The notes under the pieces were generated by a model. That model saw only the letters and a list, made by a program, of their open reading frames with translations. It was not told the DNA's origin and did not search any database. The position numbers and the translations under genes were made by a program. Positions 1-64,000 of a DNA stretch of 64,000 nucleotides are shown here, piece after piece. The first letter of the stretch is position 1; the number at the start of each line of letters is the position of its first letter. This stretch comes from Escherichia phage vB_EcoM-RPN242: the sequence record OL656110.1; one strand, written 5' to 3'.

Positions 1-1802
1 CCTTCCAACGCAGCGATAGAGTTCTCCAGGTCGGTGGTAGGTGTTGGCTGTACAGCCAGTTTACGCTCCAGATCGGCAATAGACGCCACGAGAGGAGCAC
101 GACGGGCTTTCAGCTCGGCGATCTTATCATCGACGGCTTTAATCCCGCTGACGGCATTCTCTCGCGTCTGTTGCAGCGAAGCAGTGATATCTTCAAAACG
201 AACGTTCAGTGCCTTACGGATGTCAAGGATCTTCTGTTGGCATTCACGGTTCAGCGAATTACACTCAATCGTGGCGGCATCATGAAAACCTTGAATATCA
301 CGGCGCAGCTGCTTGATGTTGTCAACGATTTCGTCGGCCTGCTTGCGCATGGCATCCAGTTCAGCATCCAACACAGCAATGTCAGCAACCAGCTTGTCGT
401 CCTGAGCCTTGTGATCATCGATCAGGACATTGATATCGGCGGTAACTTTGTCCAGTTGATCTAACTTCGACTGTAGTTCCTGGATCTGAGGATTGTACTC
501 ACTCTCAATCCGCGCCTTGGTGTCATCAGACACCAGTTGGGTACATGTTGGGCAAGTCCCCATATCGTGGAAGCGCTTGATGGCCGACTGATGCCCCTCC
601 ATTTCAGTCTGGAACTTGATACGGAAGTTCTCACCCTGCTGGCGGCGCTGAATAGCAGCGTTCAGGGTGTCCAGGTTTGTGTTGCGCTCGGTGAGCAGGG
701 TGTTCTTGCGTTCGGCCACTGTAAAGGCGCGGTCACGCAAGACCTGAAGATCATGCTCCGCAGTAGACACTTCGATGCGCTCATAATCGTCAGCCTTGTC
801 CTGCGCGGCGTCCTTCACCGCCTGGATCTTGGCATCAAAGTCTTTCTTGACAGCCTCGATCTCCACCATGGATTCATCATGCAGGCGGCTTTCTACCGTC
901 TTCATTTCCTGGGTGGCTTCAAACTCCACAGCCGTGAGGCGGGTGCGCTCTTCATTCTGGGCGGCGATGTCAGCGTCTAGGGAAGTCAGGGCTTCCTGTT
1001 GCTGTACAAGGATATCGGCCGACTGCTGTTGGATAAGGGCATTGGACCGCTCTATCTGCTGTAGCTGCGTCTTCTTGTTGGTGCGGTCAACAACCTTCAA
1101 CGCACATTCATTCGCGATCGTGTCCAGCTTTTCGTTCGCTTTCTTGATGGCAGCCTTGACATCTTCGTTCATCAGGCTGAAGAAGCCCAAATCCCAGATA
1201 GTCTCCACCATGGCGCGGCGGTCGGCTGTGTACATCTCCGTGAACGGAATGAACTTCTCTTTGCCCAGCACCAGAGAGTTCTCAAACATCTTCTGGTCCA
1301 CGCCGATGAGGTTCACGATGTACTTGTTCATGTCGGCTTTGGCTGCTTCGTTATCGATCTGCAACCACTTGCCGTCCACCATCTGGTAGACTTCAACAAA
1401 GTCAGGTTTAATGCCACGGCGAACCTTCCATTCGCTACCACGGCAGGCAAACTCCACCTCACCCACACATTCCTTGCGGCTCTGTGAGTTAACCAGACCT
1501 GCCTTCTTCTCCTTCTTGCTGTATGTGTCGTTGTACAGTACGAAAAACAGCAGCCATACCAGCATCGTGGATTTACCCGCGCCGTTGTCATCAGACGTAA
1601 CAAGGGTGGCCGGGTTGCGCTGATAATCAATCTCCATGAACTGATTGCCGATGGAGCGGAAGTTCTTGGCGCGGCCTTTGCGGAAGGTCAGTTTGTGTGT
1701 AACAACGTTACGCACTTCAAATGGGACTTCAACCTCGACCGGGGCGTCGGCTTCCTTCAAAAGATTACCAAATTTGGTCAAGATATCTGTGCTCTGAGTC
1801 AT
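1..1802 (-). CDS. 46: SbcC/Rad50-like recombination ATPase (T4 gp46-like), C-terminus beyond window edge
   Basis: Minus-strand frame opens at ATG 1800-1802 and is still open at position 1. N-terminal Walker A DDNGAGKST, long coiled-coil stretch, CPTC zinc-hook-like motif. Sits directly downstream of the SbcD-like gene. Confidence 0.8.
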   Translation of the reverse strand, partial: MTQSTDILTKFGNLLKEADAPVEVEVPFEVRNVVTHKLTFRKGRAKNFRSIGNQFMEIDYQRNPATLVTSDDNGAGKSTMLVWLLFFVLYNDTYSKKEKKAGLVNSQSRKECVGEVEFACRGSEWKVRRGIKPDFVEVYQMVDGKWLQIDNEAAKADMNKYIVNLIGVDQKMFENSLVLGKEKFIPFTEMYTADRRAMVETIWDLGFFSLMNEDVKAAIKKANEKLDTIANECALKVVDRTNKKTQLQQIERSNALIQQQSADILVQQQEALTSLDADIAAQNEERTRLTAVEFEATQEMKTVESRLHDESMVEIEAVKKDFDAKIQAVKDAAQDKADDYERIEVSTAEHDLQVLRDRAFTVAERKNTLLTERNTNLDTLNAAIQRRQQGENFRIKFQTEMEGHQSAIKRFHDMGTCPTCTQLVSDDTKARIESEYNPQIQELQSKLDQLDKVTADINVLIDDHKAQDDKLVADIAVLDAELDAMRKQADEIVDNIKQLRRDIQGFHDAATIECNSLNRECQQKILDIRKALNVRFEDITASLQQTRENAVSGIKAVDDKIAELKARRAPLVASIADLERKLAVQPTPTTDLENSIAALE

Positions 1803-1803
1803 G

Positions 1804-2919
1804 TTATGCATCCAGTTTGTTCAGGCGTTGTTGGGCAGCATTATAGAAGTGCTCTGCCAGTTTACAGACGTTGTCGGGGCGCTGAATGTTGTTCCCGGCG
1901 CGGATATCCTTCTTCAGGACTTCCACCGCATCGGTCGCCACCATCTCTTCGGTGACCTCAACCTTCTCGGCAGCAACAGTAATCGTCCGGTCGATGAAGT
2001 TGTAGTCAATGCACTTACAGCGCTTCATGGCATCACAGAACTTTTCATAATGCTTAGCATTGTCACGGTTCTGTACAATAACCTTAACAATTTGCCCTTC
2101 AATACCCAAGCCTGTGTTCAACCATTCCGGGTCGATCCAATTACCTTCTTCATCAGATGACAACTTGGTGTAATCATATTCCACATAGCGGAACAGCGTC
2201 TGGTGCTCGGCGTTCGGGATAAAGATCTCACCACCACGCATGTCGTCCACATAGAAGCCACGGTTAGTGCCGTCTTTGTAGTCTTCCCAGTTCAGGTGAT
2301 ATGGAGTCCCAATATATTGAATGTTACCTTCCATCGAACGGGTATGGAAATGGCCCGTGTCGACCCTGGTAAACTTGGAAAGCAGAGCAACGTCGATCTG
2401 ACCGTGATCACAAGTAGAAGACTGGTACATTTTGAACCCCGCCAGCTCCAGATGCGCAAAACAGTACTCGGCGTCTGTATCTTGTATCGCTTTAATAGAC
2501 GCATCATAGTTCTCCTTGTTGATCCAAGGCAGCAGCAGAGTCTTGACACCCTCGATCATCACTTCGGTCGGTTCGCTGTAATAGCAGTACACATCCGGGT
2601 CGAGTTCGTTCAGGTAGGATGGCCAGTTGATGCGGTTGGACTCTTCCAGGGTGATGTCATGGTTGCCCACGATGCCATTCCACTTGATACCAGCCGCTTT
2701 CAACGCAGGGGTGAGTTCATCCTTCAGCCAGTCTTTGTCGCGCCCGTACATGAATTTGCGGACATCAAACGTATCACCGAACTGCCAGACCTCTTTGATA
2801 TCAGAGTCGGCAAGTTCAGGAATGAAATAATTGATAAGATAGTTCTTGATGAAGTCGCGAACGTATCGAGAACCATTACGGCTCCCGATATGCAGATCGC
2901 CAATTTTAGCAATCGCCAT
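1804..2919 (-). CDS. 47: SbcD/Mre11-like recombination nuclease (T4 gp47-like)
   Basis: 371-aa ORF with calcineurin-like phosphoesterase motifs GDLHIG, GNHD and GHFH; SD GGGAGA upstream of ATG 2919. Confidence 0.85.
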   Translation of the reverse strand: MAIAKIGDLHIGSRNGSRYVRDFIKNYLINYFIPELADSDIKEVWQFGDTFDVRKFMYGRDKDWLKDELTPALKAAGIKWNGIVGNHDITLEESNRINWPSYLNELDPDVYCYYSEPTEVMIEGVKTLLLPWINKENYDASIKAIQDTDAEYCFAHLELAGFKMYQSSTCDHGQIDVALLSKFTRVDTGHFHTRSMEGNIQYIGTPYHLNWEDYKDGTNRGFYVDDMRGGEIFIPNAEHQTLFRYVEYDYTKLSSDEEGNWIDPEWLNTGLGIEGQIVKVIVQNRDNAKHYEKFCDAMKRCKCIDYNFIDRTITVAAEKVEVTEEMVATDAVEVLKKDIRAGNNIQRPDNVCKLAEHFYNAAQQRLNKLDA

Positions 2920-3697
2920 TGTTCTTTTTCTCCCGTTCTTCTAATCTTTGTTTGAGGGCTTCCCAATCTGGTTCCATCGCACAGATATCATCTTCCAGAT
3001 TGAATTGGGTTTTGCCGAAGTCTTGATCTGAATTGTCTTCGGCCTGCGCTGTTACCGTATTCTTAGCCTGCGCCATGTATTGAAGTATGCCTTTCGCAAT
3101 CTTTTTATTCGATTCTGCGAGACGAGCTGCCTCCACCTTCTCTCGCTCCTTCTGCCTTTGAGCGTCCTTTTTGTTCTCAAAGTTGCCGATACGTTCACGG
3201 AAGTCCATGCCAATTCCTGTAGCATCAACAAAGACCTCTTGTTGGAAGTCGGGATCGTCTGCCAGGCCTGCGAACCCACCCGCCTCTTCAAATGAGCGCA
3301 ATTTAATGTACGTGTGCTCTTCTTCGATATTCAGTTTACGAGCGAATGATCGATCAGCACACATGGTCACCCAAGAGAAGAAGTTGATCTTCCCTTTCTT
3401 TCCAATGTGTTCGACGTCAAATGTGTGGAGGTAGCGCAAGATGTTGACTATTGCTTCAGAGACCATGTCTTCACGGAAGGGATAGTCGCGATAGTTGTAG
3501 CGGGTGCTCATCTTGGTGATGATGCGCTGGACCTGTAGAGCAACATAGTTGGGGATCTTTGGAAGCCTGGTGCCTTCAGCCAGAGCCTTCTTACGAGCAG
3601 GGATCCAATCACGAAGGATACTGATGACACGCTCGTTATCTTCGTCTGTGAAATATTTGACGACATTCTCCCCTCTGTCCACGAAGTTCATTCCCAT
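2906..3697 (-). CDS. 55: late-transcription sigma factor (T4 gp55-like)
   Basis: 263-aa ORF; central region aligns by eye with T4 gp55 conserved blocks; SD GAGGGA 8 nt upstream of the ATG. Confidence 0.75.
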   Translation of the reverse strand: MGMNFVDRGENVVKYFTDEDNERVISILRDWIPARKKALAEGTRLPKIPNYVALQVQRIITKMSTRYNYRDYPFREDMVSEAIVNILRYLHTFDVEHIGKKGKINFFSWVTMCADRSFARKLNIEEEHTYIKLRSFEEAGGFAGLADDPDFQQEVFVDATGIGMDFRERIGNFENKKDAQRQKEREKVEAARLAESNKKIAKGILQYMAQAKNTVTAQAEDNSDQDFGKTQFNLEDDICAMEPDWEALKQRLEEREKKNNGDC

Positions 3698-3708
3698 TAT
3701 GAAATCCC

Positions 3709-4236
3709 TCAGATACCGATAAATTCATCAAAAGATCCAACAACCTTCTTCACCGAGATCTTGTCATTCTCAATCAGGAAGTTGCTGTCGTTTTTGGCTG
3801 CTGTGGCCCAGTCATCGGCAAGTTCGTTGCCTTCGTGCCCCGCATGACCCTTAACCCATTTTAGTTCAACATCACAAATTGAACAAACGAGATCATAGAT
3901 TCTGAACAGATCTTTGATGAGTTCAACGTTCTTTTCTGGGAAACCCTGATACTCCCACTTCGCTCGCCATTCGGTGACGCTCTTGATAGCATATTGGCTG
4001 TCAGACCAAATTGTTGCCTTTGGTATTCTGCGCTCACCCTTTCCTGAGAATGCCCACAGTAGCTTCAATGCGTTGGTCACACCCAACAACTCGGCGATAT
4101 TGTTAGTGGACGGGGGAGGTAGATGACCGAAGAACACCTTCCATTGCATACCCGTTATTGGCCTGATGACAAATGCCCATCCTGCGGCCTGGTTGGTCTT
4201 CGGGTTAGAACCCCCGTCAGAATAAATTTCTATCAT
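3709..4236 (-). CDS. ribonuclease HI (RnhA family)
   Basis: Motifs YSDGGS, NNIAEL, IWSDSQY and WVKGHAGHEGNELAD closely match E. coli RNase HI. Start trimmed to the internal ATG (MIEIYSDGG). Confidence 0.8.
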   Translation of the reverse strand: MIEIYSDGGSNPKTNQAAGWAFVIRPITGMQWKVFFGHLPPPSTNNIAELLGVTNALKLLWAFSGKGERRIPKATIWSDSQYAIKSVTEWRAKWEYQGFPEKNVELIKDLFRIYDLVCSICDVELKWVKGHAGHEGNELADDWATAAKNDSNFLIENDKISVKKVVGSFDEFIGI

Positions 4237-4281
4237 GATATAAATATCCCAAACTGGTTTTATAGAAAGAGGAATGAAACT

Positions 4282-5049
4282 ATGGCACCCCGCGCATATC
4301 GTTTCAGTCTCACCGCCCCGCAGATTGAGCAATTGCTCCTCTCTATCTATGATGCTATCAAGTCAGAAGATATCATCTATGATTATGCTGCAGGTGGGAC
4401 TGCTGGACAAGTCGCAGCAGCTTCTGCTGTCAAGAACATGTGGTTGAAGCTCAACGAGATGGTGACAGGCCAAGGTCTCAAAGATGCCATCAACGATGCA
4501 GAAGACAGCAACGTGTTCACCGACTATTATAAGTCTTTACTGGATCGCGAAGGTTGGAAATTTATTGGATCTCCAGCAGATGAACTTCAGCGAGGCGACA
4601 TCGATACCTCGAACTTCAAAGGTGGTGAGGTCATTCTACTTCAGAAGAACGCTTCGGGCAACCCAGAATTCCAATACTGGAAGCGAACCCCTGTTGCTGG
4701 GGGTGATCCTACCTTTGCATGGGCTTCGGTCTATGAAGGGAACTCCAATGATTCCAGCATAGAGATTCCCGTGGTTGGCACCAGCGTACTCAAGGACATC
4801 CCCAAGGCACTCTTCCATATGATCGAGTTCAGAGTGCATGTCTACGATGAGACACTGGGTCATTGGCAAGACACCGACGGGAAGGTAGGGTATCGTGGCG
4901 AGGATCTGATCTACAGTGTATACAACCATATTCAGACCAAACCTCTCGCCACCATTGACTTCAGCCAAGATACGGACAATATGACGGTTTCTGTAACGTC
5001 GTTGGAACCGAATGTCAAGTGCCATCTGTCCTTCGTTGCGGGTTACTAA
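4282..5049 (+). CDS. hypothetical protein (plus-strand gene, diverges from RNase H gene)
   Basis: 255-aa ORF with SD AAGAGGAA 8 nt upstream of ATG 4282; stop overlaps the convergent helicase gene. Confidence 0.6.
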   Translation: MAPRAYRFSLTAPQIEQLLLSIYDAIKSEDIIYDYAAGGTAGQVAAASAVKNMWLKLNEMVTGQGLKDAINDAEDSNVFTDYYKSLLDREGWKFIGSPADELQRGDIDTSNFKGGEVILLQKNASGNPEFQYWKRTPVAGGDPTFAWASVYEGNSNDSSIEIPVVGTSVLKDIPKALFHMIEFRVHVYDETLGHWQDTDGKVGYRGEDLIYSVYNHIQTKPLATIDFSQDTDNMTVSVTSLEPNVKCHLSFVAGY

Positions 5050-6764
5050 ACCTCAAACACGGCATCAGTGAACCAAGCGGGGAAGAACTCTGGGTTGCGC
5101 ATCATCAGTGATTCAAAAGAAGAATCAAGGATGTACGTCGCAGCCCAGTCATTCACACCCCTGACCGAACGCCCACACATCTGAACGATACGCAGTACCG
5201 CCATCCTGAAGTACGCCGATGGGTCCACGCTGTTGACGTGGGCCACCAGAGGATCACCAAGGTAATCATATGGCACCTTGATCAAGATCTGAAATCGACT
5301 ATAATCGCCTTTGAAGTCATACCCCTCTTCCATGGCCGGACTGGCGATGACACAAGGCGTCTTCGTCCTGAACGCGTGTTCCATGATGTCCATCAGAGCC
5401 TTACGAGTACGAGGAACGTGAATCATATTCCGGTACTTACTGAACTTTTGTAGAGCCAGGGCGCGGTCATAACTGACTGTGTGAATGATGCCAGACTGCC
5501 CAGGGTGGAACGCGATAATTTCATCCACGTATTCAGCCAGCTTCTTCATCTCGTAGTCGCCCATGTTCGCTGTCATCTTCATGATGGGCATGTAGTTGAC
5601 TTTCCGGTTCTCAATCGGGATAGGGTTGCCGATCTGTATCTTGTGGTACTCACCCTCGCGGATACCCAGTGACCGGGCGTACGAGTCAATCCCACAAATG
5701 GTAGCCGACATGTGGACGTGGTAGTCACCCTTGCGGAACAGACCGAACTGGGATACATCAGAGGCGATGACAGGCTTGAACTGAATCATACCCTTGTCCT
5801 TCTCCTGTACGATGAAAGTGCTGGCGTTGGTCTGCCCCATGATACCACAGTAGTCGCTGAGGTTGTGAAGATTATCAATAATATCAGACAGCTTCATCAC
5901 CTGGGCTTCAGTCAGGCGCTCGTCCTCTACCAGTTCCTCAAGAGTTTCCAATAGGGCTTCAACCTTGCCATACAGTTCATCAAATATCGCATGCATCTCA
6001 CCAGACAGGGAATACAGCTTGCCCAATTCGTAGTTCTCTGTGCGGATGATGATATCCTTGATGGTCTCCACGATAGGCACTCCCTCGGGGATCGTAAGCA
6101 ACCCTTCCACAGCCTTTATGTTGTATTCCATGATAGTATGCTCTAGGAGCGTAGAGGGCATCTTATGACACTCGTCAAGGATCAGCATATCGGCACGGTT
6201 TTCCGGCTTCATACAAATCGTCGTACACATCTCCACCATCATGGCGGCGTTGGTGCAGCGCAGGGAGGAGACGTCGGTCCACTGTCTACGCGCCTGAACA
6301 TATGGGCAACGATTCTTACTACAGTGGCCATCACGGCATGCCATACGGCACTGAATGGCGTTGTAGTATAGGTCGGGACTGATGTGGCAACGATAGTTCT
6401 TCTTGCCCTTCAGGATGTCTATCGCCACGGCTTTCTCTGCTGCATACTGATCCTGTAAACCTTTGGTCGGCGTCGTGATAGACGTGCGGAACTGACCATA
6501 CGGGTTGTGCTCAAGAACCAAATGGCGAAGCACGTTATGGATGGTAGTGCCGATGAGGGATTTACCTACACCAGTCGGAGCCTCGATGATCACGTGTTTG
6601 AATTTCTTATTCACAAGGGCATCGATGGCTTCAACGATGCATTCCATCTGGCCGGGGTTGGCGGTGTCATACGGGAAGAACTCAGTGGCAAGAGACTTGA
6701 TGCGGTCTATGCTGACTGGTCCGACGCCGTTAAGCGCCTTGGTATATTGGTTGAATGCTGTCAC
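5046..6764 (-). CDS. DinG/XPD (Rad3)-family Fe-S DNA helicase
   Basis: 572-aa ORF with Walker A EAPTGVGKS, DECH box and a Cys cluster between the motor motifs. GTG start preceded by a strong SD AGGAGG at 6 nt spacing. Confidence 0.8.
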   Translation of the reverse strand: MTAFNQYTKALNGVGPVSIDRIKSLATEFFPYDTANPGQMECIVEAIDALVNKKFKHVIIEAPTGVGKSLIGTTIHNVLRHLVLEHNPYGQFRTSITTPTKGLQDQYAAEKAVAIDILKGKKNYRCHISPDLYYNAIQCRMACRDGHCSKNRCPYVQARRQWTDVSSLRCTNAAMMVEMCTTICMKPENRADMLILDECHKMPSTLLEHTIMEYNIKAVEGLLTIPEGVPIVETIKDIIIRTENYELGKLYSLSGEMHAIFDELYGKVEALLETLEELVEDERLTEAQVMKLSDIIDNLHNLSDYCGIMGQTNASTFIVQEKDKGMIQFKPVIASDVSQFGLFRKGDYHVHMSATICGIDSYARSLGIREGEYHKIQIGNPIPIENRKVNYMPIMKMTANMGDYEMKKLAEYVDEIIAFHPGQSGIIHTVSYDRALALQKFSKYRNMIHVPRTRKALMDIMEHAFRTKTPCVIASPAMEEGYDFKGDYSRFQILIKVPYDYLGDPLVAHVNSVDPSAYFRMAVLRIVQMCGRSVRGVNDWAATYILDSSFESLMMRNPEFFPAWFTDAVFEV

Positions 6765-6809
6765 TTTCTTCCTCCTATGGGATTCGCCTTTAGTTTAACC
6801 GATTCCCAG

Positions 6810-6846
6810 GAACGAAAAAGCCGGAGCATTGTACTCCGGCTTTCTC
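6810..6846 (-). terminator. intrinsic terminator after HU gene
   Basis: 9-bp stem AAGCCGGAG/CTCCGGCTT with T-rich flanks on both strands. Confidence 0.55.
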
Positions 6847-6892
6847 TTTTGCCATACCCTGATTGCAGAGCCTGGCCGCGCGTCAGATAGAA

Positions 6893-7171
6893 TTACTTGC
6901 CGTTGGCAGCGTTCTTCAGACCTTCGCCCACTTTGAATTTCACAACGTTTTTCGCCGCGATCTGAATGGTCTGGCCGTTCAGAGGGTTGCGACCTTCACG
7001 CGCTTCTTGGTGTTTCACTTCGAACGCACCGAAGCCAACCAGCTGTACAGATGCGCCTGCAGCAACTGCAGTTTTAACACCGTCGATAAAGGATGCCACT
7101 ACTTTCTCCGCTTCGCCTTTGGTGATATTCTGGGTCGAAGCAATGTGGGCAACAAATTCAGTACGATTCAT
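6893..7171 (-). CDS. HU/IHF-family histone-like DNA-binding protein
   Basis: 92-aa ORF; NRTEFVAHIA...GRNPLNGQTIQIAAKNVVKFKVG matches the HU fold signature (RNP-G-T arm); SD GGAGA. Confidence 0.85.
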   Translation of the reverse strand: MNRTEFVAHIASTQNITKGEAEKVVASFIDGVKTAVAAGASVQLVGFGAFEVKHQEAREGRNPLNGQTIQIAAKNVVKFKVGEGLKNAANGK

Positions 7172-7264
7172 CTGGATTTCTCCGTTGGGTTAATGTTTAC
7201 TTTCATGTTCACTACAAGAGGACTACATCTTACCTAACAAAACATATTGAATAAAGCGAAATTA

Positions 7265-7513
7265 TTAGCCTTTCGCCACGTCTTCAGTCGTCATCGTGCC
7301 ATAACATCCACAGCGTTCACAAATCACTCTGACGCAAGGCTTAAAAGTCTGAATATTAGTCACAGGAACGTTCACCGCCTTTGAAGAAACTTGCATTTCG
7401 CGGACTTCAACCCGTTGTTCGGCCAGGCGCTCATCGTCCAAGAAGGTGATCGTCTTGTGAGAACAACGCATTGACGATTCACCAACCCAGATTATTGCCA
7501 TGTTGGGACTCAT
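7265..7513 (-). CDS. hypothetical small Cys-containing protein
   Basis: 82-aa ORF with strong SD GGAGGT; ATGA start/stop overlap with the upstream gene; C-terminal CERCGCYG. Confidence 0.55.
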   Translation of the reverse strand: MSPNMAIIWVGESSMRCSHKTITFLDDERLAEQRVEVREMQVSSKAVNVPVTNIQTFKPCVRVICERCGCYGTMTTEDVAKG

Positions 7514-7788
7514 GATTTGACCTCCGATTTGGAGATTAACGATTCCATCTCCTGACGACCAATGACAGTCTCAACTTTGTCTTCTTCAACCATCATTTCA
7601 TTCAGAAGATCGTACCCCAGGACTTGTACACCAAAAGACTTTTTGTTCAGTTCTGCCTCAATATTGAGAACTCGCTGAACCGTCAGGCCACCGGAAGAGA
7701 ACGGTACTGGATAGAAGGCGGAACGCACTTGGACACACCCATTTACGCTGTAACGAACCAGCAAGACATCACACCATACGCCAGCCAT
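7510..7788 (-). CDS. hypothetical protein
   Basis: 92-aa ORF with SD GGAGGTG upstream of ATG 7788. Confidence 0.5.
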   Translation of the reverse strand: MAGVWCDVLLVRYSVNGCVQVRSAFYPVPFSSGGLTVQRVLNIEAELNKKSFGVQVLGYDLLNEMMVEEDKVETVIGRQEMESLISKSEVKS

Positions 7789-7789
7789 G

Positions 7790-8452
7790 TCACACCTCCA
7801 CCGCGTGAGACTTCAGGAGTTCATCAATCTCTTTCTGCCCCATGTATGAGAACGGGGTGCGCTGGTAGAACGCCCAGAGTACTAACTGGACAACAGCACG
7901 GGAACGGGTTTCGGCCGTCATCACCAGGCCACTGAAATGAGGAGACTCAGCTGTCCATTGTATCTCTTCGCCCAGGTCTTGATTACAGGTCACCGAGATG
8001 CGGAACTTGTTGCACAGATTGTCGACTTCTTTGTACGCATCGGTAGACACACGAAGTTGTTCCGAATGTGCCCACGGAGTTGTGACGATTCTTTCACCCA
8101 TCACTTTATCAGAGATAAACCAATCAATACATTCGGTAAACTCACTAAAATGGTCTATACGATAAATGCAGTCTCCCCCTTCCATAGAACGCATGGCATG
8201 ATAGCGAGAGTCGATTTCGTTGTTGTGCATCGCGTTGAAGTCGATGAACACGCGACGCGCCAGCACAACGTCTTCTGGTTGAAGTGCCAGGAAATCGTTC
8301 AGGCGGCTATAATGGAGGATATTGGAACCGTCGTGGCCACGTGTGCAATATGCGTAATAGCTACCGATACGGGCGTGGGCAATATAAGACAACGGGGCGA
8401 AGAATAATCCGTCAGGATCAGGACCGACGATAATAGAATAAAGTTTTTCCAT
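7790..8452 (-). CDS. hypothetical protein
   Basis: 220-aa ORF from the first in-frame ATG (track ORF begins at an upstream TTG); tight packing with neighbours. Confidence 0.55.
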   Translation of the reverse strand: MEKLYSIIVGPDPDGLFFAPLSYIAHARIGSYYAYCTRGHDGSNILHYSRLNDFLALQPEDVVLARRVFIDFNAMHNNEIDSRYHAMRSMEGGDCIYRIDHFSEFTECIDWFISDKVMGERIVTTPWAHSEQLRVSTDAYKEVDNLCNKFRISVTCNQDLGEEIQWTAESPHFSGLVMTAETRSRAVVQLVLWAFYQRTPFSYMGQKEIDELLKSHAVEV

Positions 8453-8508
8453 GATATAGTCACTCAAATGAAAGGGCAGCTTTATGATAAGCCGCCCGAG
8501 GTTATTGA

Positions 8509-9375
8509 TTATTGGAAATCGCCAACATACATATTCAGCTTGTCGTCCCAGTTCAGAACGACACGGATCGTTCCAGTATCTTCTGGGAAGGTCAGTTTGT
8601 CACACATGGCGCGATTAACATAAGTCCCGCTCTGGTTGACGTTGTAGTCCTTGCCTTGCATGATACCAAAACGCTTGAAGTCGCGAGTGACCATCATGTT
8701 CAGAGTTGTCCAAGGGATTGCATCGCGCAGGGCTTTGCACAGGACGATCTTGCCATCCGACCTGAACGACACAAACAGCTCGTTGGCGACACGACGGCGA
8801 GTAGGCGGTTCAAGTTCACGCAGGGAAATGAATTGTGAATTCTTTACCTTTTCTGCCAGCGCCTGTACTTCTGCTGGATCCGGCTTGAACGGCTCCACTG
8901 AAGAGTCAGACTTCATCACAACGTCACCCTTGCGCTTCTCGACCAATTGCTCCACAGCCTTTTGACTCACGGGCGGGAGGTATTTGGACTTAGGAACAAC
9001 CGCTGGCTTGATGACAGGGCTTGCATCTGGTTTCGCCTTTGGGGTACTCCGAGCCGCACGCAGCTTTTCCTGGGCTTCCAGAATGCGCTCTTGACGAGAA
9101 AGCGGAGCCTTTGGGGTGATCTTCGTACTGAAGTCAGAAACGCCGACCCAGTCACCCTGGTCATTACGCTTGGCCACCAGAGTCAGTTTGTGGATGATAC
9201 CCTGAAGTTTGCTCTCACGTAAGTTGTCGGCATACCAGAACTTCGCGCCCATCTCGAACTTCTCGGCGAAGATCACGCGAGCGTCTTCGTGTACCAACAT
9301 AACTTTGGCTGCGTTGGGGGCAAAAGCCTTATTCTTTTCGATAATCGCCGCAGCGATTGTTTTGGTCAGGAGCAT
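8509..9375 (-). CDS. hypothetical protein with Pro/Lys-rich linker
   Basis: 288-aa ORF; SD AAGGAA upstream of ATG 9375; two globular halves joined by a PKAKPDASPVIKPAVVPK linker. Confidence 0.55.
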   Translation of the reverse strand: MLLTKTIAAAIIEKNKAFAPNAAKVMLVHEDARVIFAEKFEMGAKFWYADNLRESKLQGIIHKLTLVAKRNDQGDWVGVSDFSTKITPKAPLSRQERILEAQEKLRAARSTPKAKPDASPVIKPAVVPKSKYLPPVSQKAVEQLVEKRKGDVVMKSDSSVEPFKPDPAEVQALAEKVKNSQFISLRELEPPTRRRVANELFVSFRSDGKIVLCKALRDAIPWTTLNMMVTRDFKRFGIMQGKDYNVNQSGTYVNRAMCDKLTFPEDTGTIRVVLNWDDKLNMYVGDFQ

Positions 9376-9414
9376 CACAGTGTATTCCTTCAGTTCACAA
9401 TGTAGGGCTAAATT

Positions 9415-9741
9415 TTAACCCGAAACTTTATTTTGAAATCCGACAAAGTCCTGGGCAATCCCCCGGCAATACATCAGGTCTTTCTTCGTTTGTGGACTGT
9501 TGTCAGCCGCAGTCAGCATCATGGGAAGGTCCAGCGCATTCTCTATCTGATCAACACTGAACAGATCAAGGCGCTTCAGCTCTCCCTCGAAGTCAGACAG
9601 TAGGATAGATGTGTCTTTGTCATCTGGGTGGAACTGCTGATACGTCTCCATCCATGCCACACATGTGTTCAGTTTGGACGGCGGCGCAGCGTTTACACAC
9701 CCGGCTATCAGTACCATCAAGAGCAGGATTTTACATTTCAT
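9415..9741 (-). CDS. putative lipoprotein
   Basis: N-terminus MKCKILLLMVLIAGC is a signal peptide with lipobox LIAGC; SD AAGGAGA; start overlaps the upstream stop. Confidence 0.6.
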   Translation of the reverse strand: MKCKILLLMVLIAGCVNAAPPSKLNTCVAWMETYQQFHPDDKDTSILLSDFEGELKRLDLFSVDQIENALDLPMMLTAADNSPQTKKDLMYCRGIAQDFVGFQNKVSG

Positions 9742-10427
9742 CACTCGTTCTCCTTCATCATATTGTCGCAGTCAACACGAGTCTGCTGAAGTTCGCGCGA
9801 CATGCGAGGATCATCAAGGTTCACGCTCAGATTCGTGGCCAGGTCTTTCAGACCGTTCTGAACCCTGTCTTCAAAGTAATAATCGTTCTCAACCAGCCAG
9901 GCTCTGAGACCAAGAGCGCGGGTGCGCCATTCCTTCTTCAGGACGCGATCAGAGGTCTGCGTAGCGCTGTATTCGAATACTTTGATGCACTGGTTGCCAT
10001 CGTTGATAAGGTTCAGGTGGCGGCGACCAACCTGCACACCCTTCTGTAATGCCGGAGAAGGGAGCGAACGGCACTGTCTTACGGTCATTCGGCCTTGGGT
10101 GCCCATTCGGCCAGTCATGATCAAATCGCCAGCCTCCATGCCTCCACGGTTAAATTCGTCGTCATTGAGGTAGCCTTTGAGGTTATAGGCTCCCTGTTTG
10201 TAACGGTTGAACTCAATTCCGGCATTGACGACAGCAGTGGAGACGTTGCCTGTGTTCCAGAGTTCAGCGAAGTTCTCTATGGAACCAGACTTGTCGATGG
10301 CAACCGCCTGGGAGAACCCAGCACAATAGGAAAGGTCGGACCACAGTTTATCACCTGTGGAGTTCAGCTTGGCAGCGGCGGGTAATGCCAGACCAGCCAG
10401 CACAACCCCGAGGATTAAACGTTTCAT
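9741..10427 (-). CDS. secreted protein (signal peptide)
   Basis: Start trimmed to MKRLILGVVLAGLALPAAA (Sec signal, AAA-K cleavage site) with SD AAGGAGA; 228 aa. Confidence 0.6.
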   Translation of the reverse strand: MKRLILGVVLAGLALPAAAKLNSTGDKLWSDLSYCAGFSQAVAIDKSGSIENFAELWNTGNVSTAVVNAGIEFNRYKQGAYNLKGYLNDDEFNRGGMEAGDLIMTGRMGTQGRMTVRQCRSLPSPALQKGVQVGRRHLNLINDGNQCIKVFEYSATQTSDRVLKKEWRTRALGLRAWLVENDYYFEDRVQNGLKDLATNLSVNLDDPRMSRELQQTRVDCDNMMKENE

Positions 10428-10506
10428 GGCGATTCTCCTTATTTCATTGGATGAAATGATAGGCGGCTCACCATGATGAGTAAAGGGTTTCAATAAACTA
10501 TCGTAT

Positions 10507-10956
10507 TCAGAAACGGGTATCGCTGACCGTTCTGTATCGCACACCCTGAAACTGTTTAGCGAGTTTAACAAATTCCATCGCTGGCAAATCAACTTTGTAG
10601 ACCTTCATGCGCTGTTTGCCATCCATGTTCAACGCAGCGACAAATCGGTGAGAACCGTCAATAACGTAATTGTCAGAAGACACCCAAACTCGACCCATAG
10701 GTTTCTTATTTCTGATCTGCTTCATAATCTTCCAGACCTTCATTTTATTGATTTCGTTCTGGGTGAGACGAAGCATTTTGATGGGCACTTGCACAGCATC
10801 TATGGACACGCCGTTGTCTTCAAGATATTTGTGAAAATCTTCTTGTTTGTCGGCATCGATTTGTGGCATAGAAGAACGAGAAAGCCCGAGGTTCCCAACA
10901 GGAATCCTCAGGCCGTTAATGATGTTCAACCAGTCAATAAAGGATGTAAGGAACAT
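10507..10956 (-). CDS. ParB/Srx-like nuclease-domain protein (tentative)
   Basis: 149-aa ORF with VIDGSHRFVAA resembling the ParB N-terminal domain core; SD GAGGTG. Confidence 0.45.
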   Translation of the reverse strand: MFLTSFIDWLNIINGLRIPVGNLGLSRSSMPQIDADKQEDFHKYLEDNGVSIDAVQVPIKMLRLTQNEINKMKVWKIMKQIRNKKPMGRVWVSSDNYVIDGSHRFVAALNMDGKQRMKVYKVDLPAMEFVKLAKQFQGVRYRTVSDTRF

Positions 10957-10988
10957 GACACACCTCGGGATATAGGGTTATCCCTTAG

Positions 10989-11147
10989 TTAGCGCATCCA
11001 TCGATCCTTTCTCTCTTTCTCCTTGCGTTCGCGACGTTTCTGGTCGGATCGTAATAACCAATAGAAGAAGTTCCCACCCAAGATGAAAACCACCGCGATT
11101 ATTACTAGGACACCCTTCACAATTTCCCAAACCAATTCTTTATCCAA
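10989..11147 (-). CDS. small membrane protein (TTG start, tentative)
   Basis: No in-frame ATG. A TTG sits after SD GAGGTG; hydrophobic helix VLVIIAVVFILGG followed by a basic tail. Confidence 0.3.
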   Translation of the reverse strand: MDKELVWEIVKGVLVIIAVVFILGGNFFYWLLRSDQKRRERKEKERKDRWMR

Positions 11148-11148
11148 A

Positions 11149-11436
11149 TTACACCTCGTCTTCTTCAGGTCCACCGTCAATCAGGATACGAGCGGTGTCG
11201 AAAGTTTCCCCGCCCGTGTTCAGCAGCTTGGTCAGATCGTCAAGATATCGGACCGTACCAAGATCAGATGACCGCGATATAAACTCCAGCATGCCATACA
11301 ACGCTGTTTGGAATCGGCTGTTATCGATATCGTTCTTTATTACCATCAGGCGCAAGATGTTCTCTGACTGAGTATGGTCAACACACGCCTTGTCTCTGAT
11401 CATCTCCTTGATAGAACTTCTCTCTGATGGTGTCAT
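11149..11436 (-). CDS. hypothetical protein
   Basis: 95-aa ORF; SD GGGGGT; ATGA overlap with the upstream gene. Confidence 0.5.
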   Translation of the reverse strand: MTPSERSSIKEMIRDKACVDHTQSENILRLMVIKNDIDNSRFQTALYGMLEFISRSSDLGTVRYLDDLTKLLNTGGETFDTARILIDGGPEEDEV

Positions 11437-11807
11437 AACGTACCCCCGACAGAGATCAAGAACTCTTCTTGCATGGTCTTGACCGGGTGGTGGTTGCGGG
11501 TTTCGAACATGAAGCCCCAGCCACCGTCGGCGACGTTGCCAAAGGTCTTGACGCCAAAGGACTTCGTCCCGTTAGAGCAGGAATAGATGTCCAGGACGTA
11601 TGGGCTACCCTGATTGTCGATCCCACGATTCACGTCGTCTGATACGCAGCGCTCAATCATCTTCCCGTTCTTATACAGAACGAGGTCTTGGCCATACGCC
11701 TTGAAAGCATAAACACCGTTGGTAGACACTCCGGTGATGACAGGAGGGGCGGAAACAGCAGCAAAGGAAGCGCCCAGCAGAGCAACAGCGAGGATTAACT
11801 TTTTCAT
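11433..11807 (-). CDS. secreted protein (signal peptide)
   Basis: Start trimmed to MKKLILAVALLGASFAAVSA (Sec signal); SD AAGAGA. Confidence 0.6.
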   Translation of the reverse strand: MKKLILAVALLGASFAAVSAPPVITGVSTNGVYAFKAYGQDLVLYKNGKMIERCVSDDVNRGIDNQGSPYVLDIYSCSNGTKSFGVKTFGNVADGGWGFMFETRNHHPVKTMQEEFLISVGGTL

Positions 11808-11866
11808 GATATAGTCTCTTGGTTTCAAATGGGCGGGGTAATCATACCCCGCCCAAAGTTATAGAA

Positions 11867-12106
11867 TTAACTGATGTGCTTCAGAAGAGCGAAGAGGATC
11901 GCGGCCTTGGCCTTTACCTTTCCCACGATGCCTGTCTCGACATCAACTTCTTCAGCAACCCACTCTTTGCCTTTCTTGCTGATGATCACGTCACGGCGCT
12001 GTGCGTAGACTTCTTTGGTCGCATACACACGACGGAACCCTTTAGCGCGGAGCAATCCCCAATTACGATCAATTTCTACTGAGGTTTCTACCATTTTGTT
12101 CTTCAT
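11867..12106 (-). CDS. hypothetical protein
   Basis: 79-aa ORF followed by a hairpin at 11831-11854. Confidence 0.5.
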   Translation of the reverse strand: MKNKMVETSVEIDRNWGLLRAKGFRRVYATKEVYAQRRDVIISKKGKEWVAEEVDVETGIVGKVKAKAAILFALLKHIS

Positions 12107-12190
12107 GATATAATCTTACCTTTCAACCCGGTGAACCCATCGTTCGCCAGTTATTGAATAATAGGACATTCCTTAGAGGAAGTAAACCCC

Positions 12191-12222
12191 TAAAAGTAAA
12201 AATCCCCAACGTTTGTTGGGGA
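12191..12222 (-). terminator. intrinsic terminator after ACP-like gene
   Basis: Hairpin TCCCCAAC-gttt-GTTGGGGA followed on the minus strand by TTTTTACTTTT. Confidence 0.6.
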
Positions 12223-12228
12223 CTTCTG

Positions 12229-12552
12229 TTATTTGCGCAGGGCAACCACGAGTTCAGCGAGTTCACCAATGGTCGGGTCATCACCTTTACTACCCAGCCA
12301 ACCGTCGTCGATTTCGACCTGAAACTCTTCTTCTAGTTCCATTACGATTTCGATGGCATCCAGTTCGTCACCGCCGAGGTCTTTCTTGGTACGGAGACCA
12401 GCCAGCTTGTCCAGGGCGTCCTCGTTCTGAGATGCCACGTCGTCCAGCAATTTGCGCTTGTCATCGTCACGCCACAGATCCATATTCAGATTGTCAGTGG
12501 CGTACTGAGCCAGATGACGCATGACTTCAACATATGTTGGTTTACTGCTCAT
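12229..12552 (-). CDS. acyl-carrier-protein-like protein with Ser-to-Glu substitution at the phosphopantetheine site
   Basis: KKDLGGDELDAIEIVMELEEEFQVEIDD aligns with E. coli ACP [28 protein letters not shown]. The attachment Ser is encoded here as GAA (Glu), confirmed by reading the codon. SD GGGAGAA. Confidence 0.7.
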   Translation of the reverse strand: MSSKPTYVEVMRHLAQYATDNLNMDLWRDDDKRKLLDDVASQNEDALDKLAGLRTKKDLGGDELDAIEIVMELEEEFQVEIDDGWLGSKGDDPTIGELAELVVALRK

Positions 12553-12560
12553 GCTACTTC

Positions 12561-12587
12561 TCCCAAAGAAAGGCGGGTTGCCCCGCC
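12561..12587 (-). terminator. intrinsic terminator after vWA gene
   Basis: GGCGGG-ttgc-CCCGCC hairpin followed on the minus strand by TTTCTTT. Confidence 0.5.
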
Positions 12588-12594
12588 CGTTGGA

Positions 12595-14796
12595 TTAGAT
12601 TTTGATTTCTTTCTCTGTCAGTTCGGCAGTGACCTTGTACTTCACGCCATCCACTTCAACTTCCATGGTGGACTCTTCCAGGTCGAGGTCGGTGAACCAG
12701 CCGTGGCCAGCAACGATACCATACACCACTTTAGACAGTGTCTTGTTCAGGGCACGGACTTCGGTGATGGCCGCCTTGGCAGCAGCGTCGATCCAGTTTT
12801 CGATCAGCTGTTTCTGTAAGGCTTCAGGCACGGCAGTGATCATAGGAGACTTCACGAATGCTTCGTACTCTTTCAGAGCATTGGCGATGAACAAGTCACC
12901 AGCATTGAGTTTCTTGTTCTCTGCGATCTTCTTCTGTACTGCCGCGATGCTCGGTAGTGAAGACGCCCCGGCGATCTTCACGTTCAGCTCACGGCTCATG
13001 TAGAAGTCGGTAGACTCTTTGGTCTCAGTCTTCGGTGAGAAGCCGTAATCGCGGATGCCGTAGGAGGACAGGAACTCGGCCGCCTCAGCGCCGTACTGTA
13101 CTGCCAGGCCTTTGGCGTTACCCTTACCAACCAGGGCGTCTCGATAGAACTTCAGCACCTTCTGCTTGCCTTTCAGGGCTTCCAGACGGACATTATCCGC
13201 AAAGAACTGAGCAGCACTGATGTTCTTGACCATGGCGCGGTTGACCAGCGGTACGCTTTCCAGGTTCAGGACAAACACTTCCGGACCACCAAACACGTGG
13301 ACGCCCATTTCGATCAGCTTCTGTACAACTTCGATATCAGCCTTGAACGGCAGAGTCTTCACGTTAATGATACCGTCTTTGACGATGGTGTAGTTGCGCC
13401 ACTGGAAAGTATCCAGTTCTTCAGGCAGGCCAAACTTCTTCTGTGCGAATTCAGGCACAGCCACAGTACCGTGTTGAATTGTACGCACACTGATGTTCGG
13501 GCGCTCGGAGTTATAGACCAAATCACTGATTGGCACAACACCCAGATCGTTGGTAGGTTCGAACGTCGGGTTCCACTCTTCGTGCTCTGCCAGCTTGAGA
13601 GCCAGGGCTTTACGCTCTTCTTTGGACTGAGCATTCGCGATCTGTTCTGCCAGCTTGTCTTCGGTGTCGTCGGTTTTCTGCACAGTACCGCGCCCGATGC
13701 TCTTGTAGGAGAACATCGGATGCTTGGTAGCAACAGGCACACCAGCTTCAGCCAGGTACGTCAGAACATCAACGACGGTCGTCGCATCTTCGGCCGGAAC
13801 CAGGTCATAGTCAATACCGTCAACGCCGCGCAGCTGGTCATCAACGATGGCCTGGGTCAGATCGTTCTTGATGTTGGAGTAGTCCTGCTTGGTGAAGCAG
13901 TTGCTGTACTGTTTGATGAAGCGAACGTCGCCCGTCTTCTTCAGCGCAGCCCAAACCAGATCTGCGTCCATAGTGTGTACGCCGTAGAACGCCAGCACGT
14001 ATGCCGCCTGGATGTCCGCCAGGCTATCCATCTGGTCGATCATGTTAGGGTTTACAACCCACAGCTTGGTGACGCTCTCAGGGATGCTCACGTGGCCGAT
14101 AGGATGGTCTTCATCCGGCTGTACCGCCAGAACAGTTGCTACGCCGTTTTCAACATAGATAGCGTGGGTGTATAGCAGAGGCACATCAACAACCACCTTC
14201 GGTACTGATGACTTCAGCACGTTTTCCAGTTCGGTCTGGTATTCGGTCTGACCTTCGGCAAACACGTGAGTAGCACCAGAGCGTTCGGCCATCTGCGTCA
14301 GCAGTTCACGGTTACAGTGCCAGCCGTATTCGATAAATGTAATGTTATCGAAAGCAAATGGCAGGGTCTCAGCAACCAGTAGAATTTCGTTGGTACGCCA
14401 GCAGTTGTCATACCCGTCAGTCATGAACGCCAGGTTGTTGACGTAGCCAGGTTTCTTCAGGTCACGCGCAGTATCCATCGCCAGTTTCAATGGCTCAACG
14501 AATCCAGTACATCCGGACGGTTGCAGGAAGCGATCGATCAGTTTGTTCAGCTCGCTCAGGTCAGACGCAGCACCAACCTGGCGGCCAGCGAACACAGTGC
14601 CAAAGTCGCCTTTGGATGAGAAGTATAGAACACTTACAGTGTCTTCCGGTTTCACCAGGGAAGGCAGGTTCTCCTTCAGGTGCTTGCGGACTTCAGGAAG
14701 CGCACGGTACATAGAGCCGGAAATGTCTACAACGATTACATGGTTGGACGGAGCAGCAGTCGCAACCGCATTCTTAAATTCTAATGATTCAATCAT
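12595..14796 (-). CDS. von Willebrand factor A (vWA) domain protein, 733 aa
   Basis: N-terminal MIDAS motif VIVVDISGSM (DxSxS) followed by about 550 aa of unassigned sequence. Start taken at the ATG with an AAGAGA RBS (track start is further upstream). Confidence 0.7.
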   Translation of the reverse strand: MIESLEFKNAVATAAPSNHVIVVDISGSMYRALPEVRKHLKENLPSLVKPEDTVSVLYFSSKGDFGTVFAGRQVGAASDLSELNKLIDRFLQPSGCTGFVEPLKLAMDTARDLKKPGYVNNLAFMTDGYDNCWRTNEILLVAETLPFAFDNITFIEYGWHCNRELLTQMAERSGATHVFAEGQTEYQTELENVLKSSVPKVVVDVPLLYTHAIYVENGVATVLAVQPDEDHPIGHVSIPESVTKLWVVNPNMIDQMDSLADIQAAYVLAFYGVHTMDADLVWAALKKTGDVRFIKQYSNCFTKQDYSNIKNDLTQAIVDDQLRGVDGIDYDLVPAEDATTVVDVLTYLAEAGVPVATKHPMFSYKSIGRGTVQKTDDTEDKLAEQIANAQSKEERKALALKLAEHEEWNPTFEPTNDLGVVPISDLVYNSERPNISVRTIQHGTVAVPEFAQKKFGLPEELDTFQWRNYTIVKDGIINVKTLPFKADIEVVQKLIEMGVHVFGGPEVFVLNLESVPLVNRAMVKNISAAQFFADNVRLEALKGKQKVLKFYRDALVGKGNAKGLAVQYGAEAAEFLSSYGIRDYGFSPKTETKESTDFYMSRELNVKIAGASSLPSIAAVQKKIAENKKLNAGDLFIANALKEYEAFVKSPMITAVPEALQKQLIENWIDAAAKAAITEVRALNKTLSKVVYGIVAGHGWFTDLDLEESTMEVEVDGVKYKVTAELTEKEIKI

Positions 14797-15004
14797 TGTT
14801 CTCTTCGCCTTGTGCGTAAGGGTTAAGTTCAGACTCATCAGCGGCTTCGATGCGCGTCTTTACAGAGTCCAGCATATTGTTGATAAACTCACGAGACTGC
14901 TCCAGCTGAGCCAAGAGCACATCCTTTGGAGCATAGTTCTGAATGCAAGCCGGAATACTTTCAGACGTCGCCTTCAGGTCGGTAAAACATTCTTTCAGTA
15001 TCAT
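14789..15004 (-). CDS. hypothetical protein
   Basis: 71-aa ORF; its end overlaps the vWA gene start by 8 nt; weak SD. Confidence 0.45.
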   Translation of the reverse strand: MILKECFTDLKATSESIPACIQNYAPKDVLLAQLEQSREFINNMLDSVKTRIEAADESELNPYAQGEENND

Positions 15005-15086
15005 TTGATCTCACTTAACAGAGACGACACCCTGTTGGGATTTAATAGCGGTCTTCACGCGCCAGGGGTGATAGAATCACCGTAGA

Positions 15087-15320
15087 TCAGGCCGATGTGC
15101 TCATCCAACAGGAAGTGCCCAGTTTCAAAGATCTCCCACAGGCGCTGGATAGAGCCAACCGCTTCTGAACGTCTGATGATTTGATGTGAGCATCAATCAC
15201 CACGTTCTGAACATGGCCGATAGGGATACCAGATTTTTGAATCTTGATATGTTCCTCACCACCTGGGAAGGTGAAGTGTTTGTAGAACACATCTTGGTCG
15301 TTCAATTTCAAACGAAACAT
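15087..15320 (-). CDS. hypothetical protein (possible frameshifted gene continuing to about 15055)
   Basis: 77-aa ORF with SD GAGGT; the C-terminal 27 aa are low-complexity while another frame carries a more protein-like continuation. Confidence 0.4.
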   Translation of the reverse strand: MFRLKLNDQDVFYKHFTFPGGEEHIKIQKSGIPIGHVQNVVIDAHIKSSDVQKRLALSSACGRSLKLGTSCWMSTSA

Positions 15321-15428
15321 AATGTAACCTCATGGTGTATTGTACAGCCGTATTATACTGTGATGTACAAATTGAAACGCCCAGCATTTACGCTGGACGT
15401 TATTGATATTGAAAAGGTTTTGACAAAC

Positions 15429-15662
15429 TCAGGATTTGGAGGAAGCGCCCTTCCATGTCTGACGTTTGTAGTGGGAAGCCATGGCCATCGACCCGGCGTA
15501 TTGCGTTTCACCCCTGACCACCACAGCCACAACCAGCTTATGTCGTAACAGGAAGTCCAGACCTGACTTAGACGGGATATCGCCAATGCTCAGTGGACCA
15601 CGATTGTACAGGGCATACATGGTGTCAAGCGCCGCCCCGGTAAAGATAATCTCTTTAGACAT
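15429..15662 (-). CDS. hypothetical protein
   Basis: 77-aa ORF from the internal ATG (MSKEIIFTG...). Confidence 0.4.
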   Translation of the reverse strand: MSKEIIFTGAALDTMYALYNRGPLSIGDIPSKSGLDFLLRHKLVVAVVVRGETQYAGSMAMASHYKRQTWKGASSKS

Positions 15663-15669
15663 GGCGGTC

Positions 15670-15975
15670 TCACTTAAACGAGTCAACGATGGATGTAAGA
15701 ATTTCGGGGGTGGGTTTGGCGTCTTGTGGTTCACGGAAACCCACCTTTGCGATGCGGCCCAAGACATTGTACACTTCGCGCGGAAGGGTGTCTACGACCG
15801 TGTCCGACATGAACGCCACGTCTTCTTGGATGGCGTTGTATTCGGCCAGTTTAGCCAGTTCTGATTCTACCAGGGACTTCAGCTTTTGCAATGGGTCGTT
15901 GCAATAGTTGAGACGGTTGCAGTTGGTGAGCGCCTGAGTTAGATTCTCAAACGCTTCTTGTATTTCCTTTGACAT
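15670..15975 (-). CDS. hypothetical protein
   Basis: 101-aa ORF from ATG 15975 with SD GAGG (track start is an upstream TTG). Confidence 0.45.
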   Translation of the reverse strand: MSKEIQEAFENLTQALTNCNRLNYCNDPLQKLKSLVESELAKLAEYNAIQEDVAFMSDTVVDTLPREVYNVLGRIAKVGFREPQDAKPTPEILTSIVDSFK

Positions 15976-16357
15976 TGATATGTGCCTCGTATTGTTGACA
16001 GACAACAACTACTTTACGGCACATGTCGATATCGAACAAGCCAATATGACACTCACGCTTCTTTATCCCCAGCTTATGCGCCAGCCAACTATAAGCGTCG
16101 CTCCTGCTCCTCTCTCCGCTTTTCCACAATGGGTCAAACGATCTATGGGCTTCCTGCTTAGCAGCACGGAGAGCGGCATTCGCCATCCTTCCCAAAGGTT
16201 GTCTGCCGTCGCCATGGGTATGGCAACCGACACGGGCATCACATGGAGTGCACACCCAGAACTTCAGATTGCGGAGGTCAGGGCGATGAGGGTAGAGAAC
16301 ATCACCACCGACGAATTCGGCTGGGAGGCCGCAGTAATCACAAATGACAGGTTTCAT
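15947..16357 (-). CDS. Cys-rich zinc-ribbon protein
   Basis: MKPVICDYCGLPAEF...VCTPCDARVGCHTHGDG carries paired Cys motifs; the track start is a GTG, trimmed here to the ATG. Confidence 0.5.
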   Translation of the reverse strand: MKPVICDYCGLPAEFVGGDVLYPHRPDLRNLKFWVCTPCDARVGCHTHGDGRQPLGRMANAALRAAKQEAHRSFDPLWKSGERSRSDAYSWLAHKLGIKKRECHIGLFDIDMCRKVVVVCQQYEAHINVKGNTRSV

Positions 16358-16361
16358 ATTC

Positions 16362-16393
16362 TTTGTCCAAAAGAAACCCCGCACATGGCGGGG
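16362..16393 (-). terminator. intrinsic terminator after gene 16418..16789
   Basis: CCCCGC-acatg-GCGGGG hairpin followed on the minus strand by TTTCTTTT. Confidence 0.6.
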
Positions 16394-16417
16394 TTGCTCA
16401 GGCTGAGGTCAGACAGA

Positions 16418-16789
16418 TTATTTCAGGAGTGCTTCCAGTTCTTCAACAGATTTGCTTTCCAGCTCTTGCTGTTTCTTACGTTGGATCAGCTCCAGGATAA
16501 CCTGGTTGTTCGCCTTACGCTCTGCCGCTTCTCTGCTGTCGTCACGTTCTTTCAGCTTAACGCCGATGATGTGCTTGACAACGTCGAAGCGCAGCTGCAG
16601 TTCGGAGTCAACGTTGCTTTTGGTACCAATGAAATCTTCTTCATCGGTTTCTGCTGCTTTCACCTGACGGCTCAGACCTTTCGCCATTTCGTTCAGGGCA
16701 GTCAGGCTCAGGTCCCAGACCTGCTCAACAGACAGCAGACCTTTGTTAGACTCGAAGCGCAGTTTCATACGGGTTGCTTTATCAAACAT
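16418..16789 (-). CDS. hypothetical protein
   Basis: 123-aa ORF with SD GAGGA 8 nt upstream; followed by an intrinsic terminator. Confidence 0.55.
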   Translation of the reverse strand: MFDKATRMKLRFESNKGLLSVEQVWDLSLTALNEMAKGLSRQVKAAETDEEDFIGTKSNVDSELQLRFDVVKHIIGVKLKERDDSREAAERKANNQVILELIQRKKQQELESKSVEELEALLK

Positions 16790-16833
16790 TTTACTATCCT
16801 CAATGATGAATGGGTTACAATTTCAAATCAGGT

Positions 16834-18852
16834 TTAGAACACAACTTTCACAGTGCGGTTGAACGAACCGCTCACCTTCACGAACACGTGGTTGCGTTGG
16901 GTGGTAGAGAAGCCCAGACCGGACAGCTGCTCAGTGCTTGGCTGTACTTTAATCTTACCACCTAACATTTCAAAAACCTTGCGGTGTTTATCAAGTTCCG
17001 GCTTCAGATATTCGTTATAGAAACCACGGGTGCCGACAGGGTTAGCACAACCTTCCAGGATGAAGAACACGTGCTTGTTGCCAGTCTGCTCGCCGTCCCA
17101 ATGGTTTGGTGAGTTCAGAACCAGCTGTACCTTCTGGAAGACGGAGGTCTTGATGCCCCAGATTTCCTGAGAGCGAGCGTCGTCTTTCAGGGTAGAACTG
17201 ATGTCAACCACCTGACCAGCGCGAACCTGAACCACAACAGCCAACGTGCGATCTTTGTTGCCCAGGCCAGGGTGTGAGAAGCGCTTAGTCTGGCCTTTGT
17301 ATTCAACTTCGATTTCGAAACCAACGTCACAGGTTTCACGCTTGTTGAAGTTGGTGACATAGAACTCATAATTCCCGTCACGCAACTTGCGTTCATCGCT
17401 AAAGAAGATGTTCTCCACCGGACGGCGGTTTGGATCAATGCCGTCCATACCGTTCATGTCGATGTCCAGAGTTGCGCCAGTTGTCGAACGACGGTTGCGA
17501 AAATATACGTGGTTGTGAAGAGGATCGTTCATGCTCAGATCCAGGTCGTCGTTGTTATGCCAAGCCAGTGACACGCGGAGGAAGCTGTCGACATTGCCGC
17601 CTGCGGTCTTCACGCGCTCTTTGATGGAGTCGGCCACTTCGCCATTGTACGACCAGCTGAAGCCGTTGTTCCACTTGAACAGGTTAGGAGCGCCTGCGGT
17701 AGCCGGAGCGATCAGGGACATCAGGTTGCCAATGTGAGAGTTTTCGACCAGCACTTCTAGGGAATGCGCCTTTGGCAACACGTTGGTCAGGAAGTCGTCG
17801 ATCGTGATCTCTTCAACCTTGTCCAGGGACTTTGTCGGAGTCTTCACTTCAGACGCCAGCTGAGCAAACGGGTCCATCTTCTTCTGAGCTGCCAGATCGG
17901 CGAACAGAACGTTGTTGATGGTCAGATCGTCATACACGGCATAACGGCGACCCAGTGAATCAGTCAGACCCAGCGCTTCGACTTCTTTCTGCGCGTTTTC
18001 AATCATCGACTTCGTGACCAGCGCGGTTGGGCGCTTGTAGTTCGTCGGAGCGACTTTGGCTTCAAAGGACTTCACGGCGGTTTCCAGATCCCGGCCTTCA
18101 TTGAGGTCTACCAGCAGAGAGCCAATCACGGTATTACGAATGCCGTGAGGGGTATGACCGTTTGCACGGTAGCCAGTGCGCCAAGCCCACAGAGCGCGTT
18201 TCTCTTCTGCAGTTTGTTCGTACAGGGTCTTGTTCACCACGAACGCCTGCACTGCCGCTTTGTGCTCTTCACCGCGATACAGAGAATTCTGGTCGATCAA
18301 TTCCAGAACGATTTCAGCCGATTCCAGAGACAGTTCACGCAGGCCGCGCTCAAACACTTCAATCGCCTGGCGGATTTCACCCTTCTTAGAAGCGATGGTA
18401 TCTGCCCGCAGAACATAGCTGCTCAGCAGGTCGGTGTGGAAGTGGTTGTAGGTGCGGACAATACCGTCTTTCATTTCGTGATTCGACCCAACACCAACTT
18501 TCTTGGTGTCGTTGAAGTACACGTCGACGATTGCGTGCTGCTTAACATATGCTGACAGCGCCGCAGCGACAACGTCGTATTCGTTACCCAACTGAATGTT
18601 ATCCCAGATAGAGATCACGTTCAGGTCGGAGTCGATGGTGACCACACCGCCGATGTTACGGATGAATTGTTTACAGCAGGTGCAGTCGTGCTCGGTACGC
18701 TCACGATAAAGCGGGTTAGTGCCAGCAGGGAAAGAAGACAGATACAGATCCCACAGAGCATCTTTATCGATGTTGGTCATGAACAGACCAGTTGCTGACA
18801 TGGCCCGCACGTTATTGTTGACAGCTACTGCGAAGGACTTAAAATCTGACAT
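16834..18852 (-). CDS. hypothetical large protein (672 aa)
   Basis: Long ORF with SD AGGAAG; no motif I can assign. Confidence 0.65.
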   Translation of the reverse strand: MSDFKSFAVAVNNNVRAMSATGLFMTNIDKDALWDLYLSSFPAGTNPLYRERTEHDCTCCKQFIRNIGGVVTIDSDLNVISIWDNIQLGNEYDVVAAALSAYVKQHAIVDVYFNDTKKVGVGSNHEMKDGIVRTYNHFHTDLLSSYVLRADTIASKKGEIRQAIEVFERGLRELSLESAEIVLELIDQNSLYRGEEHKAAVQAFVVNKTLYEQTAEEKRALWAWRTGYRANGHTPHGIRNTVIGSLLVDLNEGRDLETAVKSFEAKVAPTNYKRPTALVTKSMIENAQKEVEALGLTDSLGRRYAVYDDLTINNVLFADLAAQKKMDPFAQLASEVKTPTKSLDKVEEITIDDFLTNVLPKAHSLEVLVENSHIGNLMSLIAPATAGAPNLFKWNNGFSWSYNGEVADSIKERVKTAGGNVDSFLRVSLAWHNNDDLDLSMNDPLHNHVYFRNRRSTTGATLDIDMNGMDGIDPNRRPVENIFFSDERKLRDGNYEFYVTNFNKRETCDVGFEIEVEYKGQTKRFSHPGLGNKDRTLAVVVQVRAGQVVDISSTLKDDARSQEIWGIKTSVFQKVQLVLNSPNHWDGEQTGNKHVFFILEGCANPVGTRGFYNEYLKPELDKHRKVFEMLGGKIKVQPSTEQLSGLGFSTTQRNHVFVKVSGSFNRTVKVVF

Positions 18853-18966
18853 GATGTAATCTTCCTGTTTCAGTTCAAATGTGCGCCCCGTTTGCCAGGG
18901 CGCTTCGTTTAAGTGAGGTCAGTATACGCTGGATTGAGTTATTGAAGAACGAAGTAAAGGGAATCT

Positions 18967-19896
18967 TTATTCAGAAGAACCATATCGTTCTGTCCATTTA
19001 GGACATTTCAAAGGTTCCCACCCTCTATTGAAACGTTCGATAATGCTGTTTGTCGCATTAAAAGCCTTCAGGTCTTTTGTTCTGTACACATGCATGAGGG
19101 CTTCCGCTCTTTTCATTGTTTTTATTGCTTCAAGGAATTTATCAGCTTTTGACCAATACGCATCATTGTCGGGGTTCCATTTACCCTTCTCCCAAGGCAT
19201 CTTAGCCAACATGCCTTTCTGAGCGTTTTCTTTCTGTTTGGCGCGTTGCTCTGGTGTGAATGAGTTGGTTAAGTCCTTCCCATAATTGGGATTGAGTTCC
19301 CCAAGTTTAGCTTTACTGGCACGTTCAGAAAATTGTTCTAAATCTATGTTGGCGCGGCGTTTCTCTAAAACCCGCCTTTTATATTCAGGATCAGAAGCCA
19401 TCCTTTCATGGATTTTCATCAATCCTTTGGTAATTTTCTTGACTTGCTCTGGGGTTCTCTTATATCCATATTGGGGATTATTCTTTCCTCTTCTCCCATA
19501 CATTGGGTTGTTTGCCCCGACGCATTTGGAGACACCCTTTGTGAGTTTGGATATTCTTTGTCCAAATTCTTTCCTTAACTTTTCGTAAAGGTGAGAATTA
19601 AATTTTATACCCGTTGGTGTATACCTACCCCCACGGCTCATCAAAAGAACAGCATATACCATATCAGAATTCGGGAAAGCCAAGGCCAAGCATACATGGA
19701 CAAGATAATGTTGTCTGCCTGTTAATCGAACCAAATTTATCTTATCTTTAGAATATTCAGGGAACATGCTCTTGGGAAGGATGTGGTGCAATTCAGTGTA
19801 GTCACCATCAGAATATTTGAAAGATTGAACCATCATCAAATACTTCTTGATGAAATGCGGTTTACCGCCTTTAGAAATCAATAATTCGTAAAACAT
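18967..19896 (-). CDS. HNH homing endonuclease with NUMOD-like repeats (free-standing)
   Basis: HNH core TELHHILPKSMFPEYSKDKINLVRLTGRQHYLVH plus repeated NPMYGRRGKNNPQYG motifs; sits between core genes. Confidence 0.8.
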   Translation of the reverse strand: MFYELLISKGGKPHFIKKYLMMVQSFKYSDGDYTELHHILPKSMFPEYSKDKINLVRLTGRQHYLVHVCLALAFPNSDMVYAVLLMSRGGRYTPTGIKFNSHLYEKLRKEFGQRISKLTKGVSKCVGANNPMYGRRGKNNPQYGYKRTPEQVKKITKGLMKIHERMASDPEYKRRVLEKRRANIDLEQFSERASKAKLGELNPNYGKDLTNSFTPEQRAKQKENAQKGMLAKMPWEKGKWNPDNDAYWSKADKFLEAIKTMKRAEALMHVYRTKDLKAFNATNSIIERFNRGWEPLKCPKWTERYGSSE

Positions 19897-19955
19897 AACA
19901 GGAACTCCAAATGAAAGTTCCTGTTATAATATACTTTCTTAACTCACAAAGTAAG

Positions 19956-21149
19956 TTACTTTTTAAATAAATTTAGTAGGTTTTTAGAACCAGATGTCGC
20001 TTTAGGTTGTCCTTCCCCATCGTATCCAACCTTCCCGCGCGGTTTTTTACCTTGCTGTACAGCCTCTACACAACGGGTATATTTCTGAAGTTCACAAAAC
20101 ATATTTTCTCCTGCCATTATATTTAAATGGCGATCCCAAGGCTCTTCCACAGACCAAAATTCTTCCCTGTTATACCCAAGAGGACCATAAACTGCGTCCT
20201 GGTTGTCCCGTAGCCAGAAGATGCATTCTTCGTGGGTCATACCGTCTTTGTTCAGGAACAGCAGATCAATACCTGCGCGACAGCCTGGTCCAGCAACCGT
20301 GAAGTGGTTCTCACTGAAAGGATATTCAGGAATGTAAGTGAAGTCTACCCAGATCTGATAGGCCAGGAATGGACCAAGCCCTTCGATGTCGTCATACATG
20401 CGCTGGTATACTTCCAAAGGAGTACCAAGGCGCAGCAGGTCATGGAAATAATTTGGATACTTGTTGACGAATGCCTTCAGGGAGCGGATGACACGCATTG
20501 GCATGTACGGTTCCCAACCTTCGATGGTGTAGAAGTCCGGCTCTGCTTCGGCTATCGCCTTGGCTTCTTTATAATCCATGTTCTGGGTTGAACCGTCTTT
20601 ACAGATCAGATTCACCATCATCCCACCGAAGCGCTGCTCCTTGTGGTTGACAACCATCTCAGGGAAAGCCAGGCATTGCTTCAGGCCGCCCGTGTTGAAG
20701 GCATTGGTGAATACCTTACCGCCGTCGGCCTCGAACTTCTGAAGTCGTTCGCGGGTTGCATCGAGGTTGATCTCGGCGAATTCTTTGATCGTCATCGCGC
20801 CGCCGATAGCCTGGATTGGATCCCAGAGGTTGAACATGCGGAACATCACGCAGTTGAACATCTTGTCGGCCATACCCAGAGCATCGTTGTTGACAATGTT
20901 GTTGATCAGGTTGAGAGACTGCCTGTCGTGCTCTCTCCGGACATTACAGAACTTGACCTGCCGTAGTATGGGATTATCAGTCCAAGGAGCAGGAAGGCGC
21001 TGGACGTCCTTCTTGACGTGGATCTGATAACGATCGCGCATCCATTCGTAAGACAGGCGGGTATGGGTCGGACTGAGAACCGGTTTGGCCGACTTTATCT
21101 TTTCTTCACGGACACCGCAGTACGGGACGTCTAGGGCTTTATCTTTCAT
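19956..21149 (-). CDS. hypothetical protein (397 aa)
   Basis: ORF with good SD AGAGGA 5 nt upstream; no assignable motif. Confidence 0.65.
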   Translation of the reverse strand: MKDKALDVPYCGVREEKIKSAKPVLSPTHTRLSYEWMRDRYQIHVKKDVQRLPAPWTDNPILRQVKFCNVRREHDRQSLNLINNIVNNDALGMADKMFNCVMFRMFNLWDPIQAIGGAMTIKEFAEINLDATRERLQKFEADGGKVFTNAFNTGGLKQCLAFPEMVVNHKEQRFGGMMVNLICKDGSTQNMDYKEAKAIAEAEPDFYTIEGWEPYMPMRVIRSLKAFVNKYPNYFHDLLRLGTPLEVYQRMYDDIEGLGPFLAYQIWVDFTYIPEYPFSENHFTVAGPGCRAGIDLLFLNKDGMTHEECIFWLRDNQDAVYGPLGYNREEFWSVEEPWDRHLNIMAGENMFCELQKYTRCVEAVQQGKKPRGKVGYDGEGQPKATSGSKNLLNLFKK

Positions 21150-21157
21150 GGTATCCT

Positions 21158-21195
21158 CTTAGAATACGAAAACAGAGGCCATTATAGCCTCTGTT
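21158..21195 (-). terminator. intrinsic terminator after gene 21218..22090
   Basis: 9-bp stem AACAGAGGC/GCCTCTGTT followed on the minus strand by TTCGTATTCT. Confidence 0.5.
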
Positions 21196-21217
21196 GTTTA
21201 GTGAATAACTGTATATC

Positions 21218-22090
21218 TTAATCGATACGGGTCAGTTGGGTGATAGATGATTGCACTGGGCTGGCCACATAGATACGGACGTTGGCTTTCCATTCACCCC
21301 AGATCAACGGCAGAGTTGGGAAGTTGTCTTCATTGAAAACAAACACGGGAATGTAGCTCTCGACTGTTTCGCCAGAGAACGCCTGAAAGCCCATCTTGGT
21401 GTATCCCATGATCTCGTCAATAAAATCGAACGGAGCGAAGGCAACACCAGCGTGTTCGTTAGAACCGAGCTGGCCTGGAATGGCCGTGCCCGTCAGAATG
21501 ATTTCGGTGATCTGGCGCTTAGGCTCGGTGGTCAACATATCAGAGAAGTCAGGCTCTTTGAAGGTTGCCATGTTCTTCAGGAACTTGCCAGCCGGGTACT
21601 CTTTGCCGTCGACAGTGATGGTGTCCACCACTTTGATGCACGCCTGAGGGAATTCCCCTTCGATGCGCAGACTTTCGCGTGGGAAGCCTTTGTTGTAGTA
21701 GTAATCCAGTGCAGGCACAACTTCACCTTCATTACGGATGAACTTGCTCATGTTAGAGGCATACACGCGCTGTAGGCATTCGTCACCGTCGAAACCAGCA
21801 ATATGAGCCACACCGTCGTTGACTGTTGTGATGTCGCCCTGGGCGTCCATGATCTGGCGCATGATGTCTTTGATGTCGACAACAACGGGTTCTTTCAGGA
21901 CTCGCGGAGATGCAGTGAACTCAATTTTCACCTCGTGGTCGAAATACGCCGCTTCCAGCAGTTCACGGGTTTCTTCCAGCACCAGTTTCGCCTGATTGCG
22001 GATCTTACCAAAGTCGGGCGATGTGACGTCGCCCTTTGCATTACCGAAAGCCAGATTCAGATTCACGTTCTTGGAAAATGTAGTTGTCAT
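21218..22090 (-). CDS. hypothetical protein (290 aa)
   Basis: ORF with SD GGAG; followed by a terminator hairpin at 21171-21195. Confidence 0.6.
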   Translation of the reverse strand: MTTTFSKNVNLNLAFGNAKGDVTSPDFGKIRNQAKLVLEETRELLEAAYFDHEVKIEFTASPRVLKEPVVVDIKDIMRQIMDAQGDITTVNDGVAHIAGFDGDECLQRVYASNMSKFIRNEGEVVPALDYYYNKGFPRESLRIEGEFPQACIKVVDTITVDGKEYPAGKFLKNMATFKEPDFSDMLTTEPKRQITEIILTGTAIPGQLGSNEHAGVAFAPFDFIDEIMGYTKMGFQAFSGETVESYIPVFVFNEDNFPTLPLIWGEWKANVRIYVASPVQSSITQLTRID

Positions 22091-22106
22091 AATATAGCGA
22101 CTCCAG

Positions 22107-22571
22107 TTATTCGCTTTTTGCCTTTGTAGGCCGGATGATGTATTTTGGAACCAGCTTCCATTCAGGAACCTGATCGTGTTTAACCACTTTAATGCGAGAC
22201 ATATCGGCTGCTTCGGTGACCTGCTCAGGATGAATGACCTTCACCATGTTCCACTGCTCCAGCAGCTTGATGATTCGGTTCATCCTCAGGACATCTTCGC
22301 GGTTAAATCCGTTGTAATGCCCGTCCAGCATAAATAGATGCTTAAAGTGGACGATATAATACTTACCACACTTATGAAGAATATGGCAAGTCTGATACAG
22401 AGTATTCGGCTCTTGGCGCGTGTTTACCCCAATTCGACTCAGTGTTTCCTTGATCCCCAGAAATATACCTGGCCGATCTTGGTTCAATTGAACTTCAACC
22501 ATACAATCAACGATGCTGGCCTCATCGTTGACTGCTGAAATATTCAATATGTCTAGCGTATTACGCGCCAT
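22107..22571 (-). CDS. regA: translational repressor RegA
   Basis: KETLSRIGV...LYQTCHILHKCGKYYIVHFKHLFMLDG...EWKLVPKYIIRP matches T4 RegA blocks; SD AAGGGGA upstream of ATG 22571. Has an N-terminal extension of about 30 aa relative to T4. Confidence 0.75.
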   Translation of the reverse strand: MARNTLDILNISAVNDEASIVDCMVEVQLNQDRPGIFLGIKETLSRIGVNTRQEPNTLYQTCHILHKCGKYYIVHFKHLFMLDGHYNGFNREDVLRMNRIIKLLEQWNMVKVIHPEQVTEAADMSRIKVVKHDQVPEWKLVPKYIIRPTKAKSE

Positions 22572-22600
22572 GACTCATTCCCCTTTTACAATAGTTTGAA

Positions 22601-23023
22601 CTATTTAGCCTTGCGCGGTTTCGCTTTGGCGTTCAGCTCAGTGCGTCTCATCTTCTCGCGTATCTCGGCCAGGACTTCCTTCGGCAAGAAACGGACGTAC
22701 TCCGATGCCTTCTCCATGCTGATGTAGAAGTACTCTGAGAGTAACTTCACGTCAGGATCAATCGGACCTTTCTTAGACCATTTATCGTAGCGTTTCCGAG
22801 CCGGAATGGTGTAAAAGGCATATGACCATTGCATCCATGGAGTGATAGCATGTAGCTTATTCATCTGTTGCGCAGCCACTAGAGTGTCTTTGCTCTGAGC
22901 TAAACCACGCCGCGTCATAAACGGGTCGAATCCTTTCAACACTTCTGGGTCATCAGACCGCAAAAGGTTTTCTTTGCTGCTGTTCAGAGCAGCCAGGTAA
23001 TCGAACAATCCAAGGGCGGCCAT
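22601..23023 (-). CDS. 62: clamp-loader small subunit (T4 gp62-like)
   Basis: IPARKRYDKWSKK resembles T4 gp62 VPRGKRYGKWAK; start overlaps the gp44 stop, as in T4. Confidence 0.65.
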   Translation of the reverse strand: MAALGLFDYLAALNSSKENLLRSDDPEVLKGFDPFMTRRGLAQSKDTLVAAQQMNKLHAITPWMQWSYAFYTIPARKRYDKWSKKGPIDPDVKLLSEYFYISMEKASEYVRFLPKEVLAEIREKMRRTELNAKAKPRKAK

Positions 23024-23027
23024 AATA

Positions 23028-24017
23028 TCACTTCCACTTGATGTTGAGCATGACATTGGTCAGGAAAAACACGGCATGCAGCCAGACATCGCCGACTTGA
23101 CGGTGTTCAATCTGAGACTGACCACATACGCATACCAGATCAGGGATAGACTCATTCTGAACCAACATTTGCTTCTCTTTATCCTGTGGTACACAGAACT
23201 GGAAGAAGCGGGAATAGAAGTCTTCAGTGATATAGTTCTGGTTGTCGGTCACCCACTGCTTCATCCCAGCCCAGTCATTATCCTTCAACATATCCACCAA
23301 CATGCCCATATCGGCCGATTTTAACACAGCCAGTGCACGTTCGTCAATCTTGCCGTAAGTGGTGACGTTATCCTGTAGAACACCCATGATGCGGCGGTTA
23401 TCAGGGAAATGGCGCTTGACAATAGCAGCCAACACAGGAGGGTCATACTCAACACCTTCGCAGCGAAGGATTTCAGCACAGCGGCGCATGAACTGAAGTT
23501 TGACCTCATCAGCCTCGGTCTCATTCCAGATAAAGTCGATTTCACGGCAACGAGAGCGCAGAGGTTCGTTCACACGTTGCTTGGCGTTGGTGGTCAGGAT
23601 GAATGAACAGTTCTTGGAGACCTTCTCCACAATACCCTTCAGCGACTCCTGTGCCGCCATAGACAGACGCTCTACTTCGTCGAGGATAACGACTTTGCGA
23701 CCACCGAATACGCTCACACCAGTAGAGTACTGAATCACGCGGTCACGGATAACGTCGATGCTGTTGTCCAGGGATGCGTTGATCATCAGTGGTTGCTTAC
23801 AACCGATTTCATTACACACGGCCAGGGCGGAGGTAGTCTTGCCAGTACCAGGCTGAGGGGAGTAGAACAGCATAGACGGGATGTTGCCGTTGCCGCTGGT
23901 GATGTAGCCATGGATTTTAGCGCGGACGTCTTGAGGGATGATAATCTCGTCCAGGTTGTCAGGGCGGAAGCGGTTTTCCCATGCATACTGGTCTTTTACA
24001 ATTGTGATATTAGACAT
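23028..24017 (-). CDS. 44: clamp-loader AAA+ ATPase (T4 gp44-like)
   Basis: Walker A SPQPGTGKTT, DEVE Walker B and sensor motifs; SD GAGG. Confidence 0.85.
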   Translation of the reverse strand: MSNITIVKDQYAWENRFRPDNLDEIIIPQDVRAKIHGYITSGNGNIPSMLFYSPQPGTGKTTSALAVCNEIGCKQPLMINASLDNSIDVIRDRVIQYSTGVSVFGGRKVVILDEVERLSMAAQESLKGIVEKVSKNCSFILTTNAKQRVNEPLRSRCREIDFIWNETEADEVKLQFMRRCAEILRCEGVEYDPPVLAAIVKRHFPDNRRIMGVLQDNVTTYGKIDERALAVLKSADMGMLVDMLKDNDWAGMKQWVTDNQNYITEDFYSRFFQFCVPQDKEKQMLVQNESIPDLVCVCGQSQIEHRQVGDVWLHAVFFLTNVMLNIKWK

Positions 24018-24037
24018 TTTCAGCCTCGTGTAGAAGA

Positions 24038-24068
24038 ATCATTTCAAATAGGCGGGGAACGCCCCGCC
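24038..24068 (-). terminator. hairpin/terminator between gp45 and gp44 genes
   Basis: GGCGGGG-aacg-CCCCGCC hairpin with a moderately T-rich tail. Confidence 0.4.
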
Positions 24069-24098
24069 CACACATTATAGCATCAGGCTGGAGATTGA

Positions 24099-24767
24099 TT
24101 ACTCAATCTGTGCGCCGACGAAGTAATTGATCGTCGCGTCGGATGATTGGAAGTTCACCATCTGTAGATCAGCACAGGCACGCAGAGTGTAGTTGCCTTC
24201 GATCATTTTCAGGTTGGCAACATCCAGCGGCATTACGAAGTCCGGCAGCGCGGTTTCGCCCAGCTCAACAGTGTAGTTGTTGGAGTTGTCCAAGGTAGTG
24301 GTGGTTGCAACCAGGCGAGTTTTGCCACCCTGAGCAACCAGGCGCACAGTCTTGTGTCCGAGGGTAGAGCAGGCGCGGGTCAGTTCTTTCATCTTCTCTG
24401 GAGTGATGATCGCTTCAAAGTCAACAGACGGCAGTTCAATGGTGTCAGCCGGGACAACCGTGAGTTCTTTAGCAGAACGCCAGAATTGCAGCTGAGAGCT
24501 TTCGCCTTTCAACAGGATGTAGTCCTGATGGAATTCGGCTTTGGCACCTTTGAAGGAAGGTAGGCGCTGGATGGCCAGAAGTTTGGTCAGGTCCAGAATC
24601 GGGAACTCAAACGGGAAGTCTTCTTCGATCTGCGCCACGGCGATCACAGTAGAAGAATCATTAATACTGCGCAGCATCTTACCCGGTGTCAGAACGATAG
24701 ATGGGTTGATGGTCTCAAAGTTGGCCAGCAACTGAAGTGTACGTTCGGAGAGAGTGATCTCTTGCAT
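24099..24767 (-). CDS. 45: sliding clamp (T4 gp45-like)
   Basis: 222 aa; N-terminus LLANFETINPSIVL parallels T4 gp45 LLKNFATINSGIML; gene order 45-44-62-regA matches T4. Confidence 0.8.
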   Translation of the reverse strand: MQEITLSERTLQLLANFETINPSIVLTPGKMLRSINDSSTVIAVAQIEEDFPFEFPILDLTKLLAIQRLPSFKGAKAEFHQDYILLKGESSQLQFWRSAKELTVVPADTIELPSVDFEAIITPEKMKELTRACSTLGHKTVRLVAQGGKTRLVATTTTLDNSNNYTVELGETALPDFVMPLDVANLKMIEGNYTLRACADLQMVNFQSSDATINYFVGAQIE

Positions 24768-24898
24768 TTGTATGTATCCTCAAAATATAGTGGGGGTTCA
24801 AGTCATGTTTGACGCAATCTAGTATCGCTGTGTTTTGTTTATAGAACAAGTGGCAAATTGCGCTACGCGTTATTAATAAATGCCTTCGGCATTTATGG

Positions 24899-24952
24899 AC
24901 TTTATTAAAGATAATAACCTTTATTAAAGATAATAATCTTTATTAATCCTAT
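24899..24952. repeat. tandem direct repeat (about 2.5 copies of a 20-bp AT-rich unit)
   Basis: ACTTTATTAAAGATAATAAC / CTTTATTAAAGATAATAATC / TTTATTAATCC, within a 360-bp AT-rich intergenic region. Confidence 0.7.
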
Positions 24953-24979
24953 TCGCTTCGCTCATAAAACAAATACTCG

Positions 24980-25009
24980 TTGTTCGCTAACGCTCACAAC
25001 TCGTATAAT
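24980..25009 (+). promoter_or_regulatory. sigma70-like promoter candidate for the plus-strand gene at 25129
   Basis: TTGTTC, 18-nt spacer, perfect TATAAT, about 120 nt upstream of the start. Confidence 0.4.
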
Positions 25010-25128
25010 ACCACGCCATTGTTCAACAAGAAAGCAGTTTTTATTCAACAGCAAAATTAATTTATTTGGTCTAAACATGCACGCGAAATAATATGTATGT
25101 CATGTTAACCAACACACGAGAGTAATAT

Positions 25129-25500
25129 ATGAAACAGTTCGTAGGTTTATACGCAGTCGGGTGTAGTAAGCCAGACGCCAACCTCACCACAGGTCAATTT
25201 ATCACAGGCACCCCAGTTTATCTGACACAGCTGGCGTCAGACAAGAACTTACCATCGGAACCGCGATTTGTCCCCCTTGGCTTGATGACAGGCCTGAAAG
25301 TTGGTCTGTATGTCGGCGTTGTGACGTTTGAAAACGGCATCGAAGCGAAGGTTCTGCCATTCAAATTGGGTAGTGAACAAATGCTGAAGGATACGATCAG
25401 TGAACACCTGAACTCACAATGTCTGGCTTCTCTGGATAAATTGTTCGGCGTAGTATCTGATGAAGGCGAGGCCACCCCCGCCTATGTGAATCAAGATTAA
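25129..25500 (+). CDS. hypothetical protein (plus strand; possible lipoprotein)
   Basis: 123-aa ORF with SD GAGAG; N-terminus MKQFVGLYAVGC carries a lipobox-like AVGC. Confidence 0.55.
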   Translation: MKQFVGLYAVGCSKPDANLTTGQFITGTPVYLTQLASDKNLPSEPRFVPLGLMTGLKVGLYVGVVTFENGIEAKVLPFKLGSEQMLKDTISEHLNSQCLASLDKLFGVVSDEGEATPAYVNQD

Positions 25501-27005
25501 TCGTGATTACCCAGCGCCACCTTCATGAACTCCACAGGGTGGCGCTCTGCCAGGTAAAACTTGTAACGCTCATGAGAGTGCCTAAGAGCGTGGTTCGTGC
25601 TGGCGTTATACGATGCATCATCCACTAAGTCCCATATCCACGCGACGTCCTTAGAGGAGTGCTGACGCATCAGACGACCCAATGTCTGTATGACGCGGAT
25701 ATATGACTTGCTCGGGTGTGCCAGTACAAGGTGGTGTAGCTTCTTGATCGACACTCCCTGCTGCATTGTCCCGTATGATGCCAACAGGGTGATGTCCTCT
25801 CCATCCTCCATCGCTTTCTGTATGCGGCGGCGGTCTTCGATCTTCACTTCCCCGTTGATGACAAACACGTTGGGCTTGACTGCGCTCAGCATATCATACA
25901 CGACCATCATGTGACCATCAATACGCTCGAACATGATGGCCACGTTTCCTTTCAGATTCAGTGCCATCTTGGCGATCAGTTCGTTGCGGGACTGGTGTGT
26001 AATAAGGTATTCTATTTCCTTGGAATAATCCCCGTCTAGACCAACAGCATCCGCCGGAGTGTGCTTCAGCTGGATCATCTTCACTTTGATGTCAGTGGCG
26101 TACCCGAGATTGATAAGATCGCGAGCCGTGATGATCTTATGGTACGCCCCGAAGTGAGCCACCACCTGAAGCCCGGCAACTTTGGTGTTCGCCAGCGTAC
26201 CTGTAACCCCCAGGCGCTGGTCGGCATAGATGCAGTTGTTCAGGATGTAAGACAGTTTCTCAGACTTGGAGGTGTGCACTTCATCCACCACGATATCACC
26301 GAACTGGTGGAACCATTCCTTCGGCTGGTCTTGAATGCCCTGCCATGTGCTGATGACGATTGGTTTGCTGATCTCCTTTGTCGCGCCCTCAAAAATCAGC
26401 TGGGTGTTAACAACGGGCTTCCAATCACTGCCATGAGCATACTCTTCGAAGTTGTCGTACAGCTGAGTGACTAGGTGGATTGACGGCACCACGATAAGCG
26501 TCTTCAGAGGACTTTCGAGAGCTTCTCTGCGCCGCCTGTAGTACCGCGCCATGACATACAGAATAAAGGACTTACCGGCACTCGTAGCCAGTTCACAGAC
26601 GCATCTGGTTTGACGCATAGCCTTGGCGATGGTGTCGTATTGGTAGTCACGAGTCTCGGCATCGATATATTCGTGATTTTCGGTGCGGATCTTTGGATGC
26701 AGACTGTCGATGAAGTCACGGATTTCTTCATCTGGGATGTCCTGAATGTACTTCAGTGCCGGATCCAGTTCAATGGTGTATCCGTTGTTCTTACAGAACT
26801 TAAATACCTCAAACAGCAGACCGATATCGATTAGACCAGATGACTTGGTAAATAGGCGGACAACCCCGTCCCATTTAGAAAAGGGGTTGGGAACGAAGTT
26901 CGGGTCTTCGAATTTGAAGTAGTCATTAAGTTCTTCCCTGATAGAAAGATCTGCGATGCAACGCATGCGGACTTCGTTAACCTTAACAATCTGAATGTCT
27001 GCCAT
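25497..27005 (-). CDS. uvsW: UvsW-like SF2 helicase
   Basis: Walker A ELATSAGKS, DEVH box and helicase C-terminal motifs; start trimmed to the ATG with SD GGGAGA. Confidence 0.8.
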   Translation of the reverse strand: MADIQIVKVNEVRMRCIADLSIREELNDYFKFEDPNFVPNPFSKWDGVVRLFTKSSGLIDIGLLFEVFKFCKNNGYTIELDPALKYIQDIPDEEIRDFIDSLHPKIRTENHEYIDAETRDYQYDTIAKAMRQTRCVCELATSAGKSFILYVMARYYRRRREALESPLKTLIVVPSIHLVTQLYDNFEEYAHGSDWKPVVNTQLIFEGATKEISKPIVISTWQGIQDQPKEWFHQFGDIVVDEVHTSKSEKLSYILNNCIYADQRLGVTGTLANTKVAGLQVVAHFGAYHKIITARDLINLGYATDIKVKMIQLKHTPADAVGLDGDYSKEIEYLITHQSRNELIAKMALNLKGNVAIMFERIDGHMMVVYDMLSAVKPNVFVINGEVKIEDRRRIQKAMEDGEDITLLASYGTMQQGVSIKKLHHLVLAHPSKSYIRVIQTLGRLMRQHSSKDVAWIWDLVDDASYNASTNHALRHSHERYKFYLAERHPVEFMKVALGNHD

Positions 27006-27030
27006 ACAAAATCTCCCAAGGATTATGGGG

Positions 27031-27037
27031 TATTTAG
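27031..27037 (-). promoter_or_regulatory. late-promoter-like motif CTAAATACCCC upstream of uvsW
   Basis: Minus-strand CTAAATA about 25 nt upstream of the start codon; T4 late consensus is TATAAATA. Confidence 0.45.
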
Positions 27038-27780
27038 TGATCCGGCCAGACTCCGTTTTGTTCTTTATCCATGCGATGATACAGACGAACACGCTCAAAC
27101 ATCTTTGTCAGAATGTCATCACGGTTGAACTCAATGACGGTTGGTAGAGGGGAAGACTCGTTGGCGATCACGTTGATGAGGCGGGTGATCTTGACGCCGA
27201 ACATCTGCTGGAACATGACCGAATATAAGCACAGCTGGATACTGTAATCCTCGATCATGCCCCGCGTCTTCATGGTGTTCGATGTCTTGAAGTCGATGAC
27301 AGCAGGTTTACCCTCATAAACCCCGATAAGGTCTACACGACCTGCAAGACCAAGCACCTCACTATATAATGGGATCTCCTGAGCATAGATCTTTGTCATC
27401 TTGTTCAGGTAAGGGAACAGCTGCTTGAACATGAACATGTATTCGCCAGCCGCTTCCAACACTTCTTTCATTGGGCGGTTCTTTAGATACAGTTCACACG
27501 CAAGGTGCAGCTTCTCCCCTCGGTCAGCACAGCGCATGGTCTCAAGATCAGCGGCCTCTGCGCCCAGCTTCTTCCTCCAAGACTCAAGCCATTCATGATC
27601 TCCAGTGCGTCCCAGCATAGTCGTGACGGATGTCAGTTTTACACCAGACGGTGAAACGTAATGACGACCATTCTCCGTCGTAACACACTCCAGTTCCTTA
27701 TGAGGAAGTTCGTATTGCTGGAATGTGTAATGACGGTTTTCGAAGTCATTCAGCTTGCGTAGATCCTGGAGAGATGCCAT
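27034..27780 (-). CDS. PD-(D/E)XK exonuclease-like protein (YqaJ/lambda-Exo-like)
   Basis: GRVDLIGV...AVIDFKTS...YSIQLCLY fits the D...(D/E)xK...QxxxY nuclease motif; SD GAGGA. Confidence 0.55.
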   Translation of the reverse strand: MASLQDLRKLNDFENRHYTFQQYELPHKELECVTTENGRHYVSPSGVKLTSVTTMLGRTGDHEWLESWRKKLGAEAADLETMRCADRGEKLHLACELYLKNRPMKEVLEAAGEYMFMFKQLFPYLNKMTKIYAQEIPLYSEVLGLAGRVDLIGVYEGKPAVIDFKTSNTMKTRGMIEDYSIQLCLYSVMFQQMFGVKITRLINVIANESSPLPTVIEFNRDDILTKMFERVRLYHRMDKEQNGVWPDH

Positions 27781-27795
27781 TATGTGTGATCCTCG

Positions 27796-28248
27796 TTATA
27801 CACCATCAATATATTTTCTCCACTCAATAGCATTTTTCACTTCGTATCCCAGTTTGTTCAGGCGATCCAAACAAGTCTCTATGAACTTGACTTTTGCTTT
27901 TTGTTCTTGTAACAGAACAGACAACTCCACATAGTCATCGTCTGCTTTGACCCATGTATCTAGGTCAGACTTCAGGGGGCGAACCTTCAGGGGGCGATCT
28001 GCGTAGATGTTAGGGGGTAACTCCCCTGCATAGTAGCGGCGCAGATAGAGATCGATTTGGCGGAAGCGCCCGTTGAGAAATTCAAGATAACGTCCCTCGC
28101 GCAGATAATGCCGCTGTACAGCCATCCAAGAGCGCCCGATTTTCAGTGAGATCTGGTCAAGGTTCATGTCTTCTGGGTCCACTGTGATCAGCGGCTCCAG
28201 TTCGTTCATGATGTCCTCGGTAGCCATTGTCTGTAGTTGTTCTTTCAT
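27796..28248 (-). CDS. UvsY-like recombination mediator (tentative)
   Basis: 150 aa, adjacent to uvsW as in T4; C-terminal region has a UvsY-like pattern but similarity is weak. Confidence 0.5.
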   Translation of the reverse strand: MKEQLQTMATEDIMNELEPLITVDPEDMNLDQISLKIGRSWMAVQRHYLREGRYLEFLNGRFRQIDLYLRRYYAGELPPNIYADRPLKVRPLKSDLDTWVKADDDYVELSVLLQEQKAKVKFIETCLDRLNKLGYEVKNAIEWRKYIDGV

Positions 28249-28290
28249 AAAATATCCCAGCTTGTCAATGTCATAGAATTATACCGCATT

Positions 28291-28791
28291 TCATGGATTA
28301 GAATCAATCGCCTTCCCAACAGATAGTGGAACCAGCTGTTGGAACTTGAAGGTCACTGTCGTCACCAGCTGAGGTACAGCCGCGTCTACGTCCACCAGTA
28401 CGTTGTCCAAAGCAGTCGGGCGGGCTTCCTCCAGCACTAGAGTGAGGCCAATCGGTCGGTTGAGGTTATCCAGCAATTCAATGGTAATGTCCTTGCTGAC
28501 AGGCAAATCCTTGCCGACGTTGCTGGTAATCCATTGGTGGATCTGTAACCATGATTTCCAGTCCTCGTCTATAACGAAAGTAAATACGACGGGATCATAG
28601 GTTAAACGCTCTGAAGGTATAGAAACCAACACGTCACCAGGAGACGGACCATCGATGCCTTCGGAGTACACCCCTGGTATACTGAAGTCGTGGATGTTAC
28701 GGGTTAGGAGTACAAGGTCTCCGATAGTCAGACGCCACTTATCGGACGCCGCGAAATTAGGGTTTTCGTTCTTGAATTGTACGTTGGACAT
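28291..28791 (-). CDS. hypothetical protein (possible baseplate/tail component)
   Basis: 166-aa ORF from the ATG with SD AAGGTG; the longer track ORF overlaps a plus-strand ORF and looks like a shadow extension. Confidence 0.45.
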   Translation of the reverse strand: MSNVQFKNENPNFAASDKWRLTIGDLVLLTRNIHDFSIPGVYSEGIDGPSPGDVLVSIPSERLTYDPVVFTFVIDEDWKSWLQIHQWITSNVGKDLPVSKDITIELLDNLNRPIGLTLVLEEARPTALDNVLVDVDAAVPQLVTTVTFKFQQLVPLSVGKAIDSNP

Positions 28792-29062
28792 AATAGCACC
28801 TTTGCTGTGGAGATATTTTGTGACCCTGATGCGCGGGATCAGTAGATTGTTGTTGGCATGCTCGATGCTCTTGTTTACGAGCTGTCGCATCTTTGTCACG
28901 CCAATAATTTCTGTTTCCGAACTCTGGAACCCAGAAGTGCGCACTGTACCTGTGACGTTGTCGGCCAGCGTTCCCACTTGTAACAAGGGTATGCTGGACA
29001 TCATCGTGCAAGAGTTCCAGCCCTTCCAGAAGCTCGTACCTTTAGGTTGCTTTGATGAGAAC

Positions 29063-29470
29063 ATGAGCACCCTCAAGCCATACTGGAAGACCACAATTCC
29101 TCTCCTGCGGCATGGCGATGAAGGGAAGATTCCATACCTATCAGCAAGTATTTATTACTCTCAGAACAACAGCATCATTATCACTTTTAATCCATCATTC
29201 CATGCCAAGCTGAAGCAACACATGGTTGGGCGACTGGATACAACATCAGATATAATCGTGACGTTCAAGATCATGAATGACTCGGATAAACCAGTACGAA
29301 TCGCAACTCAGGGTGTGTTCGTTAACAACGACGCGGTTGGAAATGGGATGAGTATCTTTGAAGTTAACCCAGGGGGAACGATCTTGATCAGACTGAGTAA
29401 TGTGGGTGTGAACTCCCTGCTGTTGGATGGCATCGAACCAGTGGGAGTTCTTCCGGCGCGGGAGCACTGA
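29063..29470 (+). CDS. hypothetical protein (plus strand inside the late module, tentative)
   Basis: A 375-nt stretch is open on plus with no convincing minus-strand alternative; weak RBS. Confidence 0.35.
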   Translation: MSTLKPYWKTTIPLLRHGDEGKIPYLSASIYYSQNNSIIITFNPSFHAKLKQHMVGRLDTTSDIIVTFKIMNDSDKPVRIATQGVFVNNDAVGNGMSIFEVNPGGTILIRLSNVGVNSLLLDGIEPVGVLPAREH

Positions 29471-30199
29471 TTACTTCAGCGCGTTCTTCAGATTATCGGA
29501 ACCAATGCTGTTGATGACACCTCCGGCGCAGATATCTTTCGCCCACTCTGAGATCACGTTGGCAAAAGAGAAGTTAAGACACTTACCAACCATGTCTTGG
29601 ATATGGGCTAACTCTGCTGCAATACCGTTCGTGATGTCCTGAGCAATAGAGGCTACTGATGCGACAGCAGTGTCGATGGCCTGAGTAACTTCAGCAGCCA
29701 GTGCCTGAATAGCATCAAGACCAGCACCGACGCCCTGAGCTACCAACTCAGCCAGCTCATTCATCTTGTTTGTGATAGTTGTGAGAACACTTTGCATGGT
29801 GTTGATCCACTGTTTGCCGAGGTTCTGAATAACCCCAAATGCATTATTGATCAGATCACAGTTGTTCGGTTCTCGACCTATAGACTTCAGGGCGGACTTA
29901 TACGACACAGATGTACCGATGCGGGAATATGCCTCGTTCACTGACTGGTCGCCATAGTTGTTCAAAGTAGTGATGCTGTTGTTGGCTGAGTTGAACATTG
30001 CTGTAGATTCGTTGAGTTTGGCTGTAGTCAACCCACCTGCCGTCAGCGCTTCCTGAATCTGCGCATTTCCGGTGTTAGCCAGTGACGCTGTAGTCGCCTT
30101 ACCACTGGTGATTAACCCCTGTGAGGCGCTGCTGAGGGACGGGAGAGGATTGGTAAAGGCGTTGCCCTGTGATAGGGCGTCATAGATCTGTGCGTTCAT
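29471..30199 (-). CDS. hypothetical Ala/Thr/Gly-rich structural protein
   Basis: ORF with a CTAAATAC motif 28 nt upstream of ATG 30199; an alternative start at 30241 would make an ATGA overlap with the upstream gene. Confidence 0.5.
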   Translation of the reverse strand: MNAQIYDALSQGNAFTNPLPSLSSASQGLITSGKATTASLANTGNAQIQEALTAGGLTTAKLNESTAMFNSANNSITTLNNYGDQSVNEAYSRIGTSVSYKSALKSIGREPNNCDLINNAFGVIQNLGKQWINTMQSVLTTITNKMNELAELVAQGVGAGLDAIQALAAEVTQAIDTAVASVASIAQDITNGIAAELAHIQDMVGKCLNFSFANVISEWAKDICAGGVINSIGSDNLKNALK

Positions 30200-30227
30200 A
30201 AGAAAATACCCCCATGGATGATGGGGG

Positions 30228-30234
30228 TATTTAG
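30228..30234 (-). promoter_or_regulatory. late-promoter-like motif CTAAATACCCCC
   Basis: 28 nt upstream of ATG 30199; embedded in a palindrome. Confidence 0.4.
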
Positions 30235-30237
30235 GGA

Positions 30238-30408
30238 TCATGGTAGTTTGTAAACGAAGTTGGACCAGAACTTACGAACAAACTTCTTGACATAAACCAT
30301 TCGGTTGGCGTATTCCCCATCCTTCAGGTCATTGTAGGTCTCGATCCCTACCGCGCCCAAGAAGTACGCCGTGAAGATATAGCAGAACAGATTGATGACG
30401 ACAAACAT
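30238..30408 (-). CDS. small membrane protein (56 aa)
   Basis: Below the 60-aa cutoff of the ORF track. SD GGAGATA 4 nt upstream of the ATG; hydrophobic N-terminus MFVVINLFCYIFTAYFLGAVGI. Confidence 0.4.
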   Translation of the reverse strand: MFVVINLFCYIFTAYFLGAVGIETYNDLKDGEYANRMVYVKKFVRKFWSNFVYKLP

Positions 30409-30448
30409 GATGTATCTCCGCTGTGTGTACTCAATTATTTATGGTATG

Positions 30449-30871
30449 TTACAAAAGGCGCTTGGTCTTCGGCTTACCCATTAGAGTGATATCCACAGGC
30501 AGGCCAGCTTTCTTGCAACGGTTGATCATGTCCAGGGTGCCAGTGGACGAACCATCCCACATCGCAATCGGATACACTTCCAGCTTGGTCTGTCTGACGA
30601 GATCCAATGCCTTGTCTAACATGTCCTGATTGCGTTTGTTGCCCATCCCTTTCCCATACTTTTCATAATAGCTCGGAGGTATTGGCATAGGAGTGATATG
30701 AACATAATTGATTTCAGCCCAGTCACGGCAAATCTTGTCCACACCAGAGGCTTCACCCTCAATCAGTGTATAGACCTCACGAGGATCGAGGAGTTCGTCC
30801 AGCTTGGCGAATACCTTATCCCGCTCGGTGATTGAGCGGGAACCCGTAATGAGAACGATATACTTCTTCAT
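30449..30871 (-). CDS. DprA/SLOG-like Rossmann-fold protein (tentative)
   Basis: IVLITGSR and EGEASGVD resemble the DprA/Smf VVGSR and GxARGID motifs; 141 aa. Confidence 0.4.
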   Translation of the reverse strand: MKKYIVLITGSRSITERDKVFAKLDELLDPREVYTLIEGEASGVDKICRDWAEINYVHITPMPIPPSYYEKYGKGMGNKRNQDMLDKALDLVRQTKLEVYPIAMWDGSSTGTLDMINRCKKAGLPVDITLMGKPKTKRLL

Positions 30872-30875
30872 AGAA

Positions 30876-31196
30876 TCACAGCGCCCCAAGATTGCCGATT
30901 ACGTACAGGGAGCACAGAGGAGTACCTGACGAACGAGGTTCGATCGTCATCCCGCTCAGGCGGATCAGTTCCAGTAAGCCGTCAGTGGTCTGATACGCGC
31001 GTGTCGAACCGTTCGGTCGATATAGCTCCAGCTCAGTTCGCCCTTCCTTTATTGCATTTCGAATGCGAGTGAACACACTGTGGTCGCCGAACTTCTGTTT
31101 CAGAAGATCCAGCTTGGTGGTCAGGCGGCGACGTGGTTTGCGCGCACGAGGGTTCTCTTTTACGACCGCTTCTAAAATCGGGATGCTGTTAGCCAT
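30876..31196 (-). CDS. hypothetical protein
   Basis: 106-aa ORF with SD AGAGGA. Confidence 0.5.
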   Translation of the reverse strand: MANSIPILEAVVKENPRARKPRRRLTTKLDLLKQKFGDHSVFTRIRNAIKEGRTELELYRPNGSTRAYQTTDGLLELIRLSGMTIEPRSSGTPLCSLYVIGNLGAL

Positions 31197-31398
31197 GATA
31201 AAGTCCTCTATTTGTAGGGGATAGGGTATGCGGTTAACATACCCTGTTCAAAGGTTTAGAACAAATTGCTGCAATGTTACTTTGTAACGAGAGTGGTGAT
31301 AGTTCCTTCATTTCAGAGTCAGTGTTGTGCTGCTTATGGAATGAAGTATACGGGGTTTATTGAAGAATTAAACCCCGTATATTGAATAAATTTAAAAT

Positions 31399-31635
31399 TT
31401 ATTTGAAGCGATCAGGAAGGGTGTCGTGAACCTCGGCGCTCAGCACCAGAAACTTACCATCCGTCGTTGGGAAGCAATAGTCTTTCTTGATGTGACGCAA
31501 GTGTTCAGCTACAGCTGCTACGCAGTCATCTGTCACGTCGGTCTTCTCACCAACCCACATGCTGGTTTTGGTGTTCAACCTGCCCTGGAATATAGTACCA
31601 GTGAGAGGACTTGCGCCGATCTTTTTGATAATCAT
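31399..31635 (-). CDS. hypothetical protein
   Basis: 78-aa ORF with SD GAGG. Confidence 0.5.
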   Translation of the reverse strand: MIIKKIGASPLTGTIFQGRLNTKTSMWVGEKTDVTDDCVAAVAEHLRHIKKDYCFPTTDGKFLVLSAEVHDTLPDRFK

Positions 31636-31643
31636 GTTTAACC

Positions 31644-32087
31644 TCAGTTGTTAACGCGGAATGCCGCCGGATACCCACCTGGATGCCCTTCTCCGGTCAC
31701 GAAGACCTCGTACCGGGCACCTTTAACCAAACCAGGCAAATTGCCTGAGTCAAGCAGATAGCGGATTTTATCCATAGTCTCCATCCAGGACTTAGCAGGT
31801 TCGGCCTCGGCCTCCCCACGGTTGATTTTGATCACACCCTCTGAATAATACTTCCCATTGTCCTTCATGTAGTACAGCTTGACATCGATAAACTGTGGGG
31901 ATGGAACTTCTGTCCAACCCTCATCGTTCAAATCCTGGCGATCATTGTCGAAACTCTGAAAATCAACATCACCGCATGCCAGGCGATAATCTTTGAATTT
32001 ACGGAAACCTTCCACCTTGTCCCCAACGGAGCTACGGAAGAACTGTTTCTTGGCGGGACTAATGAAAATGAAATTCTTGTCACACAT
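31644..32087 (-). CDS. hypothetical protein
   Basis: 147 aa from ATG 32087 with SD AAGGA (track start is an upstream TTG). Confidence 0.5.
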   Translation of the reverse strand: MCDKNFIFISPAKKQFFRSSVGDKVEGFRKFKDYRLACGDVDFQSFDNDRQDLNDEGWTEVPSPQFIDVKLYYMKDNGKYYSEGVIKINRGEAEAEPAKSWMETMDKIRYLLDSGNLPGLVKGARYEVFVTGEGHPGGYPAAFRVNN

Positions 32088-32104
32088 GATATAGATCCTT
32101 CCTT

Positions 32105-32329
32105 TCAAAGAATGTTGTGTTCGTCGATATCGGACTGCGTTGCAATCTCCCAGCGGACGATGTTCTCGGTTGTGACGAAATCACGGTTCAGGTGAGAGGC
32201 TGGCACATACACCATCGTGTCGACCATGAAGTAACACTGCTCATTGTTACAAGAATCAACGTAAACCTCGATGAGGCACACCTCGGCAACACCGGCTTTC
32301 GGCTTCTTCACGATCTTTTTCAAGTACAT
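32105..32329 (-). CDS. hypothetical protein
   Basis: 74-aa ORF with SD GAGGG; a 32-bp repeat element lies 26 nt upstream. Confidence 0.5.
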   Translation of the reverse strand: MYLKKIVKKPKAGVAEVCLIEVYVDSCNNEQCYFMVDTMVYVPASHLNRDFVTTENIVRWEIATQSDIDEHNIL

Positions 32330-32354
32330 GGTACAACCCTCGGATAAGTAGACG

Positions 32355-32386
32355 GGGCAATAATACCTCTCGCCCCGTTATTGAAA
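32355..32386 (-). repeat. 32-bp conserved intergenic element, copy B
   Basis: GGGCAATAATACCTCTCGCCCCGTTATTGAAA, identical to 32615-32646; ends about 26 nt upstream of the next start codon. Confidence 0.7.
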
Positions 32387-32389
32387 CTG

Positions 32390-32590
32390 TTATCCTTCTT
32401 GTTCTTCCCAACCCCATTCATCTTCCCAAGACTGGCGAGGGGTCTTGCCTGCTTCGTAATCATCACGCCAGGCGTCGGCGTCGGCGGCTGAACCGCCCTG
32501 GCTTTTCGCGACTTTGCATAATACGTCGTGCCACTCACGGAAAGTGGAGTTGGCGACTGTGGTGTTTACAGAATCTTCTTTCAGGCTCAT
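32390..32590 (-). CDS. hypothetical acidic Trp-rich protein
   Basis: 66 aa from the ATG with SD GAGGA; flanked on both sides by copies of the 32-bp repeat. Confidence 0.45.
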   Translation of the reverse strand: MSLKEDSVNTTVANSTFREWHDVLCKVAKSQGGSAADADAWRDDYEAGKTPRQSWEDEWGWEEQEG

Positions 32591-32614
32591 TGTGATTTCC
32601 TCGATTAATAGAGA

Positions 32615-32646
32615 GGGCAATAATACCTCTCGCCCCGTTATTGAAA
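32615..32646 (-). repeat. 32-bp conserved intergenic element, copy A
   Basis: Identical to 32355-32386; ends about 25 nt upstream of ATG 32590. Confidence 0.7.
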
Positions 32647-32653
32647 TGTTCTT

Positions 32654-34126
32654 TTAGTTCAAGACATATTTGATCAGTCCACAATTCCAAATCCTGACCA
32701 ACCCGGCTTCGGTTGCTAACTGGCTTTCTGTTTTGCCTTCTACGTCATACCCCATGCGAGCAAATGAACCTTTTCTGAAACCGAATTTGTGCTCACGCAT
32801 AAATGTGCCAGGCTTGTGATATTTGTAGTCTGGCTTCTGTACTTCCTCTTCTATGAATCCGTGGGATAGGTAAATGTTGGACAACCTGCTTACAACACAC
32901 CTATCCCCAAAGGAATAGATTTTGGTGTCGGCAAATTTTCTTCTGAAGTGTGAAAGAAGTTTACTGAATGCCCCGTGGCAATCATTAGAGGCAAATCTGA
33001 CTAATTCCAGGCCATCTTTCCTTTTAGTGAATAGCATCACGGCTTGTATGACCCCACTCTTGTCAATTAACGATAAATGGTGGGTGGAAGAAACGGAACC
33101 TTGTATGTGGTGGTTGTCTAAAAACTCCCTCAAGCCGCTTATATTTCCCCAAACGACTTTGTGTTGGCGAGCATATGACGCAGGCGTTTTAATGCCAAGT
33201 TTAGCTTTCAGAAGAGATTTGACCACTTCCTGTTTCTCAACCCATTCATCTTCCCAGATGTGGATCAACTGGATACCCTGAGATTCACATATTTCAGTCT
33301 TTTCCAGGTGATAATATTTCTCTTTAAAAACTTCTGAATGCCAGTACAGGCCATTAAATTCAATCGCCAATTTGTGTTCAGGGCAATAGATATCCAGTTG
33401 TTTACCGGATAATATACTGTAATCAGAAACAGTGTTTACAACTCCCATTGAGGTGAGAAACTCGGATATTTCCTTTTCATAAGAAGATTTCTTGTTCCTG
33501 ATAGAACCATTGCTGAACAACGCACGTTTTAGTATGTTCGAGTTTTTCATAGGGTTGTCAACACCATAACGTTCTTGTAACGTTGCCAACGCCTTCTCCC
33601 TCACACCAGGTAATTGTAGTGTGGAGCAGCTTCCGTATTTGGATATATTCGAAGTCTCTATGGCTTTCCGACCAATCCCACCTTTACACATAGAAACCTG
33701 ATAACATTCTTCAGAACAATATGTTCTGTAATCTTTATTATTGATATAAAAGTTGGTTTCCTTGGAACACACCGGGCATATTTTCACGGTTCTATTGTAC
33801 AGCCAAGCTGTGACTTTACAAGCCAAATCTTGTAGGGTGTTGTGGGTATTGGCGAACGCTAAAAGGTCTACATTGATGTGCTTCATAAGCAGTTCAGATT
33901 TGCATTTTTGGATATCCAATTTGTTGTTCTTGGTAAACATATATTTGTAGAAAAATTGGCGATATGATTCCTCGTCAGACAATTCATTCACTGCTTCAAG
34001 GAAACCTTCCGGGAGGTTCTTTAGGGTGTTCGATGCGAAGGTCTTGCAAGCATCTGAACAAAATTTCTTATCTTTCCTGGATGCTTTGAACTGTTCATGG
34101 CAGACACTACAGATTACCTGATACAT
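32654..34126 (-). CDS. zinc-ribbon plus restriction-endonuclease-like (Vsr/DUF559-type) protein; putative free-standing homing endonuclease
   Basis: N-terminal CxxC pairs; C-terminal LAIEFNGLYWHSE...IHIWEDEW resembles the Vsr/PD-(D/E)XK core. Strong SD GGAGGAGA upstream of ATG 34126. Inserted just downstream of the major capsid gene. Confidence 0.45.
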   Translation of the reverse strand: MYQVICSVCHEQFKASRKDKKFCSDACKTFASNTLKNLPEGFLEAVNELSDEESYRQFFYKYMFTKNNKLDIQKCKSELLMKHINVDLLAFANTHNTLQDLACKVTAWLYNRTVKICPVCSKETNFYINNKDYRTYCSEECYQVSMCKGGIGRKAIETSNISKYGSCSTLQLPGVREKALATLQERYGVDNPMKNSNILKRALFSNGSIRNKKSSYEKEISEFLTSMGVVNTVSDYSILSGKQLDIYCPEHKLAIEFNGLYWHSEVFKEKYYHLEKTEICESQGIQLIHIWEDEWVEKQEVVKSLLKAKLGIKTPASYARQHKVVWGNISGLREFLDNHHIQGSVSSTHHLSLIDKSGVIQAVMLFTKRKDGLELVRFASNDCHGAFSKLLSHFRRKFADTKIYSFGDRCVVSRLSNIYLSHGFIEEEVQKPDYKYHKPGTFMREHKFGFRKGSFARMGYDVEGKTESQLATEAGLVRIWNCGLIKYVLN

Positions 34127-34170
34127 AATTATTCTCCTCCATATGGTATCTAGTATAACCTGTTCGATAA

Positions 34171-34204
34171 TATGAACAAATAAAAACCCCGCCGAAGCGG
34201 GGTT
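34171..34204 (-). terminator. strong intrinsic terminator after major capsid gene
   Basis: AACCCCGC-cgaa-GCGGGGTT followed on the minus strand by TTTTTATTTG. Confidence 0.7.
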
Positions 34205-34230
34205 TGTCAGGGTTAAGGACAACTATTCGA

Positions 34231-35553
34231 TTAGAAAAGTCCCTTAATTAACCCTTTGCGGAAATACACGTTGCTGTCCTTGGCGATACCATCCGCAGTC
34301 ACATAGACCTGTGGATCCTGGTTCGCTGGGATCTGAACGAATGGGTTAGCACAAATCCCGTAGCGGGTCTTGAATGCCATACGTGGTGCGAAGGTGGTTT
34401 CACCCTGGGTGCGGTACATTTCCAGCGGTACATACGGTGCGAAGAAGATACCAGCGTCCAGCGCGGTTGCGCCTTTGTATGCCAGGGTGATGTATTCTGC
34501 TACTGCATACGGGTCGATGTAGACACGCATACCGTTAGACAGCACACCAGCGAAGGTCTGGCCAGTCGGATCAATCGCCAGCTTGGTGTTTTCCTGCAGC
34601 GCCGGAGCATAATCCAGCATGCCGGACATCGCCAGAGCGGATGCTACGTTCGGAGAACACAGAACACGGTTGCCTTTACCACGACGGGTATCAACACCGA
34701 TGCCGTTCGCTTCAACTTCCAGCATGAAAGTCATGTACTTCCATTTTTCCAGCGCCCAACGACCGGAGATGTCAGTGGAGATATCTACGATACCATTGGT
34801 GCCGAATTTTTTGAAGCGTACTGCGCTGAAGTTCATGGTGCGGATAAACTCACGGTTCATCTCTGCCTGAATTTCAGTTACCATCACGTCGGACAGGATG
34901 CTGTCAACGTCTTCGCCGTGGATCGCCATCATGTCCTGGCGCAGTTCGTGGCTGTAGTCAGCGTACAGGCCACGAGACTTCGCAGTCACGGTTGCTTTCT
35001 GAACGGTGATACCAACACGTGCCCATGGGTTGGTGGTGGTGCCCAGCAGTTCGGCGTCGGTAGTTGACATACCTTTACCGATGGTGGTAGCAGCGCCGGA
35101 ACCTTCGATCTCAGTCTGGGAGAAGCCAGATGGGTCGCCAGCCTGTGCAGTGTCGTCACCAGAGTAGCCAGAATCAGCTTCCTGCATGAACAGTTCTTTA
35201 CGGGAATGTTGGGTGTTGGAGCCGCCGTCTGAAATGCCCTGGCGAGCACGCAGTGCGAAGATCTGACCGTCAGGACCAGACAACGGCTGAACGCCGAAGA
35301 AGTCCATCGCGATGTTGACCGGAGCCAGACGTTTGGCCATGTCGATCAGGACTGGCTGCCATTTGCCCACAGAGGCGTTCACGGAGCCAGGAGCGTCAGA
35401 TTCGCCCAGGTTTTTGGCGTTCCACTCAGCCTGGTTTTGCAGCAGACGGACGGCAACGTTTTCGGCAGAAAGCGGCTGGATGCTTTCAGATTCTTTCTGA
35501 AGAACTGGCAGCCACTGCTCGCGCATTTGTTCGGTAACAAGTTTCTTAGCCAT
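34231..35553 (-). CDS. 23: major capsid protein (T4 gp23-like)
   Basis: 440-aa ORF with a gp23-type sequence pattern; SD AAGGAA 8 nt upstream of the second ATG; strong terminator downstream; sits in 20-21-22-23 synteny. Confidence 0.85.
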   Translation of the reverse strand: MAKKLVTEQMREQWLPVLQKESESIQPLSAENVAVRLLQNQAEWNAKNLGESDAPGSVNASVGKWQPVLIDMAKRLAPVNIAMDFFGVQPLSGPDGQIFALRARQGISDGGSNTQHSRKELFMQEADSGYSGDDTAQAGDPSGFSQTEIEGSGAATTIGKGMSTTDAELLGTTTNPWARVGITVQKATVTAKSRGLYADYSHELRQDMMAIHGEDVDSILSDVMVTEIQAEMNREFIRTMNFSAVRFKKFGTNGIVDISTDISGRWALEKWKYMTFMLEVEANGIGVDTRRGKGNRVLCSPNVASALAMSGMLDYAPALQENTKLAIDPTGQTFAGVLSNGMRVYIDPYAVAEYITLAYKGATALDAGIFFAPYVPLEMYRTQGETTFAPRMAFKTRYGICANPFVQIPANQDPQVYVTADGIAKDSNVYFRKGLIKGLF

Positions 35554-35644
35554 GATGGTCATTCCTTACATTGATATTCAGTTAAGTTGAAATTACTTAG
35601 TAGTTCAAAATCAAGCCCCCTTTCGAGGGCTGTGGCTGCTAAAA

Positions 35645-36496
35645 TTAGCCGTTGATGCCGAAGCGACGATTATAGTCGGCCAACTGACGCTTGATAGATT
35701 CTTTCAGCTCTTTGTCTGTTTCATCTTCATCGTCATCTTCATCGCCTTCTTTCTTAGGCTTTTTGCCTTCGGCTTTAACATCTTTGTTGTCGTCATCGCC
35801 GTCTTTACCGCCGACTTTGTCCTGGAAGTCATCGTCATCGTCATCGCCTTCTTTCTTCACGGACTTACCTTCTACCAGGTTGCGGAAGGTGTGTACGCGG
35901 GAAGCGAATTCGCTTTCGGTGGTGAACTGCACAGCTTCCAGCAGATTGACAACCGTTGCTTTCTTGGTGTCGACCATACCTTCACAGATACGGGCGATCA
36001 CAGAGTCACGCAGAGTCGCATTCGCGGCTTCTTTGATTTGACGGTTTTCGCTTTCGGCAATCGCAGCACGTCGTTCTGCTTCGGTCAGGCGGGCAGTCAG
36101 CGCAGCGATCTGGCCGTTTTCGTCGGTGGCAAAGTTGATACCAGCTTCTTTCAGAACACCAGTCAGGCCAGTCAGCAGATTTTCAGCCGCTTCACGTTTG
36201 ATCTGAGCATCGATTCCAGGAGCGTTCTTGTTAGCCCACTCTTCTACAACAGCATTCAGGAAGCCATCGACTTTGGTCGCGATTTCCATCAAGTGAGACT
36301 CTTTCAGCTGAGCAATCTCAGCCTGATGAGCTTCAACCAGACGCAGGCGCTCAATGTTGGCAGCGTTTTCGGTTTCTTGAATAGCGTTCAGGCGAGCGGC
36401 TTCTACTTTAGATTCCAGCAGACCAGACACTTTATCCAGGAAGTCGGTGCTGAGGCCGTTAACGCCCTCAAACAGTTTTTGCAATTCAGGTTTCAT
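35645..36496 (-). CDS. 22: prohead scaffold protein (T4 gp22-like)
   Basis: Coiled-coil, highly acidic protein with a DDDDDD/EDDDEDE C-terminal tail; located between protease and capsid genes. Confidence 0.7.
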   Translation of the reverse strand: MKPELQKLFEGVNGLSTDFLDKVSGLLESKVEAARLNAIQETENAANIERLRLVEAHQAEIAQLKESHLMEIATKVDGFLNAVVEEWANKNAPGIDAQIKREAAENLLTGLTGVLKEAGINFATDENGQIAALTARLTEAERRAAIAESENRQIKEAANATLRDSVIARICEGMVDTKKATVVNLLEAVQFTTESEFASRVHTFRNLVEGKSVKKEGDDDDDDFQDKVGGKDGDDDNKDVKAEGKKPKKEGDEDDDEDETDKELKESIKRQLADYNRRFGING

Positions 36497-36523
36497 GATT
36501 GTTTCCTTCTGAACGATTTTCAG

Positions 36524-36530
36524 TATTTAG
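36524..36530 (-). promoter_or_regulatory. late-promoter-like motif CTAAATAC upstream of scaffold gene
   Basis: About 27 nt upstream of ATG 36496. Confidence 0.45.
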
Positions 36531-36541
36531 TGAGGCTGAAT

Positions 36542-37207
36542 TCAGCCCAGATGTTTCAATGCGATATCGAGGCGGCGCAGGAAGTCGTCTTCTAACTGAA
36601 TATTGGTTTTCACCAATGAATCGACCACATGCCCCTTAATGTCCTTAGGAACCCAAATTCCTGAAGATTCATCAAGCTGCCATTCCACAGATTCGCTCAC
36701 AGCCTTTACATAACAAACTTGTCCAGAAGGACGGTCGACTGCATCAACAGCAGTGAGCATAAAGCCGGGTTGAACGTCATCATAGCCGTTCACTGACTTG
36801 GTCTCACCAAGGCCACGTGTAGACACGGCCAGGTTGAAGTCTGCTTCAGCCAGAGCACGAATGATCTGACCTTTCGGTGTATTCAGGATCCGCGCTCGAC
36901 CGATAGCGTTGGTGCCTTCCCAGCGCAAAGATTCGGTTTTGAGTGCAGCGTGTTCGATATCGGGGAAAGGATAATCCGGATGCTTGAGTTCACCGATTGC
37001 ACGACGATCCTGGATATACTCTTTGTCGTATGCTTCGACAGCAGGGATACCCACCTTTTGGAGATCGTAGTTGCGACCATTACGGTTCACCTGGTTACAC
37101 ATCACGAATGGACCTTCGATGTACATGGCCTTGCCGCCAGTAGCCGTGGCCGCTTCACCAATCTGAAGATCTTTCCCTATCGCAGTGATCTCACGCAACA
37201 GTTTCAT
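36542..37207 (-). CDS. 21: prohead core protease (T4 gp21-like)
   Basis: 221 aa at the gp21 position; SD AAGGAG. Confidence 0.75.
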   Translation of the reverse strand: MKLLREITAIGKDLQIGEAATATGGKAMYIEGPFVMCNQVNRNGRNYDLQKVGIPAVEAYDKEYIQDRRAIGELKHPDYPFPDIEHAALKTESLRWEGTNAIGRARILNTPKGQIIRALAEADFNLAVSTRGLGETKSVNGYDDVQPGFMLTAVDAVDRPSGQVCYVKAVSESVEWQLDESSGIWVPKDIKGHVVDSLVKTNIQLEDDFLRRLDIALKHLG

Positions 37208-37217
37208 CATTCGCTCC

Positions 37218-37523
37218 TTAACTCAGTCCCATCATACGACGGAACTTCATTGCTTTTTTCTTACGACGCTCGATTTTGCGCTGGTATCCCATACCCATGC
37301 GTTTCTTGGCTCGGATCGCCTTGCGGTTGCCCAGCTTGCGAGTACGGCGCTCACTGGCGACCATCACCTCACAACGGGAACCATCCGCAGACAGTTTGAA
37401 ACCAGGAGCACACTGAAGACGGCGACGGCGTTTGCCTTTTGCGTTCACCTTGTCAATGACTTTCTGCTCATCCATGCGGGAAGCCAGGAAATCAGCGAAC
37501 GTTGCAACTTCTTCGATTTCCAT
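37218..37523 (-). CDS. prohead core / internal basic protein (gp68-like by position)
   Basis: 101 aa with a very basic C-terminus (KGKRRRRL...RRKKKAMKFRR); SD AAGAGGAA. Confidence 0.5.
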   Translation of the reverse strand: MEIEEVATFADFLASRMDEQKVIDKVNAKGKRRRRLQCAPGFKLSADGSRCEVMVASERRTRKLGNRKAIRAKKRMGMGYQRKIERRKKKAMKFRRMMGLS

Positions 37524-37535
37524 GATACATTCCTC

Positions 37536-37706
37536 TTACTGGTCGTCGCCGAAAGGACCCATGTCTTGGCTCAGGGAGTTCAAGACATATTCAGTACCCT
37601 GCTGGACCAGTTCTTGGGCGCGAGCGGACAGCTCCATTTCGCATTCAGCAGCAGCGGCATCAGTATCACCAGCGATGATTGCTTTTACCAGATCGATAGC
37701 GGCCAT
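37536..37706 (-). CDS. small acidic prohead core protein (gp67-like by position)
   Basis: 56 aa from the ATG with SD AGAGGA at 7 nt; positioned between the portal and core genes. Confidence 0.4.
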   Translation of the reverse strand: MAAIDLVKAIIAGDTDAAAAECEMELSARAQELVQQGTEYVLNSLSQDMGPFGDDQ

Positions 37707-37743
37707 GTTCATATCCTCTAAATGTTTTCTATACTTAGTCGAA

Positions 37744-39438
37744 TTATTCTTCACCACCAGGAGGGTTAGTCGCTGGGATGACGTTAGGTCTGAATTTCAG
37801 TGGACTGACTTCCCCGCTGCCGAAGCCGCCGGACTCATCTGCCTGCACTTCAGGGTATTTGCCTTCTTTCTTCTCTTTCGCGATCTTCTCTTGCTGGTCT
37901 TTGATGTCTTCATCGGACATACGCAGCAAATTGCGTTGAGCAAAATCGATAGAGAAGAGAGTGCCGATATATGGTTCGATCTGACCGAGAGCCGCCATAC
38001 GCTGTGACAAGATTTCGTTCTCTTGTTGTTCACGGATGAAGCTGTCAGAAGTGAATTCGAACTTGACGAACGGCTTGATCTTCTCATTCCAGTCAGCCTG
38101 ATCTGTAATGCCTTTCAATATCAGTTGACGGCGCAGAAGTTCCAGGAAGATACCAGAAGAATAACGACGGCGCAGGCTCGCACAGAACTTGTTGAAGCGC
38201 AGTTCTTCCTGTGTGATTTCAGCAAGATTGGAACCACCGATGTTGATGGAACCTTCCTCTTGCAGGCGGCTCTTAGGGATCATCAGAGCCTCGTAGAGCT
38301 TCTCGCGGAAGTATACCACATGATCCATTTGACCCAGTTGATCGCCACCGCCTACGTTGGAGATCTCGGTTGCGTTCTGCCCTTCGCGACGTGGTAGCCA
38401 GTAGTCCTCAGCGATACCCATCAAATGAGTGTTACCAGCCACCTTACCAGTGGTGCGATCATACGCCAGGCGGTTCTTGAATTTGCCCATCATGGCTTGC
38501 ATGTATTCTTCGGCCGACTTCTTACCCAGCGTACCCACGTCGAGATAGAAAGCTCGCTTCTCAGGAGCACGTGTGATCGCATAGATCACCGTTGCATCTT
38601 CAGTTGTAACAAGGTTGTTCAGGGGACGGATAGCTGGGTTCAGCAGGCTTGGTACAACCCCATTCGCCAGAGGCTCTTCACCACTGTCCAGATACACTAT
38701 GCTCTCATCATCAAACACCAGCTCTTGCTGTGACGGTTGGAAGTTCTGAGACGTACCGGACTGGCCAGTGAATTGGTTGCGGTTGTAGTTCGGGTTGTAG
38801 TAGTATTGAAGTTTTACGTCATTGATGACTTCGATACCGTCGCGCATCGCCTTTTGAACGATGTACACTGGGCGGATACAGCGTGAGTCCATCATGATGA
38901 GTTTGGCGATACCCGCTTTCTTGTTCTTCGGGTCCACTACAACGTGGAATGCCTGACGGCCTTCAATATACCATTTGCGGATCTTCTGATACGCTGTGTT
39001 GTCAAAGTCAAGGAGATGCATGATCTCTTTGAATGCGTCAGTGATCTTCTCTTTGACTTCGTCTGTGATGCCATCTACCTTTTCCAGGTTGATGGTTACA
39101 GGAGTCTCTTCCTCTTCACAAGTGACGACGTCGTTGACAATGATATCCACAGCCTTACGAATCTCAGGCTGCTGAGCCATAGACTGGTACTCTTCGACCA
39201 GCTGTTTGACGTTGAGCAACTCATTCTCAACACCAACGAAATTGAATGTGTTCGCGCCGCCCTGGAGGATGATGGAACCATCCTGAGAATCGTCCAGCGC
39301 AACAACAGTCGCTTTTGAAAGCAACTTCTCTTCTTGGTTCGTGACCATCTTGTCGGTATCAATCGGCGCTTCTACTTTGCCGCCTCTGCCGAACAAGCCG
39401 AAGAACCCATTTCCGAATGCACCATTACCGAATGCCAT
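37744..39438 (-). CDS. 20: portal vertex protein (T4 gp20-like)
   Basis: 564 aa, Gly-rich N-terminus, SD TGAGGA; at the T4 gene 20 position. Confidence 0.8.
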   Translation of the reverse strand: MAFGNGAFGNGFFGLFGRGGKVEAPIDTDKMVTNQEEKLLSKATVVALDDSQDGSIILQGGANTFNFVGVENELLNVKQLVEEYQSMAQQPEIRKAVDIIVNDVVTCEEEETPVTINLEKVDGITDEVKEKITDAFKEIMHLLDFDNTAYQKIRKWYIEGRQAFHVVVDPKNKKAGIAKLIMMDSRCIRPVYIVQKAMRDGIEVINDVKLQYYYNPNYNRNQFTGQSGTSQNFQPSQQELVFDDESIVYLDSGEEPLANGVVPSLLNPAIRPLNNLVTTEDATVIYAITRAPEKRAFYLDVGTLGKKSAEEYMQAMMGKFKNRLAYDRTTGKVAGNTHLMGIAEDYWLPRREGQNATEISNVGGGDQLGQMDHVVYFREKLYEALMIPKSRLQEEGSINIGGSNLAEITQEELRFNKFCASLRRRYSSGIFLELLRRQLILKGITDQADWNEKIKPFVKFEFTSDSFIREQQENEILSQRMAALGQIEPYIGTLFSIDFAQRNLLRMSDEDIKDQQEKIAKEKKEGKYPEVQADESGGFGSGEVSPLKFRPNVIPATNPPGGEE

Positions 39439-39503
39439 GATTAAGTCCTCAACATTTTCTTGTAATTAGTGAGGGGGAATAAGATCCCCCAGCACTGAGG
39501 ACA

Positions 39504-40037
39504 TTAGAGAGACTTGTCTGAGATGGCCTGGAAGTAACGCAGGTCAACAGTGAACTGAGTATAAGAGTCCATTGCAGACATGTCCAGTTCCAGCTGACCG
39601 AGGTTCTGAGGCCAGGCACCCTGAAGGGTCCAGGTCTTGGTGACGTTGTCATTCGCATCCAACAGTTCCATGATTACATCACGGAAATAATCATCTGGGT
39701 TAGCAGACGCACGGTTGTTGTTGCTGCCGTTGATATACTGCTGCCAGACTTCGAATGCGTTGTACGGGGCGTTGTCCACGACGTTGATGAACGTCACAGG
39801 CAGAGCCTCGAAGCGGCGGTCACCTGGGAATGGAAGTTCACGACCACCCCATGGGACGAGTATTTCCCCGAGCTGGCCTGTTGGGGTATTTGTGGTCACC
39901 GCCAACAGCGAAACATCACGGATAGTATCGCTTCCAGCCACGAAGGAAGGGAAGTTAACAGTCACACGCCAACGGTGTTGGCGCTGAACGCCACCCCCGC
40001 GTGACATAGCTGCTCTGAATTCATTAACTGTAGCCAT
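39504..40037 (-). CDS. 19: tail tube protein (T4 gp19-like)
   Basis: 177 aa; C-terminal GAWPQNLGQLELDMSAMDSYTQFTVDL parallels T4 gp19 GLWPTNVGELQLDWDSNNEIQTFEVTL. Confidence 0.8.
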   Translation of the reverse strand: MATVNEFRAAMSRGGGVQRQHRWRVTVNFPSFVAGSDTIRDVSLLAVTTNTPTGQLGEILVPWGGRELPFPGDRRFEALPVTFINVVDNAPYNAFEVWQQYINGSNNNRASANPDDYFRDVIMELLDANDNVTKTWTLQGAWPQNLGQLELDMSAMDSYTQFTVDLRYFQAISDKSL

Positions 40038-40057
40038 TATAGATTCTCCAGAAAGAG

Positions 40058-40771
40058 TTACACAATTCTAATTAGCTGCCAACCCGTCGTGTTCAAACGC
40101 TCTGCGGTCGCAGTTTTCCTATGATACACAGACGGTGGTGGAACTGGAATACCCTTGTCGATGTAATCATAGAGTGCTGAATATTTAAGTCCCAACCTCT
40201 CCACGTATTCGCGACAATTCCCGTGGATTTCGTATTCTTCGCCGGATGGAGATACCAATTTGAATCGCTTGGCATGACCGTTGTTCTTGCCCTTTCTGAT
40301 TCCAGTTTCAATGCATTTTCGACTAAATGATAATTTACCTTCTTCTTTCCATTCAACCCCGATCCGACAGCTAATGATTTCTCCTGTTTTCCACCGTGGA
40401 TCATCGCAATCAACTAAACCGAGATGTTCACCAGTAGAAGTCAAAACTGCTCCGTGTTTATTGGAAAATGTGGACCCGTCTCCACCCCAGGTCTTGTTGT
40501 ACCCTTTCTGAGTTGACATGTGGGTTCCGTGTTGCTTTATAAGAATGATTTCCAATTCTTTTAGATCTTCCAGGGATTTGGTCTGGGCTAACACTTGAAC
40601 AGAAAAGGACTCTTCTCCGTACTTTCTTATTGCTTGGTGAATAAAGTAATCAGATCCCTTCTGAGCACTATTGCAGTGCTCCCACCACCTTTGCATAGGG
40701 TCTCTCGTCGTTATCCCAATATAGGCTTTCTGATTGACTAGATTTGTAATTTTGTAAACACTTCCGATCAT
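40058..40771 (-). CDS. GIY-YIG homing endonuclease (free-standing, between tail tube and sheath genes)
   Basis: N-terminal GSVYKITNLVNQKAYIGIT...RWWEH is a classic GIY-YIG module; 237 aa. Confidence 0.8.
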   Translation of the reverse strand: MIGSVYKITNLVNQKAYIGITTRDPMQRWWEHCNSAQKGSDYFIHQAIRKYGEESFSVQVLAQTKSLEDLKELEIILIKQHGTHMSTQKGYNKTWGGDGSTFSNKHGAVLTSTGEHLGLVDCDDPRWKTGEIISCRIGVEWKEEGKLSFSRKCIETGIRKGKNNGHAKRFKLVSPSGEEYEIHGNCREYVERLGLKYSALYDYIDKGIPVPPPSVYHRKTATAERLNTTGWQLIRIV

Positions 40772-40853
40772 TTCGATGCTCTCTCAGTAAAATCGTTCCA
40801 TTTTAACCCGCGAGAGACCATTGAAATGCCCTCCGAAGAGGGCATGGGGTAAA

Positions 40854-42749
40854 TTAAGAAGCGGCTACGATACCACCACCGGATTCGATCTCACTGAATT
40901 CCATGTCTGGACGCACGGAAGCAAAATCAAGATACACCCAATTTATACTGTACTCTGGTTTCAGCCAGATACCCGCGACCATGGTGTTGGCTGCGATAAC
41001 ATCAGCGGTGTTGTTGTCCTCGTCACACTTCACCATCCCGTCATAGATCGCGCCCATGTTGGCCAACTGGCGGATATATGGGCGGACAGCGTTGCTGAAC
41101 AACCCACGAGTGAATGCATCGTTGTTCTCACCAAGGTAGTATTTGGCGATGGCTGCGATATTCTGCTCTGCCATAATGAACAGACCACGAACGTTGATGC
41201 GGTCGAACGCAGATGGGCGGGTCAGGCCAGTCTTGTCGCCGTACAACACGATGCCTTCGTTGGAGAAGGTGACGATGCTGTTGATCTGGTTGCGATACAG
41301 CACAGCACGCTCATCAGAAGACGCAGACCACGCCATTCGATTATAGTTGTTGTATTTACCACGGTTGTGGAACGCCGGAGATTTGTAGATACCCGCGATT
41401 TCAATGCTTCGCGCCCAAACACCTGCGGTGCCGCCACAAGCCGGAATCCAACGCATTTTGTCGTTGTACTTGTCGTACACATACGCCCAGTTGTCATCCA
41501 TGAAGAAGTAGGAGGAGTCGCGAACAAGGCTTTCACGCCAGGCCACAACATCATCCATCTCACGGCCACGGTTTCCGACGACCGTATCGCGAAGAGGAGA
41601 CACGAAGGACACTGTGTCTTTACGCTCGGTGGACAGGTCGATCAGTGCCTGCTGCTCAATCAGTTCTTCACAGAAACCGAACACTGGCTTGGCATCATAC
41701 GCTTCGGCGTTGTTCAGTGCCTGGATAGCCGCAACACGGTTCCCAGTGTAATCGTCTACACCACCTTCGAGTTCAATCACACCAGCAGCCAGGGTAGTGG
41801 CGAAGGTGTACACCCAATTTGAGGTGCCGTTGATCACGTCTTTGAAGTACGCATTGGATCCATCAGATTTCTTAGAACCCTGAGCGGTCTGCACCAGTTC
41901 ATACTTCTCGATGATCGTACCGGAAGCACCAACAGTTGTGACGGCAGCGGTGGCAGTCAGACCATTCGCGTCTGGAACAATCGCAGTCGCAGCCTGAGGA
42001 CCGATTGCTTTGTGAGTGACGGTGACGGTGTTGGACTTCACGACAACAGAAGAATACACGTCAGACAGGGACGTCAGCGCGGTTCCGATCTTTGTCGCCA
42101 GAGTCGCCGGGGTGTCAGCGTCAGTGTACGCCACGGCTTCACCAGCAACAGAGATGGAACCAGCAGCGGTGGCAGTACCGGATACAGAGATACGATCAAC
42201 CTGACTAACAGCGCCAGAAGAGTCGGTAATGCGACCTACTTTGTCAACGATGGCGATATGGTACTCGCCATCCTGTGGAGCATATGCGAAGTTGTTACGG
42301 AATTCCCAGGTCGGGAACAGCGCAGCATCACAGATGTTCACAGCAATGTCGTTACCCAGAGAGCCAGCATAGCGGCCTGTCCAGGTAATAGACGCAGATG
42401 GGGACGCAGTTTCGAAGTCTAGTTTGTTGCGGATAAGGATTGCAGTCTGACCTTTGGTTACAGCGTTGCGTGCCGCCGGACCGACCACACGGGTCACCCA
42501 TGCAACAGAGCTGTAAGACAGGAAGTCAGCAATCACCAAGAAGTCGGTGGCAGTTGCATCGTTTGGCTTGAAGAATTTCTTCACCAGACCAGTTTCGCCA
42601 CCAGTGACCAACACAGGGAGTTCTGCTTCACCCCATTGGAATTTGCCGACAGTCGCACCCTGAACAACAACGGATGGAGACGTCTGAAGCGTGGCATCAC
42701 GCTCAGTCCACTGTACGGACGGCGCAACGCTGAAGCTTTGAGTTGCCAT
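40854..42749 (-). CDS. 18: tail sheath protein (T4 gp18-like)
   Basis: 631 aa from ATG 42749 with SD AAGGAA; CTAAATAT motif about 45 nt upstream; at the gene 18 position. Confidence 0.85.
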   Translation of the reverse strand: MATQSFSVAPSVQWTERDATLQTSPSVVVQGATVGKFQWGEAELPVLVTGGETGLVKKFFKPNDATATDFLVIADFLSYSSVAWVTRVVGPAARNAVTKGQTAILIRNKLDFETASPSASITWTGRYAGSLGNDIAVNICDAALFPTWEFRNNFAYAPQDGEYHIAIVDKVGRITDSSGAVSQVDRISVSGTATAAGSISVAGEAVAYTDADTPATLATKIGTALTSLSDVYSSVVVKSNTVTVTHKAIGPQAATAIVPDANGLTATAAVTTVGASGTIIEKYELVQTAQGSKKSDGSNAYFKDVINGTSNWVYTFATTLAAGVIELEGGVDDYTGNRVAAIQALNNAEAYDAKPVFGFCEELIEQQALIDLSTERKDTVSFVSPLRDTVVGNRGREMDDVVAWRESLVRDSSYFFMDDNWAYVYDKYNDKMRWIPACGGTAGVWARSIEIAGIYKSPAFHNRGKYNNYNRMAWSASSDERAVLYRNQINSIVTFSNEGIVLYGDKTGLTRPSAFDRINVRGLFIMAEQNIAAIAKYYLGENNDAFTRGLFSNAVRPYIRQLANMGAIYDGMVKCDEDNNTADVIAANTMVAGIWLKPEYSINWVYLDFASVRPDMEFSEIESGGGIVAAS

Positions 42750-42791
42750 AATCTTATTCCTTCTCTGTAGAGTTTCGCTCAATTTGAAAGA

Positions 42792-42798
42792 TATTTAG
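42792..42798 (-). promoter_or_regulatory. late-promoter-like motif CTAAATAT upstream of sheath gene
   Basis: About 45 nt upstream of ATG 42749. Confidence 0.45.
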
Positions 42799-42801
42799 TG
42801 A

Positions 42802-45012
42802 TCACCGTCTCAGCCATTCTTCCATAGACATACCAGAGCGTTCATCATAAACCTGAATTCCACCGAACCCTGGGATGTTCTCCACAGAGTGAGGATCTGG
42901 CGTCGTCATCATGCCCCCAAATGGTAGCATCTGTGATTCTTCCATCGCAGACAACCGTCCTCTCATATCCACAGAGATATTTGAATTGGTGAGATCACTA
43001 AACCATTCTTGTTTCACCGCCCATGCATACAACACGAGGGGCATTACACAGTCATCATGACAACCATCATCGGCTTCATACCTTGTTCCAGTCCATACGA
43101 ATGTACTGAGTTCATCTATCGTGTCCTGGTCATCTATCACCAGCATTTCACGTTCAATCAGGGCTTTCAGGTTGGCACAGCCGTTTGTGCGCACCTTCTT
43201 GTTGGTATTGATACCAGGCTCAGGACGGCGACCACCGATTCTCTTGCCTGTGCCCTTGGTATCTGTTGTAGTGAAGATGATCTCGGGATATTCAATTTCC
43301 TGGTATAGAATTGTGATTACCTGACCACCCACGTCGTTGTTGGTCTCGACTAGCATCGGGCACGTTCCATACTTCTCGCCCATATCGGCGATTGTGTACG
43401 CATACATCATTGGAGGTATCGTGTTATTTCGATACTTGGCTGCGATCTTGTGAGGATAGTCTGTGATGTCGATAATGGTCAGCACAGAATAATCCCCTTC
43501 GACACCCTTGCCTGTATCTGCGATACCCATATAGATGCGCTTAGGATCGTAGTCGTGATAAATCTTGGTGAACTCGTTCGGCTCCTGATACAGCTTCGAG
43601 GTCATCTTGTCCAGACACTTGGCAGGTATCAGTGATCCCACAGAACCACGGAACTTAATGCCAAATTCTTGATCGAAACGTGCATCACCCAGCTTCGCCC
43701 TTTGTTTGGATTCCCAGTCTGGATCTTTGGTGTACGTTGGAACACGATACCATGGGACCTCGGTGAGTTTGAAGTCGTTGTATTGTGGGTGTTCTGGGTT
43801 CGCCTTGGTGACGATGTCGTAGAACAACCCGCGCTGACCTTTCGGCGTACTGGTCAGAATACAACGTGAAGTCTCTGCAGATGCAATCGCCGGGAATGTA
43901 GACTCCCAGAATTCAAAGTCGTTTTCAATGAACGCCACTTCGTCCACATACAGGAGCGATACAGATCGACCACGGATGGAGTCGGAAGATGTCGCATAGG
44001 CGTAGATCTTTGATCCGTTTTCGAACTCTATCAGCGTGGAACCGAACTTCTCACAACCCTGTTGGAGGAAGAATGGCAAATCTTGATATGCTTTGCGAAT
44101 ACGATCTAGGATTTCAATCGCCTGCTTCTCTTTGTTCGCCAGTACTGCGATCTCTTTGTCGGAGTGGAACATCGCATACCAGAGCAGGAACGCTGCCACG
44201 ACAGTCGTGTTGTGGCTGAGGAAGCCGTTGGTGTAGTAGCGCTGATCACTAGATTTCACCTGTAGGTCATACATGTGATGCGTCTCACCAGTCTGCCAAA
44301 CCTCACGGATTTCTTCTGGACCTTCTGACGTCATGATGTATGACCCAGCATTCAGGTCTTTGGCAAATATCTCCTTCATTTCCGGAGTGAAGAATATATG
44401 TTCGTCGGCCACGTTAATTCGCCGCCCAGTAACAGTCACAATAACGAATTCCGCATATTTCTTCGTCTTATGCGCTGCGATAACCGGAACCCAGCCACTA
44501 TCGGATTGCACAAAGTAACGCTTGCCGAAGCGGCTGTCCACGAACTTGTCATGGTTGCCAATGGTATTCAGCGGCACGGCGTGATTGACGTCCTCGAAGC
44601 GACTGTGAAGCTCCCCTATGGTCAGGAGCAACTGCTCTTGGCTGAGAGTATCGTAAACTGTGACAAGCGTGTCACCTTTTACACATTTCCCAGACTGACG
44701 AGCCTGGACGACCGCATTGAATCGATAGTCCTGGAAGTCATGGAACAACTGCTTCTGGTAATCGTGCATGTCAAAGAGGATGAAGCCTTTATCGATGGTC
44801 GTGATCTTGTAGTAGTTGGCGGCGAAGTAATGGGCGTCCATCGCGCACTCGACGAACTCCGATTCTTGTTCGTCGGTTAGCATCAACTCCACACGAGGTG
44901 CACGCACAGACGGCTTGCGCATGAACGTTTGGTCCATACGCAGTCTGACGTCTTCTGTCTTAAACCCCGTCTTGAGCGGGGCGTATTCTACATCACGCTT
45001 CTGATACGCCAT
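42802..45012 (-). CDS. 17: terminase large subunit (T4 gp17-like) interrupted by a mini-intein
   Basis: Extein sequence QARQSGK|TTVVAAFLLWYAMF...YVDEVAFI aligns with T4 gp17 SRQLGKTTVVAIFLAHF...YIDECAFI. Start taken at the ATG with SD GGAGAAGG. Confidence 0.85.
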   Translation of the reverse strand: MAYQKRDVEYAPLKTGFKTEDVRLRMDQTFMRKPSVRAPRVELMLTDEQESEFVECAMDAHYFAANYYKITTIDKGFILFDMHDYQKQLFHDFQDYRFNAVVQARQSGKCVKGDTLVTVYDTLSQEQLLLTIGELHSRFEDVNHAVPLNTIGNHDKFVDSRFGKRYFVQSDSGWVPVIAAHKTKKYAEFVIVTVTGRRINVADEHIFFTPEMKEIFAKDLNAGSYIMTSEGPEEIREVWQTGETHHMYDLQVKSSDQRYYTNGFLSHNTTVVAAFLLWYAMFHSDKEIAVLANKEKQAIEILDRIRKAYQDLPFFLQQGCEKFGSTLIEFENGSKIYAYATSSDSIRGRSVSLLYVDEVAFIENDFEFWESTFPAIASAETSRCILTSTPKGQRGLFYDIVTKANPEHPQYNDFKLTEVPWYRVPTYTKDPDWESKQRAKLGDARFDQEFGIKFRGSVGSLIPAKCLDKMTSKLYQEPNEFTKIYHDYDPKRIYMGIADTGKGVEGDYSVLTIIDITDYPHKIAAKYRNNTIPPMMYAYTIADMGEKYGTCPMLVETNNDVGGQVITILYQEIEYPEIIFTTTDTKGTGKRIGGRRPEPGINTNKKVRTNGCANLKALIEREMLVIDDQDTIDELSTFVWTGTRYEADDGCHDDCVMPLVLYAWAVKQEWFSDLTNSNISVDMRGRLSAMEESQMLPFGGMMTTPDPHSVENIPGFGGIQVYDERSGMSMEEWLRR
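44209..44685 (-). mobile_element. mini-intein (159 aa) inserted in the terminase Walker A P-loop
   Basis: Insert begins with Cys (CVKGDTLV), ends ...YTNGFLSHN and is followed by Thr. Excising it restores SGKTTVVA. Blocks A and F/G are present; there is no endonuclease-sized central domain. Confidence 0.8.
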
Positions 45013-45694
45013 CGTCTTCACCTTCTCCATTCGGCTCTGCCTGAACGTCGATTACATCTTCTTCGGGATCAGGTCCTTTGGGCGCAGCTTTCGCTGCAGC
45101 ACGTTCTTCAGCACGTTTACGGGCGTCTTCGATGGTCTTCAGTAGATCACGGGAAGACCTGGCCTGTTTACCGACGTTGACCGTGGTTGTGCCATCAGGG
45201 GACGTGGTGACCTCGACGGTTGTTTCGTCTCCAGGAGGTGGCTCTCTGTCGCCCGTGACCGCCTTGATAGTTTTCTGGTTCTCCATCAGGTCTTTGTTCA
45301 GGCCGCGCATGAGTTCACCCAACTCTTTGAAGACTGTGAAGGCACGGGGTGCTTCAGTCGTCGTCGCGAGTTTGGCTGCCTGTCCCATCATGAACATCGT
45401 GGCTTCCTGCATGGCATAAGTCGTGTCACGGATGCGTTTGTAGTCGGTGGTGGCATCAGTGTCTTCGAAGTCTGGAACCTTAGACTCCTTGGGCTTCAGC
45501 TCTTCTGGGTCCAATGAAGGAGGAAACACCACAGGCTCATACCCCGCAGGCTTTTCACCCAACCATTCGCCTGTATCCGGATCGTAATTTTTTCCGGCCA
45601 TAGGCGAGGTCTTCTCCATGACTTCTTGAGCGACCTCATCCCGCGCTTGGATAGCACTGAGGGTGGATAATAGGCGTTCTGACATAGCACTCAT
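44993..45694 (-). CDS. putative terminase small subunit (gp16-like by position)
   Basis: 233 aa from the ATG with SD GGAGA; immediately upstream of and overlapping the large subunit gene. Confidence 0.5.
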   Translation of the reverse strand: MSAMSERLLSTLSAIQARDEVAQEVMEKTSPMAGKNYDPDTGEWLGEKPAGYEPVVFPPSLDPEELKPKESKVPDFEDTDATTDYKRIRDTTYAMQEATMFMMGQAAKLATTTEAPRAFTVFKELGELMRGLNKDLMENQKTIKAVTGDREPPPGDETTVEVTTSPDGTTTVNVGKQARSSRDLLKTIEDARKRAEERAAAKAAPKGPDPEEDVIDVQAEPNGEGEDDGVSEA

Positions 45695-45696
45695 AA

Positions 45697-46392
45697 TCAA
45701 TCTCCAGGATGATGTACACCGTCTTTGTCAACACGGAACCACTCCGGCAGTTCCGTCCACGGTGTTTTCAAATCATTAGACATTTCGATAATTATCTCTT
45801 TGATCCCGTTAGGATCCCCGCCTCCCTCGTTGTCCACCCAATAGTCATACCCGTAGATGAAGCCGCTCAGCTGGAACATGAAGGAGCAGTCGACGTGTGG
45901 TGAATCAGAAGCATCCCCTTCCCAGTTATCGGACATCTGGTGGCTGATCAGTTGGATCTTGATCTTCTGGTCTTGCTGTAGTGTATCGTTGTCCTTGATA
46001 CCACAGTCTAGAGAGGGAGTGAATACCGAATAAACCTGCTCTAGCACCTGTAACATCTCAACCAATTTCTTGGTTCGGATATTGTACTCAAAATCGATAA
46101 TCAGGGGGATTCGCTGCTTCGCCCCTGCTGTTGGTGTCGATTGTCGATTGTGGTACGTCTTCGTCACCTGTTTGTTGATCTCAAACTGGCCAAAAGAGAA
46201 TGTCGCAAATGGAAGCATGTTGGACGGCACGTTCCTGTTGAGGTCATTGCGTCTCCCGATGGCCATGTGTAATGGGACTTCCATAAGACCACGCTCTGTG
46301 TTCACCTTCAGATCAGACATAATGGTGGCAAACAGATTGATGTATTTCATCAATGAATCATGGTAGAAGTAATTTTCAAATGGTCTGGCCAT
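45697..46392 (-). CDS. 15: tail sheath stabiliser / completion protein (T4 gp15-like)
   Basis: N-terminus MARPFENYFYHDSLMKYINLFATIMSDL parallels T4 gp15 MFGYFYNSSFRRYATLMGDLFSNI; SD TGGAGAA. Confidence 0.65.
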   Translation of the reverse strand: MARPFENYFYHDSLMKYINLFATIMSDLKVNTERGLMEVPLHMAIGRRNDLNRNVPSNMLPFATFSFGQFEINKQVTKTYHNRQSTPTAGAKQRIPLIIDFEYNIRTKKLVEMLQVLEQVYSVFTPSLDCGIKDNDTLQQDQKIKIQLISHQMSDNWEGDASDSPHVDCSFMFQLSGFIYGYDYWVDNEGGGDPNGIKEIIIEMSNDLKTPWTELPEWFRVDKDGVHHPGD

Positions 46393-46394
46393 GA

Positions 46395-47045
46395 TTATTC
46401 TCCAAAGTCGATCTTCATATTGTCTGTTGCAAGCCCCTTCTCAAGATCATCTGCTAAAGCATTGTCGGTCTGCAGAGAAGAATCCTTGTACACGTCCGGT
46501 TCGTTCTCTTCGTCCAAGATGGACAGACGTTTGTCGATATCGTCGATCTCCGGAACGCCCGTATCGAAGTTTTCGTTGCCGTACTGGAACAACGTGCACG
46601 GCAGAGAGAACGTATACCATTTGCCAAATTGCATGAAGTCTTCATCGTTGTTCGGGTTGTTGACCTTGAAGATCTTGTTCGCCAGTGGTAGATAGATCAG
46701 GTCACCTTCCTGAGGTTGTTGTTCAAACCCAACACCGTTGCCTATCACCTCGGCAAATCGGCGGCGCGAGATAGAGAACGTCACTTCGTCTTGCAATTGG
46801 ATACCCCCAAACTTCTCCCACATCTGGGTGTTGAAGCCCTGATAATCCTGCATGTACGCTTCGATGTCGAACGCCTGGTCGAATCTGTGGTTAGCGTCGT
46901 TGGTGATAGGAAATTTTTCAACGATGGAACGGGGTATATACTTGATGTCTATCCCGCGCAACTCAATCATTTCCTGTACCAAATCTTCAATCAGCTTCTG
47001 TGTGCCTTGGTGATTGGTGGCGTTGAAATATTTAGAAGTGGCCAT
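46395..47045 (-). CDS. neck protein (gp14-like by synteny)
   Basis: 216-aa ORF between the gp15-like and gp13-like genes; SD GAGGG; CTAAATACC motif upstream. Confidence 0.5.
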   Translation of the reverse strand: MATSKYFNATNHQGTQKLIEDLVQEMIELRGIDIKYIPRSIVEKFPITNDANHRFDQAFDIEAYMQDYQGFNTQMWEKFGGIQLQDEVTFSISRRRFAEVIGNGVGFEQQPQEGDLIYLPLANKIFKVNNPNNDEDFMQFGKWYTFSLPCTLFQYGNENFDTGVPEIDDIDKRLSILDEENEPDVYKDSSLQTDNALADDLEKGLATDNMKIDFGE

Positions 47046-47068
47046 ATCAATACCCTCAATTTTGAAGG

Positions 47069-47075
47069 TATTTAG
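47069..47075 (-). promoter_or_regulatory. late-promoter-like motif CTAAATACC upstream of neck gene
   Basis: About 24 nt upstream of ATG 47045. Confidence 0.45.
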
Positions 47076-47104
47076 TCGAAGTTTATTCTTTTGAGGAATA
47101 GCTC

Positions 47105-47317
47105 ATGCAAGTGGAAGACATCAAAGAAGTTCGCAGCGGTCGTCGCGTCCGAATCATCTGTGTGGACGCCAAGATTGGAGGTGGTGATTACGACATCGTC
47201 GGTCTGGTGAAAGAAGTAGATGGCACAGACTTCATTGAATGGTGGAACTCCAAAGACAAGACAGAAGACGGTCTGCTGCGTGGTAGTGGCAACGGAAACC
47301 TGGATTTGAAAATCTAA
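47105..47317 (+). CDS. hypothetical small protein (plus strand)
   Basis: 70 aa with SD GAGGAA 7 nt upstream; followed by a 12-bp-stem bidirectional terminator. Confidence 0.5.
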   Translation: MQVEDIKEVRSGRRVRIICVDAKIGGGDYDIVGLVKEVDGTDFIEWWNSKDKTEDGLLRGSGNGNLDLKI

Positions 47318-47350
47318 AAGAAGGGCGGGAACCCGCCCTTCTTTTACCCC
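47305..47350. terminator. bidirectional terminator between convergent genes
   Basis: 12-bp stem AAGAAGGGCGGG/CCCGCCCTTCTT with T-runs on both strands. Confidence 0.65.
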
Positions 47351-48096
47351 ATGTAGAAGTCGATAGGGTACTGCTGACCAGTACGCAATTCTTCCTCTAA
47401 ACGCTCGATCTCCGCTTCAGCCTCACTGAACATACTATCGCCATCCAGCTCGATACCGCCAGGGAGACGGATGCCTCTTGCCTTCTTGAGCACTTCTGCC
47501 CAGCGGCGCTTGACCAACGCAGTTGCATATGCCTTCAGCCACATATCATTCCATGCTTCTTCATTACCCTCAACCTCTGGGTCGATGTTCTGGAAGCATT
47601 TGAACGCCAACACCTCGTCCTTTGTCAGGGCGAATTGTGGGTAGAGTTTGCGCTGGAATTTCTTGTAAACGAAGGTGCGTTTCACGTTCAGCACACTGGT
47701 GATGTCAGACAAACGCTGTTGCATTGAAACATAGTCGACCAAGCGGATGGAAACGAGGGCGGCCTTTGGTACCAACATGGCTTGGGCCATCTGCCATTGA
47801 GGGGTTGCCCAGTTACCGATCGATTCAATCGGAGGGCCAACGATGACTTCAACCACGTCGTCGATGTCTTTGGGGAATTCGATGTAACCGTTGGTGATAG
47901 TTTCTTCAGTCACCTGGTGAACAAAGAATGCGTCCTGACTGCCATCACGATGATACTCCCAAAACTTCTGTAGAGCATCGTCTACAGCATCCGAAACTTG
48001 CGTTGGGTCAAGGTTGATCTGAATTACAGGTGCCCCCAATTTCTTGAGAATGTAATTCATAAATCCTTTACGATCAACAATAGAATTAACGGCCAT
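47344..48096 (-). CDS. 13: neck protein (T4 gp13-like)
   Basis: MNYILKKLGAPVIQINLDPTQV...EYHRDG parallels T4 gp13 [22 protein letters not shown]...EYHFDG; C-terminal LPGG motif also shared. Confidence 0.75.
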   Translation of the reverse strand: MAVNSIVDRKGFMNYILKKLGAPVIQINLDPTQVSDAVDDALQKFWEYHRDGSQDAFFVHQVTEETITNGYIEFPKDIDDVVEVIVGPPIESIGNWATPQWQMAQAMLVPKAALVSIRLVDYVSMQQRLSDITSVLNVKRTFVYKKFQRKLYPQFALTKDEVLAFKCFQNIDPEVEGNEEAWNDMWLKAYATALVKRRWAEVLKKARGIRLPGGIELDGDSMFSEAEAEIERLEEELRTGQQYPIDFYMG

Positions 48097-48424
48097 TGCC
48101 ATTCCCCTTGTTGCTCTGGATATCAGCGACGGTGATACGTAAAGTGCGAACGTCATCGGATAGACTGTTGCTATTGAGTTTCAACTCAGCAACGTTCTGC
48201 TTGACGTAGTTAACGTCTGTGTTTAACACAGCAATCTTCTCATTCATATCGTTCACCTTGGTGAGGATTAGGTTGACCTTGTTGGAGTCACGCTCAACCA
48301 CATCAAGGCGATTCTCAAATTTACCCATCATCCAAACAACCGAGCCAACAGAGACTATCGTCGCCGTCAGCACCCCGGTGAGGATCGCTTTCACATCGAT
48401 CACAGTGTCAGTTTGGGCTGCCAT
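48086..48424 (-). CDS. membrane-anchored coiled-coil protein
   Basis: 112 aa from the ATG with SD AGGAGG; N-terminal TM helix ILTGVLTATIVSVGSVVWMM followed by coiled-coil. Confidence 0.5.
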   Translation of the reverse strand: MAAQTDTVIDVKAILTGVLTATIVSVGSVVWMMGKFENRLDVVERDSNKVNLILTKVNDMNEKIAVLNTDVNYVKQNVAELKLNSNSLSDDVRTLRITVADIQSNKGNGNGR

Positions 48425-48656
48425 CTTGGCCTCCTGACGGGAGTTCAATCCCGAGGTGTTCCGCCATGAGTTGTACCATCGCTGTCAGTTGATCTATTTG
48501 CGCTGCCTGCGCTGCAATAGTTCTGTCCTTTTCTTCCTGATTTCGACGAGCGTTCAATGCTGCCAAACCGGCAGCATTGTCTGTGCAGATGATAGCCCCA
48601 GGGCAAGAGCTACTTCTCATCATCGATGCATGCCCTTGTACTTTTACACCACGCAT
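48408..48656 (-). CDS. hypothetical small protein
   Basis: 82-aa ORF with SD AGAGGA 8 nt upstream. Confidence 0.45.
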   Translation of the reverse strand: MRGVKVQGHASMMRSSSCPGAIICTDNAAGLAALNARRNQEEKDRTIAAQAAQIDQLTAMVQLMAEHLGIELPSGGQDGSPN

Positions 48657-48705
48657 GATAATATCCTCTGTTAATGGCGGGGCAACCCCGCCTTGTTAAT
48701 ACTAC

Positions 48706-51700
48706 TTATGCCAGAGCAATCAAACGGAAATCTTTGAATGACGGCGGTGCTATGCGGTTGCCTCTGACCAGCAGGCGGATCTTCAGACCAACGAAAGGAT
48801 TGGTGCTGTCTACAGTCTTGTCATACTCATATTCGAAGAATGCAGAACCGTCATTGACCAGAGGGGATGTCGGTGTCACAGTTTCCCATGCCACATTATC
48901 CATCTCCTGACCTGCGCGCAGCAGTTTAACCTGCACAGTCATTGAAGACTGAGAAGGTAGCATCGCGCCGAAGTATTGCTTCAGAGTGGTGCAAGGGTTA
49001 TCGAATCCGATATCCTTGGTCACATAGCTGAACACATCTTCAAACGGATCCACACCGTAGGTGTTGAAGATGATAGTGAAATCATCACCGTCGATCATTG
49101 GAGCCGTGTAGACATTACTCTCGTTGCGAGTCATGGTTGCACGAACCTGGAAGTCGCCCACCTGACGATAGATACCTTCCGTCGGCAGAGACACGTCCGT
49201 ATCGGATTCGAACTCAACCCAATCAGAGAATGAGTTGGAGGTCGCATCGCGATAGCGGTATTCCAGTTTCAATACAGATCCTTCTAGGGCTGAATTGGTG
49301 ACGCTTGCGTAGAACATGTCTACCAAGTAGTTGCCTAGGAAAGAAGCCGCTTCACCACCAATCTGACCGTCGGAGTCGGCGTTGGAACTCAGAACGAATT
49401 TGAACGTCGTGAACGTCGCATCAGTCACAGTGTGTTGAGCGTTCAGTTGCTCAGGAGTGAAACCGCAACCACCCGTCAACCCAGACAGAGTAACACTTTC
49501 ACCCGCAGTCAGGCCATGCCCCGGAGCGTACACAGTAACAGTTGAAGAACCGTTGACACATTTCACGGTGTTCAGACCCAGAGGGCGGATCTTCGGACCG
49601 ACTTTAGCATCGAAGGTCACGATGTTTGAACCAGCGGAGAAGTTACAGCGATACACACGGAACTTCATATCGGCAGTCTGGTTTGGAGTCCAGGTCGTAC
49701 CATTTGAAGATGTGAAGAACACGCCAGTGTACGGCTGTTTGGCAATGAACTCGTTGGTCAGCAAGTTCTTCTTACCCATCTCTGCGATGTATGCGTTGTA
49801 GTCCTGAGTGTTGGCCAAGAGAACAATCGCGAACTCAGTCTGCGCCTGCAGATACACAGGATAATCAAACTTGAACATCGTCGGCACAGAAGAGTCTGTG
49901 GAGATGGAAACTTCTGATGGATTCAGAGTCTTACGAGTGACGACAGTCGTCGCTGGCAGACCATTGCTCATCTCACGGATTTCCAGAGTGATCGGGATAT
50001 CACGGGACTTGGTAGAGAAGAACACTTCAATACCTTCGATGTATTCGCCGCCGATATTGGTGGCAACCATGAAGGACTGGGCGATAGGATCTTTCCACTT
50101 CGCGACTTCAACCGTCTCTGTTTTGTTTTCCGTAGACTTGGTCGCAGTGTATCCCAGGACGCGAGTGTTGACATAAGTCTTCTGGATGCCCTGTTTCTTG
50201 CCGAAGGACTTATGAACAGCCTCGGCATTGGTCAGGGTATCATCAGCAGACTTGCTATCCACAGGACTGTCAGTCAGACGGAAGACGTTGTCGCCCGTGT
50301 TAAACTTGATAGTCTCGTTCTGAGGAACCGCAAACACACCTTTGATGTTACCGTTGGCATCAGTGTTCAACGCACCACCCAGTACACCACCGTTTGGGGT
50401 ACAGTACGCGCTCACATCACGCCCAGAGAAGAACGGATACACACGAGTAAATGGACGCAGGCCTGTGGCTTCGAAGTTGATGTTCGTTTTGCGCATGTAT
50501 GGGATAACCTGCGTTTCAACGATCTGCTCGCCAGTCAGGGTAGTGGTCGTCTTGTCGGTGTACGTGTACGTGGTGACGTCACGGGTAGACACAGTCGTGC
50601 GGTAGCGATAGCCCCACCATACACCACCTGCACCATGCGGTTCCCACACACGCTCAGACACAGACACAGTACGCCATGTGCCATACACAGAACCTTCTTT
50701 GATCGCACCACGGGTGTTGATCGTTTCGTTGACCACACGTGGGGTGACATAGTAGTTCTCAAACCAGTAATCAGTAGTTGGGTTCAGCTTCAAGAAACCT
50801 TCCCAGTTGAACACCGCATACGGGTTCACGTTGATGGTCGTGGTTGCATAGTCCTGGCGGACAGAGATCTCACGGGTGTAGTTGCATACAACCATGCCAT
50901 CCTGAACGTTGTTCCAACCGACTGGCGTCAGGTCAATCGCGTTCTGCTGAACAAACGGGCGTAGGCGACCATTGTCAGTGTCGATTGAACCCACCCAGTC
51001 TGCAGACAAATCGTCGATCAGACGGAAGTCTTTGAACGGGTCTGCTGCGATACCGTTCTTGAAGCGCGGGTTGCCAGTAATTGGATCGAACACCTGTTGT
51101 GACATCGCCGAGGATTCCAGCTGAGACAGTGAGGTGTAATATTCGACATTGGAGATACGGGTCTCCAGTTTACCGATATCGCGCATCGTGTAGCGGCGGT
51201 TGTCGATAGTACGAATCTGGATGTCGTCAATGTTGGCCGTGTATGGTGGGATCATCAATTCATACAGGCGCATGCCGTTGTCTGGGATCGCAGGGGAAGC
51301 CAGGTTGTTGGAACTCACACCACGAGCAACGTTGAACACGCCGTTGTCTGCCAGATACACAGCATCAATACGAGGCAGATAGTACTCTGCATCTAGGATG
51401 ATCGCGGTGTTCGGGCGAACCATGTCCGTGTCAGACGCTCCGCTGGTGATCTTGGGACGGAAGTCCAGACTGTCGGCCAACCCATACACAGTACCAGAAC
51501 TGGATGAAACATAGTTCGGGATGTCTGGGTAGTTGATGGACGAATAGGAGTCCGCTGTGAAGAAATCACCAGAGCTGTGAGCGAAATACTGATACACCAC
51601 CGTGAACGTCCCTGAAATGGCTCCTGTGGACGATATGAGGTTAGAAAGGTAGTATGCAGCATCACGCTGACCGCCGTCCAGAGTGAAGTTAGAGGTGACG

Positions 51701-53544
51701 TCAGCGCCATTTGCGTTCTTCACGCTGATCAGCTTGTAACCATCATGGTTCCCAAGTTGTGCGCTGGCCGCCGCAGTAAACGTCACAGTCTCGGTGACTT
51801 CGGTAACAGTCTTGGTCTTGATCGTCGCTGTGGTGCGGACCATCAATGCCAACAGGTTGATAGACTGGTTGGCGTACCCCGCGCCCAGGGAAATCTGTAG
51901 TGCTGAACCAACCGGAGTACCAGCCAGGGACAGTCCCGAAGAGATATCAAACTGAGCTGCAGTGCCATCTGCCTTCGCTGCGGAGTACAGTGAAAACTCA
52001 GGGCTGAAGCTGTAACCCAGAGGAGCAGAAATTGAGCCTGCACCAGCGGCGTTCAACGTGATCTTGTTTGACCGCAGGACAGTGTAGTTGATGTCGATGG
52101 TGCCTGTAGGTGCTAGAGTCTTCACACCAAATACAGGCAGAGGGAAGATCAGGTCAATCGCCGAACTCTGGCTGAACTGATTGGACTCCAGTTCGCAAGA
52201 GAACATCGTTGTACCGCTTTCTTCATAAGCGACTTTGGTCACCGTGCCCATGTCCCCAGTCACAACCAGGTCGCGCATATACAGACGGAATTCAGTACCA
52301 GAGCGCTCTGCCGAAATCAACAGGGCGGTGGCCTGCACATCGCTGGATGCGTTCAGGAACTTGTAGCGGATTGTGCGGGAGACAACCGGAACCCCTTTGG
52401 AGTTCTTGGACACCAGATAGTTTCCAGTCGAAACAGCCACAGGGTTGTTGTTCAGGATATCAGTGTCACGGGCTTTGTCAATTATGACCAGCTCTTCGCC
52501 GAGGTTTTCGATACGACGACCACGAACGTAGGAAATGCCTGGCTTCATAACCGCCACGAATTTGCTTTCATCACCGCCTTCAGCCGGAGTGTAAACGCCG
52601 CCGTTGTTGTTCTGTTTCAGATGTTCACGCAGGTCGATCTGGTGAGTAGAGACGTTGTAGTCACCATTGGTCTCATAGGTACGCTGAGCCATGGCGTCTT
52701 CGAGGATGTTGTACGTTGACTGGGTGACCATGGACTGAATGCGACCGTCTTTCACCTTCGCCAGTTCGACGAAGTCGGCCACTTCTTCATCATAACCGTA
52801 GCGAGACAACACGAGGTCGACGCGCAGGCGATGCGCACCAGGGGCTTTAGAGTTCGGAGTACCCTGAGCATTGGAGAACAGACTTTCATCTTCTGCTTCG
52901 GTCACGATTGTTTCTGTAACTTTGAAGCCAATGCGGTGAGATGTAGAGTTCGATGCGTTGTCTACGATCAGAGTGGCTGGTTCAACATCCAGGAACATAC
53001 CACGAACGAAATAAACACCCTTTGTCATGCGAGCGACAATCGAACCACCAACAGTATCGGCCACACCATAGCCGACACGGATGAAGTTATCGTTCACGTC
53101 ATAGGTGTTGAAATATAGATTGTCGCCAGCTTCGAAACCGTCTGAACTACCACTTTCAGTCATCTCTAAGATGGCATACATTGTATCTGGCTCAGCTGGA
53201 TAACGTTCCAAGGACAGGACGCGTGCTTTCGCATTGTTGTCCTTGCCCAGAACATAGAGTTCGGAGATACCTTCCAGATCAGTGAACTCACTACCACCAG
53301 CCAGAGTGAACTTCATGGACACAGCAGTGTTGGTGATCGTTAGGCCGCCGGGGATAACCATTGAACCGTCTTTGAACAGATGGTTGCCAAGTTTCTCCAG
53401 TTGATCCTGGAAGATGGTCTGCATCTGGTTCAGTTCACGCGTCTGAACTTTGATAGGTGCCGGACGGAATAGGATGCGCGAAAAACGCTTCTCTGGATTC
53501 CAGTCATCCCAATATGGGCGGCGGTTGAGGTTCATTTCTTGCAT
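48706..53544 (-). CDS. large tail/baseplate-associated structural protein (1612 aa)
   Basis: Very long ORF; start trimmed to the ATG with SD GGAG (MQEMNLN...); CTAAATAT motif 35 nt upstream; lies upstream of the tailspike cluster. Confidence 0.7.
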   Translation of the reverse strand: MQEMNLNRRPYWDDWNPEKRFSRILFRPAPIKVQTRELNQMQTIFQDQLEKLGNHLFKDGSMVIPGGLTITNTAVSMKFTLAGGSEFTDLEGISELYVLGKDNNAKARVLSLERYPAEPDTMYAILEMTESGSSDGFEAGDNLYFNTYDVNDNFIRVGYGVADTVGGSIVARMTKGVYFVRGMFLDVEPATLIVDNASNSTSHRIGFKVTETIVTEAEDESLFSNAQGTPNSKAPGAHRLRVDLVLSRYGYDEEVADFVELAKVKDGRIQSMVTQSTYNILEDAMAQRTYETNGDYNVSTHQIDLREHLKQNNNGGVYTPAEGGDESKFVAVMKPGISYVRGRRIENLGEELVIIDKARDTDILNNNPVAVSTGNYLVSKNSKGVPVVSRTIRYKFLNASSDVQATALLISAERSGTEFRLYMRDLVVTGDMGTVTKVAYEESGTTMFSCELESNQFSQSSAIDLIFPLPVFGVKTLAPTGTIDINYTVLRSNKITLNAAGAGSISAPLGYSFSPEFSLYSAAKADGTAAQFDISSGLSLAGTPVGSALQISLGAGYANQSINLLALMVRTTATIKTKTVTEVTETVTFTAAASAQLGNHDGYKLISVKNANGADVTSNFTLDGGQRDAAYYLSNLISSTGAISGTFTVVYQYFAHSSGDFFTADSYSSINYPDIPNYVSSSSGTVYGLADSLDFRPKITSGASDTDMVRPNTAIILDAEYYLPRIDAVYLADNGVFNVARGVSSNNLASPAIPDNGMRLYELMIPPYTANIDDIQIRTIDNRRYTMRDIGKLETRISNVEYYTSLSQLESSAMSQQVFDPITGNPRFKNGIAADPFKDFRLIDDLSADWVGSIDTDNGRLRPFVQQNAIDLTPVGWNNVQDGMVVCNYTREISVRQDYATTTINVNPYAVFNWEGFLKLNPTTDYWFENYYVTPRVVNETINTRGAIKEGSVYGTWRTVSVSERVWEPHGAGGVWWGYRYRTTVSTRDVTTYTYTDKTTTTLTGEQIVETQVIPYMRKTNINFEATGLRPFTRVYPFFSGRDVSAYCTPNGGVLGGALNTDANGNIKGVFAVPQNETIKFNTGDNVFRLTDSPVDSKSADDTLTNAEAVHKSFGKKQGIQKTYVNTRVLGYTATKSTENKTETVEVAKWKDPIAQSFMVATNIGGEYIEGIEVFFSTKSRDIPITLEIREMSNGLPATTVVTRKTLNPSEVSISTDSSVPTMFKFDYPVYLQAQTEFAIVLLANTQDYNAYIAEMGKKNLLTNEFIAKQPYTGVFFTSSNGTTWTPNQTADMKFRVYRCNFSAGSNIVTFDAKVGPKIRPLGLNTVKCVNGSSTVTVYAPGHGLTAGESVTLSGLTGGCGFTPEQLNAQHTVTDATFTTFKFVLSSNADSDGQIGGEAASFLGNYLVDMFYASVTNSALEGSVLKLEYRYRDATSNSFSDWVEFESDTDVSLPTEGIYRQVGDFQVRATMTRNESNVYTAPMIDGDDFTIIFNTYGVDPFEDVFSYVTKDIGFDNPCTTLKQYFGAMLPSQSSMTVQVKLLRAGQEMDNVAWETVTPTSPLVNDGSAFFEYEYDKTVDSTNPFVGLKIRLLVRGNRIAPPSFKDFRLIALA

Positions 53545-53578
53545 TTTGATGCTCCATCGATAGGTGCCATTATAGAGA

Positions 53579-53585
53579 TATTTAG
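53579..53585 (-). promoter_or_regulatory. late-promoter-like motif CTAAATAT upstream of 1612-aa tail protein gene
   Basis: About 35 nt upstream of ATG 53544. Confidence 0.45.
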
Positions 53586-53947
53586 TATACAACCAACCGA
53601 GGAATAGAAAGAAATAAGCCCGAAGGGGCTTTGATTATCTTTCTGTGGTTATGGTCATGGATTCAAGACCTCCGCATTCTTCAGGAACTATTGCAGGGGT
53701 GCTGGTACAGCCAGGGAATGGAGAACGCAAACAAGGCGAACCAATGGAACCACAGTAGTAGGTTCAGATGCTAGTGTTAAGGTACAGGGTACAGACATTG
53801 CCAACAGAGATAACGTATTAGCCACTTACACACTTGGTTCGACAGACCCTTTCATGGTAGAAGGTATTCAATTGGGTATGTTTAATATCTCTGGGCAAGT
53901 AATCACCTTAACAGCAGTATCAATTAGGGTAATGCAAACAGTAAATT

Positions 53948-53978
53948 CTATATAAGAAAAGACCCCAAATGGGGTCTT
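53948..53978 (-). terminator. intrinsic terminator after tailspike 1
   Basis: AAGACCCCA/TGGGGTCTT hairpin followed on the minus strand by TTTTCTTATATAG. Confidence 0.6.
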
Positions 53979-53995
53979 AGTTTTACAGTTATAAG

Positions 53996-56221
53996 TCACG
54001 CTTCTGGCGAGGGGATAGTAAACCAATCGGACGCTGTTCCTGTTGTAGTGCCTTTATGCCTCCAGCCACTAACAGTTCTTTTTACCGTAGGGCTATCCTG
54101 CCAACCTGTTGCCGGGAGAAAGAAATTCCTCACTGGGGCGGGGTTTAACGCTCCAGTAGCTGGCGTGGCGGTTCCAGTCTGAGATGATACGAAGGTGGTT
54201 ACTGTTGAGTAATCTATTACGTTATCATCATGAAACGCATTCGTGTATAGATTTGCGGGTGCTGAGTTAACGAAGAATGCCGTAGTAACCCCGCTAACCT
54301 TGTTTCTATATACGTTGTTCCATCTACAGTTACCACCAAGGCGTATACCCTCAGAATCAGAAGCCCCCGCAATGGTGTTACTATCTATGTCACAATATTG
54401 GAAACTTTGAGCTACTAAAAACCGGCAACTATTACGCGTAACCCTGCCGTAAGTAGACGTACCATTGGCATAGTAAACTGTTATATTGCCAGATGTTAAA
54501 CAGTCTTTAATCGAGAAATTGGTCATAGGGCTAGTAAGGTATACACTGCCAGTACCTTTCACTGTAATGTTTATATTTTTTCTAACTGTCAGGGTGTATG
54601 CGGGCGCGCTATACATACTGACTATATACCCGTTCGCCCCTGTATTTACAGGGACATTTGCATCCACTGTCACATAATCACAGTCCTTAATTAATATCGC
54701 AGCGGTTGTTTGAGCGCCAGTCTTTACGAATCTAATAGACGGGTTTGTGATGGTAAAGTTCTGGCATTGCTCCATAAAGATAACGCCTGATACTTGATCG
54801 TCTGCCGCCAGCGAGTCTACAACAATACGCTGAGCACCAAATGCCCCCATAACCCCATACTTTCCGCCTTTAATATAATCAGCATGGGTGTTGCAGTCGA
54901 AGCATTTTGCACCAAAATATATACCTCCGTTGTTGGCCGTAGGTTTTAGGGTGTTATGGGATGTACGGATGTTACGGCAGCCAGCATAAGATATTATTTG
55001 CGCATCCCCACCGGTCCCTCCAATGTGGGTCGTACCTGTAACAGTACAATCTGTAGATCCGTAACCAAAAAATATATTACCATTTCCGACACGCCCGGTA
55101 TGGGTAGTGTTGTGGTACACCACACCGTACGCGTTATCATGCCTTGAACCGCCATTTCCATTATAATCAAAAACAGTACCATGGAACTCTATAAGCGAAG
55201 CCCCCACAGATTGGTACATGTAGCTAGACCCTGACGCAGAATTTTTTAAGATTCCCCCGATGAACTTAGTAGCGTTGCCTTTTATAAGATAAATAACCGA
55301 ATTGGTGGTAGTTAGGTCCCACGGTAAAGCCGTTGCTAAATTTACGGTAGCACCTGATATGGACGAGATTAAAAAAGATTCGCCTTGGTATCCGGTTACA
55401 TCCGGATTCTGTGCGTTGGCAATATACCAAGCGTCACTTGTGTCCTCAGTGCGTATTACCAACGCCCGAGTATACCCAGTTCCTGCCACCTCAGATGTTA
55501 ATGTGATGGACGTTGCTCCGGAAGCCGCAGGGGAAAGCAAGCTGAATTGGCTCTCGCTGACGAAATTAAGAGCATTAGCGGTCAATGATGTCAACCCAGC
55601 ACCGTGACCGAAAGTAAAAATCGTACCTTTTGGTATGTTGACTTGTGAATGGGAAATTGTCATGCCCGGAGGAACAAAAACATTCCCCGAGTTAATGGCT
55701 AACTGTAAACTAGATGCCTCATCAGACCCATCACCGACAACCCCAAAAGCACGCACGTCCCGTAAATTAGGATCTGTCTGCGGCTTCCAGTCAGCGTTAC
55801 CAACTGGGTTAGTTCCTGCGACAATAGTTACAGGTAAGGAACCTAAGTAGGTGTAACCTATGCCATTATAAAATAGTAATTCATTTCTAGTATTCACAAC
55901 TAAACCAGTAGCAAACGAGTCGGATAGGTTCACGAACTCTCTACGTGTAGCAGCCAGTTCCCCCAAATCAACTGTGCCTGCGGAATGAACCAGGACTGCA
56001 TGTTTATTGAGGCTTACGGCAGTGGTTCCTACTGGAAGTACAGGTAATGAGTAAGCACGTTGGGTAGACTTGTCATAGATTACTTTGTAGCCACCCAAGT
56101 CCACTCCCACAGCAAAGTAGACTACTTCATTTTGCTTAACACCAAACTTACGAGCAATGGCTTGCTTATTGGTAAGAATACCAGTAGAGCCTTTACCGCC
56201 TTGTGAGAACATTTCGTTCAT
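53996..56221 (-). CDS. tailspike protein 1 (beta-helix type)
   Basis: 741 aa; N-terminal module NKQAIARKFGVKQNEVVYF...VLVHSAGTVDLGELA is shared with the other tailspikes; C-terminus is repetitive and Gly/Asn/Thr-rich, typical of a parallel beta-helix. Confidence 0.75.
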   Translation of the reverse strand: MNEMFSQGGKGSTGILTNKQAIARKFGVKQNEVVYFAVGVDLGGYKVIYDKSTQRAYSLPVLPVGTTAVSLNKHAVLVHSAGTVDLGELAATRREFVNLSDSFATGLVVNTRNELLFYNGIGYTYLGSLPVTIVAGTNPVGNADWKPQTDPNLRDVRAFGVVGDGSDEASSLQLAINSGNVFVPPGMTISHSQVNIPKGTIFTFGHGAGLTSLTANALNFVSESQFSLLSPAASGATSITLTSEVAGTGYTRALVIRTEDTSDAWYIANAQNPDVTGYQGESFLISSISGATVNLATALPWDLTTTNSVIYLIKGNATKFIGGILKNSASGSSYMYQSVGASLIEFHGTVFDYNGNGGSRHDNAYGVVYHNTTHTGRVGNGNIFFGYGSTDCTVTGTTHIGGTGGDAQIISYAGCRNIRTSHNTLKPTANNGGIYFGAKCFDCNTHADYIKGGKYGVMGAFGAQRIVVDSLAADDQVSGVIFMEQCQNFTITNPSIRFVKTGAQTTAAILIKDCDYVTVDANVPVNTGANGYIVSMYSAPAYTLTVRKNINITVKGTGSVYLTSPMTNFSIKDCLTSGNITVYYANGTSTYGRVTRNSCRFLVAQSFQYCDIDSNTIAGASDSEGIRLGGNCRWNNVYRNKVSGVTTAFFVNSAPANLYTNAFHDDNVIDYSTVTTFVSSQTGTATPATGALNPAPVRNFFLPATGWQDSPTVKRTVSGWRHKGTTTGTASDWFTIPSPEA

Positions 56222-56497
56222 AATGACCTCTTTGTTTTTCTAAGTAAGCCTCCCAACGTGGGGAGGCATGTAAGTAAAGTTATTTACCGATTCTCAATTC
56301 AGCTAACCAACCTAGAATTTGTTTATTGATTCTAGACGGGTAAGCAGCCTCTAACCATGCACATCGGTCTGGTATTAAACCTCACCTTGAACCAGCAGGA
56401 GTAACAAATTCTTTCCATCCTTTCTGTAGAACTCAGGTATACGCTTCTTTAATACCATTATTACCAACAATACTTGCATACACAACAGACACTAAAC

Positions 56498-56530
56498 TCT
56501 ATATAAGAAAAGGTCCCGAATGGGACCTTT
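56498..56530 (-). terminator. intrinsic terminator after tailspike 2
   Basis: AGGTCCC-gaat-GGGACCT hairpin followed on the minus strand by TTTCTTATATAG; the same flanking motif CTATATAAGAAAAG as at 53948. Confidence 0.55.
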
Positions 56531-56539
56531 ATAATAAAA

Positions 56540-58963
56540 TTAAGGGCTAACCCGATACCACCCGTCGTAGCTAATATACAAACGTTTACCGGACACAACT
56601 GCATCAATGCGAAGCGTTTTTTCACCTTCAGTAAAGAACGCTCCTCCAGTGTTCCCGATGTTCATTCGAAAGCTGGCTGGAATATTTCCAGAGGTAAAAC
56701 CGATGTCCCCGTTGTTCACCCCTGTTACTGCTATGTATGCGTAATCCCGCGCGACAGGAAATCCTGTCACAGATATGAACTGACTGGTGCCGGAACTCCA
56801 TTCAATTGTCACATCAAACACACCGAATATATGAGCAAAATCTCCGACATAATTTATGTTATGTACGGTATACTCGCCGTATGATATCACCGCATTGGTG
56901 CCTGATTGAACTGTAATTTCAGGCGAACCGGGGTCATTCGCTAAGAAAGTACGGTCTGGTCTGATTTTGGCGGATGAATTCGCCACCGTTCTGGTAACGT
57001 TGTTGAGCCAACCGGCCTCCACCGGATCCCCATTTCGCGTAGACCTTACAATGTTGTTACGCAATATTGCGTTAAAAAACGTAATATCGGAGATGTAAAT
57101 ATTATGGTGCTGCCCGGCTACGGCCCCGCCAAACAACATCCCATTAGAGTTGTACTCATAAGATACGTTGTTCTCAATGATGCTGTTGCGCGCCACTCCA
57201 TTTAATTCTAGCCATGATATGTTAGACGGGCCTGTGTAATCAGAACCAAGTCTAATACTGGTGTTATTGGTGAATGAGCTATGGTCGAAATTATCCAATC
57301 TCCAGTTAATACCCAGAGTGCCTTCTTGACCATTCCCAGTTACCGTTACCCCTAGCAGGTTCTGTAATATATAGCCATAACACACTCTTGTCCTGTCCGG
57401 ATAATAGTCGTTCCTGTTAGTGTGATCACAGGCATTAGCCTCTATAACAGAGTATTTAAGATCCCGATAGCAATGCCCATAATCACGGCAACTATTACTA
57501 TAGTTAGTAGATATTACGCATGAAGTGCCGTTGTTTATAAATATCCCACCGAGACATGCGGTAACGCGGTTGTTTCCTACTCGCGACGCAAATACAACAG
57601 GGAGAATTAGCCCATACTTGCAATCGTAAATATAGACGTCTTCTATCGTGGCGTCGGATACCACGCCTGCATTTACGATACCAAATTCTACCGCGTGGTT
57701 TTCCGTTGTAGTTTTTGTCCCATGCAGAGTAACCCCTGTGATGACACCGGACCATCTTGAACTACTAGAATCCCCTAAACAAATAACCGCATTCATATCT
57801 GTAGGCAGGGTTCCGGTATATCCTCCAGATAGTGCAGGCGCCGTCACCAGAACTGTAACGGTAGTGGATGTCGTTTTCGTTATAGTAACTGATTCGCGAC
57901 TTCTCCCTATTACTGATACATTCGATGGTAGAGCAAGAGTACTGCTTATTTTATAGTTACCATCCGGGAAATAAACCACGCCTTTTGTGGTGCTGGCATA
58001 AGCTATAGCTGCTTTTATAGCTACCGTATCATCAGTAGCTCCGTCACCAACAGCACCAAAATCTTTAACGTTATAGTAGTCTTTAAAATGGCTATCAATG
58101 GTTCGCTTAATTGCAGAAGAAACACCAGATAAGCCAGAATTTACTAATGTTCCCCCATCAGTAACCATAGCCGTTTTATATACCTGCAACTCATTCTCCA
58201 CTGGAGTTACATCATTGGGTGCAGGGAGCAGGTCAACAACAATCCCACCAGGATTGTATGTTAGTTGGTCACCATTAACGGAAGAAATATATACGTTAGT
58301 AGGCAATGTAGGCAACCCATATGCCTTCTGCTCACTAACAGAATAAATAATCTTCTTACCATTGAGGGACTGAGTAGTATCGGTGCTAAGAATTACTTCA
58401 CTATCTTTAACGTTAGTAGCACGAGCGATTTCTTGAATACTTCGGTCAAACAACGGACTGATATTCGGTTGTTTAACAGACATTTCAGCGACTACCCAAA
58501 CGCCTGCTGTCAGCGCAGTTTGTAAAGACACTTTCCCTGTCGTGCTGTCATAGGAATATTCAATTTCGGGTGTTTTGTACTCACCACCGATATAAAGAGA
58601 TTGGACTCCATAAGATGTGTAATCAGGAGTGAACTCGGTTTCACCTCCTATAGCCTGAAACTTATAGATTCGAATCCCAGTTTTATAATCTTCTGGAGAC
58701 AGAATCTTATCAAACAGACAGAACACAACGTCACCTTTGGATAATGCGCGTCCGAGATTTAACGTATTTCCATCGATTTCAAAGTTGTCTAACGGAACTT
58801 GCATACCACCGTTGATTGTGACTATACCAGTGACAGGGTAGAAAGGGAGGGAGATAAACTTCTCTCCGCCCGTTGCTGTGTAAGTGTATGGAATCTGGTG
58901 CGGAGCTGTTACGACCGCTCCAAAGATGCTCTCGACGTTTCTGGTCATTTGAAAATACCCCAT
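56540..58963 (-). CDS. tailspike protein 2 with extended N-terminal anchor and pectate-lyase-like beta-helix
   Basis: 807 aa; an N-terminal region of about 200 aa precedes the shared ARATNVKDSEV module; YNVKDFGAVGDGATDDT is the pectate-lyase-superfamily signature. Confidence 0.8.
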   Translation of the reverse strand: MGYFQMTRNVESIFGAVVTAPHQIPYTYTATGGEKFISLPFYPVTGIVTINGGMQVPLDNFEIDGNTLNLGRALSKGDVVFCLFDKILSPEDYKTGIRIYKFQAIGGETEFTPDYTSYGVQSLYIGGEYKTPEIEYSYDSTTGKVSLQTALTAGVWVVAEMSVKQPNISPLFDRSIQEIARATNVKDSEVILSTDTTQSLNGKKIIYSVSEQKAYGLPTLPTNVYISSVNGDQLTYNPGGIVVDLLPAPNDVTPVENELQVYKTAMVTDGGTLVNSGLSGVSSAIKRTIDSHFKDYYNVKDFGAVGDGATDDTVAIKAAIAYASTTKGVVYFPDGNYKISSTLALPSNVSVIGRSRESVTITKTTSTTVTVLVTAPALSGGYTGTLPTDMNAVICLGDSSSSRWSGVITGVTLHGTKTTTENHAVEFGIVNAGVVSDATIEDVYIYDCKYGLILPVVFASRVGNNRVTACLGGIFINNGTSCVISTNYSNSCRDYGHCYRDLKYSVIEANACDHTNRNDYYPDRTRVCYGYILQNLLGVTVTGNGQEGTLGINWRLDNFDHSSFTNNTSIRLGSDYTGPSNISWLELNGVARNSIIENNVSYEYNSNGMLFGGAVAGQHHNIYISDITFFNAILRNNIVRSTRNGDPVEAGWLNNVTRTVANSSAKIRPDRTFLANDPGSPEITVQSGTNAVISYGEYTVHNINYVGDFAHIFGVFDVTIEWSSGTSQFISVTGFPVARDYAYIAVTGVNNGDIGFTSGNIPASFRMNIGNTGGAFFTEGEKTLRIDAVVSGKRLYISYDGWYRVSP

Positions 58964-58984
58964 AAAGGATTTGCCAATATGGGG

Positions 58985-58991
58985 TATTTAG
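58985..58991 (-). promoter_or_regulatory. late-promoter-like motif CTAAATACCCC upstream of tailspike 2
   Basis: Part of a conserved cassette repeated at 61647. Confidence 0.45.
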
Positions 58992-59014
58992 TCTGAACTA
59001 ATAAATTTATAAAC

Positions 59015-59044
59015 AAATGTATAGAGAAACCCCGCCGAAGCGGG
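59015..59044 (-). terminator. intrinsic terminator after tailspike 3
   Basis: CCCCGC-cgaa-GCGGGG hairpin, the same core as at 34187 and 61693; T-rich on both sides. Confidence 0.6.
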
Positions 59045-59066
59045 GCTAGTTTTTATTTGTGGTGTG

Positions 59067-61616
59067 TCAATTGAGTTTTGATATCTCTACAGTTATACCG
59101 AATACGTTATTCGGTCTACTTGTGGTTGTAGCTATAGTTAGCTCAAAGAAATGCGCGTTTATATCTGGTGACTGTGTGTATCCCGCAGAATTAGTTAATG
59201 TTACATTGAGTGATATGTCCGAATCTGTTACGCCGTTTATGCGAATTTCATTCACAGGTCCTGATAGCGACGCGGCGGAAGTTGCACCTATCTTATGATT
59301 TACCAGGTACGTCTTCTCAATATAAGCAACGGATCCCCCATTATTATATGAAGAGCACGACTTAACTTTTACCAGTAGGTTTTGCGATTCTAATGTTCCA
59401 TAGTTATCAAAAATCTTTAAAACTTTGTTAGCAGATGCACCAGAAATGCTTCCACAGTTCACTTCCCATAATGTAGTTCTATTCGCATTCGGTGCGTTCT
59501 CATACATGTAGAAACTACCATCTGGAATTACCCTGTTGTTTATTAATGTTTTCAGATTTCCGCAGTTACCTATTAGTCTCACGTGGGCATTGATGTTTGT
59601 TAATGTTACTGTTTTTATTTTTGATTCTGTGTTTGCGCACCTAATAGAACCACCCATGCAGTTAATATTTTCGTAATAGACATTACCAGCTTGCCACGGT
59701 AACGCGAAAATATCGTCCGCCCGGTTTTTATAATTGAGCGCAACATTAGCAGCAATCCAGTCTCGGTGCATAGAAGAATCACCAGTAAATGTGACGATAC
59801 CTATTTGAGGGTCTTCTGCTGGGGTTGTGCCCAAACTGGCAACTATATTGATATCTGTCAGCTCACCACCAAGACATCTTATATTTGGCATATCATATTC
59901 TTCGGTGGCAAATACGTTACGCCATTTAGCATCAAAACCAGCGTGCGAGTCCATCGTGGCGAAGTTATTATAACCGAAGCACTTTTTAACCTCGAACTTG
60001 TTGAACCATGTTGTTGGGGAGGCAGCATGTCTACAGAATGATGCTGTGATGCTATCAACAACTGTATCGTAAGTGCCCGCCGCAGGGCTGATAGGATACT
60101 GACACCTATTAGCAACTACATTGCCAATCCTTGGCATATAGCAAGCTATTAATAAGTACGAGGAACCACCACTGGTTTCCACGTCACCAGAAAAGACTGG
60201 CATATAAAAACCACGGAACCATGAAGATGAAACCCCAAATGATGCGGTGCCTATATTAACAAAAGATGAGTTATCACGGTTGTTAAAGTGCTCCATCTTG
60301 AAGTTATTGAAAATCAACCTTACCGGTTTGTACCTGTTAACCTTAACGTTGTTTGCTACTAGATGATCGAATAGCGCTGGCCTATCAACTTTCATATTAG
60401 AACCAGATTCACGCTCTGCAATAAACAACTCCCTTGAGTTAAAATTCCACTGAGTCTCGTACGTCTTGTTGTCCTCTATATAAATCAAATCACCCTCTAC
60501 AGCCCCAGCCACCCGCGCAACTGTGGAGCCGCTTACCATATCAGCTAGAAGTGAAGACTGAATCTCGGTTGATGACAGGTGCATTTCCACCCCATCAGAG
60601 GCCCCGAACAGCTTTATGCCAGACCAATCAACAACTAAGTTTTTATCAATCGACAATAGTTCTATATTACTGGTTACAGTAACCTCACCGACTGACCTGA
60701 AGTATCCACGGCACCCGGATGTGTAAGCTACAGTCAGGAATTCAGATATAGTCTGGCCTGATACAGACCCTCCAGCGGTTATGCCGAAATCATCTCCGCA
60801 AATCGCGCTTATAGGGGTAAATGATGTTAATGCCGGCTGGGAAGCAGACCTGACCCACATTGTACCGCCGGTTGAGCATACCGAATCTACAGGTAACTCT
60901 GCCTCCGTGGACGCAATCATCTCGTAAAAAGAGGAGAAATGTTTGTATATTCCAGCAACTTTGTAACCACCAGTTATAGGATTAGTCCCAGCGACAACTA
61001 TACCAGCAGGACCGGAGAACGCCTTACCAGTGCGTTCTTGTAGTAGCACATCGTTGGCGTTCACTAGTGTACCGCCCGACTCAAAGCTACCATCTACTAG
61101 ATTATAGCCTGCTGTTGCATAGCTACGGCGCAACGCCTCACGGGTCTGTGTACTTGTGAACTGATTGGAGCACCTAATATAACCACTCCCTGGAAGAGTA
61201 GGGTCTGTGCCAGCAGGAACTACTTTAGGTAATGCCCCATCCCAACGGTACTTCCCATCTGTAAAGACAACTAATTCATTCTTGGTATTAACTGTTACAC
61301 CGGTATCAAATGACCCAGACAATGTGACGTACTCTTCACGAGATACAGCCAATTCCCCGAGATCTACAGAACCTGCTGAATGTACCAGGATTGCCTGTTC
61401 GTTCAGACTTATCGCAGTCGTTCCTGAAACAATACCTGAAGGAAGAGAATAAGCCCGTTGGGTAGACTCATCATAAATTACTTTAAATCCACTGAGATCA
61501 ATACCAGCAGTGAAATAAATGACTTCGTCTTCTTTGACACCGAAATTTCGAGCGATAGATTGTTTGTTAACTTCTATGGAAGTGGAGCCGCGTGGTTGAT
61601 TGAATTGAGAAATCAT
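59067..61616 (-). CDS. tailspike protein 3
   Basis: 849 aa; N-terminus VNKQSIARNFGVKEDEVIYF and a 60-aa block nearly identical to tailspike 4. Confidence 0.75.
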   Translation of the reverse strand: MISQFNQPRGSTSIEVNKQSIARNFGVKEDEVIYFTAGIDLSGFKVIYDESTQRAYSLPSGIVSGTTAISLNEQAILVHSAGSVDLGELAVSREEYVTLSGSFDTGVTVNTKNELVVFTDGKYRWDGALPKVVPAGTDPTLPGSGYIRCSNQFTSTQTREALRRSYATAGYNLVDGSFESGGTLVNANDVLLQERTGKAFSGPAGIVVAGTNPITGGYKVAGIYKHFSSFYEMIASTEAELPVDSVCSTGGTMWVRSASQPALTSFTPISAICGDDFGITAGGSVSGQTISEFLTVAYTSGCRGYFRSVGEVTVTSNIELLSIDKNLVVDWSGIKLFGASDGVEMHLSSTEIQSSLLADMVSGSTVARVAGAVEGDLIYIEDNKTYETQWNFNSRELFIAERESGSNMKVDRPALFDHLVANNVKVNRYKPVRLIFNNFKMEHFNNRDNSSFVNIGTASFGVSSSWFRGFYMPVFSGDVETSGGSSYLLIACYMPRIGNVVANRCQYPISPAAGTYDTVVDSITASFCRHAASPTTWFNKFEVKKCFGYNNFATMDSHAGFDAKWRNVFATEEYDMPNIRCLGGELTDINIVASLGTTPAEDPQIGIVTFTGDSSMHRDWIAANVALNYKNRADDIFALPWQAGNVYYENINCMGGSIRCANTESKIKTVTLTNINAHVRLIGNCGNLKTLINNRVIPDGSFYMYENAPNANRTTLWEVNCGSISGASANKVLKIFDNYGTLESQNLLVKVKSCSSYNNGGSVAYIEKTYLVNHKIGATSAASLSGPVNEIRINGVTDSDISLNVTLTNSAGYTQSPDINAHFFELTIATTTSRPNNVFGITVEISKLN
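61239..61385 (-). repeat. near-identical coding repeat in tailspike 3 N-terminal module
   Basis: About 145 bp with only a few mismatches against 63519-63665; encodes the shared VLVHSAGSVDLGELAVSREEYVTLSGSFDTGVTVNTKNELVVFTDGKYRWDG block. Confidence 0.8.
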
Positions 61617-61646
61617 GATAATACCCCAAGAATGACCAATATGGGG

Positions 61647-61653
61647 TATTTAG
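61647..61653 (-). promoter_or_regulatory. late-promoter-like motif CTAAATACCCC upstream of tailspike 3
   Basis: Part of a conserved cassette repeated at 58985. Confidence 0.45.
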
Positions 61654-61675
61654 TCTGAACTAATAAATTTATGAA

Positions 61676-61710
61676 CAAAGTTATAATAAGAACCCCGCCG
61701 AAGCGGGGTT
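61676..61710 (-). terminator. intrinsic terminator after tailspike 4
   Basis: AACCCCGC-cgaa-GCGGGGTT hairpin with T-rich flanks. Confidence 0.6.
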
Positions 61711-61715
61711 TATTG

Positions 61716-64000
61716 TTATGATGCATTTGCTGATTTGTTTAAATACCATCCGTAGTTCGTTTTTATTAACTCTACAATCTCCCCGTTTGTCTTGTATTTT
61801 GTCTTCCCGGTTTCTGTATTATACATAATTCTGTCGGTGACAGAGACGCCGGACGCTTGTTTTGAAAGCGTCACAACAGTGTTGCCGGATAACGGAAGTA
61901 TTGATATCCTTTGTCCGATATATCCACCAGTGATTGACGTTATCACTGATCCATTACTTCCAGCGTCGAGATAAAATACGTCGCAAGAGTTGGCATCTAA
62001 TGTAGTTGTTTCAGTTGTTAGCGTTTTCGTTGGCGACGAAATACCAAGCACAAATGATGAACCGTTCCATGTATATTCTTTGCCGTCAGCAAGACCAATC
62101 ACTCGCTCGTTGATTCTTAAATCGGGTGCAAAAGTCTTTCTAATGTCAACAATTTTAATAGTGCCACAAAACGGGACAGGGATAATCACGTTACCTGCAA
62201 GCCTGTTAATAGTGTAAATTGAATTGCTGATCGTCCACTGTCTACCGTTCCACATACTCATAAATGAACCAGAAGATAGAAGCACGGTTGAACTGTAACC
62301 TGCTTCCAAAGCATTTGTGTCTGTTATCATGCCGCGATCAATAGGATTGCTAAAATCGTCAGAGCAGTCGAATACTCTAATGTTTGCACGTCCTTCATAA
62401 TTACCTGATTGACCAACAGGTGCGATAACAAAGAGATAATCCTTATCAAAACCATAATCAGGGCCAACGCGTAAGAACGACGCCATACAGTTAGTGGTAG
62501 GGAACTGTCCTTTTACAACCCACTTTCCACTAGAATCTTGCATCAATAGCTTTTGAATGGCTATTTTGTACGGCTTAGTGGTCGTATCTGCTGCGCGCTC
62601 AATGGCAAACGGTGTTCCGTCATAAAAATTTCCGAAACCAATTTCACCGCCAGATGTACCGAGAGTATCGGTATCCGTGTCTTTCCTGACATCTTCACCG
62701 TAGGTGTAGTTACCGCTATCATCAACTGTGATATACCCCTCAACTATTCCGGTAGATAGTTGAGTTAAATAATAATAAGGAATTGCAGGCTTGCCATTTA
62801 TGTACCCGACTTGTGTAGGTGCAATTGATGAGAAGTAAGCACCAGATGGTTTAACCAATGGCGTAATATCAACAGGGGTGCTCCATGTATTGCCACCATC
62901 CTTTGATATGACATATTCAATAGTTGATGTTGTGTCAGGGTTAGTTCCTTGTTGTGCATGCCCCCACCCAGTAATCCCCTTCATTGATGTAAAGAAACAA
63001 TACAAATATCCATCAAGATTATTTAGGAATAGTACCGTTTCAGAAGTGGCATATCCTGGCCCTTTGTTAACAACAGTTCCAGTGGTCCAGTTCACACCGT
63101 TATCATCAGATATTAGGTAATCAATGTGCATAGGTGTGCCGTCCTGTCCTGGGTCAATATTAGCACCATCCTTCACTGTGTAGATACATACCACCCGCCC
63201 ACTTGGAAGTGACACCGCTTTTGGTGCAAAGTTAAATACATTCTCCACATAAGTTTGCAACTGTAAGCGCAAATTATTGTTAAAGCTTCTTGAGTATTTA
63301 TTCCCAAAAGCGAAATTAAATCTATTTTTTGCAATTGATTGCCTTTTGTAAAGCTCAAAATCTTTATCCTTGACTGCTCCGTTAACTAAATCAACTCCGT
63401 CATCATCAGCCAGGTCACTTCTTAAACTTACATCACCAACACTTAACCATTTTCCTGCACCAGTACCACCAGCACTCCCTGGGGTTGAGCCAGCAGAAAC
63501 CTCTTTAGGCAATTCCCCATCCCAGCGATACTTCCCATCTGTAAAGACAACTAATTCATTCTTGGTATTAACTGTTACACCGGTATCAAATGACCCGGAC
63601 AATGTGACGTACTCTTCACGAGATACAGCCAATTCCCCGAGATCTACAGAACCCGCTGAATGCACAAGTACAGCGGAAGGACTAAGACTGACAGCAGTAG
63701 TACCAGGGGCAATATCAGCAGGCAAGGGATAAGCCCTTTGCGTCTCCTTGTCATAAATAACTTTATACCCACTTAACGCAGCACCAACACTAAAATAAAC
63801 GACCTCTGTATCTTTAACATTGGTTACACGAGCAACTTCCCGCAAAGTATAATCAATTTGATTGTAGATGTTTGGTGTTCCATTGATAATTACAACAACT
63901 TCATCCTCTGGTTCCAGTTCTTGCGCAAGAGTGATTTTACTGGTTGATGGATCGAATGTGAATCCCAGATTTTTATACTGGCGACTTCCGTTTATATCAA
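61716..64000 (-). CDS. tailspike protein 4 with BNR/Asp-box repeats, N-terminus beyond window edge
   Basis: Frame remains open upstream of the track start (a TTG) to position 64000; the upstream translation matches the tailspike 2 linker. Two Asp-boxes, SDDNGVNWT and SKDGGNTWS. Confidence 0.75.
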   Translation of the reverse strand, partial: DINGSRQYKNLGFTFDPSTSKITLAQELEPEDEVVVIINGTPNIYNQIDYTLREVARVTNVKDTEVVYFSVGAALSGYKVIYDKETQRAYPLPADIAPGTTAVSLSPSAVLVHSAGSVDLGELAVSREEYVTLSGSFDTGVTVNTKNELVVFTDGKYRWDGELPKEVSAGSTPGSAGGTGAGKWLSVGDVSLRSDLADDDGVDLVNGAVKDKDFELYKRQSIAKNRFNFAFGNKYSRSFNNNLRLQLQTYVENVFNFAPKAVSLPSGRVVCIYTVKDGANIDPGQDGTPMHIDYLISDDNGVNWTTGTVVNKGPGYATSETVLFLNNLDGYLYCFFTSMKGITGWGHAQQGTNPDTTSTIEYVISKDGGNTWSTPVDITPLVKPSGAYFSSIAPTQVGYINGKPAIPYYYLTQLSTGIVEGYITVDDSGNYTYGEDVRKDTDTDTLGTSGGEIGFGNFYDGTPFAIERAADTTTKPYKIAIQKLLMQDSSGKWVVKGQFPTTNCMASFLRVGPDYGFDKDYLFVIAPVGQSGNYEGRANIRVFDCSDDFSNPIDRGMITDTNALEAGYSSTVLLSSGSFMSMWNGRQWTISNSIYTINRLAGNVIIPVPFCGTIKIVDIRKTFAPDLRINERVIGLADGKEYTWNGSSFVLGISSPTKTLTTETTTLDANSCDVFYLDAGSNGSVITSITGGYIGQRISILPLSGNTVVTLSKQASGVSVTDRIMYNTETGKTKYKTNGEIVELIKTNYGWYLNKSANAS
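63519..63665 (-). repeat. near-identical coding repeat in tailspike 4 N-terminal module
   Basis: Pairs with 61239-61385. Confidence 0.8.

Follow-up and report, generated by a model that had tools for sequence, protein, structure and literature searches.

The closest described relatives of the helicase reported here belong to the XPD/DinG superfamily. E. coli DinG (PDB 6FWR/6FWS), its top PDB sequence match, is encoded by an SOS gene and has been proposed to displace RNA polymerase or unwind R-loops (PMC3378879). E. coli YoaA, an XPD/Rad3-like Fe-S helicase paired with the clamp-loader subunit chi (HolC), is a small, replisome-linked member of the DinG family (PMC9826845). The superfamily also includes archaeal and eukaryotic XPD/Rad3 proteins (2VL7, 3CRV, 9P55; human XPD in TFIIH) and CasDinG (Csf4) of type IV CRISPR-Cas, whose Fe-S domain is vestigial (PMC10450177). 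A different enzyme provides the functional comparison: the T4 replication fork passes bound RNA polymerase with the help of Dda (PMC7140857), an SF1B 5'-3' accessory helicase.

The gene studied here lies in a 64,000-nt window, the whole stretch of DNA that was analysed, from an Ackermannviridae phage (Aglimvirinae; ViI-like) approximately 98-99% identical to Escherichia phage PC3. The list of open reading frames places a 572-aa frame at 5046..6764 on the minus strand, confirming the coordinates of the initial annotation, which had given no strand. The gene and its helicase features are as follows.

5046..6764, minus strand: helicase CDS, complete, 572 aa plus TAG stop; XPD/DinG-superfamily helicase, PHROG 2488
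5048-5046, minus strand: helicase stop codon TAG
6648..6677, minus strand: Q-motif region, residues 30-39 (FPYDTANPGQ); F30, G38 and Q39 invariant in the alignment
6558..6581, minus strand: motif I / Walker A, residues 62-69 (APTGVGKS); P63, G65, G67 and K68 kept in 119/119 relatives
6165..6176, minus strand: motif II / Walker B DECH, residues 197-200; D197, E198 and H200 in 119/119, C199 in 110/119
5760..6152, minus strand: predicted Arch-domain insertion, approximately residues 205-335, between motifs II and III (AlphaFold model, structural matches)
5070..5372, minus strand: Helicase_C_2 match, residues 465-565, including motif VI QxxGRxxRG (Pfam)

The product of 5046..6764 is a Rad3/XPD/DinG-type SF2 DNA helicase with all motifs intact, an assignment that is well supported. 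Helicase_C_2 (PF13307) matched residues 465-565 with 46.7 bits (cut-off 25.3), ResIII and DEAD also matched in Pfam, and PHROG 2488, 'DNA helicase', aligned residues 19-572 with positions 3-579 of its 579-position profile (E 2.1e-258). Motif VI (QMCGRSVRG) retained Q528, G531, R532, R535 and G536 in all 119 relatives. Residues 19-39 were conserved across the family, with G38 kept in 117 and Q39 in 118 of the 119 members of the wider relative set. Together with the DinG matches in sequence and predicted fold, the Helicase_C_2 and PHROG 2488 results bear out the Rad3-family call made in the initial annotation. DEAD_2 (PF06733) was absent from the Pfam matches of the phage protein at E <= 0.1 and was carried by a single listed homologue (P0061), the N-terminal half of the phage helicase being too divergent or too compact for this model.

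In the AlphaFold model (pLDDT 89, pTM 0.87), the predicted fold contains the four XPD/DinG domains, namely HD1, a Cys-rich insertion, an Arch domain and HD2. The modelled Arch insertion consists of a long helical hairpin (H255-279, H286-311) plus strands. The best Foldseek matches were DinG (E 1.4e-25), Finegoldia magna DinG, XPD and CasDinG, and the matches to DinG and XPD spanned the full length of the phage helicase.

The relationship to each described system is nevertheless distant. DinG and YoaA were the top NCBIfam matches, both partial only: the DinG equivalog (NF008729) reached 66 of the 598 bits required, and the second-best match, the YoaA equivalog (NF053712), 55 of 680 (E 5.7e-15). 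Identity to the DinG proteins of E. coli and F. magna (9KQH) is just 16-18%; the phage protein is approximately 140 residues shorter than DinG, and it belongs to a lytic phage rather than to an SOS regulon. The Rad3 subfamily model TIGR00604 gave 23.2 bits against a cut-off of 246.95, DEAD_2 was not detected, as noted above, and the phage protein has no TFIIH or NER context. The replisome-linked accessory role of YoaA resembles the one proposed below for the phage helicase, but YoaA has chi as a partner and none is known in the phage. One PADLOC typeIV_DinG profile matched the phage helicase (E 4e-51), which reflects relatedness and not CasDinG membership; the profile might describe Rad3/DinG proteins in general. 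The vestigial Fe-S domain ascribed to CasDinG contrasts with the four invariant cysteines found here, and no cas genes were annotated in the relatives' neighbourhoods of the helicase. The short-DinG class ('sDinG') of a DinG review was also considered and found inapplicable, since sDinG proteins have no Fe-S domain and degenerate ATP-binding motifs.

The initial annotation had described a Rad3-family helicase with a Cys cluster as unusual among T4-type replication genes, on the ground that T4 uses Dda and UvsW. This is correct relative to T4 itself, but the phage is not strictly T4-type; it belongs to the Ackermannviridae, where the helicase is universal. The contrast with T4 also holds in part. 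A UvsW-like helicase gene coexists in the same window (25497..27098), so that UvsW is not replaced, whereas Dda has no detectable homologue: tblastn with T4 Dda gave best E values of 0.47 for the genome of Kuttervirus bering, 0.66 for PC3 and 1.0 for the window. Genes resembling gp41 and gp59 are present in the near-identical PC3 and in bering. Because gp41-, gp59- and UvsW-like genes are present and Dda is missing, we propose from genome content that the phage helicase may be the accessory 5'-3' helicase of replication and recombination machinery resembling that of T4. There it would remove R-loops, RNA polymerase or other roadblocks, or process recombination intermediates. The genes near it include one for RNase HI and those resembling Mre11/Rad50 (gp47/46). 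The likeness to Dda is a functional analogy only. Both proteins are monomer-sized, predicted to move 5'-3' and found with a T4-like replication gene set; however, Dda belongs to another superfamily, has no sequence similarity to the phage helicase and carries no metal cluster. A Dda-like role is tentative, its chances falling somewhat short of even. The genes and signals around the helicase are as follows.

6893..7171, minus strand: HU/TF1-like DNA-binding protein gene, directly upstream (Pfam Bac_DNA_binding, E 6e-30)
6817..6843, minus strand: GC-rich hairpin plus T-run, terminator of the upstream HU-like gene (terminator scan; Salmonella phage Marshall annotation)
4282..5049, plus strand: convergent 255-aa gene, phrog_3833, 'structural protein' in relatives
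3709..4332, minus strand: RNase HI-type gene, downstream (Pfam RNase_H, E 7e-25), annotated in relatives as a 528-nt CDS

The adjacency of the HU-like and helicase genes is conserved in Ackermannviridae, and the terminator hairpin that divides them is kept in relatives, with compensatory changes. At the other end, the stop codons of the convergent gene and the helicase overlap by 4 nt (CTAA, 5046-5049), as likewise annotated in Marshall, PC3, bering and others. A sigma-70 scan returned no convincing promoter. A candidate promoter motif, the block TTCGGGTAAACTATA that lies between terminator and ribosome-binding site, is conserved in relatives, but its repeats in the window do not exceed chance and it was rejected. 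An Rfam scan of the 64,000-nt window gave no matches.

The same neighbourhood bears on a second reading, in which the helicase acts mainly in recombination and repair with the neighbouring gp46/47 (Rad50/Mre11-like) nuclease, in end processing or on D-loops, and not as a fork helper. The gp47/gp46-like genes lie approximately 2 kb away both in Ackermannviridae and in Vibrio phage K452, where the order helicase ... RNase H - gp55 - SbcD also recurs, and cellular DinG, YoaA and XPD function in repair (PMC3378879). However, the convergent structural gene, the RNase H gene and gp55 intervene before gp47, so the helicase and gp47 do not form one operon. In distant relatives the neighbours are instead a portal or dCMP deaminase gene: of 77 distant viral loci, 26 had a portal homologue and 13 a dCMP deaminase no more than 4 kb away. 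Nothing at these 77 loci was common with the Ackermannviridae helicase context; a conserved functional partner was rejected, and context is therefore weak functional evidence. Fork and recombination roles are also not exclusive, as recombination is coupled to replication in T4-like phages. We regard a mainly recombinational function as rather unlikely, though a reading to be taken seriously.

The cysteines of the Cys-rich insertion are as follows.

6306..6389, minus strand: predicted minimal 4Fe-4S domain, residues 126-153; four Cys kept in 119/119 relatives
6387-6389, minus strand: C126 codon
6348-6350, minus strand: C139 codon
6336-6338, minus strand: codon of the clade-specific C143
6321-6323, minus strand: C148 codon
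6306-6308, minus strand: C153 codon

The Cys cluster noted in the initial annotation is real: 9 of the 14 cysteines of the helicase fall within residues 126-199, and a 74-residue window as rich occurred in only 12 of 20,000 permutations. The invariant pattern, C-x12-C-x8-C-x4-C, covers 28 residues between motifs Ia and II, against a Cys span of 86 residues in DinG (hhalign numbering). Among 80 distant viral relatives, approximately 25% identical to the phage helicase, each of the four cysteines was kept in 67-77 and they were jointly lost in approximately 10. In the hhalign alignment, C126, C143, C148 and C153 were paired with C120, C194, C199 and C205 of E. coli DinG, in its ligand region, and the PDB sequence match likewise aligned a C-x4-C-x4/5-CP(Y/F)..ARR pattern. 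The second ligand is ambiguous, since C139 is the family-invariant residue, whereas DinG C194 has C143 as its counterpart in the alignment; in this respect the phage family differs from DinG. The CPYxxxR sequence at the last cysteine resembles CPFFVARR of DinG, and Y155, R159 and W162, C-terminal to that cysteine, are invariant. Judged from sequence, a genuine Fe-S cluster in the phage helicase is probable. By comparison with the family, the cysteines would carry a 4Fe-4S cluster, for which the phage would rely on the Isc/Suf machinery of its host, and the domain would act as a strand-separating wedge to which Y155, R159 and W162 may contribute.

The four invariant cysteines might instead hold zinc or form a structural site, with no 4Fe-4S cluster, in a protein that would still be an XPD/DinG-fold helicase. 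The Cys insertion, at just 28 residues, is far smaller than in solved family members, and the model has its lowest pLDDT (74-79) there; vestigial Fe-S domains also occur in some family members, such as CasDinG (PMC10450177). Against this stand the location of the site between motifs Ia and II, which is the position of the Fe-S domain in the family, and the CP(Y/F)xxxR(R) context of the last cysteine, which is also that of the family domain. Moreover, CxxC knuckles are typical of zinc sites and the spacing here contains none. The all-or-none loss of the cysteines would suit any metal site and does not discriminate between zinc and Fe-S. On these grounds, we consider a zinc or structural site distinctly unlikely and a 4Fe-4S cluster the preferred reading.

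The helicase is ordinary within its family. PHROG 2488 is a core Ackermannviridae gene that is already annotated; PC3 and Marshall carry a CDS of the same length (1719 nt) labelled 'DNA helicase' or 'ATP-dependent helicase'. Homologues comprised 176 matches at the nucleotide level and 497 phage records at the protein level. Our literature search found no work on phage Fe-S, DinG or XPD helicases, and a review of the Ackermannviridae did not mention helicases. This distribution also speaks to the idea that the helicase handles or discriminates the hypermodified thymidine DNA of the phage (5-NeOmdU in ViI-like phages). Homologues do occur in ViI-like phages, Delftia phage phiW-14 and Acinetobacter phage SH-Ab 15599, and hypermodified thymine has been reported for these three phage groups (PMC5889632, PMC13458397). 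However, 54 Pseudomonas and 9 Bordetella records carried a homologue of the 5-hmdU kinase, and neither host is among the main groups of the helicase, which in turn is present in phages of Rhizobium, Halorubrum, Haloarcula and Prevotella, not among the main groups of the kinase. The hypermodification papers mention no helicase. Because the two distributions differ outside Ackermannviridae and their Vibrio relatives, the link was rejected and is very improbable.

The remaining question concerns the translation start, for which the following elements were read from the sequence.

6762..6764, minus strand: GTG start codon, the first start past the in-frame TAA at 6795-6797
6771..6776, minus strand: Shine-Dalgarno AGGAGG, with a 6-nt spacer (AAGAAA) to the helicase GTG

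The claim that the gene starts at GTG with no in-frame ATG nearby was upheld. No in-frame ATG, GTG or TTG occurs between the upstream TAA (6797-6795) and the GTG or in codons 2-39. An in-frame ATG first appears at codon 40, directly 3' of the Q motif's invariant G38-Q39, and a start there would lose conserved sequence. In the alignment, the GTG and the GGAG core did not vary across 7 Ackermannviridae lineages whose flanks averaged only 69% identity, and Marshall is annotated with an identical 1719-nt CDS and the same ribosome-binding site. The GTG start is thus conserved across enterobacterial Ackermannviridae behind a strong ribosome-binding site; in Tedavirus and Vibrio relatives, ATG takes its place at the equivalent upstream position. 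Translation from the codon-40 ATG or another site, with GTG a mere annotation convention, is extremely improbable: it is favoured only by the rarity of GTG starts (2 of 61 annotated CDSs in the equivalent stretch of PC3), and it is opposed by the position of that ATG right behind the Q-motif GQ, the family conservation of residues 19-39, the lack of a ribosome-binding site ahead of it when AGGAGG precedes the GTG by 6 nt, the invariance of the GTG across diverged lineages and the upstream start of the ATG-initiated relatives. The rare start codon would probably keep helicase expression low. An RNA structure sequestering the ribosome-binding site was rejected, as its fold energy was no better than that of shuffled sequences (z -0.59). 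We hold the identity and start codon of the helicase to be very likely correct; when the Fe-S cluster is added, the three together remain probable.

These elements can be combined into a broader model, which is speculative and, as a whole, unlikely. The Ackermannviridae and large myoviruses related to them would have a T4-like replisome in which Dda has been replaced by a minimal Fe-S helicase of the XPD/DinG type, its cluster domain just 28 residues long. This helicase and the nearby RNase HI would together remove RNA polymerase and R-loops, core phage DNA replication would depend on host Fe-S assembly and on the iron or redox state of the host, and the GTG start would keep the enzyme scarce.

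The basic picture of the gene is unchanged by this analysis, as it is a recognisable helicase that was annotated already. If the model is true, it would show that an unrelated helicase superfamily can occupy the Dda slot of T4-like replisomes. If the cluster is real, PHROG 2488 would offer an unusually small Fe-S domain for the study of cluster function in XPD/DinG helicases, and a core replication or recombination enzyme of the ViI/CBA120-like phages, a group widely used in therapy and biocontrol, would depend on host iron-sulfur biogenesis. Such dependence might give the host a point of control or make these phages sensitive to their environment.

The initial annotation had placed a DinG/XPD-type helicase at 5046-6764. 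These limits were exact, and the gene lies on the minus strand, as listed below together with the other features of the window.

Features of the helicase gene and its surroundings
3709..4332, minus: RNase HI-type gene (Pfam PF00075, E 7e-25)
4282..5049, plus: convergent 255-aa gene (phrog_3833) downstream of the helicase, "virion structural protein" in relatives
6764 (GTG) to 5048-5046 (TAG), minus: helicase ORF, 572 codons
5109..6698, minus: helicase residues 23-552, matched by PADLOC profile PDLC01439
6764, minus: GTG start codon, read from the sequence
6776-6771, minus: AGGAGG, followed by a 6-nt spacer and the GTG
6797-6795, minus: in-frame TAA 5' of the GTG, read from the sequence
6785..6800, minus: block TTCGGGTAAACTATA (window: TCGGTTAAACTAAAG) between terminator and RBS, columns ~113-127 of the start-region alignment of Ackermannviridae lineages
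6817..6843, minus: conserved hairpin terminator after the HU/TF1-like gene
6893..7171, minus: HU/TF1-like DNA-binding gene immediately upstream of the helicase (Pfam Bac_DNA_binding, E 6e-30)
25497..27098, minus: UvsW-like SF2 helicase (Pfam UvsW_N)

Pfam detected Helicase_C_2 (46.7 bits; cut-off 25.3), ResIII, and DEAD in the helicase, and DEAD_2 was undetected. The phage family PHROG 2488 ("DNA helicase") matched from end to end (E 2e-258). The best solved relative by sequence was E. coli DinG, whose C-x4-C-x5-CPFFVARR aligned locally with C-x4-C-x4-CPYVQARR of the helicase. A confident AlphaFold2 model built with 30 diverse homologues (pLDDT 89, pTM 0.87) showed the four-domain XPD/DinG fold and the Arch insertion typical of the family between motifs II and III. 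The motor motifs are intact. The top Foldseek match in the PDB was again E. coli DinG (E 1.4e-25, TM 0.67), the other top matches being F. magna DinG, T. acidophilum XPD, human XPD, and CasDinG. Pfam, PHROG 2488, the DinG alignment, and Foldseek thus back the DinG/XPD-type identity first proposed, and the protein genuinely belongs to the XPD/Rad3/DinG superfamily. Matches to the NCBIfam equivalogs for DinG and YoaA were partial and far below threshold (66 bits, cut-off 598, and 55 bits, cut-off 680, respectively), and the Rad3 model scored 23 bits (cut-off 247). The helicase represents a separate phage family that is not orthologous to DinG, YoaA, or XPD. The PADLOC profile PDLC01439, "typeIV_DinG (CAS-IV-A; associated)", matched over the full length (E 4e-51), far better than the curated DinG and YoaA models. 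This match probably reflects a broad DinG/Rad3 profile; alternatively, some type IV-associated DinGs may be close to the PHROG 2488-type family. Membership in CasDinG was rejected because the context lacks cas genes and the cysteines are kept, and membership in the "sDinG" class because that class lacks Fe-S.

The helicase region shared 99.1% identity with Escherichia phages PC3 and PH4 (Ackermannviridae, Aglimvirinae) and 92-98% with Ag3, SKML-39, Marshall, and Maynard. PC3 matched the whole window at ~97-98.7% identity, with a few indels. Four stretches (14800-15992, 18974-20023, 32914-34183, and 40037-40854) did not align in this otherwise 97-99% identical comparison; they probably reflect gain or loss (indels) of homing endonuclease genes or variable genes. 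Salmonella phage Marshall carries an identical-length CDS labelled "DNA helicase", with its RBS and upstream terminator also annotated, so public annotation already covers the gene, along with its start and generic function; some database entries label relatives "Rad3-related DNA helicase" or "DinG". A literature search found no paper characterizing a phage Fe-S XPD/DinG helicase. The protein is a new, uncharacterized phage representative of a well-known type of helicase, with pre-existing generic annotation.

Nucleotide comparison found homologues in 176 records, and protein comparison found them in 497 phage records. Represented were every Ackermannviridae genus sampled, Vibrio phages, Delftia phiW-14, Acinetobacter SH-Ab 15599, Rhizobium/Sinorhizobium T4-superfamily phages, haloarchaeal tailed viruses, Prevotella phages, and Bacillus phage G. 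Kuttervirus bering and PC3, whose genomes are complete, encode gp41-like primase-helicase, gp59-like loader, gp61, gp32, gp43, clamp, clamp loader, UvsX/UvsY, and gp46/47. In tblastn searches, T4 Dda gave best E values of only 0.47 (bering), 0.66 (PC3), and 1.0 (window). The claim that such a helicase is unusual beside the Dda and UvsW of T4 holds in part: Dda is missing, whereas the 497 phage records and the UvsW-like gene in the window speak against it. In the annotation of relatives, the UvsW homologue adjoins genes for an exonuclease and a UvsY-like protein.

Judging from this gene content, the helicase would supply accessory 5'-3' helicase activity, the job of Dda in T4. For E. coli DinG, a proposed function is the clearing of R-loops or RNA polymerase from the path of forks (PMC3378879). 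The adjacent RNase H, a true RNase HI type unlike the FEN-like T4 RNase H, fits this R-loop theme and is weak evidence for it. It is followed by genes for a gp55-like late sigma factor and a gp47/SbcD-like nuclease. A serious alternative is that the helicase works mainly in recombination with gp46/47; the recombination and fork roles are not mutually exclusive.

The reported Cys cluster was borne out, with 9 of the 14 cysteines lying within residues 126-199; a 74-residue window was equally Cys-rich in only 12 of 20,000 permutations. When the query was compared with 118 full-length homologues (35-99% identity), C126, C139, C148, and C153 were each Cys in 119/119, and Y155, R159, and W162 after the last cluster Cys were invariant or nearly so. 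C143 occurred in 42/119, restricted to enterobacterial Ackermannviridae. Of 80 relatives from viral metagenomes, most of them 24-28% identical, 67-77 had Cys at any one of the four positions. About 10 of these 80 (IMG/VR) had C126, C139, and C148 replaced together (S/T, L, H), the all-or-none pattern that a single metal site would predict; they form an Fe-S-less offshoot analogous to CasDinG. Helicase motifs are retained in these ten or so (e.g., L049 and L025, among the IMG/VR loci L018-L094). Profile alignment paired C126, C148, and C153 with C120, C199, and C205 of DinG. We infer that the helicase binds an Fe-S cluster, a zinc or purely structural site being a minor rival for the same cysteines. 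The partner of DinG C194 was C143, which is clade-specific, rather than the invariant C139. Either residue could be the second ligand, since in the model they are separated by a single turn of helix H137-144. The ligands of the presumed Fe-S site span only 28 residues versus 86 in DinG (same numbering), so that the domain is notably compact here. The cluster known from the helicase superfamily is needed for unwinding and is dispensable for ATPase activity and ssDNA binding (PMC3378879). Outside the Fe-S region, C357 in motif III (HMSATICG; 5694..5696, minus) is a fifth near-invariant Cys (118/119), unconserved in distant relatives.

The minus-strand sequence 5' of the helicase start reads ...CCCATAGGAGGAAGAAAGTGACAGCA... 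The GTG start after AGGAGG proposed in the initial annotation was upheld, the first in-frame ATG being codon 40, with no in-frame ATG, GTG, or TTG other than the start ahead of it. An internal start is not credible from the sequence, because codon 40 directly follows the invariant G38-Q39 (Q motif) and the PHROG and family alignments extend N-terminally at least as far as residue 19. The GTG and the GGAG core were invariant across seven Ackermannviridae lineages (the window, Marshall, bering, Klebsiella cp18, Erwinia Ea2809, Dickeya DP23.1, and Serratia IME250), with flanks averaging only 69% identity. Phages of this type rarely use GTG to start a gene (2 of 61 annotated CDS in the corresponding section of PC3). 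The more distant Tedavirus phiA8-29 and Vibrio K452 have ATG at the equivalent upstream position. An RBS-occluding structure was unsupported at this start (z -0.59). A weak conserved start codon combined with a strong SD suggests, speculatively, selection for limited expression.

The terminator stem upstream is maintained through compensatory changes across Ackermannviridae genera. Block TTCGGGTAAACTATA may be a phage promoter, given its conservation in Kuttervirus, Taipeivirus, and Limestonevirus. Further copies in the window did not exceed chance, and a repeated promoter motif was rejected on this ground; an Rfam element in the window was also rejected. The HU/TF1-like gene, "transcription factor 1" in some records, recalls the hmU-DNA-binding TF1 of SPO1. 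A specific tie of the helicase to thymidine hypermodification was rejected. Downstream, the stop codons of the helicase and the phrog_3833 gene overlap in CTAA (5046-5049) with no terminator between the two genes, an arrangement kept in every Ackermannviridae record examined. The phrog_3833 gene is the sole plus-strand gene within a long minus-strand block. Marshall has a GIY-YIG homing endonuclease between RNase HI and gp55, absent in the window and PC3. In Vibrio phage K452 the helicase is again followed by RNase H - gp55 - SbcD after a gap, an order that distant viral contigs do not show; conservation of the genomic context does not extend beyond Ackermannviridae-like phages. In 26 distant contigs (L024, L031, L034, L035, and 22 others) a portal-protein homologue lies within 4 kb of the helicase, and in 13 others (L021-L023 and 10 more) a dCMP deaminase homologue adjoins it.

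The points of some value are the deeply conserved GTG start, the very compact putative Fe-S domain, the apparent substitution of the helicase for Dda, and the implied reliance of a core phage function on host Fe-S assembly.

Follow-up and report, generated by a model that had tools for sequence, protein, structure and literature searches.

An HU-family (DNABII) protein carried by enterobacterial Ackermannviridae, compared with TF1, bacterial HU and IHF

In TF1, the HU-type protein of Bacillus phage SPO1, Phe61 at the arm tip is important, and the preference of TF1 was reportedly ascribed by Grove and Geiduschek to the flexibility of hmU DNA. According to a salt-bridge model for residues 3 and 26, Asp26 sequesters Lys3, which leads to short binding sites; in TF1, which has no Asp26, Lys3 contacts flanking DNA and 37 bp are occupied (as cited in PMC2528193). 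Another DNABII protein encoded by a virus, pA104R of ASFV, is a late structural protein (PMC12882912). In phage ViI, gp160 is one of five proteins whose mixed lysates turn 5-hmdU DNA to 5-(2-aminoethoxy)methyl-dU (5-NeOmdU) (PMC5889632), and gp247 is a serine:DNA transferase (PMC8989533). Measurements put 5-NeOmdU at about 40% of T in four phages, ViI, CBA120, CBA6 and Vibrio phage 1.255.O (PMC5889632); the value for a Taipeivirus is 16% (bioRxiv 10.64898/2026.05.19.726188). Thymidine hypermodification in Ackermannviridae is partial, at 16-40% in three lineages of the family (same two sources).

The original prediction concerned a stretch of 64,000 nucleotides of Escherichia phage vB_EcoM-RPN242 (OL656110.1), referred to here at its full length as the window. 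It reported a canonical, phage-encoded HU-family protein in the early region and proposed, by analogy with TF1, that this protein may be adapted to modified phage DNA. Our in silico analysis confirmed that the HU-type ORF is real and partly supported this interpretation. The gene as such is already known, being annotated and named in hundreds of deposited Ackermannviridae genomes. The gene, its signals and its downstream neighbor lie as follows:

6893-7171, minus strand: coding sequence of the HU-family (DNABII) protein, ATG start, 92 aa, stop codon at 6893-6895
7180-7183, minus strand: Shine-Dalgarno sequence GGAG, 8 nt before the ATG, read from the sequence
7209-7258, minus strand: conserved upstream block CGCTTTATTCAATA-N12-TAAGAT-GTAGTCCTCTTGTAGTGA, a candidate promoter of the TTCAATA-box class
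6808-6843, minus strand: intrinsic terminator downstream of the HU gene, a GC-rich hairpin followed by UUUUUCGUU
5046-6764, minus strand: DinG/Rad3-like helicase, the invariant downstream neighbor of the HU gene

Residues 1-90 of the 92-aa protein align with all 90 positions of Pfam family PF00216 (Bac_DNA_binding; E 6.1e-30), with a score of 103.8 bits vs a curated cutoff of 22.4. Further matches are PHROG 379 ('DNA binding protein', E 4e-36) and 36 solved chains of HU, IHF or TF1, the best being HU of B. anthracis (E 8e-20; phmmer against PDB chains). Its sequence is 100% identical to that of the HU proteins of Escherichia phage ZQ1 and Salmonella phage Marshall. Two longer plus-strand ORFs that overlap the gene, at 6863-7237 and 6966-7193, found no support and were set aside as shadow ORFs.

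While PF00216, the fold and the arm tip place the protein in the HU family, the term 'canonical' has to be qualified. It scored below the cutoff of every NCBI equivalog model for HU-alpha, HU-beta, IHF-alpha and IHF-beta (55-73 vs 111-162 bits). The individual values were 69.7 bits vs 157 for HU-beta (NF007945), 67.3 bits vs 162 for HU-alpha (NF008023), and 72.9, 67.9, 62.7 and 55.3 bits vs cutoffs of 111-120 for the IHF alpha and beta models. Since none of these cutoffs was reached, we place the phage protein in a separate subfamily within DNABII.

That the gene is phage-encoded was borne out by its surroundings. Agtrevirus phages, YX22, PC3 and AV101 among them, share about 98% identity with the window. 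Over the 4.5 kb around the HU gene, identity is 97-98.6% to Escherichia phages YX22, PC3, PH4, A221 and ZQ1, 96.6% to AV101, and about 91-92% to Shigella phage Ag3 and Salmonella phage SKML-39. All eight belong to the genus Agtrevirus of the Ackermannviridae (PMC10791037). Using tblastn, we found one HU locus per genome, with protein identities of 97-100% in Agtrevirus, 96.7% in Limestonevirus, about 85% in Kuttervirus (ViI, CBA120-like), 75-77% in Taipeivirus, 51% in Miltonvirus and 48% in Nezavisimistyvirus.

In these six enterobacterial genera the gene occupies a fixed slot directly upstream of the DinG/Rad3-like helicase, from which it is separated by a gap of about 125-140 nt containing the terminator. 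Past the helicase come an opposite-strand ORF, RNase H, the late sigma factor gp55, gp47 and gp46. The HU-helicase-RNase H order is present in AV101, ViI, phiMAM1, Bue1, May and Kamild, and 21 IMG/VR loci show an identical order of the three genes. The remaining viral HUs that were retrieved are at most 50% identical and lie in unrelated contexts. The gene is under purifying selection, with pairwise dN/dS values of 0.10-0.23. According to a 2024 comparative study, the core genes of enterobacterial Vi01-like phages include a 'putative DNA binding protein' located behind the helicase (PMC10892097).

In several GenBank records the gene is called 'DNA-binding protein HU-beta', a name that implies recent capture of a host hupB or hupA gene without any phage-specific role. 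Alignment gave 40% identity to E. coli HU-alpha, 41% to HU-beta, 43% to HBsu and 38% to a TF1 homologue. A blastn search with the HU gene against 5,426 complete E. coli genomes returned no match, and the HU-beta model was missed by the wide gap given above. In a neighbor-joining tree the phage HUs form their own clade, with a bootstrap value of 92% for the core and 59% when phiMAM1 and Bue1 are included, and this clade groups neither with E. coli HU nor with TF1. Together with the family-wide synteny and the purifying selection, these sequence comparisons effectively refute recent host capture. The low identity to known HUs, the missing E. coli match, the separate clade and the equivalog scores rather point to an old DNABII subfamily resident in phages. 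Orthology to TF1 was likewise ruled out by alignment and scores. The names 'HU-beta' and 'transcription factor 1' found in GenBank are over-specific and could mislead. A second HU paralogue, as a partner for a heterodimer, was also considered and rejected: ViI Vi01_008 is annotated 'histone family DNA-binding' and has no Pfam DNABII match.

The explanation that we favor is that HU is a vertically inherited core gene of enterobacterial Ackermannviridae and encodes a phage-specific HU/DNABII architectural protein for replication, recombination and/or transcription. We assign this reading as a whole a probability of about 0.55.

An AlphaFold2 monomer model, built on 53 homologues, has a mean pLDDT of 96.6. 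It comprises helices 3-14 and 18-37, strands 42-44, 48-55, 58-61, 68-71 and 74-81, and a helix at 83-89. This is the HU arrangement, in which two N-terminal helices are followed by a sheet, from which a beta-ribbon arm protrudes, and by a C-terminal helix. Foldseek against the PDB returned HU/IHF matches with a probability of 1.00 and TM scores up to 0.90, including 0.88 for the Anabaena HU-DNA co-crystal.

The arm residues were then compared with those of TF1 and host HU. The tip R58-E-G-R61-N62-P63 is intact in the window protein and HU-like. In the clade alignment, which comprises the window protein and 18 homologues, R58 is found in 18 of the 19 members and G60, R61, N62 and P63 in all of them. 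These five residues are also kept in phiMAM1 and Bue1, which were compared separately. The core residues G46, F47, G48, F50 and F79 are kept as well. One residue departs from the usual HU pattern: the DNA-contacting and near-universal Arg55 is replaced with Gln in 19/19 clade members, so that DNA binding could differ unpredictably from that of textbook HU.

Position 26 is an alanine in 18 clade members and an asparagine in one, and an arginine or a lysine in phiMAM1 and Bue1; no acidic residue occurs here, in contrast to the E26 or D26 of E. coli HU and HBsu. Residues that are invariant in the clade and unlike cellular HUs are R3, A8, E20, E22, V25, A26 (with the single exception just given), G31, A35, S41, Q43, E51, K53, Q55, L64, E83, K86 and A89. 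Since residue 26 is never acidic and residue 3 is basic, the phage protein may, by analogy with the salt-bridge model, wrap a longer DNA site than E. coli HU.

The likeness to TF1 is partial: R3 and A26 are present, and Asp26 is absent as in TF1. It does not extend to orthology or to the arm tip and tail. R61 is invariant in the clade where TF1 has Phe61 and the TF1 homologue of SPO1L2 has a tyrosine, and the C-terminus, ...NAANGK, extends no more than 2 residues past that of E. coli HU. Besides being 38% identical to the TF1 homologue vs 40-43% to E. coli HU and HBsu, it scores 45-46 bits with TF1 vs 74 bits with B. anthracis HU (phmmer).

The same residues bear on the idea of a host-directed factor that would compete or heterodimerize with E. 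coli HU-alpha/beta and so perturb the nucleoid, transcription or HU-dependent defense or repair. The dimerization core (F47, F50, F79, G46 and G48) is conserved with host HU, and the pI of 9.7 and net charge of +4 equal those of host HU (pI 9.6-9.7). A pre-late placement of the gene would fit takeover. However, the protein is only 40% identical to host HU and its dimer-interface helices 1 and 2 are changed (A8, E20, E22, V25, A26, G31 and A35). Moreover, the gene lies in a replication/recombination block and not among small early takeover genes. We consider such a host-directed role quite improbable.

Regarding expression, the GGAG Shine-Dalgarno sequence is kept in 5 of the 6 genera aligned, Bue1 having GGGA. 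Upstream of it, a block of about 50 nt is conserved in all six genera above the level of the flanking intergenic DNA. The box-to-'-10' core of this block, TTCAATA-N12-TAAGAT, lies at 7227-7251. The pattern TTCAATA-N11-14-TAnnnT occurs 4 times in the window vs 0.51 expected, each time on the coding strand and between genes. A motif of the same class recurs, in the coding direction, at the loci of ViI, phiMAM1, Bue1, Vibrio D493 and Aeromonas phiA8-29. We therefore propose the TTCAATA-box element as a candidate promoter of the HU gene. A sigma-70 consensus scan upstream of the gene found no promoter. GTAARCTRTA, a sequence common to the HU and helicase leaders of other genera, was rejected as a signal, as it is not enriched in the window (12 vs 8.5 expected). 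An Rfam search around the gene gave nothing above noise, and the HU 5' leader folded no better than shuffles, which argues against a structured leader.

Downstream, the 93-nt stretch 6800-6892 containing the terminator hairpin has an MFE of -38.6 kcal/mol (z about -3.8). The position of the terminator is conserved in all genera aligned, and the annotation of Klebsiella phage May includes it as such.

A late-type motif, ACTAAATA, has 7 matches in the window, all on the coding strand, vs 1.2 expected, and no fewer than five of these immediately precede structural genes. The HU leader does not contain the motif. The missing late-type motif, the TTCAATA element and the gene neighbors favor pre-late expression from a promoter of its own. 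The assignment of the gene to the 'early region' is plausible; HU sits among pre-late replication/recombination genes. Searches of the searchable literature turned up no study of the expression, binding or knockout of an Ackermannviridae HU.

These signals also speak to a possible role in the virion. Packaged DNA-binding proteins have been described for some other viruses and phages, and a small and basic protein such as this one might condense DNA and aid packaging or ejection of the hypermodified genome. Nevertheless, besides having no late-promoter-like motif upstream, the gene is far from the structural module. The 39 proteins detected by mass spectrometry in virions of LIMEstone1, whose lineage has an HU 96.7% identical to ours, do not include HU (PMC3296691). 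It is also missing from the accessible part of the virion mass spectrometry table of Sajous1 (PMC10892097), although a 10-kDa basic protein can escape detection by this method. The phage HU does not appear to be a virion component, and we give a packaged role only a very small chance. Both interference with host HU and a virion role are less likely than the architectural role that we favor.

The original prediction had cautioned that DNA modification in this phage was itself only inferred. This caveat is largely lifted by two adjoining genes of the window and by the gene content of its relatives:

19956-21149, minus strand: orthologue of ViI gp160 (aG/PT-PPlase1), PF18723, E 1.8e-78
21218-22090, minus strand: MazG-like nucleotide pyrophosphohydrolase, PHROG 2144, E 4e-132, adjoining the gp160 orthologue

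The product of the first gene is 76% identical to ViI Vi01_130c (= orf00160 = gp160), and the MazG-like gene is syntenic with ViI Vi01_131c. For this 397-aa PF18723 protein, a role as 5-hmdU DNA kinase was considered and rejected, since a Walker A motif is missing and the protein is instead the gp160 orthologue. Orthologues of gp247 with 87-88% identity are found in the closest relatives, PH4 and SKML-39. Ag3 and SKML-39 are 5-HMUDK-encoding phages in the list of Lee et al. We found no direct 5-NeOmdU measurement for an Agtrevirus in the literature.

Whether HU goes together with modified DNA can be read from its distribution. Orthologues of gp160 and gp247 are present in about 62 ViI-like phages of Vibrio that have no detectable HU, in the sense that neither of two independent HU tblastn searches had Vibrio among its ten most frequent organism names, each of which accounts for at least 10 records. 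The DinG-like helicase is present in 77 Vibrio records, and no HU was found upstream of it in Vibrio phage D492. The helicase slot of Acinetobacter phage SH-Ab 15599, a phage with a different thymidine hypermodification (PMC13458397), also holds no HU, and the HU-helicase pairing was not found in Aeromonas phiA8-29. As these Vibrio phages have the modification genes but no detectable HU, HU is not needed to handle such DNA and an adaptation to it would not be obligatory. Its absence from Vibrio and Acinetobacter relatives that keep the helicase block indicates that it is dispensable in part of the family. Conversely, HU genes also occur in many phages without a known hmU pathway (among them SPbeta-like, Ralstonia and Flavobacterium phages).

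These distributions weigh on the proposal that the protein is a functional analogue of TF1, which would prefer the phage's own 5-hmdU/5-NeOmdU DNA and either regulate phage transcription, for instance through shut-off of early promoters, or shape the placement of the hypermodification. The phage lineage does carry the 5-NeOmdU pathway. We know of no MotA/AsiA-type regulators in Ackermannviridae, and a TF1-like regulator would make up for the lack of MotA, AsiA, Alt and ModA. Early/middle regulation in ViI-like phages is unexplained (PMC3184105). The non-acidic residue 26, the A26-S27-F28 stretch of most clade members and Glu83 instead of Lys are as in TF1. In addition, DNABII genes were apparently acquired separately in SPO1-like phages, enterobacterial Ackermannviridae and Tedavirus, all of which have hmU-derived DNA or genes for it.

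Against this stand R61 instead of Phe/Tyr61, G48 instead of Leu, the missing C-terminal tail and a sequence no closer to TF1 than to any HU, as well as the Vibrio phages and the many HU-bearing phages outside the hmU pathway described above. Furthermore, HU arms bind the minor groove, while C5 substituents lie in the major groove. On balance, functional analogy with TF1 appears unlikely, and we are somewhat more doubtful of its most specific form. This would be a convergent TF1 counterpart in which R3 without an acidic residue 26, Q55, L64 and E83 are tuned to 5-hmdU/5-NeOmdU, with the resulting distinction of self from non-self DNA driving the early-to-middle transcription switch or patterning the hypermodification.

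In the architectural role that we favor, the protein would act as a homodimer, as expected from one HU gene per genome and by homology to solved HU-DNA complexes. Its two beta-ribbon arms would enter the minor groove, where insertion of Pro63 would kink the DNA, so that DNA would be bound and bent with little sequence specificity. The gene would form its own small transcription unit, consisting of the TTCAATA-box promoter-like element, the Shine-Dalgarno sequence, the coding sequence and the strong terminator. This unit would head the helicase / RNase H / gp55 / gp47 / gp46 block and would most likely be expressed before the late genes. In this way the phage would supply a DNA-bending accessory factor of its own for an intracellular genome that contains 5-hmdU/5-NeOmdU.

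As it stands, the result is a routine annotation. Its modest interest lies in a phage-supplied HU in a family with a positively charged thymidine hypermodification and unexplained early/middle regulation. If the protein did discriminate modified DNA, it would be the second DNABII protein after TF1 to read phage DNA modification and could be a useful reagent for hmU and 5-NeOmdU DNA.

Within the Ackermannviridae, the HU of Aeromonas phiA8-29 (Tedavirus) is likewise a DNABII protein (PF00216, E 7.5e-22), and its phage has gp160 and gp247 orthologues. In contrast to the HU described here, to which it is about 36% identical, its place is between a DnaB-like helicase and rIIA instead of ahead of the DinG-like helicase. 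In the phage collection, its nearest relatives outside Aeromonas phages are other HUs (44-48%), such as one in an Arsenophonus record, and it looks like a separate acquisition. ASFV pA104R shares the virus-encoded DNABII fold (Foldseek TM 0.67-0.68), but it is 24% identical and belongs to a eukaryotic virus. It also differs in its late structural role, the phage HU not having been detected in virions.

IHF alpha/beta shares the superfamily and the fold, and an IHF-alpha model gives the best NCBIfam score (72.9 bits). That a single-chain IHF is the top PDB sequence hit is due to its two domains. Unlike IHF, the phage protein has HU length without the IHF C-terminal extension and, being encoded by one gene only, would not form an alpha/beta heterodimer.

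The bacterial HUs (HU-alpha/beta, HBsu, 3rhi and Anabaena 1p51/1p71) resemble it more broadly: they match PF00216 over the full length, have about 90 aa and superpose with TM scores of 0.79-0.88. An RNP arm tip that includes the intercalating Pro63 and the Phe core are found in both, and pI and net charge are similar. They differ in their identity of 40-45% and in clade-invariant substitutions, the phage protein having Q55 for R55, A26 for D/E26, L64 for Q64 and E83 for K/A83. They also differ in that the phage HU is encoded by a lytic phage, as one gene only, in a replication/recombination block. TF1 (1wtu/1exe) is alike in being a phage-encoded DNABII protein of the single-gene homodimer type, as predicted for the phage HU, from a phage with hmdUMP-derived DNA, with an identical A26-S27-F28 stretch and Glu83. 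It departs from the phage HU by Leu48 in place of Gly48 and by a 9-residue C-terminal tail (TF1 chains have 99 aa and the SPO1L2 copy 101 aa vs 92 aa), and the mature DNA of Ackermannviridae consists of T plus 5-NeOmdU instead of full hmU substitution (PMC5889632).

The window contains an orthologue of gp160 (aG/PT-PPlase1), one of the five proteins of phage ViI that together reconstitute 5-NeOmdU, and two further genes flank it:

18967-19896, minus strand, HNH/NUMOD3 homing endonuclease (PHROG 655, E 4e-61)
19956-21149, minus strand, gp160 orthologue (PF18723, E 1.8e-78; 76% identity to ViI Vi01_130c)
21218-22090, minus strand, MazG-like pyrophosphatase, adjoining the gp160 orthologue

Since the gp160 orthologue and the MazG-like gene are both present, part of the machinery for thymidine hypermodification to 5-NeOmdU lies inside the window. 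In the close relative AV101 and in other records, the orthologue is named just "hypothetical protein". The name of its Pfam family would make the product a kinase, an identity that we ruled out because the Walker A motif is absent. The homing endonuclease gene lies between a conserved 672-aa ORF and the gp160 orthologue; the corresponding gap in ViI spans only about 110 nt.

On its other side, the 672-aa ORF borders a region that differs from AV101. There, genes for a nicotinamide phosphoribosyltransferase and a ribose-phosphate pyrophosphokinase lie between a VWA-domain gene and the 672-aa ORF (positions 646-3161 of the AV101 locus), while in the window (around 15000-16840) this pair is replaced by a few small ORFs and one of 285 aa, which has no match in Pfam or PHROG. 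This region is a variable island of the kind described for Agtrevirus (PMC10791037).

15980-16837, plus strand, 285-aa ORF of the island
4123-5049, plus strand, conserved ORF on the opposite strand, flanked by the RNase H and helicase genes

A Pfam search with the second of these ORFs gave no match. Going by size and position, the neighbouring ORF93 in LIMEstone1, whose 28.3-kDa product is listed as an "unknown structural protein" and was found in virions, may be its counterpart; if so, the ORF of the window would be a structural gene within the replication block.

Downstream of the HU terminator, a leader kept across genera precedes the helicase gene:

6765-6816, minus strand, helicase leader
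12229-12552, minus strand, acyl-carrier-protein-like ORF (PF00550, E 8e-7; syntenic with ViI Vi01_122c)

The conserved sequence of the leader is TTCCTGGGAATCGG(G/T)TAAACTA...GGAGG, and its GGTAAACT(A/T)A is similar to GGTAAGCTGTA of the HU leader, a decamer showing no overall enrichment in the window. Regarding the HU protein itself, the best PDB match of its AlphaFold2 model (Foldseek) was 9a4h chain B, an integrative model of the B. subtilis ACP-HBsu complex. The match may be coincidental; both partners, ACP-like and HU, are phage-encoded within about 5 kb. Near rIIA/rIIB, ViI has a gene whose annotation reads "histone family DNA-binding" (Vi01_008, 6626-7129 of the ViI locus), probably the "putative histone like protein" given as a core gene in PMC10892097. 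This annotation looks unsupported, because Vi01_008 neither matches DNABII in Pfam nor resembles the HU protein of the window.

Motif searches yielded two candidate promoter classes:

7227-7251, 18921-18946, 32360-32385 and 32620-32645, all minus strand, TTCAATA-N11-14-TAnnnT
27031, 36524, 42792, 47069, 53579, 58985 and 61647, all minus strand, ACTAAATA

The first motif has 4 matches in the window vs 0.51 expected, every one intergenic and on the coding strand, and the same architecture (TTCAATAA, 11-13 nt, TAT(A/T)AT) was found again in loci of ViI, phiMAM1, Bue1, Vibrio D493 and Aeromonas phiA8-29. In Ackermannviridae this motif may represent a class of early/middle promoters. The spacing is too short for the TTCAATA box to be a sigma-70 -35 element; the box is more like one at -30, as exemplified by the MotA box of T4, although Ackermannviridae have no known MotA or AsiA. 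According to a 2011 report, ViI-like phages still lacked an identified late consensus (PMC3184105). With 7 copies vs 1.2 expected, all 7 on the coding strand and at least 5 just 5' of structural genes (scaffold, sheath, VriC, tail spikes), ACTAAATA is a late-promoter candidate that can be compared with TATAAATA of T4.

Follow-up and report, generated by a model that had tools for sequence, protein, structure and literature searches.

Organization of the locus

The question raised by the region between positions 9415 and 11807 of the window, by which we mean the whole stretch of 64,000 nucleotides that was analysed, is whether the exported proteins encoded there and the ParB-like protein encoded among them serve one common function, and which function this could be. 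The source phage is ViI-like (Ackermannviridae) and has 98% identity to Escherichia phages PC3 and AV101. A first-pass annotation had reported a lipoprotein, two Sec-signal proteins, a small membrane protein and a ParB/Srx protein, and all five are indeed found in the sequence, on the minus strand within these limits. The region is filled by six genes of this strand, here designated A to F (a slash denotes a cleavage site in all sequences given):

11433..11807, minus strand: gene A, 124 aa, exported, two conserved Cys, PHROG 5474 (unknown function), present only in some relatives
11149..11436, minus strand: gene B, 95 aa, cytoplasmic, PHROG 4458 (unknown function)
10989..11147, minus strand: gene C, 52 aa, TTG start, one transmembrane segment
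10507..10956, minus strand: gene D, 149 aa, stand-alone protein of ParB/sulfiredoxin fold
9741..10427, minus strand: gene E, 228 aa, exported, four Cys, annotated elsewhere as "i-spanin"
9415..9741, minus strand: gene F, 108 aa, exported, lipobox LIAG/C, two invariant Cys, annotated elsewhere as "o-spanin" or "Rz-like spanin"

The signal-peptide calls rest on our own heuristics, on the AXA sites seen in orthologues and on SignalP results noted in the GenBank record of LIMEstone1. A crude signal-peptide scan yields four real exported proteins in the 64-kb window, three of which fall in the 2.4-kb cluster; since E and F constitute one coupled unit, this clustering has a modest statistical weight. 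Searches with the six proteins against Pfam and NCBIfam, as well as sequence-profile searches with D, E and F against the PDB, gave nothing significant.

What stands of the placement of the cluster in an early region is the presence of sigma-70-like promoter matches, which are listed here together with a hairpin lying between them:

12158..12186, minus strand: sigma-70-like promoter match, TTTACT-N17-TATTAT, upstream of the 79-aa gene heading the cluster
11831..11854, minus strand: terminator-like hairpin read from the sequence, GC-rich GGGCGGGGTA-tgat-TACCCCGCCC followed by ATTTG, just upstream of gene A
10456..10484, minus strand: sigma-70-like promoter match, TTTACT-N17-TATCAT, in the conserved 80-nt spacer between D and E

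The pattern TTTACT-N16-18-TANNAT has only these two matches in 64 kb, with 0.27 expected, both being consensus matches only. The site equivalent to the first is annotated as a "putative early promoter" in the LIMEstone1 record, while the second retains both hexamers in Taipeivirus-like loci even though the spacer around them diverges. The hairpin has a weak U-tract, and a terminator is annotated at the equivalent place in LIMEstone1. A search for the T4-type late promoter TATAAATA returned two matches, a number at chance level, and none near the cluster; the Ackermannviridae transcriptome literature yielded nothing usable.

The three genes at the upstream end differ in their distribution and properties. 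The N-terminus of A reads MKKLILAVALLGASFAAVSA/PP, and cleavage at the predicted site AVSA/PP is disfavoured because of the proline at +1, the relatives of A having the site AHA/D. Gene B overlaps A through ATGA, and divergent copies of it precede D in most of the enterobacterial relatives sampled. In the product of C, a single hydrophobic segment separates a short, acidic N-terminal part from a C-terminal tail that is basic, being rich in Lys and Arg; the gene is absent from CBA120-type phages. That C might serve a hidden lysis cassette as its holin was considered and dropped, because C was not found in CBA120, L006, L011 and L021. Being respectively exported and a small membrane protein, A and C would be dispensable accessory envelope proteins.

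Comparison of sequences among relatives indicates that the 2.4-kb cluster is not one functional unit, as genes A and C are variably present, D is found in Vibrio and Aeromonas relatives that lack E/F, and homing endonucleases are inserted between D and E. The 2.4 kb would rather be a mosaic accessory stretch within the replication-gene region, holding at least two unrelated functions. Our best explanation as a whole, in which this mosaic stretch carries in D an ejected effector and in E/F a Spackle-like exclusion pair and not a spanin, is a tentative one, to which we give somewhat less than even credence.

Fold, family and virion association of D

The structure model of D has a ParB/sulfiredoxin core fold (pLDDT 82), so that the description of this gene as a ParB-like nuclease holds with respect to the fold, "nuclease" being a family label only. 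The statement that no homologue was recognisable proved false for D, which has thousands of relatives: a profile search recovered 4874 representatives at E≤1e-3, ranging from solo proteins of 150 aa up to proteins of 2359 aa, and the BFVD matches of the model comprise phage ParB/Srx proteins of both solo and multidomain form. The motifs PxGxL..R..MPQ, LxQNExNK, DGSHR and R..S are invariant. The residues D100, G101, S102, H103 and R104, invariant across 21 sequences, include a Gly-x-x-Arg motif of phosphate-binding type, which in the model sits at the junction of strand 97-100 and helix 102-111. No match of D to Pfam ParBc or HTH families was found, nor a ParA gene nearby.

Iyer et al. (2017, PMC5512222) describe phage-restricted ParB/Srx domains of polyvalent proteins, either solo or within giant multidomain proteins that enter the virion and are injected, and propose for them a part in sensing NTPs or as DNases at an early stage of infection. 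The D domain is found inside a giant protein of Ralstonia phage Cimandef, annotated as DarB-like, together with SLT, methylase and helicase domains. The assignment of D as a DdrB-like ParB was rejected, the hhalign probability between the D family and phage P1 DdrB being 0.1%. An iterated HMM built from 205 D-family domain sequences also gave no match to P1 DdrB or DarB, and the D family is thus regarded as a clade distinct from the DdrB-like ParB domains.

Sequence comparison identifies D as the orthologue of a known virion component. The 450-bp orthologue is described as a "confirmed structural protein" in the LIMEstone1 record, and the corresponding paper reports a protein of 17.31 kDa (17.30 kDa as calculated here) detected by virion mass spectrometry with 35.6% coverage and 5 unique peptides. 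Likewise, Sajous1 gp192, with 98% identity to D, was detected with 11 spectra from CsCl-purified virions. However, carry-over of the D orthologues into the virion preparations is possible, because mass spectrometry of both preparations also detected obvious non-structural proteins, RegB, SSB and ligase being examples. D would in that case be a mere contaminant that works inside the cell as an enzyme of DNA or nucleotide metabolism, in the manner of the kinase-like and NTPase members of the ParB/Srx fold, and its exported neighbours would be unrelated morons. The location of the gene among replication and nucleotide-metabolism genes, and not among structural genes, goes along with this explanation, as does the fact that cytidylyltransferase-like and Zeta-toxin/AAA_33 kinase domains are found fused to relatives of D or next to them. 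We nevertheless consider it rather unlikely: the orthologues were detected in two independent proteomes from different genera, with coverage and spectral counts well above those of the admitted contaminants (<5% coverage; 1-5 spectra), and homologous domains occur in giant proteins that adjoin virion genes and contain a peptidoglycan-cutting SLT domain.

In the explanation we prefer, D would be packaged and then ejected together with the phage DNA, and may act at the very start of infection as a nucleotide-binding or -hydrolysing, possibly DNA-nicking, effector, a role modelled on the ParB domains of injected polyvalent anti-defence proteins. The first-pass suggestion of superinfection exclusion or defence evasion is in this respect partly supported. 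An early periplasmic role, be it exclusion or lysis control, stays the leading idea for E/F, whereas defence evasion suits D better than the exported proteins, because the D domain family occurs inside DarB-like anti-restriction giant proteins and the D orthologues are virion-associated. Being small, tractable and soluble, D represents a phage ParB/Srx family of very large size (thousands of sequences), which is otherwise embedded in injected proteins of several thousand residues, and D could thus be used to learn what the domain does when infection starts.

The E/F pair and the spanin annotation

Genes E and F overlap by 1 nt (TGATG) and are translationally coupled. The N-terminus of F, MKCKILLLMVLIAG/C, has a valid lipobox with Val at +2, and is also readable as a signal-peptidase-I site, CVNA/AP. 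A lipobox is found in 3 of the 21 distinct F orthologues; the remaining 18, among them the CBA120, LIMEstone1, Taipeivirus-like, 3M and Bue1 types, have AXA-type signal-peptidase-I sites that align with CVNA/AP. At the level of the 281 phage records with a homologue, 233 are in the identity bands of the non-lipobox types, and the lipobox type accounts for at most about 30. The N-terminus of E, MKRLILGVVLAGLALPAAA/KL, contains a 16-residue hydrophobic stretch with Gly and Pro that ends in PAAA/K, and its homologues, the short ones included, have AXA-type cleavage sites (ANA/G, VHA/R, AHA/A). The authors' SignalP run given in the LIMEstone1 record calls signal peptides in the orthologues of both E and F. 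The model of E comprises a compact helical bundle at about residues 21-130 (pLDDT 70-87) and a C-terminal half with pLDDT <50, which is entirely missing in the short homologues (123-176 aa); a fold search retrieved generic helical bundles only, with no RI-T entry among the matches listed. For the equivalent pair of phage Marshall, Kongari et al. (2018) score the "i-spanin" as free of coiled coil and the "o-spanin" as 56% helical, and in the LIMEstone1 record the E orthologue carries a note of a coiled coil predicted by COILS.

As a two-component spanin, E would be anchored uncleaved in the inner membrane and F would be an outer-membrane lipoprotein, the complex of the two fusing the membranes as the last step of lysis. 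The gene order and the 1-nt coupling fit such a pair, and so do the valid lipobox of F in the source phage and the presence of Cys in both proteins. In T4, moreover, the spanin genes are likewise located apart from the other lysis genes. Existing annotation points in the same direction, as the pair is annotated as i-/o-spanin in the Marshall genome and listed as a "separated" spanin pair by Kongari et al. (2018), and PHROG 3843 is named "Rz-like spanin", a label that stems from the same orthologue group. Against this, the absence of the lipobox from most F orthologues does not agree with an outer-membrane lipoprotein, and the E N-terminus and the AXA sites of its homologues suggest a cleavable-type signal peptide and not a membrane anchor, as do the SignalP calls on record. 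The modelled part of E is predicted to be a helical bundle and not an extended coiled coil, short homologues dispense with the C-terminal half, and a sigma-70-like promoter match lies directly upstream of E. In addition, the spanin families of Pfam and NCBIfam gave no match to E/F at E≤0.1. The spanin annotation is thus weakened by the scarcity of the lipobox among F orthologues, the cleavable-type signal peptide of E and its compact bundle: the pair is probably not a spanin, and we regard the annotated function as very unlikely.

Other spanin candidates were sought in all frames of the whole CBA120 genome, a lipobox ORF being taken as credible if it had a ribosome-binding site and matched an annotated gene. 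Only two were retrieved, an SPFH-type lipoprotein and orf170, the latter being devoid of a C-terminal transmembrane segment; a unimolecular or embedded spanin was not found in this search either. That no alternative turned up in CBA120 speaks in favour of the annotation, and it means that rejecting E/F leaves the disruption of the outer membrane unexplained. This is of practical relevance, as the labels "Rz-like spanin" and "i-spanin" have been copied onto many records of ViI-like phages, which are common candidates for therapy and biocontrol: if the label is wrong, the breach of the outer membrane by these phages needs another explanation, and their reported lysis inhibition gains two candidate genes.

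Proposed early periplasmic role of E/F

With the spanin annotation weakened by these tests, an early periplasmic role, either in superinfection exclusion or in lysis control, is left as the leading idea for E/F. The two genes would be a coupled pair with its own sigma-70-like promoter, and both products may be released into the periplasm, F possibly staying lipid-anchored in the source phage. There, a complex of E and F stabilised by disulfides could act on the envelope from within during the early phase of infection. By analogy with T4 Spackle, the pair may block incoming phage by inhibiting the tail-associated peptidoglycan hydrolase of superinfecting relatives, and a gp5-like tail lysozyme is carried by these ViI-like phages. 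In Spackle, the signal peptide contains a lipobox-like ASC, the mature part is helical and 75 aa long, and a disulfide joins Cys29 and Cys81, a layout that F shares. Profile comparison of F with Spackle gave an hhalign probability of only 13%, and the likeness is therefore one of architecture and not of homology.

A sensor of lysis inhibition comes as a close second to the Spackle-like block. E/F would then be the periplasmic arm of the T4-like lysis inhibition of CBA120, an RI-like antiholin or sensor that detects superinfection and delays the holin. Lysis inhibition has been seen in CBA120 when the multiplicity of infection is high, and homologues of rIIA and rIIB occur. ViI-like phages have no known holin or antiholin, and E/F are conserved in them as apparently soluble periplasmic proteins. 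F is also small and predicted to be helical, as is RI of T4. However, no match to the RI or holin-T families of Pfam was found, no candidate holin partner was recognised, and ordinary cleavable signals are present in most F orthologues, in contrast to the signal-anchor-release domain of RI; taken on its own, we thus consider this explanation unlikely. The paper on "T4-like lysis proteins" of KP1, where T4 structures served to match the holin, the antiholin and the spanins, has nothing on a pair of the E/F type.

These considerations may be joined in one reading, which we put forward as doubtful. ViI-like phages would have no canonical spanin, the "i-/o-spanin" pair would supply the periplasmic machinery that is missing for their T4-like lysis inhibition or for superinfection exclusion, and D would be a ParB/Srx nucleotide switch of minimal size, ejected from the virion and representing in free-standing form a module that is otherwise buried in giant injected anti-defence proteins.

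Comparison with known systems

Unlike the ParB of ParABS partition systems, D is a single domain of 149 aa, devoid of HTH, dimerisation domain, ParA partner and parS site. With the broader ParB/sulfiredoxin superfamily (ParB/Spo0J and KorB CTPases, PadC, sulfiredoxin, SerK/SbnI kinases and Osa) it has in common the alpha/beta core fold, the strand-Gly-x-x-Arg-helix motif (DGSHR in D) and a conserved upstream acidic/amide motif (QNE in D), and it differs by the family-specific N-terminal PxGxLxxxRxxMPQ and by its virion association. The DdrB-like ParB domains of polyvalent proteins resemble it in being phage-restricted ParB/Srx domains that occur solo or in giant proteins.

A distinct picture results for E/F, which share features with several envelope-acting systems. 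As in the two-component spanins (lambda Rz/Rz1 and T4 PseT.3/PseT.2), the genes are adjacent and translationally coupled and both products have periplasmic Cys; the N-terminal hydrophobic segment of E and, in the source phage, the lipobox of F are also alike, and the pair lies away from the endolysin as PseT.3/PseT.2 do. In contrast to these spanins, F is helical and not proline-rich and most of its orthologues have no lipobox, while the signal peptide of E looks cleaved and its modelled part is a compact bundle and not a coiled-coil rod. The exclusion lipoproteins T5 Llp and T1/phi80 Cor are comparable in being small, exported, Cys-containing, made early and active on the envelope, but they are obligate outer-membrane lipoproteins that block the receptor, whereas F is mostly not lipidated. 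In respect to T4 Spackle (gp61.3), the periplasmic inhibitor of the gp5 tail lysozyme, both F and Spackle are encoded by an early-type gene among replication genes and have a Sec signal peptide and a small helical mature protein, with one Cys just after the cleavage site (C-x-W) and another near the C-terminus. Spackle, however, acts alone whereas F has in E an obligate-looking exported partner, and the gp5 lysozyme of ViI-like phages is of a different type than that of T4.

Gene organization and exported proteins

Across 9000-12200, the window shares 98% identity with Escherichia phages PC3, PH4, ZQ1 and AV101 and 92% with the Salmonella phages Maynard and Marshall; this region is matched by 278 phage records, nearly all Ackermannviridae (ViI-like). 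The six genes A-F all lie on the minus strand, with genes for the replicative helicase and a DNA-binding protein to one side and for acyl carrier protein and a vWA-domain protein to the other, and in relatives the endolysin is located around 20 kb from this region.

Features of the A-F region (↓, predicted signal cleavage point)
11433-11807, minus: gene A, 124 aa; N-terminus MKKLILAVALLGASFAAVSA↓PP
11149-11436, minus: gene B, 95 aa; ATGA overlap with A
10989-11147, minus: gene C, 52 aa; TTG start; one hydrophobic segment, Lys/Arg-rich tail
10507-10956, minus: gene D, 149 aa
10428-10506: D-E spacer, 80 nt
9741-10427, minus: gene E, 228 aa; N-terminus MKRLILGVVLAGLALPAAA↓KL
9415-9741, minus: gene F, 108 aa; TGATG overlap with E; N-terminus MKCKILLLMVLIAG↓CVNA↓AP

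Inspection of the gene models and N-termini agrees with the coordinates and motifs of the first-pass annotation, which had described here a cluster of exported proteins with a ParB-like gene. Scanned crudely for signal peptides, the entire 64-kb window yielded just four genuine exported proteins, three of which are A, E and F, the other being a lipoprotein at 28820-29470 (+). The concentration is genuine, yet E and F make up one unit. In gene A, the predicted site AVSA↓PP has a proline at +1 (codon 11748-11750), which normally blocks signal peptidase I; window-type A may be membrane-tethered or cut at another place. Taipeivirus-like A orthologues have an AHA↓D site.

Mosaic composition of the cluster

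The A-F cluster does not form a single system. Some relatives keep A and C and others lack or replace them, the replacements including DenV and an ADP-ribosylase; in Taipeivirus-like loci there is a small membrane protein that is like C but differs in sequence. Vibrio and Aeromonas relatives have D and no E/F. In two loci (L013 5450-6380; L018 5450-6374), HNH homing endonuclease genes (~290-306 aa) are inserted in the D-E gap, and CBA120 has a 120-aa remnant of one in the same gap (76157-76529). At 98% identity, D is closer to the Kuttervirus type than to the Marshall type (83%), whereas E and F show 99-100% identity with the Marshall type, against 94% (E) and 70% (F) with the Kuttervirus type. 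By these identities, the window is mosaic, or recombinant, across the D-E gap, with a Kuttervirus-like D and Marshall-like E and F.

The region downstream of E/F is a variable envelope-gene hot spot. CBA120 (71987-74251), Sajous1 and Bue1 have the gene of an SPFH-type lipoprotein just downstream of E/F, along with one that bears the label 'superinfection exclusion'. A lipobox scan did not find the SPFH-type lipoprotein at 6893-8467 of the window, where ORFs of 92 aa (7510-7788) and 225 aa (7790-8467) occupy this position. Beside the vWA gene, phage P46FS4 (L003 26738-29253) carries adjacent nicotinamide phosphoribosyltransferase and ribose-phosphate pyrophosphokinase annotations, resembling a phage NAD+ reconstitution pair, and LIMEstone1 has nadV in the same place (L058 8795 onward). 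Beyond the vWA gene of the window, no ORFs of matching size are among those listed, and the layout resembles that of CBA120.

Gene D, a probable virion protein of a large family

The first-pass assignment of a ParB/Srx-like domain to D is borne out by homologue names, invariant motifs and an AlphaFold model (mean pLDDT 82), which together identify a ParB/sulfiredoxin fold; 'nuclease' is a family label and no finding. Several of the 40 close homologues are called 'ParB/Sulfiredoxin domain-containing protein' by UniRef, and their alignment has four invariant motifs (P19-G21-L23-R27-M30-P31-Q32; L64-Q66-N67-E68-N70-K71; D100-G101-S102-H103-R104; R142-S145). Pfam gave no significant match, and PHROGs a weak ParB match together with a strong one at positions 316-467 of a family with 740 columns. 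When 1.84 billion representatives were searched by profile, 4874 proteins were retrieved (E<=1e-3), from ~150-aa solo proteins up to 2359 aa. By tblastn, the domain is also found within a 'DarB-like antirestriction' protein of Ralstonia phage Cimandef (gene ~13.6 kb), which adjoins virion genes and also has SLT, Eco57I-type methylase and helicase domains; further relatives are fused with Zeta-toxin/AAA_33 kinases or cytidyltransferase-like domains. Solo, giant and fused forms match the pattern described by Iyer et al. (PMC5512222) for the ParB domains of injected 'polyvalent proteins'. Since neither hhalign nor an iterated HMM linked D to P1 DdrB or DarB, we do not place it in the DdrB-like clade.

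D has orthologues known from virions, and its large family is little studied. The 450-bp LIMEstone1 orthologue is marked 'confirmed structural protein' in HE600015, and the corresponding paper (PMC3296691) lists an unknown structural protein of 17.31 kDa (35.6% coverage, 5 unique peptides), against a calculated mass of 17.30 kDa. The numbering is off by one (ORF102 in Table 2 of the paper, ORF101 in the record), a mismatch settled by molecular mass and the structural-protein note. In Sajous1, the 98% identical gp192 gave 11 spectra from CsCl-purified virions. In both virion data sets, obvious non-structural proteins turn up as well, though at lower levels; packaging of D is therefore likely, short of proof. 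The LIMEstone1 orthologue of the vWA-domain protein (747 aa; 12595-14838, minus) is likewise a confirmed virion protein (6 peptides; 1 spectrum in Sajous1), and two non-canonical virion proteins therefore flank the accessory region.

The spanin annotation of E and F

Spanins require one anchor in the inner membrane and a lipid anchor in the outer membrane. In the Marshall record E is the i-spanin and F the o-spanin, and Kongari et al. (2018) entered the two as a two-component spanin of the 'separated' kind. By the tables of that study the pair is an outlier: coiled coils are absent, and helix makes up 35% of the 'i-spanin' and 56% of the 'o-spanin'. PHROG 3843, 'Rz-like spanin', is nothing more than this orthologue group.

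We have examined E/F orthologues in 26 related loci from IMG/VR and annotated records. A lipobox is present in 3 of 21 distinct F sequences, all of the window type (LIAG↓C or LMAG↓C). Plain signal-peptidase-I sites (VVA↓TP, VLA↓AP, ALA↓VP, VHA↓AP, AYA↓AP, AQA↓AG, ASA↓QP), aligned with CVNA↓AP of window F, take its place in the Kuttervirus, Taipeivirus-like, Limestonevirus, 3M-like and Bue1-like types; the mature part is conserved, C27 and C92 being invariant. Of 281 phage-database records with an F homologue, 233 have identities within the bands of the non-lipobox types, and several of these still carry one of the labels 'putative lipoprotein', 'i-spanin' and 'Rz-like spanin'. E, whose relatives are confined to Ackermannviridae, has an N-terminal hydrophobic stretch of 16 residues that includes Gly and Pro and leads into AAA↓K; in its short homologues (123-176 aa; Bue1, Serratia 3M, metagenomic) the site is ANA↓G, VHA↓R or AHA↓A, and the entire C-terminal half is missing. 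The E model has a five-helix bundle at residues 21-130 (pLDDT 70-87), the remainder being below 50, and the LIMEstone1 record reports signal peptides in both orthologues from its authors' SignalP run.

Overall, the family appears to be without either of the required anchors, which makes a spanin pair improbable, its chief support being that no alternative spanin was found. The complete CBA120 genome, scanned in all frames, gave only two credible lipobox ORFs, the SPFH-type lipoprotein and orf170, the latter having no C-terminal membrane segment. The window orthologue of orf170 is the lipoprotein at 28820-29470 (~206-216 aa, conserved; lipobox FTS↓C, Arg at +2; neighbours on the opposite strand), which also has no such segment and hence is no unimolecular spanin. 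The spanin annotation looks weak, and the exported pair is already known but probably mislabelled. The novelty is modest, the chief worth lying in the corrected annotation and in testable hypotheses.

Expression and possible roles of E and F

The D-E spacer is conserved and holds TTTACT-N17-TATCAT, both hexamers being retained in Taipeivirus-like loci though the spacer has diverged. TTTACT-N16-18-TANNAT occurs twice in the window (0.27 expected), the second copy lying upstream of a 79-aa gene heading the cluster, where the LIMEstone1 record annotates a 'putative early promoter'. As far as consensus matching goes, this suggests expression by host RNA polymerase.

Superinfection exclusion or defence evasion had been proposed for the cluster, an interpretation that is partly supported. 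Our best guess is that E and F would form an early periplasmic two-protein module excluding superinfecting phage; ViI-like phages have a gp5-like tail lysozyme. An action in lysis inhibition comes a close second, as CBA120 displays T4-like lysis inhibition and is not known to encode a holin or antiholin. For the exclusion module, the known counterpart would be T4 Spackle, which acts early in the periplasm to inhibit the gp5 tail lysozyme. Spackle is described as a soluble periplasmic protein despite a lipobox-like A/S/V-S-C motif, conserved in the signal peptides of 18/18 distinct sampled T4-like Spackle proteins (L037 2759-3052; L038-L056) seven residues upstream of the reported cleavage site. 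The profile-profile probability between F and Spackle is just 13%, so the likeness is one of analogy and not of homology. The layout they share comprises a signal peptide (with lipobox-like ASC in Spackle), a helical mature part (75 aa in Spackle) and a disulfide, in Spackle joining a Cys just past the cleavage site to one near the C-terminus.

Follow-up and report, generated by a model that had tools for sequence, protein, structure and literature searches.

The analysed window comprises 64,000 nucleotides of Escherichia phage vB_EcoM-RPN242 (OL656110.1), a region sharing 96-97% identity with Escherichia phage AV101 and with related Agtrevirus and Kuttervirus phages (Ackermannviridae). On its minus strand lies the gene of a 107-aa protein which resembles acyl carrier proteins (ACPs) and is referred to here as pseudo-ACP. 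The features of this locus are listed in the order of transcription.

19956-21149, minus strand: 5-hmdU DNA kinase (Pfam HMUDK_hel), first in transcription order and about 7 kb from the pseudo-ACP gene
Minus strand, second in transcription order, after the 5-hmdU DNA kinase: homing endonuclease
Minus strand, third in transcription order: 672-aa DUF8224 protein
Minus strand, between the DUF8224 protein and the vWA gene: small ORFs, then a 71-aa ORF
12595..14838, minus strand: vWA/MIDAS protein with 747 aa when started at the ATG at 14838; its gene has the same orientation as the pseudo-ACP gene and directly precedes it
12565..12588, minus strand: GC-rich hairpin GGGCGGGG-CAA-CCCGCC with a TTCTTT run, from the terminator scan, between the vWA stop and the pseudo-ACP start
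12558..12564, minus strand: ribosome-binding site GGGAGAA, read from the sequence, about 6 nt upstream of the pseudo-ACP ATG
12229..12552, minus strand: pseudo-ACP coding sequence, 107 aa, stop codon included
12412..12483, minus strand: loop-1 helical insertion, residues 24-47, a hypervariable cassette absent from the canonical ACPs in the alignment
12364..12366, minus strand: codon GAA of Glu63, at the position of the phosphopantetheine-attachment Ser (Ser36 of E. coli AcpP), first residue of helix II
12322..12381, minus strand: helix II ("recognition helix"), residues 58-77, DLGGDELDAIEIVMELEEEF, from the alignment to ACPs
12192..12222, minus strand: strong intrinsic terminator CCCCAAC-AAAC-GTTGGGG followed by ATTTTTACTTTT, from the terminator scan, after the pseudo-ACP stop
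12158..12186, minus strand: sigma-70-like promoter match TTTACT-17-TATTAT, from the promoter scan, just past this terminator

An earlier note on this DNA, made from the letters alone, had placed a 733-aa vWA protein next to the pseudo-ACP gene and terminators on either side. Both the neighbour and the two flanking terminator-like hairpins were found, and the start that yields 733 aa (ATG 14796; 12595-14796) is the one backed by most homologues. In phage Maynard the ribosome-binding site is annotated at the equivalent place and the hairpin between the vWA gene and the pseudo-ACP gene is annotated as a terminator. The stem of this hairpin is kept by different sequences in the diverged loci L003, L004, and L007, and the terminator downstream of the pseudo-ACP gene is conserved in 6 out of 6 loci examined. 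This preservation of RNA structures by different sequences indicates that the pseudo-ACP gene ends the vWA transcription unit and lies behind a possible attenuator; the hairpin may function in a terminator- or attenuator-like manner. The promoter match, which is embedded in sequence conserved in related loci, probably starts the next transcription unit. No T4-type late promoter TATAAATA was detected near the vWA/pseudo-ACP operon, and a single occurrence of the conserved TTAGGGGTTTACTT element was found in the 64-kb window. A NAMPT/PRS module present in Gloob and L003 is deleted in the RPN242 window. Programmed readthrough from the vWA gene into the pseudo-ACP gene was considered, as both are in frame without an intervening stop codon in this phage, but such a fusion was rejected because their frame relation varies among loci.

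The pseudo-ACP starts with MSSKPTYVEV and is an acidic protein (pI 4.26) with 27 Asp and Glu versus 13 Lys and Arg residues. A profile search against the PP-binding family, as the earlier note had proposed, resulted in a match above the gathering score (PF00550, E=8.1e-7, 29.6 bits versus a cut-off of 20.8, residues 58-102). Residues 58-77 aligned without gaps to the ACP of B. subtilis in a phmmer search (E=5e-6), all phmmer matches in the PDB were ACPs, and the best sequence matches were ACPs of Firmicutes and organelles. The ACP helix-II signature reported from the letters is thereby confirmed. In contrast, the AcpP equivalog model TIGR00517 scored 34.6 bits, below its cut-off of 70.45, and this match was confined to residues 54-83.

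Genuine ACPs dock via the acidic surface of helix II onto basic patches of their client proteins. In the pseudo-ACP, D62, D65, E68, E74, E75, and E76 correspond to D35, D38, E41, E47, E48, and E49 of E. coli AcpP and are invariant or nearly so. D62, L64, D65, I67, E68, E74, and E76 are invariant in the pseudo-ACP family, and D62, L64, E68, and E74 remain so even when true ACPs are included in the alignment. D83 in helix III is the equivalent of AcpP D56, and T94 aligns with the Thr starting helix IV of ordinary ACPs. Other invariant residues are the family's own, namely Y7, V10, M11, L14, Y17, N21-L22-N23, W85, G87, and a DDPT motif preceding helix IV.

The sequence and the ACP alignments agree in placing Glu63 at the position of the attachment serine. 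Its codon GAA (the reverse complement of ttc) is indeed, as had been stated, at least two substitutions away from every Ser codon. Among 28 aligned homologues (58-96% identical) this site is occupied by Glu in 26 and by Asp in 2 cases. Eight more distant full-length members (33-50% identical) retrieved by a full-database profile search all carry Glu or Asp, as do 38 homologue clusters, in which these were the sole residues. Out of 25 sequenced family loci, 16 have Glu, 9 have Asp, and none has Ser, the ViI/CBA120-type Kutterviruses being of the Asp type. Hence, the earlier reading of a Ser to Glu exchange stands for the RPN242 protein, whereas the state of the site across the family is acidic rather than specifically Glu. 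The vWA gene of Erwinia phages Bue1 and phiEa2809 is followed by an ORF that had not been called and contains MDELD. Codons at the site are GAA, GAG, or GAC, and synonymous changes are found in the adjoining codons. A sequencing error and Ser-bearing homologues had both been named as objections to the earlier proposal; with such synonymous drift and with Glu or Asp in all homologues and loci, neither applies. The family homologues contain no other conserved Ser in a DSL-like context, and the conserved Ser in (D/H)S(L/I) of a functional carrier is replaced by Glu63 here and by Glu or Asp in every member examined.

Comparison of the pseudo-ACP gene with its relatives gave dN/dS values of 0.13-0.34. 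The attachment serine has been permanently lost, and the acidic replacement is fixed under purifying selection. We infer from the sequence that the protein bears no phosphopantetheine, and its conversion to a holo form by a phosphopantetheinyl transferase is predicted to be impossible. Glu and Asp are intrinsically favoured in the first turn at the N-terminus of helices; the conserved charge may therefore be structural and represent the cheapest way of losing the serine. Thus, from the suggestion of a non-phosphopantetheinylatable acidic mimic, the loss of Ser and the selective fixation of an acidic residue are retained, while the charge itself may have merely a structural role.

AlphaFold2 modelling reached a pLDDT of 82.8 and a pTM of 0.73 with an alignment of 118 sequences, values to be read with the caveat that distant family members and true ACPs were part of this alignment; with the 28 close homologues alone the pLDDT was 45. 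The model comprises helix I (7-21), an insertion (30-40 and 44-51), helix II (63-76), helix III (83-88), and helix IV (95-106). It is a right-handed four-helix bundle in which loop 1 is long and helix II carries the attachment site at its N-terminus, with Glu63 as first residue. A BFVD model of the ViI orthologue, made independently, agrees with it at a TM score of 0.91. The absence of an ACP-like fold, a further objection named in the earlier note, does not apply to these predicted structures. According to the models, the pseudo-ACP is a protein of ACP fold but, by its TIGR00517 score, not an AcpP equivalog, and it combines this fold with a lost serine and with helix-II acidic residues retained under selection.

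The insertion in loop 1 differs strongly in conservation from the rest of the protein. Between the window protein and its counterparts in Gloob, Maynard, Marshall, and P46FS4, the cassette is 19-27% identical versus 95-96% for the remaining sequence. In the DNA, the unalignable part spans about 66 nt and has sharp borders, and genes that are nearly identical elsewhere fall into at least three cassette types. The pattern resembles the exchange of an exposed element by recombination. When cassette type was compared with every column of the vWA alignment, no co-segregation was found. Cassette variation without co-variation of the vWA protein fits a surface facing something outside the operon. Lack of constraint combined with recombination, instead of an arms race, could also account for the variability.

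The vWA assignment of the upstream gene is supported by the Pfam VWA model (E=1e-6, 29.2 bits versus a cut-off of 23.8), and the MIDAS residues D24, S26, S28, T97, and D127 of the D-x-S-x-S...T...D pattern are invariant in 67 vWA homologues, as in a complete vWA/MIDAS protein. For the C-terminal part of about 540 aa no known domain was found, profile searches against PDB and Pfam giving vWA matches alone. The vWA gene ends about 45 nt upstream of the pseudo-ACP gene in 25 out of 25 family loci while the flanking genes vary; these include the most diverged members, namely Erwinia phage Bue1 (22% identity), L003, L004, and L007. Adjacency alone provides weak evidence, since phages of this family largely share their gene order. 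The vWA family is present in 503 phage records versus 271 for the pseudo-ACP. Homologues were found in T4-like phages (about 48% identity), Shewanella phage Thanatos-1, Pseudomonas phage pf16, and a Paraburkholderia genome, and no ACP-like ORF was detected near the vWA gene in the loci fetched from these sources. The fairly close Aeromonas phage TSW001 encodes a vWA protein of 67% identity together with a 5-hmdU DNA kinase, and three HMMs did not detect an ACP-like ORF in its complete genome. Comparison of the Glu/Asp state of the pseudo-ACP with every vWA column again gave no co-segregation. The absent co-variation is uninformative to mildly negative for a partnership; taken together with the wider spread of the vWA family and with vWA loci free of an ACP-like gene, it weakens the case for an obligate pairing of both proteins.

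Serine-less ACP-like genes are not confined to this family. In an unbiased sample of viral contigs, collected with a DNA pattern leaving the attachment codon free, Ser was present in 69 out of 72 ACP-like genes outside the pseudo-ACP family. Look-alikes of canonical length with a Ser to Glu/Asp exchange were found in the unrelated viral contigs L005, L034-L037, L081, and L107, an example being ...VKDLGADELDIIEVAMAVEEAF... in L035. None of them has a vWA gene nearby, which, judged from sequence, may be regarded as evidence for a vWA-independent role. L035 and L036 have two neighbouring gene families in common. No known domains were found in the neighbours of these look-alikes, Pfam kinase and DnaJ matches being sub-threshold. 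Two ACPs of a jumbo Pseudomonas phage keep the serine. Such look-alikes are rare in cellular genomes: among 100,044 species, each represented by one genome, only 28 stretches match the strict pattern DLGxDELD.

Homologues of the pseudo-ACP occur in phage records widely annotated as "acyl carrier protein", and the family corresponds to phrog_4154 of the same name in the category "moron, auxiliary metabolic gene and host takeover". Our literature search found nothing on this protein beyond gene tables, and the missing serine was mentioned in no paper found. A single mass-spectrometric detection, in phage Sajous1, comes from a proteomic survey (PMC10892097). A FlashPPI preprint predicts that an ACP of a Brevundimonas phage binds host FabZ; this was not adopted as evidence since the ACP concerned bears Ser and is outside the pseudo-ACP family. 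A role in DNA hypermodification was prompted by the nearby 5-hmdU DNA kinase. However, the thymidine hypermodification of phage ViI (5-NeOmdU) has been reconstituted with the gp67/gp243 kinase, the gp247 serine:DNA transferase, the gp226 decarboxylase, and free serine (PMC8989533). This role was rejected because the pathway works in vitro without the pseudo-ACP.

Loss of the attachment serine rules out acyl carriage by canonical chemistry. Together with the retained acidic docking helix, it makes binding rather than carrying the most likely mode of action. With high confidence we regard the pseudo-ACP as a conserved non-carrier protein of binding type which would act through its intact ACP docking helix. 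What it binds is a matter of more tentative proposals, among which we slightly prefer a decoy acting on host ACP-client proteins to a subunit of the vWA protein. The two uses suggested in the earlier note, titration of host ACP partners and a docking subunit, are both plausible on the present evidence. Inside the infected cell, the pseudo-ACP would serve as a non-modifiable decoy of host ACP and sit in the site where ACP docks on one or a few of the host proteins that bind it. A possible role of the carboxylate in place of Ser is to mimic the phosphodiester of holo-ACP, and the cassette in loop 1 may serve to adjust the exposed surface or to make it more diverse. PlsB and enzymes of fatty acid or lipid A synthesis are inhibited by unmodified apo-ACP; these could be the targets, or else non-metabolic ACP binders such as MukB. 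According to Keating, Carey and Cronan (1995), cited in PMC3896788, glycerol-3-phosphate acyltransferase is inhibited more strongly by apo-ACP than by holo-ACP, and apo-ACP stops the growth of E. coli. Apo- and holo-AcpP activate MukB to the same extent (PMC8602292), and a Plasmodium mitochondrial ACP without Ser is a pure binding subunit (PMC8547962). These precedents render a decoy or adaptor mechanism credible.

The decoy of host ACP is the reading we consider most probable of those naming a partner, yet it is held as a possibility below even chances. Outside helix II the protein is not host-like, and host AcpP is very abundant at about 10^5 copies per cell (86-358 thousand molecules; PMC8602292). 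The gene is placed at the end of the operon behind a terminator-like hairpin, and the proteomic survey contained a single detection (PMC10892097). Abundance of AcpP, gene position, and single detection make general titration unlikely, so that a specific target bound with high affinity would be needed. Strict adjacency in all 25 loci also speaks against a host target and points to a phage partner. The MIDAS metal binds acidic residues of integrin ligands and of MoxR/vWA substrates. In this locus, the pseudo-ACP might likewise be a dedicated partner of the co-transcribed vWA protein, as its ligand, its regulator, or an adaptor subunit, with the Glu/Asp63 carboxylate, exposed at the tip of helix II and flanked by acidic residues of this helix, engaging the MIDAS metal or a basic patch. 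Such a partnership would be in line with adjacency that persists in the most diverged members despite varying flanks, with both genes being the last in a unit closed by a strong terminator, with the invariant MIDAS residues, and with a carboxylate always present at the most exposed position of the pseudo-ACP; low expression at the operon end is compatible with a stoichiometric or regulatory partner. We nevertheless judge it unlikely, since the vWA family is the wider one, occurs without a nearby ACP-like gene even in the complete TSW001 genome, has no column co-segregating with Glu/Asp state or cassette type, and belongs to phages in which gene order is conserved broadly. Rated between these two readings is a binding subunit for a partner other than the vWA protein and the classical host ACP clients, possibly a further protein of the phage or one that serves host defence or regulation, with the ACP fold employed as a structural module. 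This fold is reused as a structural module in several mitochondrial complexes, the invariant residues outside helix II (Y7, V10, M11, L14, Y17, N21-N23, W85, G87, and DDPT) are specific to the family, and the hypervariable cassette resembles surfaces escaping host recognition. On the other hand, PADLOC gave no match and the neighbours of the unrelated serine-less look-alikes are devoid of known domains, and we put this forward as a rather doubtful option.

The remaining explanations carry far less weight. LysW is an amino-group carrier protein with its cargo on a carboxylate, and the strict conservation of a carboxylate at the exact carrier position, about 7 kb from a 5-hmdU DNA kinase of thymidine hypermodification, could be read as a sign of a non-canonical carrier with cargo on Glu/Asp or with phosphopantetheine at another residue. 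This is very improbable given that the ViI pathway was reconstituted without the pseudo-ACP (PMC8989533), that no ATP-grasp enzyme, ligase, or phosphopantetheinyl transferase was found among the neighbours, and that Glu and Asp swap freely at the site; no other Ser is conserved, and T94 is the ordinary Thr of helix IV. A captured ACP gene in decay, or a Glu resulting from a sequencing or assembly error, would have the loss of the catalytic Ser in its favour and nothing else. We give this practically no credence because the acidic site is fixed in 25 loci and dN/dS is low. Moreover, the acidic residue is found in 271 independent phage records and in metagenomes, ORF, ribosome-binding site, and flanking RNA structures are intact and conserved, and the Sajous1 protein was detected by mass spectrometry (PMC10892097). 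A broader proposal extends the decoy of host ACP to other viruses: pseudo-ACPs with a Ser to Glu/Asp exchange might be recurrent phosphomimetic decoys of holo-ACP that jam or hijack the host ACP machinery; in Ackermannviridae, an arms race against the host would then drive recombinational diversification of the loop-1 cassette. We regard this extension as speculative and less probable than any of the three partner readings.

Comparison with known systems places the pseudo-ACP close to, but clearly apart from, AcpP (PF00550). Its helix II is identical to that of E. coli AcpP in 14 out of 20 positions with all acidic docking residues kept, and both are acidic proteins (pI 4.3 for the pseudo-ACP). 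Unlike AcpP it has Glu or Asp in place of Ser36 and no phosphopantetheine site, about 25 extra residues in loop 1 that form two helices, a Trp in helix III, and DDPT before helix IV. The mitochondrial ACP of Plasmodium falciparum is likewise a non-phosphopantetheinylatable homologue keeping helix-II Glu residues; it binds Isd11-Nfs1, and the residue replacing Ser contributes to the interface (PMC8547962). In contrast to the phage protein, it is eukaryotic and organellar, carries a hydrophobic Phe for Ser, and has a partner with an LYR motif, whereas no LYR-like partner is evident for the pseudo-ACP. The inhibitory apo-ACP of E. coli, as far as described in PMC3896788, is a prosthetic-group-free ACP docking on clients, which is the mechanism proposed for the decoy. 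However, it is the host's own protein and artificially overproduced, while the pseudo-ACP is phage-encoded, diverged, and permanently unmodifiable, and a putative decoy. Genuine phage ACPs, such as those of Pseudomonas jumbo phage HRDY3 and the Brevundimonas phage, are also small and acidic, have the ACP fold, and fall in the same PHROG functional category, but they keep the DSLD serine and can thus be true carriers. By analogy, integrin I domains and MoxR-associated vWA proteins (CbbO) may be compared with the neighbouring vWA protein, in which the MIDAS is complete and to which the pseudo-ACP could present an exposed carboxylate; unlike in the MoxR-associated systems, no AAA+ MoxR partner was seen nearby. 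Among serine-less binding proteins of ACP fold, the pseudo-ACP stands out by an acidic residue fixed in place of Ser, by its hypervariable cassette in loop 1, and by being encoded in phages.

For annotation, the label "acyl carrier protein" in GenBank, RefSeq, and PHROGs is misleading for about 270 Ackermannviridae genomes, as lipid carriage is almost certainly impossible. ViI and CBA120 are among these phages, as are many candidates for phage therapy. The sharply bounded hypervariable cassette is unusual in an ACP fold and provides a handle for specificity swaps in a tractable 12-kDa protein. If the reading as recurrent viral decoys were true, a previously unrecognised class of host-takeover proteins would be filed under "acyl carrier protein" in hundreds of phage genomes, with targets such as phospholipid and lipid A synthesis or regulators like MukBEF. 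The pseudo-ACP may reveal either a new phage interference with the host ACP hub or the first known partner of a widespread uncharacterised phage vWA/MIDAS protein.

The pseudo-ACP, the 107-aa protein that carries Glu63 at the phosphopantetheine-attachment position, contains a segment far more variable than the remainder of the gene:
window 12412-12483 (-), hypervariable cassette with sharp borders, pseudo-ACP residues 24-47.
The cassette comes in at least three unrelated sequence types, in genes that share about 95% identity on either side of it; approximately 66 nt of cassette DNA are unalignable between these genes. This pattern suggests an exposed element that would have been swapped by recombination.

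The position of the gene next to the vWA gene is retained in two Erwinia phages. Erwinia phage vB_EamM-Bue1 encodes a 99-aa ACP-like protein with MDELD at the Ser site directly 3' of its vWA gene, and the same conserved ORF directly follows the vWA gene of phiEa2809. It is without annotation in the GenBank/RefSeq records of both phages.
L012 (Bue1) 7313-7612, corresponding to MG973030.1 84601-84897, ACP-like ORF.
In the 144-kb Aeromonas phage TSW001 (PV714136.1; L014, L187-L190), counterparts of the window's vWA protein and 5-hmdU DNA kinase are present at 67% and 47% identity, respectively. The pseudo-ACP is absent from TSW001, as is the DUF8224 protein by blastp.

Two candidate ATGs exist for the vWA ORF, at 14838 (747 aa) and 14796 (733 aa), the latter being supported by most homologues. 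The 747-aa form overlaps the end of the upstream 71-aa ORF (14789-15004). Members of this vWA/MIDAS family of about 730 aa are widespread, with 503 phage records, and no recognisable domain was found in the C-terminal ~540 aa. In a comparison of window 12595-14838 with loci L008-L010, L013, L014, and L158, copies from T4-like phages were about 48% identical, about as near as the most divergent copy from Ackermannviridae. This closeness suggests horizontal transfer of the vWA gene. An Ackermannviridae-type copy, 83% identical to that of the window, was also present in the 111-kb record OR844942.1 (H92 among the vWA phage records), named 'Enterococcus phage Efm 3-10', which probably is mislabelled or contaminated.

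Window 18967-21149 includes the 5-hmdU DNA kinase gene (Pfam HMUDK_hel, E=2e-78), a marker of the thymidine-hypermodification system of ViI-like phages. Between this gene and that of the 672-aa DUF8224 protein lies the following gene:
window 18967-19896, homing endonuclease gene (phrog_655).
In phage Maynard, the corresponding position is taken by an HNH endonuclease. In comparison with Shigella phage Gloob, about 2.3 kb are missing from the window (15050-15440 versus L002 13084-15496). The missing DNA spans the greater part of two genes of an NAD salvage module, for NAMPT and ribose-phosphate pyrophosphokinase, of which only short remnants, among them a 77-aa ORF (15087-15320), are left.

ACP-like domains lacking the attachment Ser were also found elsewhere. 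Tandem ACP-like domains, two or three per protein, occur in eight metagenomic proteins of 216-425 aa (P0050, P0054, P0055, P0074, P0076-P0078, and P0120); the N-terminus of several of these proteins resembles a signal peptide. The attachment site is Ser in some repeats and Glu, Asp, Gly, Pro, Thr, Phe or Trp in others. A Ser-to-Glu domain is encoded by two unrelated large viral contigs (IMG/VR):
L035 (199 kb) 2714-5315, possible Ser-less ACP module.
L036 (172 kb) 3443-6438, possible Ser-less ACP module.
The same two uncharacterised gene families adjoin the domain in both contigs (24% identity over 356 aa and 36% over 103 aa), an arrangement that may represent another conserved module, centred on a Ser-less ACP.
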